Numbered from the whole stretch's first letter, positions 1 through 58,675 are shown. The stretch: DNA of 58,675 bases, filler included, from Sphacelaria rigidula (GCA_964200075.2; 10 parts of 10 records of this genome joined end to end with filler, not necessarily neighbours in it), one strand, 5' to 3'. Notes: generated by a model not told the origin, from the sequence alone. Program-made: numbers and translations.

Positions 1-3000
1 AAAACCCCCCCCAGTCCCGCACCACCCGGGGAGAAAAAAAAAAAAAACACAAGCCCCCCCCCCCCCCCCCCCCCCCCGAAAATTATTGCAAAATGCCCAT
101 GATGAATCTTGAGCCGAACGATTGGTACATTGATACGGCGCTTTCCTTTTGGACAATGCTCCTCATTTGAATTTATGTAATGTGCGGCATGCACTCGAGG
201 TCAACAACATGCGATGATCTATCGAGGTTGTGATGTGCTGTACTCCCATTATACTGTTGTGTTCGCCATCCCTATTGTGGACTGTCTGTGGTGCATTCTG
301 TTGTACTTTGGTGAGTACTGACTGTAGAGTAGATTTTTACTGTCTCGTCCTCAACAAAATATACCCCTGTGTTCAGAGTTGAAGTTGAAATGGGTCTTAC
401 TGTCCACTGCAGTGATTGGTATGGCATGCACCCATGTCATCTCTTTTGCTCCATTCGGCTGTCGTGCTGTTTATATGTAGCGTACAACCGCCGGACCGGC
501 AGCTTCGACACTACAATAGTCAGTGCGATGTGTTTCACGTTCATTGCTCTGCGGAATTTTGGTGCAGTTCGCCATTCGCAACTCGCGGTTCAGTCGCGGG
601 GAACTAACACCGTCTTCAATCGGTGTTGATGTATTCCATGATAGATAACGCTGCCTGTGTGCTTCTGTTAACGTGTCGAGTGTGCCTGTGTTGACGTGTC
701 GATGCATCAGACATGAGCACGCGCCCACACCTTTCATACAGTACACTCCCCAGCCCAATGCCACCCACACGCGCACGCAGACACAAACATGAGGTAATGC
801 ATCGCAACAGTACAGCCATCCGTTCACGCTTGCTCTAGCCCTACCCCTCGCCCGCGCATCGAACCGCAGTTGGTGTCCATCTTCCCGTCTGGACGAGAAG
901 CCTATATTTGACCACCACGACTGCAAACCCGCACCGGTCGTCTTACGCCCATCCTCTTCCAAACCCGAAATTCCCGAAAGCCCGCATCATGGTCCAGTAC
1001 TGCCGTTCAGCACACCCGTGACCGTATACTCGTATCTGTACCCCTGGTGCGGCTGGTACCCTCGAACGTGTAGCGTTTGCAATAGCCGACACTATTTGTA
1101 CGAGCCGGCGGTCATTTTGTTGCATAATTTTTCCGCGTAATTACCGTCGGATAGCGAAATACCGCAGTTCCTCCACCTGGTTCCGCATTTTGGGTCCTCA
1201 GGTTATTTTTCCGTTTCCTCTGCCTCATGTTTTGCCTCTGTTTTTACTTGCTGGGTTTTTTTGCCGCGTACGCGTGACGAATTTGGTTTCCGACTAGCCG
1301 TAAAAAGCAGTGAATCGGTACACGCGTTGAAGGAAGGCACACGGCGGACGGTTTACTCCTATTTCGTCTACTCGTAGCATCGCCAAACATCGACGAAAAA
1401 CCACACACGCATATCTCCGGACCTGCGCCTGCCCCTAATGGTTATCTCACACGCGCTGCTCCTGCAGTTGTTCTGTCACGCGCCCCTGCGACTCCCTCTA
1501 CCTCACCGCTTTCTTTTTTGTTACTTTACAATTTTGCATTGTTATTTTACAATTTTGTAAAAAACTAAAAACATTAGGCATACCTAATCGAGCGCTCGGT
1601 TCGTAACTCGTGTCCACACCCCTCTCACATTTATATATCAAGTCATGGAGAGAAGGAGGGGGAAAGCCCTTCAAAAGCGACCTTGTGCCCCACCCCCAGC
1701 ATGCATTTTTTTTTCAGACATCCCTGACATTGAATTTCATCTACTGCATTTAGAATCGAACGGGAGAACGCCATAATAACGCCTCGTTAGAGTTCCACCC
1801 CTGGTACGGGATACCCAGAATACCATAGCCAAGTGCAGGTGCTTCTGCTACAGTCAACCTTAGTTCAGTCGTGCTGCGTGCTGTCATGGGTTGTGTGGTA
1901 CCATCATGCAGTACAGTAGCCAACACGTCCCGCGTATTTGCGTACACTGATTAATGTACAACACGGGGGAAAACAGGGCGAGGTCGGTGCGATGCAACGG
2001 CTTGCACCGATCCCCTGCTGATTCTCTACTTCGGTGAATCTCCCTGGGCGCTAGATCTCTTTCTGGAATAACATAAACTGGGAGATCGGATAATCCAGCC
2101 GATTCGTCGAGATGAGCAATAGTGTGCAGCCGTGGATGGTCGTTCGCTGGCCCTCCGGATGCTCAAAAGGTTTTCTTTTCTATGTTGGTTTTGCCCAGGA
2201 GCAGCCCCCGCCTGCACATGTCGTATGCAGCGCGAACATCACCCCCACAAAAACGCTTAGCCCTTGAGCTGTACTGCAGCAAACTGTCTGTGTTGTTGTA
2301 TATACTACAATACTGCTGTACTTTTGGCGTCATCACTGCCACCGAATGTGAAAGAAAGTGTAGAGAAGATTTTTTTACGGTCTGAAATTGCGGTCATACA
2401 TTTGATTGCTCTAACTCAACTGTCAATGTTTGAAAGTCGGGCACTTGAACGCCGCCGGCCCCGGCGCACGCACGAAAAATAAGTGCACTGCGGTGCGCGG
2501 CGTGTGTGTGGCACCCGTCTTTTTCCGTGAAGCCTTCCCTCTGTTACCAAATTCCATCAGTATATGAGCTGGTTGAGCCGTAAAGGGGATCTGTGCCCTG
2601 AAAGCGGTTTCTCGCGTCAATTTGGAGATTGTACCACCTAGGTCGGTGGAGATTCGGAACAATATTATATATGCGATGCACCAACCCAGTTTGATGCTTG
2701 TTTTTTCAATTTTTGCGTAAAGAACCGTAAGCATCACAACTGTGGGACGTTGGAGTGTAACGAGAATTGTTTTCACGGGAATGTTCTTAACTAATGACGA
2801 GAAAATCAGGGACCACACGGTCTTGTTTTTTTTCCCCTGCGATTCTGTACATTTGAATTTCAAAATACAGCTCTTGAAACCGAGCTGGAACAGTGCGTTA
2901 AGGGCCAAGAAGATCAATTTCTCACAAAAAAATGTCCTGAGCTTGATGGAAAAATCAAGCAGCTAAAATTGCCTTTTTTTTCTATGCCCACCGATACTCC

Positions 3001-3291
3001 ATACCAAATTTTTAAAGGACAACTCGCAATTTTGAGGTGAGAACCCCAGATGACCTGCCCCCTCTGCCTCTGCTCGGAATATGTTGAGCTTAGTATTGCA
3101 TCTTATTTTGCGGCATGCCGCTAGATGCATAACGAATTAGGTGAAGGTTAGAGTATCCATCGTTTTCCCGTCCTCCAGGGAGTGTTGACGCTAAAACTCA
3201 TCATCATCCGCTGTACACATCATTCGTGGTGTCGTATAGAAGTTATCAATAGTATGGACCCCATGTTGGTACAGCATAGAGCTTACTCAAC

Positions 3292-3681
3292 CTGGCGTTT
3301 CATCAACAAGAGAACAATTGCCCAGGTTGTAAAGCAGATGTCCATCTGCCCCGTTTGATATGACGATGAAGAAGATTTGCGAATCACAATCCAATTCGTC
3401 TGCGTCAATGGGATATGACTGTGAGAGCTGACAACCGTTGTCAGACTGTGGCCCAGCTCGTGAAACTCGCGTCAAACCATTTCGTATAGCAAGATACGGC
3501 CCAGTCTGTAAAATACATGGCCTTGCATCATCATACACCATCCATGTGAGAAATTTACCTCGCATATCTGCATCATGCCCGACTGGTTGAGAGTAGAAAT
3601 CCGTTGGGCCGTCAGGAGCTGAAGCGCTTGAGCGCTGAACACCCCGATGGCACAGTCGAGTAGCTCATCTCTCTCGGAGCG
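3292..3681 (-). CDS. Putative exons of an unidentified gene (3681-3559, 3505-3292; a further exon may start at 2077)
   Basis: AG/GT-bounded, phase-compatible open segments: RSERDELLDCAIGVFSAQALQLLTAQRISTLNQSGMMQICE | TGPYLAIRNG...NCSLVDETP. No recognised homology, and the 53-bp intron is short. Confidence 0.3.
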
Positions 3682-5705
3682 CTACCACCAGTGACAACGA
3701 ACACAGGATGTACTCCTGGATACGGTCAATCTGCTTGACCGAAGCATTTGTTCTCTACGTGTTTTCAGCGGTCCACATAGAGTCCAACTGGCAGGGGTTA
3801 GCGCCGAACGGATCAAGGGTAGCTCAGCGTGCGGATAGTCGAAAGGGTCAAGACATGGCATGTAGCTCGATGTAGGGCTTCGCTTATTTGGAGAACTGGT
3901 ATACAATCATACGGTCATTCATTCACGTACTCAGGCATAGCATGTGACACTTTTCGAGCTGTTATACACATGGAACCACGTCGTGAATCGCGCAAATCGG
4001 TAATACTGTTGTCATGATAAGGTCGTACCCCATTGCTGGATAATGGCAATGCCACGGGAACACTGATGGATAACGACAAGATACAGTAATTGAGCTCACA
4101 AGTCCTGGTTTTGAAATTGGGCAAGCAAGCATGACAAACTCCACCAATGCTACGGGTAAGGCCATCTCTAATGGGAGCCGTTCAAAATTCCTGTCAAAAA
4201 CTGCCTTTTGGACCCTTCTCCCTCGATTTACGCCCGGAAAGAGGGCTAGGTGGATGCTAACGCCTTGGAATGATTTGCTCTACTCGTTGAGAACGTTCTA
4301 GGGCATCTCTGCATTCCCGCTGGCCGCACTTCAGTTTTTGGCCAAACACGGGCTTTCAGCGAAAAACGGTCAGGTGATCGAATTTTCCATCAGTTTTTTT
4401 ATCGCTCGACCGTTTTTCATTAGAAATTCGTGTTTGGCCAAAAAGAAAAGTGCTGCCAGCGGGAAATGCCAAGTCGCCCTGGGACGATTTTTTAGAGTAA
4501 AGCAAGTCGTTCCAATGCGTCAACATCCGCCCAGCCCTCTTTTCAGGCGTATAACGACGAAGAAGGTTTCAACGGCTCCCATTAGAGTCGGTCCAAGAGC
4601 GAGAAATGGGTTCTGAATCGAGCGCAGCAGCACTGAACAGTCCCCGAAGGACCATTTCTTACGCATATTTGCTCTGCTCTTGTTGCTTACAATGTAAGTG
4701 AGGTGAAACAGGGACGTGAAACGATACTGTGTCCATGTTTGTGTACCTGTGTGTGTCTTGTGATGACGATGGTTGTACGTTGGAAGTTTTGAAGTTCTCT
4801 AGTATCTCAAGGCTGCAGCACTTGCAGTCAACGGCCAGTTGTACAAAATCGGCAATGGAGCATGACACAGTACGCCATAGAAATTACCGGCTAGAAGCCC
4901 GACCGGGAAAAGGTAAATTCCCTCCACGTCCACTCGGTTGCCTTTTATTTTATTATTTCTCCAGCTTGGGATGAAGTGAATCGATGGGCCGTCTACTGTT
5001 ATCCCCTGCAGCACCCTAAGGTCGACCCATTTATCTTGCAGCTCGTACAGTACATGCAGTCTAGTGGTACCCTCTCGGCAGACTCCGGGTCCTCATCGTG
5101 TCTGTGGGCTGTCCGCAATACAGGAGCCATCAACACGAAGTGTGTGTGTGCGCGCGTGTTTTGTTTGTGCTAATGGGCGGCAACCGTTCTCCAATGTCCG
5201 CATTTTTTCACCTGGAGGACGAAAGATTCACTGAATTCAGCCGTTAACATACGATGGCACCCCTACACGTGACGAAAAATCTGTCCCACTCATGTCTGTG
5301 TATTCGTTCAACTGGACAGCATCCGGCGAAACTGGACAAATACTGCAATGGCACTTTTTAGGACATGTAGAGCACAATCATATACATACATGTACACCCA
5401 CGGATTCAAGAAATAGCTTTTGATCACACAAGGTCACTGGTTCAGGTCCAGCGTCGGGAATATTGGAGGTATATCGAACTCGACATTCCTGGTACATTCA
5501 ACAGTAATTTTCTGTTGAATCTACCGATGGCCTCGAGTTTGAGATAGCTCCACTGAACCCACTCTTCTTGGCAGATCGAGATATGTCGACCACTTGTGTA
5601 TCGTATACTCGATACCGTAACTTCAATCCCCCCCCCGCGCTCGCACTCGAGTTGATGACTCATATTTGCACCCTTCCTTCGTTTCGCCAACCGTCACCCT
5701 AGAGA

Positions 5706-5778
5706 GGAGGGTGTACTCATTATCATGCATGCCATAGTCATGAGACCATTGACCTCGCATCCCTACAAAGCCAGGACG
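5706..5778 (-). mobile_element. C-tailed short retro-element, subfamily B (truncated by contig end)
   Basis: Minus strand reads CGTCCTGGCTTTGTAGGGATGCGAGGTCAATGGTCTCATGACTATGGCATGCATGATAATGAGTACACCC; matches copies at 21712, 29391, 30812, 39375 and 52899. Confidence 0.85.
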
Positions 5779-5878
5779 NNNNNNNNNNNNNNNNNNNNNN
5801 NNNNNNNNNNNNNNNNNNNNNNTTAATTAATTAANNNNNNNNNNNNNNNNNNNNNNNNNNNNNNNNNNNNNNNNNNNN
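5779..5878. other. Artificial contig spacer N44-TTAATTAATTAA-N44 (first of nine)
   Basis: Identical 100-bp spacers at 5779-5878, 11657-11756, 17535-17634, 23413-23512, 29291-29390, 35168-35267, 41045-41144, 46922-47021 and 52799-52898. The 12-mer puts stops in all six frames. Intervening segments are 5778 bp (x5) then 5777 bp (x5). Confidence 0.99.
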
Positions 5879-6229
5879 GTGTGTGTTGTCTGATTTATTC
5901 TGGGCGCCAGTCTGCACCTTTCGGTATATGTGGGCGCACCAGGCGGGGTCACACAGGAGAAAGGTCAACACAGGGTTTTTGTTTTTGTTTGTTTTCAGAA
6001 CCCCACCTTCCTTCTACGGTGCTTGCGTTTCTTTTTTATCGCGAGAGGGGTTCAGCAGACCCTTTCCCTCGTCGACCGTCAAGTCGAACTTCGTGTACCC
6101 ACGACATAGTCGCTCTCCACTATTAAGCATGTTGTGAGAAAAATTCCTAGATCGCTCCAGGAATTGAACCCCACTACTCAACCGTCAGAAGGTTACGAGG
6201 TTACCAACTGAGCCACCGGGGCGACCGGC
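5879..6229 (-). mobile_element. tRNA-derived SINE
   Basis: Minus-strand head has a Pol III A box TGGCTCAGTTGG (6215-6204) and B box GGTTCAATTCC (6170-6160), then a ~270-bp body and a CA-repeat tail. Homologous copies at ~9345-9570 and ~40200-40572. Confidence 0.85.
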
Positions 6230-6973
6230 TCCGAGTGTACTGTACTGTATGTCAGCGAGGAGCCTGGAAATCAGGAATGAAATACGACCATTCCCCCCGT
6301 CTATTATGCACGTTTTGCATGTCAAATTATCCGTCACCTCGCCACTTCGCCGCGCCGAAAGTCAGCGAAATGGCGTGCAAATGAACGCCATCAGGGTCCC
6401 CTCTCAACGGGACCCGACTAATCATTTGAAAAAAAAGGAAAACATAATATTGACGTTTTTCCCCCCTGCGATTGACGAATGCTAATCAGCAACCGATCAC
6501 AGGGTGGGTGGAAGCTGCCAATCTTTTCTAATGCTTCTCGGGTCCCGTTAAGGCAGGATAACCTACGCTCGCTTTCCAAGGGTTAATGCAGAGGCATTGT
6601 GACGGTTCATGAAAGCCAAGGCCCAAACTTCCCAGGGGGCACAGAGACACCAACGATACCCCACTTTTGCAATGGGAAGGAGATAAGGTGTAAACCCGTA
6701 CACTAGCTTCGGGGCCTGACTGGAGGTTTCGCAACGCTAGCAAGGCGAACCGATCATTTAACCCGTCGTGGAATACGATAGAGAGCATCGCGATAACTGT
6801 CAATCAGACGCGTTTCTCGGAAGGCCTTTTTCATGGCTAGAGCTAGTATGACTACATATGTTAATCAATGCACCAATTTTGAAAGCATGTGAGTATCGAA
6901 AGATCGTTGCATACCCTCAATAACCCACTAGTTGACATCCTCATCACTGGAAAAGAAGCGAATATACTCGTAC

Positions 6974-9900
6974 CGCTAGGTCCAGCTTGTCCGTCTTGCT
7001 GGCGTACTTGTCCTTAGTCTTCTTGTACTTGGACTTGTTCTTCTTGTCCCCCTCGCCCGCTTCTCCTGCCGGTGAAGTCGTGTAATGTTGGAGGGAGTAT
7101 TAGTATAACGTGTTCAACCTGAAAAATGAAGATTGTAATACTAACGCCACACCCACATATACGTATACATATTTTCATGTATTTTGACCATGAACGGAGA
7201 CACATGTGTACACTCCTTGCAGAACGACACATGGAATCAGATGGTGTACATATGTCGGATAATCACCAATTTAACTGTCGTAAATGGATGTATATGCTTG
7301 AAGCGGAGGTTTCCAATGCCATGCCCAAGTATAGTAGCGTACCACGAAAAAAGATAGTGCCTGCCTCATCTCGCATTAAAACCTACCTCATTTTCCTGAC
7401 TTTTCTGAGCTCCAGTTGGTCATTCACAACCCCCAAACAAACCATCATTCAACCCTGTACAGGCAGCAACACGATCCTGTAACGGCAACGCTCTTGAAGG
7501 AGCACTCGAGCGTTGGAACATACAGTCACCCAAAGATCCGCAACGGCATAACCGGATCAAAATTCAAGTACTTCCCGCAGACGACGGGATAGGATAGGAT
7601 AGGATAGGATAGAATAGGATAGGTGATCATGGATACGCAAAAAGAGCGATGGGTTGTACATCGACCATACATTGGTCTCAACGAAGGTCGATACTGTATT
7701 ATCAACAGACAGGGTCGTGAGAAACTGGGGCTTCACAAGAGCTTTCAGCCGTAATAGAACCTGCTTGAAAAGAAACGGGGGTCGATTGTGGTCTACGATC
7801 CACACAGTGTGCAAACTAATAATTTATTTATTCAAGTTTAACTCCTAAATGGCGCAACGGGAAACAGGTTATTTCGGTACAATCCAACAGTGGAACCAAC
7901 TTACAAGTCACGACACAAGCAAGCATCGCTTCCTGGGGGGAGGGGGGGGGTATCTATAGTACAGGCATACACGACTACCTGCGAGCGATTTGGCCAAGGC
8001 TTTCATGAGCTGGTCATCGTCATCACTTCCGCCGTCACCGGCTTCTGTCGTGGGACCGGCAACCATTCTCTCGCCGTCTTCGTCAGATGATGATAAAGAA
8101 TCGCAGTCGTCGGCGGATTCCGTTGGTTTAGGGTCCTCGCCATCGTCCTCCTTCCTGACACCGCTGTTACGGGACGCGAGCACACGACCATTCGAACGGA
8201 ACAGTAAGAAAGAGGGGGTAAATGAGACAGACCGCAAAAGGAATGAATGCAACAAGAGCAGAACACGGGGGGTCCGTGAGGGACAAGAAAAACAATGCTG
8301 AGTGTGCTAATTTCGGAGGTTAGTATTGGGCTTTTCTACTCGTCACCCTTTTTTTCAACTGACTGATACCAAGTTTTTCGATGTTGTTAGGGCTGCCAGT
8401 TTTCGTTTCCTGTTCACGACTGGCTGAGCAGTCTACCATAGTCAGGAAAACTGGTCTTCGACAGTAAGCCTTAGGCACTTTTGGGTCGGCTGTAACTGAA
8501 TTGGAACGACGACGAGTCACGGAATAAGACGTGCGCTGCGTGTTCCTTTTCGCCTCGGGAGTTACACTCACGCTCAGAAATTTTGGGCAAAGCTATGGAC
8601 CTTTTGTTTTCATCGGAAATGTTCAGAGGAGCCAAGACAAAAATCTGATGTAAAAGAAAATAATGCAAACACGGAGACTCGAATTTCACGACACCAATGA
8701 TCGAGAGGCGGATTTTCGAAAGGGGATATTCTATTGTCACGCGTCAAATCATCCCGCGAGGGAATCAGCCCTTGCTATCGTCGTGACCTTTTTGTTACCT
8801 TCTCGTTACAGGGGTGAACGTCCCACGGTGAAGATAAGCGGCAGCGATCGCATCAACCCCACACTTTGCACCATCGCCAGAAGTGGCGGAGGGGGCATAC
8901 GGGGAGTTGAGAACACCTCCCAGTGCCATCGCTCCTCATCGGAAACGTCCCGCGATGGAACACACACCGCCAAAACGAAATCCTTGACCCGATTCGTGCC
9001 CCATACAGCCAGACCCTGCGCTGACTGCGATCTACGCTCGCCGCTCGTCCCTTCAAGCACAAGGCAAAGGTACCAAGTTGCAATGCCATCTAACGTGTTT
9101 TCCGCATCTGCTTACTGGACGCAGCAGTGCGCGGGCCGCTGTTCCCCGAGCAGTCCTCACAAATGCATAACTCGACACCGACACACCTCAAAATTACCGT
9201 GGGCGCGTTTCGTTTTTGCCACACCCACCTATCTCTCCCGTTCGCGTTGGCGCCGTCCGTGCCCCTGCCCCCATCGCACCATCCCAACGCCTGGGTCCTG
9301 CGAGATAATTTAATTGTATACATCAACAGGTGAGCTGTGGACTTGCGTGTGCGTGTGTCATTCGTCCCACATACATTGGAGGCCTACACCTTCCCGTGTG
9401 AGCGGGGTCACCAAGTGGGGTAGGCCACAAGGGAGGAAGGTCGCACGTAGTTTTTTTTTTTTTTTTCTCTTCCTTTTTTCTCCGCCTTGTACGGTGCTTG
9501 CCTTGTTTTTGACCGCGGAAAGGGTTCGGCCGTCCCTTTCCCTCGCTGATAGTCAAATCGGATTTGTGTAAGCAAAAAATGGATTGTAGTGTTTTGCGAT
9601 CAAAGCAAGCATTCCGATCCAGTGCCTATGCTGTTGGTAGTTTCAGTTAATGGATTCAAAATGCGAGAGTATAGCCACTTCACCGTTGTTTATTCGTCGA
9701 GTATGAGTGGATCTTAGTGAAGTTTCTGTCCACAGATGCAGAACAGTACTCAATGCTTGTTTGATTTTTCTGTAGAGAAGTATATCGATTCACATCGTGT
9801 ACCATACTCTTCTTTTACTGCTGAACTGCTCATGGCCGGGCTTGACCCGGAAGCCATGCCTCGTGCATCGTGCGGACATTGATGCGTCACCTATAAGCTG

Positions 9901-10695
9901 CGATCTGCGCTACGCAAGTAGGCAGAATATTTCAACATATACTTCACGGTTAATCTCAGTTGGGATGTCATCGATTTATCGTGATCATGCGACCAGGTGT
10001 GACAAATCTTGGACATGTCACACCAACAACAAACCCTCTCATGGGATTCCTTTTTTTTCAAATACTGTAGCAACCTAACTTCATTTTCATTTACAGGGTT
10101 CCTTAATTAAATAAGCAACTGTAGCATTTGCGAGATTTCATGAAAAAGCACCTGTACCCACGATTACTGCTGTACAATAACTTTCTCAACGATTCCTTCA
10201 TTTCACTCCCATTTCATGTATAAAATGTTGTATTTCAAATATTTTAATTCAATCGACACAAGAAGGCTGACATCGAAAAATAACAGCAACAATGTTGATC
10301 TTGTTCTCAAGTCTAGCTGCTTTCAACCAAAAATGTGAAGCGTTTTCTGGCTTGCAGCTCAACTACCACAGTGAAGCCTCCACCCCTCGACAGGAGCTAT
10401 ACTTGATGCTGTCCTTTGAGTCCTGCTGCATGTCTAGACTACACTACAGTACATACCTCACGCCGTCGTCCTCTTCGTTCGTGCTAGAGCCCGTGCTCTC
10501 CAGCGTAGTCTCCTTGGTAAACAAGGTCACCTTGCGACTGTGCCCACGACCGACGGGCTGAGAGATCGATCGCCTCAAGGTCGGGGTTTCCCCCACAGCA
10601 CCTGCCAATTCCTGCCCGGAAGGCTTCGAGAAGCCAACATGCGAACTGTTGGGGGCCTTGTTCACCACACGTGGAGCGCTGACTTGTTGAGTCAT
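6974..10695 (-). CDS. Internal exons of an unidentified low-complexity/disordered protein (10695-10457, 8163-7979, 7065-6974; possible 69-nt exon near 9230-9298)
   Basis: Canonical AG/GT ends with matching phases (0-2, 2-1, 1-0): MTQQVSAPR...EEDDGV | GVRKEDDGEDPK...MKALAKSLA | GEAGEGDKKNKSKYKKTKDKYASKTDKLDLA. Confidence 0.55.
9345..9570 (-). mobile_element. Partial copy of the tRNA-derived SINE (body and tail, no head)
   Basis: Shares GCGGGGTCAC...GGAAGGTC...ACGGTGCTTGC...CCCTTTCCCTCG...GTCAA blocks with 5879-6229. Confidence 0.7.
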
Positions 10696-11564
10696 CTGCC
10701 AGCGCGGGATCGTTGAAGATACACGTTGAAGATACACGTTGAAGATAAAAAATGTGGCACATGGTGAAAACGGAGAAGCTAGACAGCGAAGTCCAAGCAT
10801 TTTTTTGGTTCGTGTCGTCACAATTTCAAGTCCACCCCTCTCCTTCCTCTGGACGAGCTCGTCGTTTGAAACGCTCAACCGGTTTCTCCACCAATACCTG
10901 GCGTACATTTGCTTGTCGACGATTGGACCATGACCATCAGCACAACCATACCCTGTCGACTCTGGTGGAGTTTCTTCTGCTACAATAATATCGTCCCCAG
11001 CCTTTCAACCATGGTGACCAGACGCTGCTCAAAATGACCGTGTCGATGGGGATTCGAATCTGCACCCGTCCGTCCTACCTCAGCGTCGGTAACTAACTTT
11101 CGGTAACCGTCGGTAATTGGACTGTCATTTCTATTCAGATCACTGGGTTTGGGTTGATTGGTTGATTGATTATCCCACTTCATGTGATCCCCCAGGAAGC
11201 CAACTCTGGTCATTATCCACATAATAGTCACATGATATAAGGTACGCCAGATGGAAACACAATGGAAAATATTCCCCGAAGAAAAGTGGAGAAGCATTAA
11301 CGAATATTACATCAGACAATAATAGAGATTGTAAGAGGTGCTCTCATTGTTTTCACAAGCTCGAACGCAGCTCGCTTGCCCTGGTCGCGGGAGGTGTCGC
11401 CTGATTGCCGGCCGATTGTCGAGTAACATTTCAGGCAACTTCCTCCATTCTGCGCGACGGTTTAAACCAAGATCCCGTATTTGGAGTGGGGGGGCGCGGA
11501 GTGTACTCATGATGTGACCATGGCTGGATACCTCGATGATCGGCTCGAGCGCAATAGTCGTTCG

Positions 11565-11646
11565 GGGGAAGGGCGGGGGGCGTACTCATTTGTTGCTTGC
11601 CTTGGTCGTTTGACCAATGACCACCCATCCCGTTCGAGACGGAGCG
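11565..11646 (-). mobile_element. C-tailed short retro-element, subfamily A
   Basis: Minus strand reads GCTCCGTCTCGAACGGGATGGGTGGTCATTGGTCAAACGACCAAGGCAAGCAACAAATGAGTACGCCCCCC. Confidence 0.85.
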
Positions 11647-11948
11647 GGGGGGGGGGNNNNNNNNNNNNNNNNNNNNNNNNNNNNNNNNNNNNNNNNNNNN
11701 TTAATTAATTAANNNNNNNNNNNNNNNNNNNNNNNNNNNNNNNNNNNNNNNNNNNNATTCACTTATTGACCGCTTTTCACTCTCAATCGTATCATCTACT
11801 CCCAATCTCACGAAAACACTGTTATACATGACAAATATCCAAATGTTCATGAAAAAGCTTTCGTGCGTAGCGAGAGAAGAACAGATCTAAACCTCAAATG
11901 TGGCATAGCTCAGCCCAATCCACCTGCGGGAGTGTCGCTGTCCAAGTG

Positions 11949-12040
11949 TTAACCCTTACACCGCGATGCGGGTAGTCCACCTGGATCACGCACACCTTTT
12001 TCAAGTGAGTTTGATGCCGATTCAGCACGTGACCTACCCA
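11949..12040 (+). mobile_element. piggyBac-like MITE, diverged copy
   Basis: Starts TTAA-CCCTTACACCGCG; internal TTTTTCAAGTGA...TGATGCCGATTCAGCA shared with 50120-50218. Confidence 0.65.
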
Positions 12041-13893
12041 AACGTTTCCTACACAGCGAAGATTGAACAAACGAGAGATAAAACGAAATCAGACAACAGA
12101 GTAGACGCACGTCATCTAGGTGATCAATGTCCGGACTGATAACATAAGAGAAGAACGCAACACGTCTGAGAAGAGGCGAGAGTAGACTAAGAAGAGGCGA
12201 GACAGTAAACACAAGAGATGGGCCAACACAGACAGCGACAACAGTAGATGCGAATTCCTTGCGGATTTGACTATACGGCCAGGCTCACCTTATTGTCGCT
12301 TCTCCTTGCGCCGATTTTCTTATCGGCCCATCCTTGTTATGCGACCTATCAGCTCTCCGCGCAAAACCTAAGTTCGCTAGTAGTAGGGTTGGTAGCGAAG
12401 TGAACGTCTCTACCGCCCTCGTACTCTTCGATGAGGGGAACCCGTGCGCTCGTCGTTTGTCGACATGGAAACCGAGATTAGTTCAGATCAATCTCGTGCC
12501 CGATGGCCGATAGCTCGTTGTTGAGATGCCCCGACAATGATCGGGTCGGTGTAAAACGGTGGACGTCGATGGCGTACTTCACCACCTCCTTCACCTCAGC
12601 CACGAACGGCGTCGGCACGCACAAGCGAAGAGAACAAAGCAAGCAGCAATGAAGCTGAACCTTCTTAAGGGTGTTTAGTGTGATTCGGAGAGCCGGTTGC
12701 TGCGTGTGATGCCTCCAACCTCCAAAAGTGCCTCGATTGAAGTTGCGACAGTCAAGTCTGAGAAGTTCAATCAAGATTCGTTCTGCTCAAAAGGGGTGGA
12801 ATGAGGGGTCTTCTCGAGTGCGCCAGAGACAAAGCGAAACACAACGCGATGAACACCGATGAAGCTGAAACTTGTTGAGGGCATCTCGATTGATGTTAGA
12901 AAAGCAATGGGATGGTTTTTTCGCACAGCGCGGCTTCGAATCAATCCGGGGGGGGGAAGTGCGTGGCTCGGAGCGTCGTAATGATGTCCGGACGGATAGA
13001 CAGGACGGACACTTCTTGTAGGATCAGTAGAAGCCTTTTCAGCCCTATGGGCCTCAAACAAATTGAGAAGAGAGGATACCATTGAGCGTGAGAAAAGGTC
13101 AAGAAACGAATCACTTGGTTCAGTTCCGGATTGTCCCTCCACGAGGTCCGATACGCTTTTTGTATTAGCTTGCCACTGAAGCCCTTGATATCCCTGAGAA
13201 GGGCATGGGCGTGTAGCTGTAAGCACACGCCAGTGTTCCAGAAAAAAAAAGAACACACAAGATGAAAAAATACTCAACTTGAAGCGAGTGGTAAGACCCA
13301 CCCTCAATCAACGCTCTATTCTCAATCCCACGAATTGTTACTAGCACAAGATTCATCTCTTTTTTCTGTTTCCCACAAACAAGGCCGGACAATATCGTGC
13401 GGCCCGTGGCCTTTCTTCTACGCATCAATATTTCCTACAACTTACGTCCACATGCGCTCTCACCTTCCCACACGCGAAATATTGCTCGTAAGAGGCGGCG
13501 GCGGTTGGAAGCAATCAACGTGATTGTACTGATATTCTACACGGCGCTACAGCCCTGGGTGTGAAAGAAGCTGACGCTCATGTTTGAGCATTTCATCTCA
13601 CATGTTTATAGCAGCTCTATACATCCGAGGGCAATGGCAGATACGTCCTCAAAGATTCGTTTTCTGCAACATGACGCAGCCGTAGTCAGTGTTGTGTGGA
13701 ACCACGAGCATCATGGAACGTACGTGACGGGCACGTGGAATACATTCCAATTTCCAGACTATACTTTCCGTAGCACCCAAGGGGACCTTCTCGATACCCT
13801 TCTGGGGCGTTCCATTCGCACATTGGTTTCTCCCGGTTGAAACTAAGGAATGCGGGCGTGCAAAGGGTGGCGCATGGGATGGGCACCGACACA

Positions 13894-16800
13894 TCACGGA
13901 AGAGCCGGCAAAGTACACGAAGTGATTCCTGTCTCTGACAGCGCCGCGGCCAGGTTGAGAGAGTTCTCGAGTTGCTCTCGACACTTTTCGACTTTCAGTG
14001 TAGGGTCGTGCCTGAGGTATCTCTTGAGCTTGCCAGGTTTCGCGCGAAATTTTTGCTCGAACACAGCCTTAACAGCAAGGGCTGTATCTCGCAAAGCTTC
14101 ACCAAGCTGCTGTGGGCTCCATGCAGATTCTCGTTCGCTTTCGTCCATCGTGCCTGGGTGTTGCCGGGTCCGTAGTGGTCCTGTTTCTGCTGTTGGTCCC
14201 CCAACCGCCACGCCGTTTTTGGCGTACACAAGCCATGCGCGCGCAAGACGCGAAGTACGCCTTGTGACATCGCACTGTTCTTTGACGGTACGGTGAGACA
14301 CTTGCCACTGAAGAGACCTGTGCACAAGGGAGGCTTGCTGGGTGAGCGTTAGAAGTAGCTGAGACAAGACGAGAACCACCACAGCACTCGACTGATTATG
14401 GGCTTGATGTTCGGTGAGTGAAGAAACGTGGGTGAAGGCCATCCTCGAAAGAGCCCCAGTGCTTAGTGGTGATGAGTTCGCGGCTGCCATGCACGCGTAC
14501 AGTAACGCTTCCTCTGCAGCTTCTGCCACTTCAAATTTGATGGGCATCATTTCTGCGTGCGTAACTTCCCGCTTGTCCAATAAAACGGCCCACCCCTCCC
14601 TCACAGCTGTGTCTAGCACCTCCTTAAAATCTGAGCTAGTGCCCCCACATAAAGCAGTCAGCACCGATTGCACGGTGTGCGCTTCTCGCTTCACCCGGAG
14701 GTAAACCGCGCCGTGGTAATTCTGCAACTTGCCCGTGGAAACTGTGATCAGAAGAGAAATTGATGCATTCAGGTCTTCCAGCAAATGAGAAATTAGTGCC
14801 GCTACACCCGTCACCCGGCCGGTGGCTGCACCGGCCCACTCGGGGGCCGTTTCCGCTACTATTGCAGCAAATTTCAACGTGTTCGATATCTCGGTCTTCC
14901 ACTTGTGAAAAATAAGCCCCTCTGTAACCGTAGGTACGACAGTAGGGGTTTCCGCCACGGCTGACCTGGCGCTGGCTGCCTGGTAGTACAGTCTCAGTGT
15001 TGCATCCGCGAAATCCGTCACGCACTTCACCCTGTCCGCTAGTAGATCTACGCACCATGCGTACGATGGAGGGGGGGGGAGTGCCGCCGCCTTTTCCTGG
15101 GCAGCGACAAGCGCATTGAGGGAGTCACGCGCGGCACCTCTTCGAACGGATTGCATCAGTTCGTATGTCACGTACGCGTGCCGCCTCGTGTTCAAGATCG
15201 CCTCTTGCACGTCGCTCGGTGCACGCTTTTCCCTGATAACTAATATCACAAACATCACGGAGCTTCGGAGGGATGTTATCCAACGATGAACTACCATGGA
15301 CATGGCCTTCGCCTGTTCTGCGTACGCCCTCGCCATCGAACCGCCGCAAGCTTTCCTCCATTCCTCTTCAGCGATTAGGCAGCCCACAGGGACTCGGGAA
15401 GGTCCCCCTTCGTTCCGAGAGATCTGCGCCGCCCACTGCAAGATGATTGACATCTCCTCGCTCGACACGCTCAGGTTGGTCACCAATTCATCCGTTTTAA
15501 CTGCTCTTGTAAAAGCAGCCGGGTTGAGTGATGCTCTGGGAAGGCTGTCATCCTCGGGGTGTGCTTCTGCGGCAACCTGGATGCATAGCCTTAAAATATT
15601 CTTGGCAGCGACACATATCCCCATCACCGCACCACCGATATCTGTTCTCACCCTACTCGTCTCAGGGTTCAAGGGATCACTGAACCCGCGGGCTTCCGCC
15701 ACAGCGACCAGTAGCTCTATCCCCGAGTTTGCTTCTATCACTGTGCAAACTGGTAGCACGTTCGCCACCGTGTATGCTTCCCACGTGGCAATACACGCCA
15801 ATTCGTTGCGTTTCGATGCGGCGGCCTGCTCCTCGACGGAGTTCACCATCTGGCGACAGGAAAATCTCACTGCTTCCACCAGCTGTGCAACAGCCATCGC
15901 TAGAGAACTCACGGCGTGTAGAGTGCTGATAAAATCTTGACGTTGGCGGGTGCTCCAAGGCCCGACTCTAGTATCACCCCGCTCCCCCTGGTCATTGCTG
16001 TCCACCACGTTCCTCACTGACCCTCTCGGGTTTACCGTGTTCGAATATTTCACAACGAGAAGCCGCATCGTCTCGGCAACCGTCCAGGACAACCCAAACC
16101 ACCTCCCAAGATCCACAATCGCGAGGTGAAACTGCGGTTGCCTGTGGCCTTTTGGGCGTTTGTTTGTCATTTTACGTAATGGCCACGGCTCCCTCTCCAA
16201 AAAAGCAGATGCAGCGTTTCGGGCATTGCTTCGACCGCGGTTCGCTGCTTGCACGTTTCGCGGGACATCGCTGGCTCCCACAAACATTTCCGTGCCCCGC
16301 TTTGTAGGCGCTAGCTGCGCCGTTACAGGCGCAAGCGCAGCGCCCCCGATTGAACTCTCTTCATCGATGCTCCTCGGCGGAGCGGAGGCACTAGTCGGGC
16401 CGCCTATCACGGTGTTCGAAGGATACCTCTTGTCAGGCACGGGTGAGACGGGGCATTTGCCTTTCGATTTCATAGCCCGCGCAAGGTCAGTCACTTCAAG
16501 CTGTCTGGCGTCGGCTTCACGGAGGTCACTGCGGAGCTTCGTCAAAGCTGCCACTCGGTCCTGCATCCCGTGCGCATGGTGCATGCAACAGCACGCAATT
16601 GCAGGCCCAATAAACGTTGAGCATACGGTGCTTCTGGAGTCTACGTTAGATACGTTCCGGCACTACTACTCAAGATGTGACGTCTCCCGTACCGTATAGT
16701 ATGTGTGTAAATACGGGGGTATCGCGGACGAATGCAGGCGTATGCCAACGGAAACAACGGCTTTTGTGGGAATACAACAAGCGGTACTCAATACTCAGCA

Positions 16801-17202
16801 ATCACGCAACTCAATGGACAGCCGCGACGCAAAAAAAAAACAGAATTCAGCTCCTCTAGGCATCACTGTTTCCTTACACTGTTGGTATTCTGATGAAAAA
16901 AGCACGGGAGAAGATATGCTCTGCGGTAGCGTAGTGTAGTCACAATCGCACCTGAGGAATTTTCTCGATCAAGACAGGCCAAAGATCATCCAACAAATTC
17001 CTGTCCCCAGAACAAATGATCATCGCCTGCGCGTCGTGACAAGGATTACAAGTACGGGCGGAGGGGTTGACGAGCCGGCGGGGCGCGTGAGACGTTGAGA
17101 TGTCGATCACGTCAATCGCGCTGAGGTGCCAACAATGCTGCACTTTCCCTCCAGGTGAATCTCGAAAGAGTGGATGAGCATGGAAGATTCCAAGAGACAA
17201 AC
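13894..17202 (-). CDS. Unidentified large protein, 3' part: exon 17202-16952 plus a 2.67-kb exon 16560-13894
   Basis: 896-codon stop-free ORF of Ala/Leu/Val-rich, helical-looking sequence. The upstream exon is bounded by acag| and |gtgcga and joins in phase 0 (…LIEKIPQ|DRVAALTKL…). The start codon is probably off-contig. Confidence 0.8.
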
Positions 17203-17464
17203 CTGTCTAAATGAACCGCGGGAACGGCACGGCGGCCATCACTCAACACAACCTACTGTGACTCGACCTGTACATACTCCTTCTGCTGGTGGGTAGAATA
17301 AACGAGACATGCAGTTAGGCAACCCTGTTCCAAAAATGTAAAACTCCTACAACAGCTGGAGAAGAGAAAATGTGCAGTACAGTCATACAATGTCGTACAC
17401 ATCAAGAACCGAATAGCTGAATGTACACACCAGGTATTTTTTACCAGTATTTACGTGAAGGGAG

Positions 17465-17534
17465 CGGGGGGGGAGAGGGGGGGGGGGGCGTACTCATTTG
17501 TTGCTTGCCTTAGTCATTTGACCATTGACCACGC
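17465..17534 (-). mobile_element. C-tailed short retro-element, subfamily A (truncated by contig end)
   Basis: Plus strand: G-run followed by CGTACTCATTTGTTGCTTGCCTTAGTCATTTGACCATTGACCACGC. Confidence 0.85.
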
Positions 17535-17859
17535 NNNNNNNNNNNNNNNNNNNNNNNNNNNNNNNNNNNNNNNNNNNNTTAATTAATTAANNNNNNNNNN
17601 NNNNNNNNNNNNNNNNNNNNNNNNNNNNNNNNNNGATAGATCATCAGTTAGAACCGGCTGAAGGAAAGTCCGCTTCTTGGGCGGTCCAGCCTGTATTGCA
17701 TCACAAGTAGTGGCTTGTACGAAACACACACGGTACCTTACTTTGCCCTAACGTTCCCCTCTCTTGCGCCATCGCTATCAACAATAACAGCAGCAGCATC
17801 ATCATTAGCAGCAGCAGCACAAAAACGACACAACTCTCAACAAAGAAACAATCCCTCAC

Positions 17860-18720
17860 GTCTGAATCCTCCTCGCCAACAGCCGAGATAGATCTCTTCC
17901 TGCTCAAACCCTCGCCTCCTCTGCCACCCTCCTGCCCCGCGCCCCCTCTGCCCCCCTCCTGCCCCGCGGCCCCTCTGCTGCCCTCCTGCCCCGCGGCCCC
18001 TCTGCCACCCTCCTGCCCCGCGCCCCTGCCCCTGCCTCGTCCCCTGCCTCGGCCCCTGCCTCGGCCCCTGCCCCTGCCGCGGCCGCCGCCTCTACCGCCG
18101 TCACCGCTACCACTACCGCTGCCTCCGCCGACAGCACCACCGCCATCCGTCCCCGCTTTCGGCAGCGCGTCGGCGGCCGCCACGGCACTACCATCGCCGC
18201 GTTGCGTGGCCTCGTAAGCCGCGAAGGCCGCCGCCGCCTCCTCCTCCGCCCTTCTAATCATCTTCTGGACTCTGGCCTTTTGCCGCGCAGCGTACTCGTC
18301 TCCATCGTTGTACTTGTCCTTGCTGATTTTGCTATATTTAGGCCGGCTACGAGCGGGCGCCGGCGCGGGCGCGGGCGCGGGTGCGGGCGCGGGTGCGGGG
18401 ATGGGGACGGCGGTGCTGGCAGCCCGGGCGGGGGGGGCGGCCGCGGCGGGGAGTGGGACGGCGGCGGTGGAAGCGGAAGCAGCGGAGGCGGTGGTGGAGG
18501 TGGCGACAGTGGCGACGGTGGGGGAAGTGACGGTGGTGGTGCGTGGTTGGGGTTTGCTCGTTGCTGACAGTGTGGCCGTCGTGGCCGTTGGGGTGGAGGT
18601 GCTCACGACTGCGAACGACCAGCCTCCAGGGCCTGTGCAGCGTGTGGGAGCGCGGGTTGGCGGGAAGGGAGAGGGAGGGGGGGAGGTCACAGGCATCGAG
18701 TAATCTTGCATGTCTTGATG
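17860..18720 (-). CDS. Putative exon of a low-complexity protein (Thr/Pro/Ala tract, charged helix, (GR)n and GQEGGRGxA repeats)
   Basis: GC-rich open frame with a non-repetitive core (RPKYSKISKDKYNDGDEYAARQKARVQKMIRRAEEE) and a good donor GAC|gtgagg at 17860. The 5' boundary is uncertain. Confidence 0.5.
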
Positions 18721-19109
18721 TCTTGAGAACAACAAATAGTACACGTGATAATGCTCTTCTCATGGGGTAGGTCGGGTACAACACACGAGAACAGTGCAGA
18801 CAAGCACAATCTAAATCTAGACACTGAAAGAAAAAAAAGTAACTTTGTGTCCAACACGTTCCCAGCTTTTTGTTGGTGACATTGCGGTATAGCTTCACAT
18901 AATCTTCCATTCCTAGGTGTGGGTGACAAACAGATAAAAGGGCGGACAAGCAGACAGACAAACAAAAACGAAAGTTGACTTGAGAAGCGGTGGGGGGGGA
19001 AGGGGGGGGGCATGAAATTTCGGACAAAGCATGAGTACAGATGGCAACATCTTTTGAAAGCTTCTGAGCCAGGGGCAAGTTGAGCACATAGTTGTCATCA
19101 ACGAGTAGC

Positions 19110-19307
19110 TAACCCTTACACGCGAGAGTAGGTCATCTGGTAAACCGGCATCAATTTCATTTGAAAAAAGTATACATACTCTGGATGAACTACCCTCGCG
19201 GTTGTAGGGCTAACGCGGTCATGCACAGCAATCCAGCCGAAGAGGAACCCCCTCGCGGTTGTAGGGCTAACGCGGTCATGCACAGCAATCCAGCCGAAGA
19301 GGAACCC
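19110..19307 (-). mobile_element. piggyBac-like MITE copy (~19110-19214) plus a 57-bp tandem duplication of one end and its flank
   Basis: CTAACCCTTACACGCGAG...CCCTCGCGGTTGTAGGGCTAA. The unit CCTCGCGGTTGTAGGGCTAACGCGGTCATGCACAGCAATCCAGCCGAAGAGGAACCC occurs twice. Confidence 0.7.
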
Positions 19308-19689
19308 GCCAAGTGCGTATCGTGAAGCTTGCGTCTCTGTTTTCATGTTCTTTAGGTTATCAGGGGTTTTTGCTGCTCTCCTGAAAATTTCTCATGATGA
19401 CAAGAAAATAAAAAAGGTGCCCAAAAATTCCGAGCATGAATTTACCAAATGCAATTTCCGCGGCCAGAAGAAAAAGCCTGAACATCACATTCCATGACTG
19501 ACCGTTGATCGAAAGTTAAATAGTGCCGACGGCATTCTGGGGTGTACGTACGAAAAATGCAGAGCAATCCTGGTGCAAATATCTGCTGATGATCGCGTCG
19601 CGGAGCTCGAATTTTCGAGTTGGGAACTAAAATATTCGACAGGCGCTATATGTACATGAGTTCTTGTCGACACATTCTAACGCCTCTGA

Positions 19690-19783
19690 AACGTTTTTTT
19701 TCTCTTCGCCGAGATATGATCAACCATTTGGGTCGGTCGTTGATATTAGTTGACCGTATCTCGGCGAAGAGGAAAAAAACGTT
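19690..19783. repeat. Short-loop inverted repeat (~35-bp arms)
   Basis: Left arm AACGTTTTTTTTCTCTTCGCCGAGATATGATCAAC versus the reverse complement of the right arm AACGTTTTTTTCCTCTTCGCCGAGATACGGTCAAC. Confidence 0.9.
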
Positions 19784-21711
19784 CAAGGGAGCGCGTCTCA
19801 GGGAAGCATCAGGATACGGCCACCAGTACAGCCCTGTATATTCTGTGGTAGTGTGGTGCTGAAGATTACCGGAAATACGTCATCCGGGGATCATACTGGC
19901 GGGATGTTATTACCACACGTTTGCTTGACTACCGTTTTACACAGGGGAATTGTGCTTTCAAGAAACAAACCAGTGTGCTGCTGCGGGTGTTCGGCGTTAG
20001 CGCTGTGGTCTCGTCTTCGTAGCTTTTCTTTTTGTTCATCTCCTTTTCGTGTTTTGAAGGTGTCTGAATTTCAAGAGAAAAAAAACTACAACCCAGACCT
20101 CGCTCCATCCCGCCCCACCCCACTCCAATCTACCGGCCACCATGACCGACTACCCTTAGATGGAACTCGACGATACCTGTTTTATTCAAAGCGTTAAGAT
20201 CCATGAAATGGAAACCACGAGGGCACACAGACAGGCACAGATAGACACAAGATAGACACCGACTGATAAATACAGACAGACAAGATACATTTTTCATAAT
20301 CCATCATCATTCATCATAAAAAAATTCCGCACATTAGCCCGATTTCTCGGACCCGCGGTGACAGACGTACGCTCGCTTTTCCCTGTACGATCTCTCGCAT
20401 GAGATAGAAGCGCTTATTGAGCGACCTCTTGAGCGACTTCAAAGCAAGAATCAAAACAATTCATCACCTCTTCGGTATTTCCCGTTTTCCTTCACGTAGC
20501 CGTCCACGATTTCCACTCCGCTTCCCCCAGACTTCCGTCCGGCAGCACCGCCGCCGCCACTTTTAGTCGCCGATGGCCTGTTGCGCGGTTCAATGAACTA
20601 CCGAGCGGATAATATGCAAGGTGCAGCCGAATCGAGGGCGCAGGGAGGCGGGGTGGACATTACGAATGAAAGGCCCGGGGACCAAAATCCACCCCCCTGA
20701 GTGACGACAACAACGCAGCCTGCTTGCGGGCGGGGGGGGGGGGGATCTGGATCAAGCATGTTTAGAAGTATTCATCACCCAAGCTCAAATGCTAGGGCTG
20801 GGTACTGGCACGCTTCGCCGCACCACCATCGCCCCCCCCCGGCTGGTGAGGGGGCCCCGCCTGAGGCGCTTTTTTACGCGATTTGGCTTCACTAGAGCAT
20901 AAAAAATGAGGAATCTACGTAGATATGTATGTACTGGTGTACTGGCGGGGCTGTCTACCAGTGCATATGCACTGGCAGTACGTACTGGTTCGGTACCCAA
21001 CCCTATAGAACGCGCTTCGGTGTCAAAACTAGTCCTCCATTCTAGGGTAATGACCACTAGACTACGCCGCAATAAAAAAGTCCCGTTGAGGGAGCGGGGG
21101 GGGGGGGCGGCGAGAGAGGAGAGGAGAGAGGATAGTTGACTTCTTCGCCGTTTTTTTTCTCTTCCTCTCCATTTTTTTTCTCATGAAGTCGACTCCCGCT
21201 TTCCTTCTCTCTCCACCCCCCCTTCCTGAGGAGGTGTCCGAGCTGTAGCCTCAAGGGCTCGACCAACCTGTTTCTCTCTCGAATACACAGATACGCAGAT
21301 GTGCAGTAACCCATCGAGCACTCAAGCCGCGCTCTTTCTGACCATCGCGACTACTATTTTTCGACTTTTTCAACTTTCGATATCTCACGTACGTACATGC
21401 ATTCCCGAGTTGTTTCACGACGGAAACCGTTTTCTTCATTACATGAAAACACGCATGTGAACCGCCACCTAAATAGGAAATGAGTCAGATATGTTTCACC
21501 ATCAACTTGCTGCCAAGCCTTCGCAAGGAAGTTAGTTGACCTCGCTATTACGAGTAAAACTTCCACCAAAGACATATGTTTTTCGATTATCGATTGTGGT
21601 ACCACTACCGACTCTACGTACGCACAAGCACCTGACGCTATCAAAAAAGGAACTTAGGAACCTTCTCCCCCACCCCTCCTGATTTTGGGCCTGGTCCGGA
21701 GAAAACCCGGC

Positions 21712-21821
21712 GCGCTCCGTCCCGGTTTTTTAGGGATGCGAGGTCTATGGCCTCATGACTATCGCATGCAAAATCTTGAGTACGAGTACAACGCCCCCCC
21801 CCCCCTCCCTCCCCCCCCCCC
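21712..21821 (+). mobile_element. C-tailed short retro-element, subfamily B
   Basis: GCGCTCCGTCCCGGTTTTTTAGGGATGCGAGGTCTATGGCCTCATGACTATCGCATGCAAAATCTTGAGTAC followed by a C-run. Confidence 0.8.
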
Positions 21822-22479
21822 TGGTCGTCTTTATCCGTCGGTCCACGAAACGCACCTGCGCAACGGTACCCTCCCACATGCCATCGGCGCCGAAGCTTCG
21901 AGCGAAAGTAGCACCAATCAAGCTGCCCGCGATAATGTTTCCTCGAACCTTTGGCTGCATCGCCTGGTTGTTCCACGCATTTGAAAGGAGCAGTGAGGTG
22001 TGTCGTCGCGGACGGACAACGGACAAGAGCCAGCGCTCACGAGTACGCGCAGGAGGGACGACGGGGGAAAAGACGATACATTCCCGCATGATTCTATGGG
22101 ACTCACCCACACCCACCCACACACATATACGTCTCCCAACTTTGGAATTAAAATGTGACTTACATATGTATTCTACACTATAGAAATCGCATCCTCTTCG
22201 TTCTCCTCGTTCTCTTTCCCCACCACTAGAAAAAAGGAACAGACGAGCAAGCGGTGCTTCACCACAAGAACAAAAAAAAACGAATTTGTCCGGACTGCAC
22301 TGAAAAAAAAATCTTGCAAGAAACAAAAAGCAAAAAAACAACAGCGTCCTCCCAATTTACCTGACCATCTAGCACACGCATGCACGCACACAAAATCCGA
22401 CGACGTCACGGCCCCCCAACCCGTCCACCCACATCCCACCACCACTACAACAAACCTCTGCTGCAGGCGCGAGCACTCC

Positions 22480-22851
22480 ATAAGCTTGCATGTCTCCGGC
22501 TGCCACCGCAGCGGCTGCCACCGCCGCAGGACCATCCCCGCCTGTCCCATCTCCGCCGCCGCTACCGCCGCTACCTCCGCCGCCTCCCGCCGCCGCCGCC
22601 GCTGCTGCCGCCGCCTTCTTCACGGCGTCGGCGGCGGCAGCAGCGGCCGCCGCGGCAACGGCGGGGGGGCGGCCGGTCGGGGCTGGGATGACCCCTGGCT
22701 GGACGGGCGCGTCACCGACCTTGCTGGCGATCTCGTAGCTGATGAAGCGCGTGCGGTATCCGCTGGCTTCGTAGATCTCCCTCAGCATTCGCTCCGGCAC
22801 GTCGGCATGGACATGCGCAACGAACCTTGCGTTTTTCCAGTATCTGGTTTG

Positions 22852-22921
<70 letters not shown>

Positions 22922-23046
22922 GGAGAGGTTGAGTAAACGAACATGCCTGGGTAAACAGAAGCGGTGATGTGGTATATGTCAACGCACGCCACCCCCGGTA
23001 GTGAAAATTTGACCGCGTGTTTGTCGTTCCGGAGATCGTTGGCCAC
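22480..23046 (-). CDS. Putative exons of an unidentified protein, with a probable 99-bp intron at 22942-22844
   Basis: Spliced reading ...DIYHITASVYPGI|YWKNARFVAHVHADVPERMLREIYEASGYRTRFISYEIASKV followed by poly-Ala/Gly; donor gttcgt, acceptor ccag. Outer boundaries are uncertain and it could be a pseudogene. Confidence 0.4.
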
Positions 23047-23512
23047 CTCTTCTCCTCGGTTTTGGCGTCGGTAATTGCGTTGGCCTCAGTCGGTTTCCCG
23101 ACCGAGGTACCCACGCCGGCCTAGGTCTAGTTGGTGCTTCCTTGCTACCTGTGCCTGCTTTTCAACGTCGACGTCTCAGAGCCGAAGTCTGCCCGCATCA
23201 CAGGCACATAGCAACGAATGAAGAGACAAGAAGGAGAGTATGGTGGCCGCATGTATGCTACGGCGTCAAGGATATCTTGCATGCCTCGGCGACGATCATT
23301 GATGACAACAACACGCACATTCTTTGCGAAGAACGGGAGGGGCGCGCGCGGGGGGGGGGGGGGGGGGATTTATTTGTTGGTAGGGCGGAGGGAGACACGT
23401 CTGAACTCCACGNNNNNNNNNNNNNNNNNNNNNNNNNNNNNNNNNNNNNNNNNNNNTTAATTAATTAANNNNNNNNNNNNNNNNNNNNNNNNNNNNNNNN
23501 NNNNNNNNNNNN

Positions 23513-26500
23513 GTGGGGAAAGCACTGTTTTAGGCTTGAACCTCATCTCGAAGTTAAACCCCAATTCGCACAATTTGTTGTTTAATATTAGCTTGAGAAT
23601 CGTTCAAGAACGGAATAACTTTCATGGAGCAGCACTGGCATCTACGACCATTTCTGGGACAGTCATGGGGTTCGGTGCTGCGTATGCAACTGAAGTTATT
23701 GATCTGGAACAGACCGAAGATCCTTCGATTAACTCACCGGTGGTAAAATCAGAAGTCTGGCACGGAAGACTGGTCACCCGTCTAAACAAGTGTTGCGTAG
23801 TGTGAAGAATATTACAGAACCAGGTGTTAACGTCGAGGGCACACTTACTTCATGTGACACTTGTACTATCAATAAACGTAGACAGCAAAATCACCCGAAG
23901 ACAACTAACTCGAACAACATCACCGATCATCTTCAACTTGTTATCACTGCTACTTTGGGTCTCCAGTGGCATCTATATAGCAAAGGTTGGTTTTGAGTGC
24001 ATGGCTAGATTTACTGATTATTTCAGAAGATTGAAGGTTGTATATTTGATCAAAAGTAAGGATGAAGCTTTAATGGTACTCCGGAAATTCATCCAAGATC
24101 TAGCAGGACTTCGAGAACAACGTCTGAGGACTGATCGTGGGGAAGAGTACATGACAGATTATTTTAGATCAGACTGTAAAATGACAGGAATTTAACAAGA
24201 GCATGCAGCACCTTATACGCCACAACATAATAAGATGTCGGAACCTGACGGGAGAACTATCATCAACGTTACTGGATGTCTGTGAAGTGAAGCAAATTTA
24301 CACAATAATATATGGGGAGAGATTGCTACAACTGCTGTATTTTTAATTGATTGCCTACCGCATAGTGGCATTAATGGTGAAATTACCTATCATCGAATGA
24401 ATGTTCGGAAAACATGCCAAATTACTACTTTTGCGCATAATCGGCTCGCGTGCTTTTGCACGCGTAGAACATCATATTAACAAGTGAGAGCAAAAGCATG
24501 GCATGGGAAAGTATCCTAGTAGGTTATGACTACCATAGTTCGTCTATTCGTATATATAATCGAGAAACTGGTCGAGGTATAAGTTCGAGAAGTGTCACCT
24601 TCGTAGAACAAGCATCCAGAGAAAACGGGAATGGAAATATTTCTGATTTTTTTAAACTTCCAAATGATAAGCAGAAAAGAAAATAGAAATTTAACGACGA
24701 TCGACGGTATTACTCAATCGGAGCATTCACCAACAGAGCAAACTACACCTATACGACTCTGTTCTGCAGGTAACCCCGACCAAGCTACATCCGAACGATT
24801 AAGCACGCGCCAAGCCAGAGAATTGCGCAATAACCTTGCCATCAACTCTACCAAATACCATTCGCACTCGAATAGAGTTCTCGACAGTGTTACCCAATAA
24901 ATAGGAGTAGTAAGTATCGAAGATGCAGTACCACCTACATCCATTCCAGTTCTAAACACCTAGAAACAGGCGTTATCTTCGCCATTTGCGACAAAGTGGA
25001 AAACTGCCACGCCAGATGAACTACGAAGCATAGCGGACCACAAAGTGGCAGATACTATTCCAGCAAGTTTGGTACCTCCAAACAACAACATAGTTGGTAC
25101 GCATTGGGTGTACAAAGTTAAAGCGGATGATAGATTCAAGACTCGTTTATTCGTACAAGGTTGGGCACAAAAACATGGGTTTGACTGTGGAAGTACCTCC
25201 GCGCCTGTATGTAGACTGGAGGGCCAGAGAGTATTACTAGCAATAGGTAGAACAAAATAAGTAGCCTATAATTGCTCTAGGTGTACAGACCGCATTTTTC
25301 AAAGGCAGATTATAATAAACTGTGTTCTATAAACAGGCACCGGGATTCGAAACATGGGTTTCGAAGCAATTGCAAGTGATCCGTGTGTTTATACAAGAGG
25401 ACAGCAACAGCATTATATCATGATTACTTTGCTCGTTGATGATACCCTAGTTGCAGGACCATCCATCGAAATTTCATAGAGTGTAAAAGATACTCTCAAA
25501 ACCAAATTTTCAATATCAGAGTTGGGACGTACTTTTGGTAAGGAGGTCATCAGAGATTCTGTAAGAGGATTTCTAAACCTTTCACAGCATAAATATGTAC
25601 TACATTTGCTACGAAAGGTCAAAATTGAATGTTAAAATACCGTACATACACCAGGTACAGATAATCAATAAACAGAAGAACCAGAAGAAAATCTTTCAGA
25701 TGGAGAACAGACGAAACAATCCCAAGCAACAGCAGGTCGTCTAATTTTTCTAGCACAATGCATCAGATTCGACGTGGCTTTTAGCGTTACTCAGGCAGCT
25801 TGCCAAATGAGTAAACCAAGTGCTCATCATTTAGTTCCAGTAACGCGTGTATTTCGGTACTTGAAAGGAATACCGGGTCTACATGCCATTTACCGCTTCT
25901 CAAAGGATAACTTAAATCTACGACGATATTGTGATTCTTCACACAGTAACTCAGGTTCACAAGGTAGAATGAGTTCAACCACAGGAACTATGTTCCTTTT
26001 AGCTCACGGATGAGTTTACTTTCCTTCAAGTCTGTAGGAAATTACAGCTTTTTCAACTACTGAAGAAGAACTTATGGCCCAAGCTAGATGTGGACAGTTT
26101 GAAATGTAACCATCGAACCTCCTGCGTGAACTTGGCTGGTCGATGAAAACACCCGCAATTTTCTCAGATTCTCAAGGAGCACTACATTTGTCATCAAATT
26201 CTTACTATAGCATAAGTAGCAAACACCCAGCCTCAATTTTTTTCAATCCCAAACATATGATAAGAAAAGATCAAATGAAAATCAATCACGTAAAGTCAGG
26301 CAATCATCTTACTGACAACCTCACAAAATGTTGCAATATTACAGTACACCAAATACTCGTGCAACAGGTGGAGGACTTTGGAAGATAACTGTTCAAGTGG
26401 AGCAGGTACTGGCGAGGAGAGGAATTCAGCATCGCTTCCAACGTCGCGAAGAAAATCAAGGATATATCACCAAGAGCAATGAATGGGCTCATCAGCAACG

Positions 26501-27512
26501 ACGACAACCACGACCATAACTTCATGGAACGTTCTGGTAACCGTCGACGCTCCAATCGTCACCAGACAAGAAACGACGGCGCATCAAACCAATAACAAGG
26601 AGCGCGTAGCAGTATTTGGGTAACAAGAAGTGACATAGTAGAGGAGAGTAAAGTACATCGGCATTCAGTATATGGTAGAAAACAGATGGCCCATGCTTTG
26701 AAAAGACTAGGGTTTACGGACACTAGAATATGTCCTACAACTATTAGTGTTCTTGTAAGTCTGCCAGCACTTTACCAAAATGGTGGTTTACTTTTCGTTC
26801 TAGATTTTAAAATCTTCAATTTTTCATTTATAGCCTGGAATGAAGAAAATATTGATGGGTTTGATTTTATTTTACCAAGAAGGATTCATGCAGCTATAGT
26901 ATACAGGGTCAATGCAACAAGACTCACTATTCCACCTATATATCGTACAAGTATATATCATAGAGATCCAAATGAAATACCTTCGTGGTAACTGATACAT
27001 TTGAGTAGATGTTTCCGGTAATTTATTTTCATGCACAAGAGTTTTATCATATGTTGGCGTATATCCCTGTACAATCATGTTTGGTTTGATGAAAAACGAA
27101 TATATTTTTCAGGGGGGATGTGAGAAGGAAATCCATTTCATATCTGTATACAACTTTGGTGATAAAAAACGTTACGGCTCAAACATGAACAGCAAAATAA
27201 GTAGCAAGTAGAACAGACACTACGAATGGGTTTGGCCGTAGCGTTGGTGAATGGGTAGGTCGAACTGTTAATGTCAGAATAGTGAAGAGCTTGACTTGAA
27301 GACTCTATGGTATCAAGAGTCTATGGATGTAGAGTTCATGATTATATCGTTCAAGTTGTATGGTTCATAGTACGAAAGGTTTTGTTGAGAGAGGGCAATT
27401 ATCTGAGATATATGACGCCAGCCAGAAGAAGGACTCGTAGATCACTGCTGTTGAGGGACCCCCCGGTGTTACTAGCCTCAGTTTCAGTTGTCAGCCTTTA
27501 CAACATCTCATA
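23513..27512 (+). mobile_element. Decayed Ty1/copia LTR retrotransposon (pol ~23513-26388, PPT 27111-27118, 3' LTR ~27119-27512)
   Basis: Copia domain order with many stops and frameshifts: WHGRL/CDTC pre-integrase; LRTDRGEEY and APYTPQ integrase; HWVYKVK..FKTRLFVQG and LVDD reverse transcriptase; YCDSS, STTEEE, SDSQGAL and TDNLTK RNase H. AGGGGGGA is followed by TGTGAGA...TCTCATA. Confidence 0.95.
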
Positions 27513-29130
27513 TTATCAGGAGTAATCTTCCAAGGCACCAGCTCTTCTAGACCCGCAGATGCCATCTCCGTGATTCCGATCATTATCCAGAACCCACCAG
27601 AATCCCTGTGCCCCCAGTCATTATCCACCCCATCTACCAACTCAACGTAACGGCGTATTTTCGTCATAACACCCCCAAAGCGCGTTGGACGAAAATCGAT
27701 CAATGAGCTTGACACATATAAAACGCCAAAACGATGAGTAATTGACAACTAGATACCAAACTCACTCGAAATGCGAGCAGCAACGACACGAGCCACACGC
27801 AATTCACGCAACTCCTGCGTAAGAAATTCCGGAACGGCCTCAAAAATATCCGTTAAAGGCTCCCATGTACGCTCCTCAACTTCGAAACCAAGTCGACCAA
27901 CACGATCAACGAACAATCATCTGCTTCTAACACTCGGACAATACCAGCCATCTGAAGTTGCCCCTGATTGAAAGCATGCTGGAACACGTCCTTAACGTCA
28001 GCCGTAACACTGAGCTGCGAGTCTGTATAAAACCGCACACGAGCTACAGGGGCGGTTTGAACACGTCCCGAAACAATGTTCTGGATCTCAAACACGTGCG
28101 GGTGGTGAGCACCTACCATTCTCCACGGACCAGTCCACGTCGCCATCAGCTTGGGCGTAACACCCGGACAACGCACGCGTGCATACACGACATAGTCGCC
28201 TACCTCGAAATTCGGCAGTTCCAACCCCGACGAGGATCCCTCACGTCTATGCGCACGTTCAGCGGCAACACGTTCCTGCACTTGAACGTGGAAACGTTCT
28301 CACAAGTCCAAGACTCCCTGCAGTCCATGCTTAGTTTGAACATCGTCCAAAACATCACATTCCCATTCCCCCGCCGACGAAGACGCCAGCACCGAGGAAG
28401 ACGTCCGACGAGCCCGACCAAACATCACGTGGTACGGTGTACTACCGTATCGTACCGACGACGATACGCTGTATTGAGCGCCCATTGCACCGCGGGCAGC
28501 ACGTCCACCCACTCGGAAACCGCTCTACGCTGCTCGAGAAGAATAGAGCGAAGAGCACGAACTACTTCCTTGACCATGCGTTCGCACGTGCCGTTAGACC
28601 ACGGAGAATACGCCACCGCAAACTGGTGATCAACGCGCAAAGCCTCTCGCAATCGGGCCATGATCGCATTCTTGAAATGCGTGGCGGTAACACTCACCCA
28701 CACACGCGGCACCCTCAGAGTTTTGAACAAATTCAGCACAGATGCAGCAGTCGATGCAGCAGTACACACTGGTACTGCTTCCAGAGACACAAAGTTACTC
28801 AAATCATCCATGATTACTAAAATGTATCGAAGCCCAGCATCCTCCGACAAACCTTGGGGAGCTAGCGGGTCACTGTCGCCCACGTAGAAGAAGTAAAAAT
28901 GAACGAATTCATTCGGCGTGGTTCCATGGACCGTTTCGCCGGGCGGGCGGGGAACAACATCGCCCACCCTCGAGTCAGCGCAGTGAAGACACTGGCTGAC
29001 AGATTCGCACACATGATGAATTTCTATCCCCTGCCAGACACAATTATCTTGCAAGCGCACGAGCGTTGCAGCCACACCACGATGCCCGGCGTCGCGCACG
29101 TGCGCGCAAATCATCAGACATATCGATTGT
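27513..29130 (-). mobile_element. Decayed Ty3/gypsy LTR retrotransposon, 3' part: integrase, chromodomain, PPT and partial LTR
   Basis: HHCC (AH..DAGHRG...CLHC), integrase core (YSPWSNGTCER), WTGPWR module, chromodomain-like GFEVEERTWEPLTDIFEAVPEFL, stop near 27749; GGGGG followed by TGTTATG LTR start at 27671. Frameshifted. Confidence 0.93.
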
Positions 29131-29290
29131 TGCCGAGATAGCCCCCCCCCCCCTCCGAACCAGCGAGAAAAGTGCACGGAGGCGATGGTCATAAGTGCGG
29201 GTTAGAGCTGGTTTCGTGCTGCACGACGCGACTTATTCGGGCGTTAAAGCTGATTTCAGACTGCTACACGCCTCTCATGTGGGCGAAATT
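29131..29290 (+). mobile_element. MITE (TGCCGAGATAGC-ended family) interrupting the gypsy pol; truncated by contig end
   Basis: Collinear with the left part of the complete copy at 53248-53484. Confidence 0.8.
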
Positions 29291-29390
29291 NNNNNNNNNN
29301 NNNNNNNNNNNNNNNNNNNNNNNNNNNNNNNNNNTTAATTAATTAANNNNNNNNNNNNNNNNNNNNNNNNNNNNNNNNNNNNNNNNNNNN

Positions 29391-29465
29391 CAGCTTTGTA
29401 GGGATGCGAGGTCAATGGTCATATGACTATGGCATGCAAGATCATGAGTACCTGCCCCCTCCCCT
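29391..29465 (+). mobile_element. C-tailed short retro-element, subfamily B (at contig start)
   Basis: GCTTTGTAGGGATGCGAGGTCAATGGTCATATGACTATGGCATGCAAGATCATGAGTACCTGCCCCCTCCCC. Confidence 0.85.
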
Positions 29466-30811
29466 TTCGGATTGCCTCTGTTATCGCCAGCTGCCCAGAA
29501 ATCGCCGGTGACTGATACCCGAGTTACATGACAAGTTTTGCCTGTAACCTGTTCGAGGTTTCACATGCGGGGTTTTGTTCGCCACATTTGAAACACGTAC
29601 GTACATTCTGAGTACATCGTATTGCACTCAGTACATCGTATTGCACTCAGTACATCGTATTGCACTCCCTTGATCAAGGGGTTAGCTACCGCACTTGGAC
29701 TGTTGGTGAAAAGTGCGGTATGACTTGATCGGCACGGTGCCCAGCCAATGATGTTGCTCGGAGCGCCGTGACCCTCCGTCCGGAAAACCTTGTAGCACAC
29801 TGTTACCGCGTGAACTTTGATACGAAAAACAATAACCTGGCGAGGATCACTTCTATTCTGAGGGCACGACTTGGTTGCCATCGCTGGTGAGGTCATGCAT
29901 CATCGGCCGAAACCTGTCACGCGACAGCCATCACAGACCGAGCACGCGCGGTAGACATTGCGCAAAATTTGCTTTGGGACGGTTCTGACCCACTGTCACT
30001 TTCTGTGTATTTCGAGCCTGCCAAAAAATCCCAGAAAGTTGGCAGTATTTTCAGCGTAAGGGCAATGTCTGAGCAAGGATGATATACACGGGTTTCATTT
30101 TGTTTCTCCCAGATGATGAGAAGTTGAGGGTGTGCCCGCTTTTCTAGTGTGGTGCAACGGTGAAAATAGTTGCCACCTGAATTTGTTTGATACCGCGTTT
30201 GCACATGTTGCAGCTATCGTGAAAGCAAAACAGACACTCATACGAGCATGTAGGTTTTCGTTTCGGGTCGCACGGCAGCGTAGTAAGCGGGATTGACTTG
30301 ATCTAGGTCAAGCACGCCTCCATGCACAGCAGACCATGCAGGTGCTCGTAAAACAGTGTGCATCCCACCACTTTCATCTGGTTTATGTAGGCTTCTGAGC
30401 TCAAGGAAGAGCCAGCTTCGGTTCGTTAGTTATGGGGCTGCTGCTTTTGGAAGTTTTCACATCCCGGACAAAATATTCTATTGTAAAAAATGTACTGCGT
30501 ACAGTATGGAATCTGTTGTCTATTGCAATATGCACAAAAGTCGATACTGTACGCAGTACACTATCTGACGGTGTATTCTATTGTCTAGGGTGTGGAAGTT
30601 TTACAGTCACTTGTCTCTATTTTCGTCAGCCGTCGGTCGTTCTGTCACAGTTAGACTTGATCAAATGCCTCCTTCCCACGCCGTGCTCCAAGTCGTCAGT
30701 TTTGAACAGACTAGTTGCACACGTGTTGTGTGTGTCCATCCACGTCCGTCATTTGAAGCTTCTGTCGAAATTTATGAGTTTTTGTTTTTTCCGTCCCCCC
30801 CCCCCCCTTTA

Positions 30812-30880
30812 GTAGGGATGTGATGTCAATGATTATATGACGACGGCATGCAAGATCATAAGTGCACACCCCCCTTCTCC
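30812..30880 (+). mobile_element. C-tailed short retro-element, subfamily B (diverged)
   Basis: GTAGGGATGTGATGTCAATGATTATATGACGACGGCATGCAAGATCATAAGTGCACACCCCC. Confidence 0.75.
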
Positions 30881-31226
30881 TATAGTGGCAAAATGCGAAC
30901 TATAGAAGAAGGAGCGAGACGTGCTAGAGGGGAAATGCGGGAAGTAAACGGAGGTGGCATGAAATCGCTTGATGCACGAGACAGTTGGGAAAAAACGATG
31001 GCTATACTAGGAGATGGATGGTGGCCACAGACGGCGAAGCAGGACGGGGACGAAACATGTATAACGTTTTTGTGTAGTGCATGAGAGAAACGTAATGAGC
31101 GCCGAAATGTTGGAGGTATCTCTATTAGGAGTAGCAACGGTGCTCCGTTTTGAAAGGGGTGCGTAGTCAATGGTCAAACGACCAAGGCAAGCTACAAATA
31201 AGTACGCCCCTGCCCCCCGCCCCCCC
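30881..31226 (+). mobile_element. 5'-truncated, decayed LINE-like retrotransposon 3' end (probable parent of subfamily A)
   Basis: With one frameshift and three internal stops it reads IVAKCEL*KKERDVLEG/MREVN...AILGDGWWPQTAKQDGDETCITFLCSA*EKRNERRNVGGISIRSSNGAPF*KGCVVNGQTTKASYK*. This resembles the C-x-L-Y-x-x-E-R tail after the C-terminal zinc knuckle of LINE ORF2 proteins. It ends directly in a C-rich tail. Confidence 0.7.
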
Positions 31227-31325
31227 AGTGCTCCGTCTCGAAAGGGATGCGTGGTCAATGGTCAAACGACTAAGGCAAGCAACAAATGAGTACGCCCCCT
31301 CCTGCCCCCCCGCCCCCCTCCTCCT
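31227..31325 (+). mobile_element. C-tailed short retro-element, subfamily A (consensus-like)
   Basis: AGTGCTCCGTCTCGAAAGGGATGCGTGGTCAATGGTCAAACGACTAAGGCAAGCAACAAATGAGTACGCCCCC; core identical to the copy at 53582. Confidence 0.92.
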
Positions 31326-33115
31326 CAGGACGAGTCCGTAGTTGCATGGGATTAACCCATCTCTTTGTCAGGATCTCCCTTGATCGTCATTATTCATCAT
31401 TGCATCACCACTTTCGCAACTCATCGACTCTTTTACTGTATCGCCAGGTCATGCTCACGGGTCGTAGGAGATGAACGCTTGGAGAAGGACTAGTTTCGTT
31501 ATTCGGACGCATGAAATACCAGTTTGACCATCCGGGCGTCGCTTGCGGCATCGACATGCCTGTCCACACATGATGACCTCGATCATCCCCCTTCCTTCTC
31601 GCCCGCATCCTACCTCGCCCGCCAACCTTCTATTGAGTCGCAGGGCGCGCAGTCGTTCGTTGAACGCACGTTTGGCATCACTGGCTCGTCGGATCACTCG
31701 CAGTGACGCTGGCTAGCGCTGTGTACCATGGGCCTGGGACGAGTCCTGGTGCACGAAGAGCAGAGTGTGATAAATGGTAGTAGCTGATTCTGCAGAGGGG
31801 AAGAACATGAATGTTGCCAGAGCTTAGAGGATTAACGTCGGATCAATGAGAACGCAAGATGCGAATAGTTGAACGCTGGCATGCGTTCGCTCGCCGTGTA
31901 TATAGGTGTGTACAAATATATTATTGTGCGGCAGGATTTGTCGGAGGGGACGGGCTTACGAAGCGGGGATCAGGTCGTGTTTTGTATGGCGTTCTGCATC
32001 GTAGTGGAGGTAAATGGTGATTCTGTGGCACAAGGCATCAAATAAGAACCTCAAAAGTGTTGTGAAAAAACTAGTGCCGAATGGGCCATTCTCTTCCTAC
32101 TCGTAGAATCTATGAGGGTTGATACTTCGATGCCTACTGTTGTCTGAAGTTTTACTTGATACAGTAAATTCGTTGTCTCCCTACAAACAAGGAAGGGGGA
32201 CGAAAGTTTGCTTGTTGATGACCTTGAAGGTGGACGGCAATACCTCGTACTCAATGACGTGAGACACTCTATAGCATGCTTGAAGTGTACTCGCTCACTA
32301 CTGGTCGCCACTCGTCGAAAAGTCAAGGTCGTCCTCTCAGGTAAAGTGGAAGATTAACGTTTTGCTCAACAAATCTTCAGACGTTTTTCTCACTCCAAAG
32401 TCAACTGCTCTCTGCGTCTTTCTTACTCGGTGGGCATTCAACACTTCAAAACCAATTCAGTTATGTAGCAGATCATGTGGATGTATATAGCATCGATGCA
32501 AAGGACCACGCGGTGTACATCCCATCGATCGTCAAGGTCGACAAGCTATATATATACCCTTGAGTTTTGAAGTTCGGGGTTGGCTACGGAGCAAGCAGGT
32601 TATCAACACTTAGCGTCATGCCACGGAAGGGGTTGCACATTTGAACCCAGATGTTCACCAGTGAGGGGGTCCCAAAGTTAGGAGATGCACAATATTATGG
32701 GTCAGGGCGCTGCCGTATAAAAGTCCAGTCGAGATTTCCCCAGCCCAGTGAATTGCTGATCGTGGCGTGCTCTCCCTTATTTCATGGCTCATGTTTCGAT
32801 TGAGACGAAGGGCTGCTGCTAACAATTCAAATCTGAGATTTTTGTTTGTGCACACCCCCATCGTGGCACTGCTCTTTACACAAATACCAGGTGCCATGTT
32901 GACATTCCACCAGCAATACTCAGCAGCAGACGCAAACTATTCGTGTTTGCGGTGTGGACGTCCCTGCTCGTCTCCTTTTTCACTTCGATAGTTTCGACTA
33001 ATGACTCGTCGCGCGGCGCGACAGCGTCCATTCGATAATGGGTCACGAAATAACCGCCGCGCCCCTCTGGTTTAACCGATACGTTTCAAGACTCGTGAGA
33101 TTCATTAACAACGAT

Positions 33116-33360
33116 TTTCATACGGACGACCTCATCCCTCCCGACCTTCCCAAAACTATTTCGGGGGGCTTCTAGCTTTCCGTTCCCCCAAAGGGTATGT
33201 GCTACAGCACGCTTGCTTTTGCCTCGATTTCGGCGTGAAAAAATGACGTTTTTCGCCCAAGAATCGTGATTTCGCACATATCCTTTAGGAAAACGGAAGG
33301 CCAGAAATCCCCCGAAATAGTCTCAGGGAGATCGGGAGGGATAAAGGTCGTCCGTGTAAA
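33116..33360. mobile_element. MITE-like element with ~85-bp imperfect inverted arms
   Basis: ACGGACGACCTCATCCCTCCCGACC...CTATTTCGGGGG...AAAGGGTATGTGC versus GCACATATCCTTT...CCCCCGAAATAG...TCGGGAGGGATAAAGGTCGTCCGT. Confidence 0.8.
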
Positions 33361-33760
33361 TGCCATTTGTCATGAATTTAGGTCAGGGAAGTACGGCTTT
33401 TGAGTTGAACCTCATTTTTGTTCAACCCCCCATATTCGAGAATCCACTGTTAATCGCTGAGAGCGTGAGACGCGAAGAAAATTCGATGAAGTCGACGTAG
33501 TACGGGAGTGCTGATTCAACCCGCGACAACAAAATTTCAGCCATGCACTGGGACACTTGTTTCACCCCTCGAGGCTATGGTCTCATCCCGAGCAGGGGGC
33601 GGAGGAGGTGGGGGGTGGGAGGAGTGTCAAAAGCACGAAAAAGTAGAAGAAGTAACCTGGCACCCCGGCTACGAGCATGATCAGTAACCGGGCAAATGTG
33701 ATAACAAAAAAATGGGTGAAATTTCGAGCACAGCAGCAGGCGCTTCGGGTGACAGGCCGA

Positions 33761-33886
33761 ATGACGAAGATGCGTCCTCAGATCGCGGTGTTTGCGCTAG
33801 CACTTTCCTTGGACCCCTCTCCTGCTAGCTGTGCGGTTTATGATCGCGCTATCACGCTATTTTCCCCGAAAGGAGACCTCATGCAG
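33761..33886 (+). CDS. First coding exon of a 20S proteasome alpha-type subunit (PSMA7-like N-terminus) with an N-terminal signal-peptide-like extension
   Basis: MTKMRPQIAVFALALSLDPSPASCAV-YDRAITLFSPKGDLMQ|gtaagc. YDRAITxFSPxGxLxQ is the proteasome alpha N-terminal signature. Downstream exons were not found in this contig. Confidence 0.75.
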
Positions 33887-35324
33887 GTAAGCTACAGTAC
33901 GATCAGTCGGTAGAACGGTGCAGTATCCTATTGACGGCGGTGTTTTTATACCCTAACTGCGGTGTCTTTTCAGCATCTACGATCGCGCTAGGCGGCGGTG
34001 TATCTCAATCAGCGCGCAGTAGCGTAGATATTAAGTGCGTCGAAGCTGCACGTGTTGTCATAGGGCATCCATCCACGTGTGGCGGCCGTTTGTGGCTGTG
34101 TTATAACTGTTCCGAGAAAGTCGTGACAGATCTTCAATTGGGCTACTCGTGAGGATTTCGAGATTTTCAACGACCGGCCAACACAGGAGCGACAGTGATA
34201 ATAATCAGGACTAAGGACTTAGGTTGCGACACTGCACGAGCGAGAAGATAACCCCTAGAGGGCCCGGATATGGACAGCTCAGTTTGACAAGCATTTTTCA
34301 AGTGGACGTAATCCCTATTCGACAGATCGCAGACCTGCGCGCTCGAAGGTCCGGAGTTTCCCCGCCTCGAGGCGTGCAGATGGATTCATGACACCCACAT
34401 TTGATTTGAAATTGATGCTGGTTCAACAGTCAGTCAAATGCGTTCAGTCCATGTCCCATCGAGACGAATGGAATTCAATTCCAACATCACTTTTACTTGC
34501 GATTGGCCGCGGCGACACCACCTCTTTCAAGGTCAAGGATTAGGCACGAAAGCAGTGCAAAAAAAAAAATCGCGAACGTGATGGGCGAGCTTCTTTGTTT
34601 CAGTTTAGTCCGCAATATATCTTGATTTCAGTATGCGTCCCACACCACCACCTTCCACCCGATTTCGCCGGGACTGTCAGTCTTTCGAACGTGGCGTCGG
34701 GCTCGAAGGGTTGACGGGTGACGGATCAGGGGCTAGGGCGCGTTTCTGAATAACATGACCGGCTGCCCTTCGTCATCGGTAAACCAGGCGCTATAACTCA
34801 ACAGGTTCTCTCCGGTTGCGGCCATCAGCCAGAATGACAGCACGGTGTTGCCTGTGGTTCACAACCTATTCCAGCCAGTGCAGCGTTGTGGCGGATGGTA
34901 CAGTAGCTGTGTTTTGGTCGATCCAGGGTCACTATTTGGCAATGAGGTCTTCATCTGGCCAAGGTTTTATTTCCCCATGACCACGACCTGTAAAGACAGG
35001 AAATAGACCCATTATTCTGTTGTCGGTCAGAGAAATTTGTGTGATTTCAGATTTTTCGGGATATGTCTAATATTTTCAAAAACTATTGTAGCCTGTGGCG
35101 AAATCACGCCGTCACGATTGAGTATATAGTGGATCCTGGATGATGACCAGGGGACAAGGGCATCCTGNNNNNNNNNNNNNNNNNNNNNNNNNNNNNNNNN
35201 NNNNNNNNNNNTTAATTAATTAANNNNNNNNNNNNNNNNNNNNNNNNNNNNNNNNNNNNNNNNNNNNGGGGTGGGGTGGGCGTTCTGATGCGGCGCGGTG
35301 TTGGGGGTGGGGGGTGGTGTGTGG

Positions 35325-35408
35325 GTGGGGGGGGGGGGAGCGTACTCATTTGTTGCTTGCATTAGTCGTTTGACCATTGACCACGCATCCCTTTCGAGAC
35401 GGAGCACT
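35325..35408 (-). mobile_element. C-tailed short retro-element, subfamily A
   Basis: Plus strand: G-run then CGTACTCATTTGTTGCTTGCATTAGTCGTTTGACCATTGACCACGCATCCCTTTCGAGACGGAGCACT. Confidence 0.9.
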
Positions 35409-35745
35409 TAGACGTGTGGGGAAAAAGAAAAGAAAGAGCGCGTGTTAAAATTGTTCCCCTTGCACAATAAGGGGCAATTAGGTAGGTACGAGAGTAATGA
35501 AACGAACCAGGCTCGATGAAGTCACAGTAGAGTATGACTTGTACGAGAAGCTGTCACGTGTATGTGGGTAGAACGCGCGAAGGGTTGAACCCTGAATTGT
35601 ATCCCTTTGATTTTGTGAAAAATATAAAATGTAACATGGGTGTCATATTCTATCGTGATGCGTGCAACCCCCGTCCCTCCGTCCCCCCGTCCCCGCTCTC
35701 CCGTCCTTCCCACGCCCACCGTACGCCCCGACCCAATCGAAAAAG

Positions 35746-36653
35746 GATCTCCCGAGACATCCGTACGTATCATGACGGCAGACTTCACCTCTGTGGACCC
35801 TTCCTCGCTGTTCCCTTCTGGGAGGCATCAAGATTCCCCTCCGAACCAAAATCAAAACGAGAACCAGAATCACGCTGGGAACCACCGAGAACACCTCGAG
35901 AAGCAGAACCAGCCCGAGAACCAGAATCATCACGCTGAGAACCGCAACAACCACTCCGAGAATCAAAAATATTGTCATCACGAGGCCCCGGACGTGATCG
36001 TGGGGTGCTGCCTGGCGGATTTGCTGGCGCCTTCGGCACTTATGCGTGCGTTGCTGTGGCTGCTTTCTGGGACTTGGCCGCGGGGTAGGGTAGACGATGG
36101 CGGCCGCTCGTGCTTGGTTTATCTTCCCATCACCTTTGCGGGACAGACGCGGATGTCTCCTTCGGCTCACCAGGCAAGAGGGCAAATGTTGTTCAGGGTT
36201 GTCATCATTATCCATCACATTTCAGTTGTGTAGAACTAGTTATTATCCACAAAGATGAAAAAGATTGACTGCGCCGGGGAAAAAGCGTTGGCAACAACGC
36301 TGCCGTCTCTGCACAGGCTACACGTCTCTTTTTGACGTACGCCCGGAGGAGATAGAAAACGAACATAGCGCAGGAAGTCTTTCCACATCCCGTCCCGCGC
36401 GGCCCGTCCCCCGGCGAAGTTACACTGAAATTGCTCTGCTATAGTCTTCCTTCATTATATCATCCCGCTGTGTGCATGCGCGTGTGCTTGTGCGCGCGTG
36501 TGTTTATATGTGCGTGTATGTTTGTGGGTTTGTGTGCGTTGTTGCTTCTACCAGGAGGGCTTGATTCCGTCGGATGAGTCTGTTCTGGCGGCCTACGATC
36601 GAGGCCTCAAGGAACAACAGGGGCACCACACGGACACCACCGCTCTTGTTCAG
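35746..36653 (+). CDS. Two internal exons (35746-36173, 36555-36653) of a probable class I SAM-dependent methyltransferase-like domain; GC-AG intron
   Basis: PDVIVGCCLADLL...LVYLPITFAGQTRMSPSAHQ|EGLIPSDESVLAAYDRGLKEQQGHHTD. Donor CAG|gcaag, acceptor ctaccag|, next donor CAG|gtact, all phase 0. Asn/Gln/His-rich insertion upstream. The family call is from recalled motif similarity only. Confidence 0.6.
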
Positions 36654-37879
36654 GTACTCATGATCTTGCATGCCAAAGTCGTACGACCATCGACCTCGCG
36701 CTCTTGTCCTGGTAGGTGGATCAATCAATCGGTTGGTTGACTGACTGACTGGCTGACTGACTGATTGATTTGATTGGTCGATGTCGCACATTAACTGATC
36801 CCTGATTCCCGAGGGACCCAGTCGTGATTTGGTCATTATCCACGATGTAGACGTACCCACCAACGTGCTGTAAGTGAAACGGAAACGGTCACTGAAGAAA
36901 AGGAACAGTGGGAGGGGGGGGGGAGGAACCGAAGATATGGAGCAGACAGACGGGAGAAAGTACGAGGAACCAAAAAAACAAAAACAAAGATGAAACCAAG
37001 CAGGAAGGGAAGGGAAGGGAAAGGAACGGAGACGACCTGAATGAATGGGGGCATATATGTCTTGGAGACGCGCGTGAGGTGGAGATGAGGCGCGGGATGG
37101 GGAGCGGAGGGGGGTGACGAAGTCGGGGTGTTGGAAAGCGTGCAAACTGATGGATTGATTAAGTTGACTGGTGGATGGGATGTGGCATATTACAGTCATG
37201 GGCGCGCCTGACCCCCCCAAACGAGCCCAAAAAGTGTCACCGACGACCAAAAGCACGAACAGACCGGAGATGACGTTCATCCTCTGAATATGCATGCCGC
37301 AAAATCCCTCAAAGTAGTTGTGATTTGAGTAGGGTTTCCATCTCACGCTTCATAAGTTTTCTTGTTCCGGAGGACGAACCACGGCGTGGCTCGGCTACTC
37401 ACCGGCGTGTATTTGTCCTAGCTACAATTGTACAGGTTCGTTTTACCTAGGACGTTACGGTGATCGAGAAAATCGCAAAAAACCTATGCTTTTTTTTCTT
37501 CACATAATTCGTTATAAAACTCGCATTCTGATTGAATAAAAAAATTCAACCAGTGTAATTGTAGCTATCGTCTTGGCGCAGATGATGCAAAAAGTCGTAT
37601 CCCAATCGATGGCCGTGGTGATGAGTATTCTCATAGACAGATTGGGCTGTCATCATAAACACGCACCCCCAACCCTCGCCGGTCTCCACAAAACGCGAAA
37701 CCCTCACCCCTTTGTAACGGCCTCGGAATAGATGACACCCATGAATGACTAGTGATAGTGCAGATGGTTGATACATCGGATATGTGCATGTTGCAGAATT
37801 TGAACCTTCGATCGAGCCCCCAGAAGCAAGAATTATCTTCGCGACCTCGCAGCAGCGGAGAGAAAAAATTATAACGTTG

Positions 37880-38020
37880 GCCCTGACGAAGGCATACCGA
37901 GAACCATCGGGCAAGGCGGGCGCAACGTGTTTCGTAGGCGAAGGGTGCGCTGCCAGGCCTCGAATCGGCGCCCCAGGCGCCGATTTAGACAAGAACGCGT
38001 TCATGAACGCTAGTAGGATG
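37880..38020 (+). repeat. Dispersed repeat shared with ~51222-51355
   Basis: AAGGCATACC...TAGGC.AAG...CCTCGAAT.GGC....GGCGCCGATTT blocks are collinear in two different contigs. Confidence 0.6.
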
Positions 38021-38298
38021 CTAGGAGCACAGCCCCCATGAAAGATCCGGATTTCGGTTTTCACACCAAGATCAACATTGACCGACTCACGCTCCCGAAT
38101 GGGAAAGTATAATGCGCCAAGACGACACAAAGTCGTCTGCCCACTTCGCTGAAGCCACATGGCACCGAAGTCCCAATCATGTCTTTCAGTGTACCCACCC
38201 ATCCTGAGACACGCATCTGTTGTATCGGCAATGTTGGGTGACAGACGACCGTTTGTTTTCATTCCCTCTTGCAAAACAACATCTTTGAAGTCCGATGA

Positions 38299-38403
38299 GA
38301 CCCTAGACCGCGAGGGTAGTCTATCTGGACCATGCATACTTTTTTCAAGTGAAAAATGATGCCGATTCAGCATGTGACCAAACCGTCGCGGTTAAAGAGC
38401 TAA
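38299..38403 (+). mobile_element. piggyBac-like MITE, diverged copy
   Basis: CCCTAGACCGCGAGGGTAGTC...TGATGCCGATTCAGCA...TCGCGGTTAAAGAGCTAA. Confidence 0.7.
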
Positions 38404-39374
38404 TTAATATTAATATCGTATTCATAAAATGAAGAGCCATGCCCACGGAAGAACAAATACACTTTGAAACGCGAGTCATTCGTCCGACAAAGGTCGTGAA
38501 ATCATGGCAACCGATAAATCAAGCTCCTCAAACCATGACGAGGTGGTGGACCAACACCCGCCCAGCCCACATTACACACCCGGTGACTATTTGCCCTCCA
38601 CTCGTCTGTGTTAGGGCCGGCCTCGCTGAAGCTCATTAGTACATATGACTTTGTCGCATGTTGAGCACATCATGTTGACCCAACTTTGATCCGCCCAAAA
38701 ATGGTTCAGCTCCCTGGTTTCACTTACCGGCGTTGGGCTACAAATATTCATGGTTGATATTACTTGATTTGAGTGCGTACAACGAGAATCGGAATTTTAG
38801 TGGGGCTGACGGTCCCGCGTACTCCTCGGGTGCGCACAACGCGTTTTCGTTGAAATCTGCGCCACAGACGCCGATTTGGGGTCTACCAATGCCTCACTTT
38901 TTTTAAGGGAATGTATGTACCGCCCTTGCCCGAGTGTTGTCGGTGTGCGTCGGGTTGGTTCAACCCAATCAGCCTCCTTGCATGCCAGGGTATCGCAAGC
39001 GTGGACGAAAGGTGACGCTGTGGCATGTAATATATGAGGAACAACGGAAATAACGGTAGAGTTCTGGTTTTAGACGGAAGTCCACTTTCTTTCGATATGA
39101 ATTTTGGATCCATGCCGTTCGTTCTCTTCCGATGACGTAATGCGCATTTTACTCCACGAGCCTGGGAAAGCCCCAGAAGTCGGTCTGTTCGTGTCTGTTC
39201 GTGCTTTCGGCCGGTGACACTTTTTGGGCTCATTTTGGGGGGTCAGGCGCGCCCATAACAGTACAGTACCTCGTCCGTTACCAAACCAGCGGGAGTTATG
39301 AGGTTGAAGTGTATTTCCCACGGAGAACGAAGCGGGAATAACTCGATCGCTCGAGGAAACTCGAGAAAATGAAT

Positions 39375-39450
39375 TGGGGGGTGTACCCATGATCTTGCAT
39401 GCTGTCATGAGACCATTGACCTCGCATCCCTACAACGCCAGGGCGGAGCA
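39375..39450 (-). mobile_element. C-tailed short retro-element, subfamily B
   Basis: Minus strand reads TGCTCCGCCCTGGCGTTGTAGGGATGCGAGGTCAATGGTCTCATGACAGCATGCAAGATCATGGGTACACCCCCC. Confidence 0.85.
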
Positions 39451-40199
39451 AGCCGAGGTTTCGCCGGATCAGCCTCGCAATTAATCACCAAGCGCGAAGC
39501 GACGTGATGTATTGGGCGGATTGTAGGGGAGGAGGAGATGGATGAGAGAGAGAGAGAGAGAGAGAGTTGAAAGAACAAAATGGAAGCGAGAACTAACCAT
39601 AGGGGCTTGTATCAATAATACATACATAATGCATAATACATACATACATACATACATACATACATACATCCATACATACATACATGAAGAATTAATCCCA
39701 AGAAGGTACGAACAGAAAATTTTGCAAGTGCGAGCGGTTACATGGAATCGAGGGAGCCTGTTGTGTCCTTGTGCTGGCGTGTTATCGAGAGCTTCCGTCA
39801 ATAGTACATTTGATGATGAATTCAACATGGAAAAAAGAGGGGGAAAACAAGAACGATAGCTGAAGTGACGAGACTTTGTGCAGACAGGAAACAGTAGGGA
39901 GCGATGCTTTTGTGGCTCTGTGCGTTGATGTTTGCAACAACAACAGTCTGCAAACTCTGTCTGGCTCCGCTGCGGTCGGTTGTTTTCTGTCAGCCCCGCG
40001 CCCGCGACAATGCAGGCCTGCGGATAACCTCTCCTTGATGAGTAACATTGTGGGTTGTATGCACACCTGGATAATGACAATTGATCACACGTGCAGTGAA
40101 GAATCTATTGTTCGTTGCAGAAGCCGCAATAGTCGCCGTTACTGCATACAGTACACTTTTTTTTAACAATTTGATCTCTTGCCCAGGGTATGATTGCAT

Positions 40200-40572
40200 G
40201 CGTGTGTGAGTGTGTGATCCCATTTATTCTGGACGCGTAGACCTTCCGGTGTACGTGGTCGTATTTTTGCCGGGGTCACTCAGGAGGAAAAAGGTCACTC
40301 AAGAGCCTTTTTTAAAAAATTTTCTGTCCATCTTCCTTCTGCAAGGCTTGCCTTGTGTACTATCGTGACAAGGGGCCGGCCGGCCGTTTCCCTCGTAGAT
40401 AAGTAATTCAGTCAATTATTCGTTTACTCACGCGATGATCGCATGTCACTATTGAGCACATTGTAAGAAAAAAACCCAGTTCGTGTGACTTCGCCGAGGT
40501 GAGCATAGAACTCACGATCCACCCGTCAGAAGGATTTCGAGGTTTCCAATTGAAATTGCCAGGGCGGCCGGC
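40200..40572 (-). mobile_element. tRNA-derived SINE, diverged full-length copy
   Basis: Collinear with 5879-6229, from the TG-repeat tail (TTTATTCTGG) to CGTCAGAAGG...GAGGTTTCCAATTGAA...GGGCGGCCGGC. Confidence 0.8.
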
Positions 40573-41144
40573 TACCATTGCGTGCATCCTCTGATTAGCC
40601 CTTGGACGTGGGAGACATTTGTTGACGATGTTTTCACCACCTGAAAAATGCCTTTGATCTGGCACAACACAATGAATTAGAACATGACCTCCTGACCACG
40701 TCACGAGAAACGTCCGCACCGTCGTCAGCGGAATAACTACCGTACGTTACGTGGGTGGACTTCCCCCCGCGGCCCGATCAGTCGTCAAGCTGGTCTTGCA
40801 CCCTGTCGGCCGGTGTGGGGCGGAGTAGAATCAGTGCGTTCATGCTCCCGTAGAGTAATTGCTTAGCTTACTGTTTTTGTGGTGGTGGAAATCGTGAGCA
40901 CACAAGGTATTAGATGCAAGTCGACGAGGTGCGGGATGAAGGGCTGATAGCACGATACCCCCCCTTCCCTGTCTCGGTTAGACACCCATGAGGCAGTGTA
41001 ACAGCCATGGCTGTCTCTGGAAGTGGCGATACCACAGAATAAAGNNNNNNNNNNNNNNNNNNNNNNNNNNNNNNNNNNNNNNNNNNNNTTAATTAATTAA
41101 NNNNNNNNNNNNNNNNNNNNNNNNNNNNNNNNNNNNNNNNNNNN

Positions 41145-41252
41145 TAGGAGTAGGAACGGTGCTCCGTCTCGAAAGGGGTGCGTGGTCAATGGTCAAACGA
41201 CTAAGGCAAGCAACACATGAGAACGCCCCCCCTCCCGCCCCGCCCCGCCCCT
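41145..41252 (+). mobile_element. LINE 3' end / subfamily A copy at contig start
   Basis: TAGGAGTAGGAACGGTGCTCCGTCTCGAAAGGGGTGCGTGGTCAATGGTCAAACGACTAAGGCAAGCAACACATGAGAACGCCCCCC. Confidence 0.88.
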
Positions 41253-41599
41253 ACACCCGCCACTCGTGGATATCGTCGCCGTAATTGTTACTCTTCAAGG
41301 GACCAGGGCGTGGGAGGTCATCGCCGAGAAATATTCGGCGAAGTTTTCGCTGTTCGGCTTGCTCCGTTTCGTGCTCGCTGCTGTCTGCGAACTGCGTCTG
41401 CCATTCTCGTAGTCACTGTCGATTTTGGCGAGAATTCGGTGTGTGTGCGGGGGGAGGGGGGGGCGGGGGGATCGCAAACCTATTTCATTGTGACCCGGTC
41501 ACATGCGTCGAACAATAACTCTTGCGAGACTTATGTCGAAACCAATTCCACTTGGTCGGGTAGCTCATAACACACAGAAAGCATAGAGCTCTACGAACG

Positions 41600-42972
41600 T
41601 GTTCGTCGGGTTCGGCGTTGCCAAACGCGGAGAAGAATGCTTAAAATTGTTCCGAAAATGATGGGACGAGCCAATTTTATCCCCGAATTGACTCTTTTCT
41701 CTCTTTGGTGCCGAAAAGTGATGCATTGCAATGCGTAAAGGTTTGTGCCAAAGGACAATATCTTGAACATCCTAGCTTTAGGTGTTCCATTTCCGTTGTC
41801 ACTGTTGATTTCTGGTGACTAGGGGGCATCACTCAACGTGCGTCATAGTACCTTAATCGTAACCCATGAACACCAAATTTTGGAAGATTACTGTCAAAAC
41901 GGTTTTCGTCTAGGACGGCGTTGCCAAACACAGACTTCTTGATGGCCAAATTTGTTCCGAAAAGTAGGGGATAGGCCGTTTTCATCCTCGCCTTATTACT
42001 TTTTTAAAAAAACGAACCGCACTAGTCTCGTACACATTTGTAGCAAAGGAGGAGGTCTGAAACGTCCCAGGTGTTCCAGTTTCGTACTCATTATCGATTT
42101 CTGGTGAAAATTGAGTGATTAGGTGGCACCACTCGACGTGCGTGATGGAGTACCTCGTTCGTAACCGATGAACACCAAACTTTGGGAGATCACTATCAAA
42201 ACGAGTTTCAATGGGTTGAAGAAGAAGAAAAAAGGAAACAACAGTTTTCGTCGAGTAGGGCGTTGCCAAACACCGACTTGATGGCGAAACTTGTTCCGAA
42301 AAACAGGGGATAGGCGATTTTTATTCCTGCATGATTTCTTTTTTCTTGTTGAAAATGGACCGCGCTAATCTCAACAGCATTCATACCAAAGGAGAAGATC
42401 TGAGATGTCTAAAGTCACGAGAAATCAACTGCTGCGTGACGTGTACCGTAATTGAAACGGAGGGTGTTTTGGCCGCATTTTTTACGTCGATGGAGCCATC
42501 CTCCACATCTTCTCCGGCAACTTGTTTTGGTTATTTTTCAATTTTGAAAAGCTTGGGAGATAGAGGACCAATTTTTCTCTCTCTGGATATTCTGGGCATT
42601 GTTCTACGTGTCGTGGTTCCCACGAACCAAAGTTCCTCCGGTCAGGTGCCTTAAGCGTACCTTAATTGGGACATATACCTCTACCTTAATCGTAACCGCT
42701 GAACACCAAACTTTGGGGGGTTACTATCAAAACGTATTTCAATGAGTTGAAGAAGAAAAAAAAGAGAGATATATAGTTTTCATCGAGTACGGCGTTGCCA
42801 AACACCGACTTGATGGCGAAATTTGTTCCGAAAGCCAGGGGATAGTCGATTTTCATCCCCGCATTAAAATTTTCTTTCCTTTCTTTTCTCGAGGACGGAC
42901 CGCACTAATCTCATCAACATTTGTACCAGAGGAGAAGGTGTAAGGCGTCTAAGATCGCGAGAACTCAACTGC
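41600..42972. repeat. Complex diverged tandem repeat (about four units of ~300-530 bp)
   Basis: GGCGTTGCCAAAC...TTGTTCCGAAA...GGGA recurs near 41613, 41917, 42259 and 42791; TCGTAACC..TGAACACCAAA recurs near 41858, 42159 and 42690. Confidence 0.85.
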
Positions 42973-42990
42973 TAACACAGGATTTTACAA

Positions 42991-43396
42991 ATTGGGGATG
43001 GATCTTTTATTGGCGATGAAAGCCCGGAGAATTGAAATATTCGTATCCACATCAAATCTTCGAAGTATGCTTCCTTTTCTTCATTCGCTGGTAGCTATTG
43101 ACAACCACTTCACGCCATACAAATTTGGATTACGATAACCGAAATGTCGGGGTCCTGGGTGAAAAACAGTTTGGCGTCCGATCGGACACCTAAAATCCCT
43201 CAGAATTGGTTTTCCAACTAGGACCCCGACATCTTGTTTATCGAATCCAAATTTGTATGACGCGTAGTAGTTTTCAATAGTAGTTGTCAATAGCTACCAG
43301 CTAGTGAAGAAAGTGACCCGTGTTTCGAAGATTTGGTGTGGACACGAAGATTTTAATTCTCCGGGTTTTCATCCTCATAGAAGATTCATCCCCAAT
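42991..43396. mobile_element. Foldback/MITE element with ~170-bp imperfect inverted arms
   Basis: ATTGGGGATG...CCCGGAGAATT...AAATCTTCGAA...GCTGGTAGCTATTGACAAC...CATACAAATTTGGATT...ATGTCGGGGTCCT is mirrored by AGGACCCCGACAT...AATCCAAATTTGTATG...GTTGTCAATAGCTACCAGC...CATCCCCAAT. Confidence 0.9.
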
Positions 43397-43424
43397 GAAC
43401 AGCCTGGATTTGTTTTTGAGGTTC

Positions 43425-43601
43425 AACATTTGGGTAGGGTTCAACTGACCATCAGAATTTCATTTGTTTTGTAAAAAAGGCTCGAGATTCGCAACCGGTT
43501 TAAACCACGTAACCCAACATTTGGGTTCAACTGACCATCAAAATTTCATTCGTTTTGTCCAATAGGCTCGGCATTCGCAACCGGTTTCGACCATGTAACC
43601 C
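43425..43601. repeat. ~90-bp tandem duplication
   Basis: CAACATTTGGGT..TTCAACTGACCATCA.AATTTCATT...ATTCGCAACCGGTTT...GTAACCC occurs twice. Confidence 0.85.
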
Positions 43602-43747
43602 TAACCGAGAAGTTTCTGCACGGCAGCGCAAGCATGACGATGAGCAGTCCAACAGATAAACCGCCGTCATTGATTGTGCGGCATCTTTTGAGCAGAACCT
43701 GCATCTAAGCGCTACAGAGCACGTAACAAAGCATGCTGAAAACATAC

Positions 43748-45253
43748 TTCTTTGGACCAGTCATGGAGTTTTCGAGCGCCTCTTGTTGAGTATCTAAGAG
43801 AGACTTTATACTGTTGCGCCGGCGACGACCGCCGTCAGCGAAACGATCCAATACGGCGACAGACACCAGCGACCTTTGAAACGCAGCATCAGCCAGCAGT
43901 CTGCTGAGATATACCAGCACACCAAAGTACAGCACCACTACAGTACAGTCGTCTATTAGATAAAATGGATGCCCCACGATAAAGCTGCAGACACACACAC
44001 GACGGGGGTAAGGGTTAGTCCCACGCTTGGGGTTGTTTTACCAGTAGTGCTCATGCGAGGCGCTTCATCCAGCTATCACGCCTTATATAGCCACTTCCGC
44101 CGTGGCTGTGTTGAGAACCGGGTTCGCGGTGAGGCTGTCGAACAATACTACCGTAGCGAAACGCGCTTGCAAAATCTGAGCCGCTTTCAATTTAGAACCC
44201 GCATCAGCTGTAGTTGGAACATCCCTCCTGACGGTCCCAAACGGGGTCTGATCCAGCGGCGGAAAGCGCTGGCACCCTCCCCCCCCAGATAGGATTTGTG
44301 ACAGCTGTGGGGGTATTTGGGGAACGTCGCTCGGAATGAAACATGTAGAATAGTATTCAGGGGTATCGTAGTACATCTTTCCCTGTTCAAAACCAAAACT
44401 TCCTTTCTTGAACGCTTTATACCCGTTACAATGAACGACTGCTTTCCAAGAAAACCATCCGTTATTTCAGGACTTCCCCTGGGGTCTAATCCTAACCCTG
44501 AGGTTGTCACGGATAGATCTTGCCTGTACGAGTCCGATGCAGCAGATGGGTACGCGATGAGCACTGTGTTTAGCATGTAGGTCGATCCTTGGTGAAGGAT
44601 GGGTGGTGTCGTATTCAGCGGTCAGCAATGATGGAGTTCAGTGCAGTTATCGTGAGACGATGTATCAGACTTGCCCTCGGATAGGAATGGTTTCGGTCGT
44701 TCATTTGCTCTCAGAGATCGTTTGGGGTTTGCTTTTCTTCTGGGCGGATAGGGGTCGCAGGCAGTCGCTTATCCCATTGTTTTTAGTGTCTCATCCTCGA
44801 GCAGATAAAGGTGTCAAGACCCGCAGCATAATCACTTTATAGTCTTCTCTACAGGGTCATCATTCACCCTGTAACAGGTGTCCGCTAATATGGTCGACTA
44901 CTACCTGTACCAGGGGTGTGTTGAAATCTTCTGCCATGACACGGAATGACGGCGATTTGGTGGCGTGCTTGGTTTACTCGTAATGACTGAGTCCCAACGG
45001 CACATATTTGGGCACATGAGTTGTATCGTGCGGCGCTATGCAAGGTTTGCAGCGCAAGGCAGACACGCGATTTTGTGGCAGAGGTCCTGCCTCATCCGTG
45101 AGGAAAGCAAAATACAAAAGTTTCTCTCCTACGGGACGATCATCCAGTGCTGTGACGCTTTCTCAATACCTAATATTTCCCACGGCCTGGTCCAGTTCAG
45201 GGACATTTCGGCCTTCAGCACCTTCTCCAGGGAATCTTTTTCTGCACTGGCTC
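43748..45253 (-). CDS. Possible exons of an unidentified gene (45253-45170, 43873-43748, perhaps others between)
   Basis: AG/GT-bounded open segments ASAEKDSLEKVLKAEMSLNWTRPWEIL and SLVSVAVLDRFADGGRRRRNSIKSLLDTQQEALENSMTGPK. The chain was not resolved. Confidence 0.25.
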
Positions 45254-45924
45254 CTTGGCGAACGGGTTTTACATCATACACCCGCACCCATCTACCTACC
45301 TTGCAGATTAGTCGTTTGTGCGTTACCGCACCCAGCGTGGCATTTGGATCAGCTTTTACTACGTTGATTTGATTTTGTTCACGAACTGATTCTTATGCCA
45401 ACCGCTGTCGATAGCTCAAAATATCGTGGTACTCCCCAATATCCTGGTCCAAATTCTGGGGTCCGCCGCCATTTCGGCAATCGAAAACGGTTAGCGGCGG
45501 TAGTTTATTTGGTCAAACGACAGGTGTGAATCCCAATAAGTCTGTTGTTCATTCATGGCGGCTGACAGCATTTGCGCCATCGTACAATTGATTCGTTCTG
45601 CCCACCATCCGTGTTCGGGTGGTACGAAGTCGTGAAAGTTCGGTGGAAACCTGTAGCTTACTTATCACGACAGAAATTTTGCTGGAAACCTGTTGTTCAT
45701 TGTCCGACAGCAGTCTCATTTGGACACCTCACTGTCATGTACGTGTGCACGAAAGTGTTTGCGGCGCACTCCGCGGTGTAGTTGGATTCTGAAGCGGCGC
45801 ACATGACTGCCTGTCTGCTAAATCTACCCGTAATCAACACTATTATACACTTGTCGCCGCTCTCCGTGAATGGTAAGGCACCACAATGATCCCAGGATAC
45901 AATTTTGCCGGGCCTGTTGGGGTG

Positions 45925-46340
45925 TAATACGTTAGAGGATCGCGTGCTTTTGAGGACCGCATCGGAATGTGAACATCCCTATGGTTAGGGTTAGGGTCAG
46001 GGTTAGGGTTAGTGTTGTGGTTGGGATGAGGGGCGTGGCCCAATTTGATTTGGAAAACGTCTCTAATCCGTGAGAGGATCGCGTGCTGAGAGGACCGCGC
46101 CGTAGTCCAAAATACCCCAGGATCGACACGTTTCGAAACCAATCGGGCCAGTCCCTGCAGGGACCACGTCCCTGACCCTAACCCCAACACTAACCCGAAC
46201 CCTGACCTTAACCATAGGGATCTTCAAATGCAGATGCGGTCCTCTAAGCACGCGGTCCTCTCACGCATTACAACGTCGATCGTGAGGTATTTCGAGCCAC
46301 GGTGCGGTCCTCTTAGCACGCTGTCCTCTCACGCATTACA
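45925..46340. repeat. Inverted-repeat element containing telomere-like TTAGGG hexamers and ~27-bp subterminal repeats
   Basis: GGTTAGGGTTAGGGTCAGGGTTAGGGTTAG in the left arm and CCCTGACCCTAACCCC...CCCTGACCTTAACC in the right arm. GAGGATCGCGTGCT..GAGGACCGC occurs twice forward and twice inverted. Confidence 0.8.
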
Positions 46341-46824
46341 GGGGAGTGACATGGAAATGGCGGACCAACGCACATATTGTCGTGATGTCGTGGGCGCCTA
46401 GCATTTCAAACAACGGTGTACCCGACGTACACATTCGTCGAGACCGATCCATCAGTAGAAAAGTTCGATGAACTGGGTCATCCGGATTGCGCCCAGGTGC
46501 GTCGAAGCGTTGGATTGACACTCGTGTAGGACCTATGGTTTAACAAACATCGTGAGGTTATTGCAAAGGGGTTCGTCACCAAGAACTTTGGCGTATATCG
46601 CCCGGTGGTTCGGTCTGTCCGTGGGGGCAACGTGGGCTTCCCGACTAGAAGTACATCGTTATCATCTATATGTACTTCAACTTTGCGAGCCAGCTCAACA
46701 ACTTCATCATGTCAGACGGGGTTCTAAAAAATGAGGTTGATCGATGAAGTGAGGTTTGAGGAGGCCAGCCAGTATGCGACAAACACCCGAGGGAAGTACC
46801 GCCCGCAAGTGCCTTCGATCGATA

Positions 46825-46921
46825 CCGGGGGGGGGGGGGGGGGGGTTTTTATTTGTTTTTTGCCTTTGTCGTTTGACCTTTGACACCCCCCCCCCTTCGC
46901 GAGGGGGCCCCGTTCCTCTCC
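46825..46921 (-). mobile_element. Degraded or low-quality subfamily A copy at contig end
   Basis: G-run followed by ATTTGTTTTTTGCCTTTGTCGTTTGACCTTTGAC. Confidence 0.6.
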
Positions 46922-47021
46922 NNNNNNNNNNNNNNNNNNNNNNNNNNNNNNNNNNNNNNNNNNNNTTAATTAATTAANNNNNNNNNNNNNNNNNNNNNNN
47001 NNNNNNNNNNNNNNNNNNNNN

Positions 47022-47088
47022 GCATTAATTTCAAGTGAAAAAAAGTATGCATGGTCCAGAAAGATTAATCTCGCGGTCTAACGGTTAA
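47022..47088 (-). mobile_element. piggyBac-like MITE, partial copy at contig start
   Basis: ATTTCAAGTGAAAAAAAGTATGCATGGTCCAGA...CTCGCGGTCTAACGG-TTAA is the reverse complement of the left part of the family. Confidence 0.7.
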
Positions 47089-47882
47089 TCAAGTGTTTCC
47101 ACAGGGAAGAAAGGAAACGAGGATGAGTTGTCTATGGTCGATAAAATTCTGTCGAACGGCCTGGCAAAATTCGGGGGATAACACCCCCCGATTCGCACCC
47201 CTAACTGTTGTACCGTCTGTACTGTCTGCTCTGTACTGTTTATTGAATATACGTAAACAAGTACCGCTTCACGAACTTCGATTCGCCTTTTGGATTATTC
47301 AAAGCCCGCTAATTCGCTTGGACCCAAATAAACATAGCAAAGCCAAATGAATCGATTCCGCCGCACGAACTCGTGCGAGTTGGAGAAAAAGTAATACGAT
47401 ACGGCCTAAGAGAAAAATCATCTTCACCTGTTCCCATACCATGCATTTTCCGAGAACTATCTTCACCCTCCCAAGTGGTGAACTCTACCGTTTTTATGTA
47501 CCAAGTGACTATGCTGATGCCACTTCCGATGCCCGTTGTTTATCTCCGGTTAACTGGAAGGATACACACCACGCGCTGAATGCTGACCAGTTCAATTATC
47601 TGTACACCTGTTGTGTCCGGTAGTCGTGAGGCCACCAGATCTTGGTGCTCTCATGGTGTACATGTACTTTGAATACCTGCTGAACTGTGGAGGTTTTCGT
47701 GCCTACCAATTGGTTCTGGAGCCTTTTGGCCATTTGGATCTAGAAATAGGAAGCGTTTAGGATCTTTAGCGAAGAGCGTCGACGAGTGATGTTCGACGAA
47801 CATGGATATGAGAGCGCCAAGGCAGCCACGTCGCAGCAGTAGCAGCTTAACAGATAACAAGAGCACTGTCGTCGGTACTCAC

Positions 47883-50800
47883 CTGTCTACAATCACCTGG
47901 AACCTCTTCACAACGGGCACGTGACAGAACGACGCAAGCACCGCGAACTGCCCAGCTCTTACAGAGACTGCGACAGACACGACGAGCAGTGAGACGGCTA
48001 GAGGAAGGTCCATCACTGAGGTGAGGGTCAATGTGTCCGTGAATCTATGAACGGCGGCTGATTCGTCAAGTACATCTCATGACTGCTCCCAGGTATACAC
48101 CGGCATTACATAGTTTATACAGTGCACATGATCCGTCGCAATGCTTTACAGACTGCCCACCCGCCCAGGCCTTGTAGAGACAAGACCGGACTGACAGTAC
48201 ACGCAAGACCATGAGATATGTAGTGCTACTACTGTAGTACATCCAACGCGTACAACACAATAGTGGTATCTGTACTGTTGCCTATGCTGGCCGTACAACC
48301 GAGAACTACAGTGCAGCGAACTTGCAGCTCAGTTGAGATCTGTTCATGCAGCGTGTTGCGAGCAGACGTCGCTTTGCACGACAGGCTGCCTTCGCACCCA
48401 AGCCTTGTTGATACAGGAACGTACTGACAGTACACACAAGACTAGGAACAGTGCTACTGTTACAGTATCACAGCCGATGCATGCAATGCAGCACTGTTGT
48501 ATGTACTATTGTGTGTGCTGCCCTTTCAGTCAAGTACTACCGTGCAGTGAAGAAGCACAACCGTCACCTTCTACAATCAATTGGTACTGCAAGGTGGTGT
48601 GCTTAGTGATGGTCTTGCGTCACGCAGCCCGCCATGTATTGCTCAGGCAGTGCATCATCGTAGTACAGACAGTCCGTACGGACCGTGCACCACTACAGGA
48701 CAACAGAGTGCTGCGTCTCTCTCGCGCGCCCCCAAAATTGAAACCATGCCTGTACACCGGATCGAAAACGCAAAACGATGAACACTGCGTTTTCAACGTA
48801 GGCAGAGCGCCGATCACGTAAGAAGGGCTACTTGGAAAAATTATGTTGACGGCGTGTTTTTTCATACAACGGAGGTAGCTTCATCAGGTGGGTATTTCAT
48901 ACCGTACTTACTCCCTTTGACGGGGTTTTGAATGTTCCCCAGGCTACGCGCAGTGACATAAGAACACCAGTATTGTTACCAACAATCTGATCTAAGCGTG
49001 AACAACGTCCACCCCATGTGTGTGAAATTGGGGACTGAACGAAGGCACCCCACCTTGCTGTGAAATGAAAGTGCGCTCCTGCTTGGATTTCACCTCGCCG
49101 TATGATGTTGATTTGAGGTGGACGCCCAGGTGTCCGACGGTCATTCCGATATGTGGTTCGTCTGTCGAGAAATACAAATATAATGACATCAAAACCTGCA
49201 AATCTTGATATGCGTATGATGGGGGACTCATATTTTGCTCATGCCGAAGCGGGAAAGTTTTGGCCAATACGCTGATAGGCTTGCATTGCGACCGTGTTTG
49301 AACGAGACCAGATAAATGATAACGCGTCGCAATGGCTGGTGAAAGTGATTCCGGCGTTTTTTCTGTCCTTCCGATAGGTTAAGAGCATATGGATAGTCTA
49401 TTTGAAGGATACTGGGAAAAAAACACCAAAACCGCTAGACCGTTGGGAAAACAAAATGAACACCAAAACTGCCGGACAGTTGGAAAGACGGGAATTATTC
49501 TTACGGCCAGTCCTCTCTTGTGCTGTTTCGCTGAAACGGGCCTTGACCTATCACTGATGTGGAGCGGAGTCATTTTTCACACGATGAGGTCTCATGAGTT
49601 CCTCGCCATGCACGTTTCGAAGTACAAGAGTGTTTTTTCGCTGCGCGCCCGCGTATACTTGCTCCTTTCGTGTGACGTCTATTTATTCCACTTCATTCTG
49701 GAAATGGAGACCCCCAGAAATCCGTTCTCTTGTCCATGCCGTCCGGCGGGCACACGCTGTTTTGGGGGGCCCAGGTGCAAGCCATGTTTCAGGGCCTCAC
49801 TCGACATACATTTTTATCTCCAAAATAAAGGACATCGGGTTCACTGATTGGCGTTGGGTTCGAGTTTGCGGGTTTTATGTTTCGCGAAACCTCTATGGGC
49901 ACGACGACAGGCATCACCAATCGGGTCGCTACGAACCACTGACAACGACACACCACGACTGCACCGCACAACACTCTACAGCCACTATCGGACTGAGTAA
50001 ATCCTACTTGCCTCGAGCATCCCTCTCGTTTGCATCGTGGATGAAGTCTCGCACTTTTCGCCGTCTACCCGCAAACGTTCGTGTAGAGAATGCGCTGTTT
50101 TAAATCATGAGCACGTTAACCCTTAGACCGCGAGGGTAGTCTGATCTGGATCATGCATGGTTTGTTTCACTTGAAATTGATGCCGATTCAACAGAAGACT
50201 AACCTCGCGGTCTAAGGGTTAATATCCAACGACTAATAGGTGAAGTAATTTGGACGGGTCTTTGGAACGTCAGCCGGCGGCTGCGATCGTCAAACTGTTG
50301 GATTGATGAATATTGGGCTGTACATTCTACACTGTGCCCCCCTCCAAACACCCGCTCTTCTTATTCGAAACGTTTACTCTGACAAGATCGAAATTCGCCC
50401 TCGATGACTGTACATTCTGTAGCGGAAACAGAGCTTGCATATGGTCTGGAAGTCACACTCAAACGACCATGGCGTAAATGGTCAGCGCCACTTGGCTGTA
50501 GATGTACACGCTTACGAAGCCGTAGTCACCAGTCTGTGAGGCTCCATATCTGCCCCAGTAGTGTGCTATGTGGAACGAAATTCCATGGTTACTCATTTCG
50601 GGGCATGAGAACATCAGCGAACGGTACCCCCAACAGAGCAGAGCTACCAAATGGTTGGGGATAAAGGTTGTTCTTTGGAGGGCTGGTTCGCCGAGAACAT
50701 GTTTTTGCCTGCAGTGCCAAATTTGTGTGGTTTGCCAACGCGCCCTTTTACGTAGGGCACCCTCTGCACTCGCTGTGCCCGAGGGTTTTCTTATACCTCG

Positions 50801-51594
50801 GTCGGATTTAGGGTTAGCGGCACCTATTTAAAGTACCACCCATAGTTTCCGGCCATCTGGTGAAGGATGTCCTCACGACAGAGGTATCGTGAGCGCGAGG
50901 TTTCTGATATTTTGACCTGTAAATTACTGTGAGATATACCGAGAATCTCGAGTTTGAGACATCTCCGAGAGAGAGGAGGTCCGTACGTGTTGGACCGATT
51001 GAGCGTGACGAAAAAATGTGAGGGTAGGCATGTATGATAGCTGCCTGGGTATATGCGACGAAGACAGTCGTTGGCCGATGTGTCAACATGTTCGTGCATA
51101 CATGTGTATATATAGCTACATGTGCCCCTGATGCTGAAGGAGGGGACCTTACCCATTTGTTGTACACGATCGTGTATACCACATAAATGCCGCCAACCCT
51201 AGCGCTAGCGGCAACCCCAACCCCCACCAAGGCATACCACGATCCCTCGCATAAGGGGGGTGCAAAGGGCCTCCTAGGCAAAGTATGAGTTGCAAGACCT
51301 CGAATTGGCATCTGCGGCGCCGATTTTGGACGAACACATGTTGTGGACGAGCAGGAGCACTTATGGCTGACAGCCCCTAAAAAGACGCGAATATCGATGA
51401 TCACTGAAACCAAGTGAAATCAAGTGCCAACCATTGTGCACCACCAGCCACCAAGTTGGTGAGGAACCAGTTGGTGGAATCTACTGGAGGTGCCAAAGCG
51501 TAGACGCGTGGTATGAATAACGTGGACCTTGTTTGTGTCGTCAGTGGGGATGTGCGGTCCATGCTGGGCGCAATTGCTGGCGCGACCACCGCTT
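47883..51594 (-). CDS. Six phase-compatible internal exons of an unidentified protein (51594-51432, 50916-50840, 50549-50516, 50064-50012, 49161-49054, 47967-47883)
   Basis: All junctions are AG/GT except one G|gcaagt donor. Stop-free spliced product: ...STLFIPRVYALAPPVDSTNWFLTNLVAGGAQWSKYQKPRAHDTSVVRTSFTRWPETMDMEPHRLVTTASRRKVRDFIHDANERDARDEPHIGMTVGHLGVHLKSTSYGEVKSKQERTFISQQVSVRAGQFAVLASFCHVPVVKRFQVIVD. Confidence 0.5.
50116..50222. mobile_element. Intact 99-bp piggyBac-like MITE (50120-50218) with TTAA target-site duplication
   Basis: TTAA|CCCTTAGACCGCGAGGGTAGTC...GACTAACCTCGCGGTCTAAGGG|TTAA; the 22-bp TIRs have one mismatch. Confidence 0.92.
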
Positions 51595-52465
51595 CTATTT
51601 AACTGTGCTGAGAAGACGATATGTTGCTGGCCTCGGCTCATGCACGAGCAACTATGACTCGGGCCACATGCGTGGCAATGGTGTTTGACGTCAACATTCT
51701 CGACGCCGAAAACGGCTACGAGTACTGTACTTGAAACCCTCGGCAAAACAGGGGAAGGGGCGCGGTCTATTTGCGCATGGGGGCCTGCGGGACGATCCGG
51801 GCACTTGGCCATATTCATGGAAAACGGGATGGGATGAGACTTGAGAACATTTCCATGTTGCCCGTAAGAACGAGCAGGGTGGACACTTCATGATAACTGC
51901 CTCAAATGTAACACAAGGCGTCGGGTAGTGCACGCGAGTCCTTGCTAAACCATGGCAGTACTGAAAGAAAAACTTTGTCAGGAATGGATGAAATGTCTCC
52001 AGCACATGTGTTGGATCTACGGATGCAGACAGGATGGCTGAAGATATCGCCAAAATGAAAAGGAGCAGTGACACTCAGCAGTACAAACACCGGAATCATT
52101 TAACCCTGATACAACTAGCTTATCCGTCGCCTGGCTGACTGGGCAGCGCTCTACGCAATACGACCCCTCTGTCTGCCCCACGGCCTTTTTAGTATGATAC
52201 TCTGAATACCGCACCCCTTTCTACTGGATTCCCTGACGCAACATGTTTCGTTTTGGGGTCGATCACTGCCTACACTCTGAATGAACAGTGACTAACAGAC
52301 AAAAACCAGGTCGGAGAAAGAATAGTTGGGTTTTCGGGAGGGATAACCGACTCAAACGAACACCAAGAGAAGTAACACCAGCAATAACCAAGAAAAACGT
52401 CCAGTCTTGCGCCGAAAAAAAGAAAAATCGGAACAGAATCCGCCATCTTTTCGCCTCAATACGCA

Positions 52466-52798
52466 CGCACACACCGCGCAACCTCAGATTCAGCAAGATA
52501 GGGTTGTTGTCTGCAGTCCACATGACATGTGGTCGACGTTTCAGCACGTAAAATCACTAACAGCGCTTGCACGGCCGTGTCTCCTGAAGTGAGCACCTCT
52601 ACAGGCGATAACAAGAAAGGGACAGCGTAGAATGACATCCTCCGGAGGTGCGCAATTCAGATCAATGCGTTCGCACACACCGCGCAACCTCAGATTCAGC
52701 AAGATAGGGTTGTTGTCTGCAGTCCACATGACATGTGGTCGACGTTTCAGCACGTAAAATCACTAACAGCGCTTGCACGGCCGTGTCTCCTGAAGTGA
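52466..52798. repeat. Direct repeat: 127 bp identical at 206-bp spacing, running into the contig end
   Basis: 52466-52592 equals 52672-52798. Confidence 0.92.
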
Positions 52799-52898
52799 NN
52801 NNNNNNNNNNNNNNNNNNNNNNNNNNNNNNNNNNNNNNNNNNTTAATTAATTAANNNNNNNNNNNNNNNNNNNNNNNNNNNNNNNNNNNNNNNNNNNN

Positions 52899-52950
52899 CC
52901 TGCTCCGGTCTGATGACTATGACATGCATGATCATGAGTACACCCTCCCC
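52899..52950 (+). mobile_element. Internally deleted subfamily B copy at contig start
   Basis: TGCTCC-GGTCTGATGACTATGACATGCATGATCATGAGTACACCCTCCCC. Confidence 0.7.
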
Positions 52951-53247
52951 AATAGTAAAGGGGATTGTCGTCTTACAGTGATCAAATTTCTTGTGAGATG
53001 ACGATATTCACTCAATCGGGGTTTCTTCGTAGACGATTTGTCGCACTCACTCGAGAGTTCCAGAGGTCGGTAGGTGTTGAAAAAAACAAGTAGATCGTTC
53101 TCACGGTACATTTCATTCCCATTTTTGCGTTGTTAGAACGTTACAGGGTATTAAAACCCCGTATATCGAGGGGGATGTTTTCGAACATGTATGGCTGAAA
53201 AACACGTTTCTTGAGCTGTGAACAGCGGATCATCTACGTTGGACTGC

Positions 53248-53484
53248 TGCCGAGATAGCACCCCCCCGAACCGGCCAAAAAAGTGCACGGAGGCGATGAT
53301 CATAAATACCGTTAGAGCTGGTTTCGTGCTGCAATACGCGATTCATTTGGGCGTTATAGCTGATGTCGGACTGCTACACGCCTCTCATGTGGGCGGAATT
53401 GCAGCAAACGAGCGCAATAGTCAGATTGCAGCCGGGTTGTCAAGCGGTCTCCGGTGCACTTTTTGTGGGGGGGCTATCTCGGCA
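53248..53484. mobile_element. MITE with TGCCGAGATAGC terminal inverted repeats
   Basis: TGCCGAGATAGCACCCCCCC..AAAAAGTGCAC versus GTGCACTTTTT..GGGGGGGCTATCTCGGCA; second copy at 29131. No clear TSD. Confidence 0.85.
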
Positions 53485-53581
53485 TTAGTCGCATGGCGAT
53501 TTCGGGTGCGTTCTTCGAAAATACGTGCTCCCTACCTATTTCCCTTCATCACACTTCCAATCCCCCCCCTTCCTCGGGACG

Positions 53582-53662
53582 AGTGCTCCGTCTCGAAAGG
53601 GATGCGTGGTCAATGGTCAAACGACTAAGGCAAGCAACAAATGAGTACGCCCCCCCCCCCCC
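53582..53662 (+). mobile_element. C-tailed short retro-element, subfamily A, with target-site duplication
   Basis: Consensus-like core plus a C13 tail, flanked by C8-TTCCTCGGGACGAGT at 53562-53584 and 53655-53677. Confidence 0.95.
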
Positions 53663-54131
53663 TTCCTCGGGACGAGTCCGTGGTGTCAAGAGGTTACTTC
53701 ATCTTTCACCGGCACACACTTTGCACTTGGATTGGATCAGCACTCCCGCACCGCGCCATGCTTGCATGATATATTTCAATATACGCGTAATCGATGGAGT
53801 TGGCTGTCAATCGAACGTTTTCCCTCCTGACTCGTGCTGTGCGATTAGATGCGCTTTTTTCTTTTTTCCCTGTGGCATCGACGGGTAGGAAATTTTTGAC
53901 CACTACATCGTAGCCAAGCTCGTGTTCGCGACTTCCGTCGCGCGCTGTTTCTCGGTATCCGCGATAAAGTATAGCGTGACGGACGTACTCGGATCACCCC
54001 ACCGAACGCTTGCTGTCTGCTGTAGATGGACCGCTGGGTTCGTGATTAGGCCATGTGTGCGGTATACGACACGCCCACATTCCGGAGTCAGTAAACAGCC
54101 GCCGCTCCGCTTCTCGTGCACTTTTGGGCAG

Positions 54132-55407
<1,276 letters not shown>

Positions 55408-58400
55408 TCCAATGCAGACAGGCTCCGACAGCTTTAATAGTGTAGTGTGCTCGCGGGCAAGGGCAAGGGCAAGGGTAAGAGATGGTGTCTCCAGTCCAGC
55501 TGCCGATTGTCGGCGTGTTCTCCTCACGCGCTTTGTTTCGGAGCTTGTGTGTTATTTTGGGCGACAAGCTCTAGGTGGAGATAGCGTGGTTATTTTTGTA
55601 GTATGTGTTGATAACTCCATTTTTGTGTGTACGTTATAATAAGGTCATCTTGCGTCTCATCGATATCCTCATTTTCTGTCGTACTCCCCGGTGATATCGT
55701 ACTGAGGGGCAAGTCTTCCCACTATTGTCAGCCAAATCAGACGGCCACACCTCTGAGAGAAAAGGAGAACCTGCGTCCTGGTACTGGTGCGATGACGCTG
55801 TGGCCTGTACGTACGCGGCGGTGCTTACATCTTGCGCGTCGCAAAGCTCTACGTGTCCCCTGAACGTATTGTGCTGTTTTGCTGTCTCCCTACATCTCAC
55901 TAACAAACCCCACGAGCAGAGAGGAGGCTTTTCGTGCCTAAAGTTTTGTGAATAGCCAAAGAAGATCGAAGTTGTCTCAGGAATCTGACCGATCGAATGT
56001 ACTCAGTCGATGGGTGATATAATTTACAGTCACGATGTCACGTTTCGTGCGGGCAATCGTTTGCCCATTGATGACGTTACTCGGCCTTTTGAATGACTGA
56101 AGGTCGTGCTTCCTGTCTGGATGATGTTTCTCGGAAGTTTGCTGATGACCACAGAAAAATAAACGGCCCGCAGTTTTCGAAACCTGGGTGCAAAATGTCG
56201 CGAGCGTTCTTCTACCGCGAACAAGAGCTCAGCGATGTTTCATCTTATGGTAGCCCACCAACGTTTGCGGCACCATTCCCTCGCCGCCCGTTCGTTCCTG
56301 TTGCATCTAATTTGTCCGATGCAGCCCCGATTATTTGCAGTGCGAAGACAACGAGCATCAGGAGCGACAACTCGACATTGAGTGTAGTTCCTTTTTGTAC
56401 ATATAATGTCTGGGCAAACAGACATAGCCGTCTCCAGACAAGCTTTCACTGTCTCAATGGACAGGGGGTCGCCGAGGATGCACAGTAACCGTGAGGTCCA
56501 CTTGCGTCGTGCAGCAAGAAGAAGGAAGTGGATGATTTTCACCGGCGCTTAGTTGGCCAACACGGGATAGAACACGTAGTCTCCCCCTAAAGCAGAGAAC
56601 TAAAGGTAGGTAGGAAGAGAGAGTGTAAGCAGTGAGGGTGAACCCAAGCTGTGAACCCCCTGAACAAGTACAAAATCTTCGCCACTAGAAACCCGTATGG
56701 AAACCGAATCATATATTGAATTGCTGCTGGCCTGTTCATCTCGTTAACTCTTCCCATCGTTCATTTTACTGCTGACCTGTTCGTCTCGTCAGCCCTTTCA
56801 TTGGTTCAACTAGATTTTACGTATCCTACTTTTTTTCTACTTACTTAACTACAACATCCAAGTTACGATGCGTTGTCTATCGTATTGCGCAGAGTTCACT
56901 CTGCGTCAAAGTACACCGTAGATTGGAATGAATACATCGAATCGTCACAAGCTAATAGCCACCCACACTATAGTTGACATTCACATACTAAAACGATAGA
57001 GGCAGTGTTGTCTGATGTCGCAGTCATATTTAACATCCACTCGTGAAAAAACATGACAGCAGACAGGGACTTCCTGCAGAGTAGCAGTTATAACGGTTGT
57101 TTTACATTCCTACAACTATTTCTCAATCCACCGTTCAGCCGCTTCGATTTATTTGGCTAACAGATAACAAGGTCTCCTCTATAATGAGGTTGAACATTGC
57201 AGTTAGGTTTAAACCCGCTTTGAATTCATGAAAATTCTGCCCAAACAGTTCAAGAAACATAATAAGCAGTTTCGGGTGGTTTGTTTCTGTTGAAAGCTGA
57301 GGAGGTGTGTGGCTGGGTGTTACCCAAATAATCATGATGTACACCTGCTTGCCGCCCGGACAGCGGTACAGATTGCGCGTACGCCCATGGAGTATAGAAG
57401 CCACACGTATGAAGGATTTGTTGGTATGCCTGATGGAACAAGATGCAGTAGTTAGTGGGCGGTCTAACTATTCATTTTGAGGCATTTTGTGATTTCTTCG
57501 TCATCGGCGATTTTCTTGGGCTCTTTTCGCTTGCCACCGCTCATCACATTGGGAATCTGAGGATATTTGTATCCGCTCCACGTTCCAAGAAAAAAAATCA
57601 TCTGCACTCAGTACGGAGTGACTTACGGGCTGACCGGTCATCGGGGGTTCTGCGACGTTTCAGACCAGATTCTTACGGTATTTTCGGTCGATTGAGCCTG
57701 TCCCGATCATATTTCTAAAAAAATGTACAGTTTTATTTTTTTTGAAATTCTGCCTACTCATTGCACTACTGCCGAAAAACTGTGTTTCACGGTCAATAAC
57801 ACCCTCCTGATGAACGGGGTATTTACTCGTTTTGCCCGAAGACACCAACTAGCATTGATTTGGGCACTGTGATTTGAGGATGATCTGTTTATTGTACCAA
57901 AATCTACCGACGCTAGTAATTTCGAGTTCCATCGAAGAACAGTACGCGAGGAAAACCCCCAAACCCCGCTGAATAGTTAAACCGCCCACTACTGTACCTT
58001 TAGCGATGGCTCAGCTACTGCTGGCGTGGCGTACATGGGGGCTGACATACTGTACGCTGTGAGCTGTGGTGCGCTGTTTCTGATGTGCAGTGAACGCACA
58101 CTGGGGACAAGGGCATATATTTCTTTCTGTCGATCGTCGCTCACTTCACAAAAGACACGAGAAATCCTTGATCGACGCGAGTTGTGCTTCCATGACAAGC
58201 AAGGGCGTTGTAGTACAATATCGACTACTTGCCGCTTCATTTGTGAATCACGCTGTCGAGCGCTGGCTGAAAAAGTCTTGTATGAGATAGCTTGGGTGGC
58301 GTTTCAAGGATCGCAGCTGAGAGAACACATGCACAAAAACCATGAGGAAGGTTAGGGTAACAAAAAGTAAGGGGAAGCATGAGAGGTACATGTCACAAGT

Positions 58401-58675
58401 GCTGAGAAAGCACGGTTGTTGCCCAAACAAAACTACTACTGCACGAGTATGGTGACATACACGCGTGATGCGTAGATGAATGTGATGTCCCGCGCTTCGA
58501 CACATTGTCATGTCTAACCCACCAGCTCAGCCGTACTTTATTGCGCATGCACGCTGTTGCTCCCGTCTCTTAAGCCCATGGAATTAGTTTATAGTTACGA
58601 CTGACGGTAGGCGGACAAAACAGCCAATCATCTATGTTGAGGATGGTGCTTTTGATTGAGGATGAGAACCCGGAG

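Follow-up and report, generated by a model that had tools for sequence, protein, structure and literature searches.

A poly(C)-tailed 70-nt repeat of Sphacelaria rigidula is most likely the 3' terminus of an RTE-X-like LINE, and also occurs as tail-only copies with a common 5' edge

Poly(C)-tailed LINEs of the RTE-X clade, with C-rich target-site duplications and with short derivatives that have the LINE tail in common, are already known from Ectocarpus, where they appear as entries of a curated transposon library (Genome Biol 2025, PMC12477816, Suppl. Material 3). As these entries describe them, RTEX-1_Ec32 (5867 bp) is a 'single EN-RT ORF; (C)n 3'' element with a 'C-rich' target-site duplication (TSD), and RTEX-2_Ec32 has '(C)n termini/TSD'. 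Two entries are non-autonomous: RTEX-N1, of 607 bp, is annotated '60 bp 3' end 83% RTEX-1_Ec32/RTEX-2_Ec32', 'can be present in tandem' and is the most abundant family of the Ectocarpus genome, while RTEX-N2, of 188 bp, 'could be SINE'. According to the same source, the short non-autonomous Ectocarpus derivatives have their last 60-100 bp in common with the RTEX LINEs (PMC12477816).

The repeat unit described here, about 70 nt long and followed by a C-rich tail, was found in DNA from Sphacelaria rigidula, and it compares closely with these entries. Like RTEX-1_Ec32 and RTEX-2_Ec32 it belongs to an element with a single EN/RT ORF, a (C)n 3' tail and C-rich target-site duplications, and like RTEX-N1 and RTEX-N2 it has short non-autonomous forms that have only a 60-100 bp end in common, as well as tandem occurrences; this likeness is judged by the published descriptions and by one Ectocarpus protein (P0006, see below). 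Unlike RTEX-N2_Ec32 with its 188 bp, the commonest short form here seems to be a bare, headless tail module of ~70 nt. Judged by its sequence features, the element is a (C)n-tailed RTE-X-like LINE of the Ectocarpus kind, in another genome. An earlier note on this DNA had put the unit forward as a candidate new system, a proposal that we do not uphold: the unit is the 3' terminus of an EN/RT LINE, and LINEs of this kind, with the features in question, already have family entries (the RTEX entries) in the library of PMC12477816. Bare tail-only copies with a sharp 5' edge were not found described in the accessible text of that paper, and we consider them modestly interesting.

The window, by which we mean the whole stretch of 58,675 bases that was analysed, consists of ten pieces of 5777 or 5778 bases each, joined by nine N44-TTAATTAATTAA-N44 linkers (5779-5878, 11657-11756 and so on). 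It contains eight copies of the unit that we call family A and six of a related family B (Table 1). A 24-mer from the start of the unit has five matches in the window at ≤3 mismatches, compared with no match of any kind in 100 shuffles, and a 28-mer and a 19-mer from its 3' part have seven matches each, with 0.00 and 0.02 expected from shuffled sequence. Since the three short copies at 31227, 35408 (minus strand) and 53582 lie on three different pieces, they represent three truly separate loci. Of the 20 piece ends, eight lie in units of family A or B or in the tails of these, which gives the impression that contigs break at the repeat.

Table 1. Copies of the repeat unit, their tails and their target-site duplications in the window (positions counted from the first base of the window).
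Feature	Position	Strand	Remarks
Family B copy, cut by piece end	5712..5778	-	direct-repeat comparison and sequence
Family A short copy, start GCTCC directly after C run	11581..11645	-	2 nt shorter than the other short copies; piece end 11 nt upstream; tail ~11564-11580
Family A copy, cut inside unit by piece end	17489..17534	-	tail ~17456-17488
Family B copy	21714..21793	+	~35 nt of B-specific sequence upstream; C tail 21794-21822
Family B copy, cut by piece start	29391..29451	+	direct-repeat comparison and sequence
Decayed family B copy, whose C tail received the family A long copy	30791..30865	+	direct-repeat comparison and sequence
Family A long copy	30881..31206	+	5'-truncated LINE fragment with decayed ORF; tblastn and sequence
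C-rich tail of long copy, target of the next insertion	31207..31226	+	near-identical to the run at ~31298-31318
Family A short (tail-only) copy, A + GTGCTCC ... GAGTACG	31227..31294	+	encodes (A)PSRKGCVVNGQTTKASNK + stop
C-rich tail / target-site duplicate of the 31227 short copy	31295..31326	+	sequence
Long degenerate C-rich tail with A/G/T interruptions, cut by piece end	35268..35340	-	sequence
Family A short copy, identical 5' edge (A + GTGCTCC)	35341..35408	-	motif matches, tblastn
Family B copy with B-specific upstream sequence and short C tail	39382..39449	-	direct-repeat comparison and sequence
Family A long copy, cut by piece start	41145..41225	+	unit at 41159; tail 41226-41262
Degenerate family A long-form copy, cut by piece end	46846..46921	-	C run 46827-46845
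Family B copy, cut by piece start	52899..52942	+	tail 52943-52950
Upstream target-site duplication of the 53582 copy	53562..53583	+	8 C + 14-nt unique stretch
Family A short copy	53582..53649	+	edge ambiguous by 2-3 nt, because its first letters, AG, also belong to the flanking direct repeat
C tail merged with downstream target-site duplication copy	53650..53676	+	13-C run 53650-53662, then the same 14 nt 53663-53676

We conclude, with a probability of roughly 85%, that the unit forms the 3' end of a (C)n-tailed LINE, whose own machinery copies it. None of the 92 frames of the window (7 + 85; stop-to-stop, or starting at ATG/GTG/TTG) matches the reverse transcriptase family RVT_1, the only hits being weak LTR-element integrase matches; the link between the unit and an ORF therefore comes from contigs outside the window, whose protein is 90% identical to the LINE protein P0004. 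A pattern scan of metagenome contigs returned 73 loci, and three of them (L013, L021 and L054) carry the whole unit and the C run, as do both matches in a genome collection (L074 and L075), which lie on contigs filed under bacterial MAGs that we presume to be algal contamination. In L013 an open frame of 681 residues (P0003; RVT_1 match, E 2.8e-33) runs through the unit and ends in ...NGAPSRKGCVVNGQMTKASNK, and the open frames of L013, L021 and L054 all end in ...GCVVNG..KASNK*. P0004, a full-length relative of 1360 aa, is 90% identical to P0003, and P0005, likewise full-length, 77% identical; when P0004 was used in a tblastn search, the LINE protein aligned to its very last residue (1360) at the unit in all five outside loci. 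The precomputed domains of P0004 and P0005 include PF03372 and PF00078, and in P0004 also PF14529, and the architecture seen in the outside contigs, not in the window, is that of one ORF with an N-terminal apurinic-type endonuclease followed by the reverse transcriptase.

The ORF stops at a TGA inside AAATGAGTACG and the C run begins 5 nt later, so that the 70-nt unit is made up of the last ~20 codons (...APSRKGCVVNGQ(M/T)TKASNK), the TGA stop and a 5-nt 3' UTR, GTACG, after which the (C)n tail follows. This coding nature had been missed by the earlier note. The family A copies of the window translate in the LINE ORF frame as well (tblastn): residues 576-681 of P0003 align at 30882-31198, with stops present, and the decayed ORF reaches ~320 bases upstream of the unit at 31140. 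The copy in question closes with a 67-nt unit (31140-31206) that likewise ends in the stop codon and GTACG. The clade is most likely RTE-X, as in Ectocarpus, an assignment that draws on the closest named relative, the Ectocarpus protein P0006 (71% identical over 67% of the query), and on features matching the published descriptions. The gene model of P0006 is a 1927-aa chimera that joins a gypsy-type pol with a NADAR-like domain to 450 C-terminal residues of the LINE ORF; it is probably an annotation artefact across nested transposons.

The remaining 70 of the 73 metagenome loci were rejected as relatives, as the rest of the unit is absent from them; 69 lie in one coding-looking context and one in another, unrelated context. 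The context common to the 69 contigs is probably the bacterial ispG/gcpE motif (MGCVVNGPGE). The 20-nt core of the unit, which encodes GCVVNG, is identical to a stretch in these 69 contigs, presumably by coincidence. In viral contigs neither a relative of P0004 nor a match to the pattern was found.

The unit had been drawn in the earlier note as a multi-stem RNA, and the drawing itself stands insofar as it is the minimum free energy fold, a three-way junction of -18.7 kcal/mol that is likewise predicted for L013 and L054. A structured RNA is not supported by it: the fold is no better than that of shuffled sequence (z -1.27; 21 of 200 shuffles at least as stable), and in 11 family A copies, which show little sequence variation, not one of the 21 pairs is changed on both sides, the share of paired cells being 95.7%, against 95.8% in shuffles. 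In the MAFFT alignment the 5' part of family B was wrongly matched to that of A, and these pair counts therefore cover the 11 family A copies, to the exclusion of two B copies and the cut copies. For five further copies the z-scores ranged from -0.10 to -1.89; three of these, the 31140 unit and two B copies, took other architectures, and the outer helix is absent from the predicted fold in three of the six copies folded. We thus regard it as highly improbable that the unit is an independent small retro-element, or a processed structured RNA with a three-way junction and a GNRA loop, that merely resembles LINE ends. The agreement between drawn and predicted junction would be in its favor, as would the lack of a matching Rfam family, there being none in the window at the gathering score and, in a cmscan of 31100-31360 at E up to 10, two unrelated chance matches only, both outside the unit. 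Against it, in addition to the weak z-scores, the deviating folds and the missing covariation, stand the position of the unit, in frame with and completing the LINE ORF in 5/5 outside copies, and the listing of (C)n-tailed RTE-X LINEs together with tail-sharing derivatives in the Ectocarpus library (PMC12477816).

What families A and B have in common is a set of short motifs, namely GCTCCG, AGGGATGCG.GGTCAATGGTC, GGTC.ATGG, a GGCA.GCA stretch and the final GAGTAC with the C run; the core of the 70-nt unit is GGUCAAUGGUC. The two families diverge upstream of GCTCC and also within two stretches that look like loops. Owing to indels between the two families, the common motif stands in a different register relative to the upstream GCTCCG and the terminal TGA (counted by hand), and its conservation is therefore not explained by one common reading frame. 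LINE proteins that are 41-43% identical to P0003 (P0007-P0010) still end in GCVVNG-like peptides, past low-complexity tails that cannot be aligned, and the conservation of the last codons could reflect a protein rather than an RNA constraint. Family B has the trait published for the Ectocarpus derivatives, a module in common with A and an upstream sequence that is not (PMC12477816). Because the module is kept at the nucleotide level in family B, where the upstream sequence is unrelated, it is a candidate recognition module of the enzyme; the comparison of the two families suggests that the last ~65-70 nt are a cis-acting nucleotide module, which would most plausibly be what the reverse transcriptase recognises.

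LINE/SINE pairs of the stringent type, such as eel UnaL2 and UnaSINE1, or Bov-B of the RTE family and its SINEs, have a common 3' tail. The situation here is alike in that a short conserved 3' module is common to the partners (family A and family B), and it differs in that there is no Pol III head on the short form, the ORF ends within the module, and the tail is (C)n, not a short microsatellite. The Rfam model of the UnaL2 3' element has no match, either in the window at the gathering score or in 31100-31360 at E up to 10. That the short copies carry no Pol III head, as had been proposed, is borne out by ARAGORN and, at the gathering score, Rfam, neither of which has a match of that kind in the window, and by the short copies themselves, which are without any sequence upstream of the module.

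A C run or C-rich run follows all eight family A copies of the window and 5/5 outside copies. The tails in the window are degenerate, C-rich with scattered T, G or A, and poly(A) follows no copy, in agreement with the earlier description of a C tail in place of poly(A). Flanking repeats that start with a C run were seen at three insertions (53582, 31227 and the 31140 long copy), the other copies being cut by piece ends. The 53582 short copy has a clear target duplication of 22 nt, (C)n followed by the same 14 unique bases on both sides. The 31227 short copy stands between near-identical C-rich runs (31207-31226 and ~31298-31318), that is, inside the tail of the older 31140 copy; the long copy is in turn flanked by CCCCCCT(T/C)CTCCT, at 30868-30880 and after 31314 (by eye), and begins immediately behind the C tail that a family B copy left there. 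The insertions are thus nested, short copy within the tail of the long copy and long copy within the tail of the family B copy.

In L1 and Alu, the poly(A) tail of the RNA pairs with the T-rich nicked target. By analogy, we suggest target-primed reverse transcription by the LINE's enzyme, in which the endonuclease would nick the bottom strand where it has a run of G, the element's strand having C there, and the G-ended primer would pair with the C tail of the RNA. Such pairing would place insertions between target duplications that start with a C run, and since C runs would be the sites of pairing, the tails of older copies would often be hit, giving nested and head-to-tail arrangements. In this scheme, as in L1 and Alu, a homopolymer tail would pair with a run at the nick, the tail and the duplication, which starts in the same homopolymer, run into each other, and old tails serve as new targets. 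The differences are that the tail is of C rather than A, so that ordinary polyadenylation cannot supply it, that the element is of another clade with one ORF, and that the enzyme here probably also requires a specific 3' module. Literature searched on poly(C) tails of non-LTR retrotransposons and on target-primed reverse transcription yielded nothing pertinent.

The head-to-tail units might also be read as a satellite amplified at the DNA level, by unequal crossing-over or replication slippage, a reading suggested by the adjacency of the units at 31140 and 31228 and by joints that go back 75-79 nt in many contigs of the sequencing runs described below. We consider it very unlikely. Six of 67 positions distinguish the adjacent units, whose tails are nearly the same, and this is better explained by a young copy inserted into an old tail than by a duplication; moreover, the three short copies do not stand together but on separate pieces, and a 22-nt target duplication is clear in at least one of them.

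We now turn to the 5' edge of the short copies. The copies at 31227, 35408 (minus) and 53582 do start alike, as the earlier note had observed, with A-GTGCTCC and with identity over the 24-mer, apart from the ambiguity of 2-3 bases at 53582; longer copies differ at the edge, as it had also stated, those at 31140 and 41159 reading AACG-GTGCTCC (CGGTGCTCC) at the position where the short copies begin. Two copies (31227 and 35408) have at their 5' junction an extra A that the long form lacks. Seven copies in the window have an assessable 5' side: four (31227, 35408, 53582 and 11645) start within 3 bases, three (31140, 41159 and 46921) continue upstream of the edge, and the eighth is cut inside the unit. 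The edge lies within 0-2 nt of the start of the block common to A and B and 59-60 nt upstream of the stop codon, a distance of about two ribosome widths. It is also the first base of the predicted outer helix, whose 3' side is followed by G and the C run.

The edge can be seen as well in public sequencing data, where contigs of four runs were compared with 52899-54400 of the window. Among the best-supported joints listed (364 further ones exist), 14 of 15 lead from the C-rich tail to 53582-53586, within 5 bases, the fifteenth being an opposite-strand joint; three of the listed joints go back 75, 77 and 79 bases and thus represent head-to-tail units. The loose ends that face upstream within the unit, among those listed (877 further), are at 53583, 53584 and 53586 only. 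At 53583 the upstream consensus is that of the long form, ...AGGAGTAGGAACG (649 contigs in run X1), and at 53584 a C run and then A stand upstream (283 contigs). In run X1 the summed contig depth, which is not a copy number, is ~2.1e7 on the unit vs ~72 on the adjoining unique stretch. It is near flat over the two halves of the unit, 1.08e7 (30 covered bases of the bin) vs 2.09e7 (full bin), and few copies therefore end inside the unit.

We propose that the short copies are tail-only retrocopies of the module that would have been made by the LINE's enzyme, and as the source of the edge we slightly favor a discrete short template RNA over abortive copying. The short template might be a decay or processing product trimmed to a protein-bound module, or might come from transcripts of short master copies. 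The earlier suggestion of a headless non-autonomous element falls as a new system, and stays alive for the short copies, whose 5' ends pile up within 5 bases and which include one copy with a clear target duplication (53582) and one between near-identical C-rich runs (31227). In its strongest form the bare ~70-nt module would be a replicating headless non-autonomous retroposon with very many copies, the 5' end of its RNA being set by a specific event; we put this forward tentatively and think it rather unlikely. The event might be initiation where a C run meets A in tandem copies, or trimming by an endo- or exonuclease down to a core protected by protein or ribosomes. Equally tentative is the further reading that a retroposon of this kind would consist of only the LINE's recognition module, which also encodes the conserved C-terminal GCVVNG peptide.

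LINE insertions are as a rule truncated at the 5' side, and the short copies could be ordinary insertions of this sort, for which fall-off, or the joining of the cDNA, is favored ~70 nt from the 3' end, with no separate short RNA involved; this concerns only the proposed origin of the edge, not the identity of the unit. A truncated copy of 320 nt does adjoin a short copy (31140/31227), and very few bases of the unit set short and long forms apart; both observations are as truncation predicts. A constant rate of fall-off, however, gives no pile-up of ends such as that seen in 4/7 window copies and 14/15 listed joints, and the near-flat depth, with few copies ending inside the unit, argues in the same direction, as does the fact that the flanks show no consistent microhomology to LINE sequence just upstream of the edge (three short copies, by eye). 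A stop induced by a helix is expected at the 3' side of the helices, not after the whole domain has been copied. We therefore regard truncation as possible and on the whole doubtful. For the same reason, and with the fold unsupported, a structure-imposed stop of reverse transcription, which had been offered as one origin of the edge, is the weakest option.

Precise RNA 5' ends are set in some LINEs by HDV-like ribozymes, which occur at the ends of R2, RTE and L1Tc elements; there they sit at the 5' end of the element. A cut by RNA processing could in principle have produced the edge here too, by a self-cleaving ribozyme or by RNase P-type cleavage at the foot of a stem resembling a tRNA acceptor stem (the outer helix, then a single unpaired base, and CCC in place of CCA). 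The coincidence of the edge with the first base of the outer helix, with G and the C run past the 3' strand, would be in line with this, and the extra A of two copies is expected if the template really ended there. Nonetheless, we consider this reading very improbable: no ribozyme or tRNA-like family matches 31100-31360 in Rfam at E up to 10, HDV-like ribozymes included, ARAGORN finds nothing in the window, and the outer helix is without covariation and is not predicted in half of the folded copies (3/6). Two specific ribozymes were rejected by eye, the hammerhead since there is no CUGAUGA core, and an HDV-like fold since the spacing between the candidate P1 strands is too short, with too little sequence between them.

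Several other features of the window were noted in passing. The motif TCCTC.GGACGAG..CGT.GT follows a C-rich run at three loci (10843-10865, 31322-31342 and 53664-53684) and could represent another C-run-flanked element at its 5' end; the sequencing runs show the ~100 nt beyond 53664 to be strongly repeated too, with a depth of ~4e5 and then 7e4, vs 72. Fragments of LTR retrotransposons, with weak matches to the integrase core or integrase zinc domain, lie at 23806-24192 (+), 25672-26013 (+) and 28425-29201 (-), and a frame resembles a copia-type pol fragment by eye; 29150-29290 recurs at 53261-53400 with ~90% identity. Contigs of ~1.2 kb from three runs guessed to be RNA match only the 90 bases at 54129-54218, with no mismatches, and this stretch looks like an exon of a spliced gene. 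An 896-aa ORF at 13894-16584 (-) matches no Pfam family; of 5.8 billion proteins only two are related to it, at 100% and 79% identity, and both come from run assemblies. Further repeats include several interleaved direct repeats at 41633-42876 (spacing ~300-530 nt, 63-87% identity; tandem or nested), a perfect 57-nt tandem duplication at 19193-19306, and a C-rich imperfect tandem repeat at 17909-18043, inside the ORF 17701-18744, with a weak collagen-like Pfam match on an overlapping frame.

At the level of the system there is thus little that is new, given the Ectocarpus precedent published in 2025 in the library entries of PMC12477816. What is added here is that this kind of LINE is extremely abundant in another algal genome and present in marine metagenome contigs; that its ORF ends five bases from the tail, which makes the cis module overlap the last 20 codons; and that tail-only copies begin at a common, sharp 5' edge where the conserved module starts. 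Should a discrete RNA lie behind this edge, its ~70 nt would be the minimal template for LINEs of this group, and if the short copies were indeed a headless retroposon, they would be the smallest known LINE-dependent retroposon and would delimit the minimal cis requirement of a (C)n-tailed LINE. A discrete RNA would, in addition, bear on how stringent LINE reverse transcriptases choose their RNA and on the origin of homopolymer tails other than poly(A).
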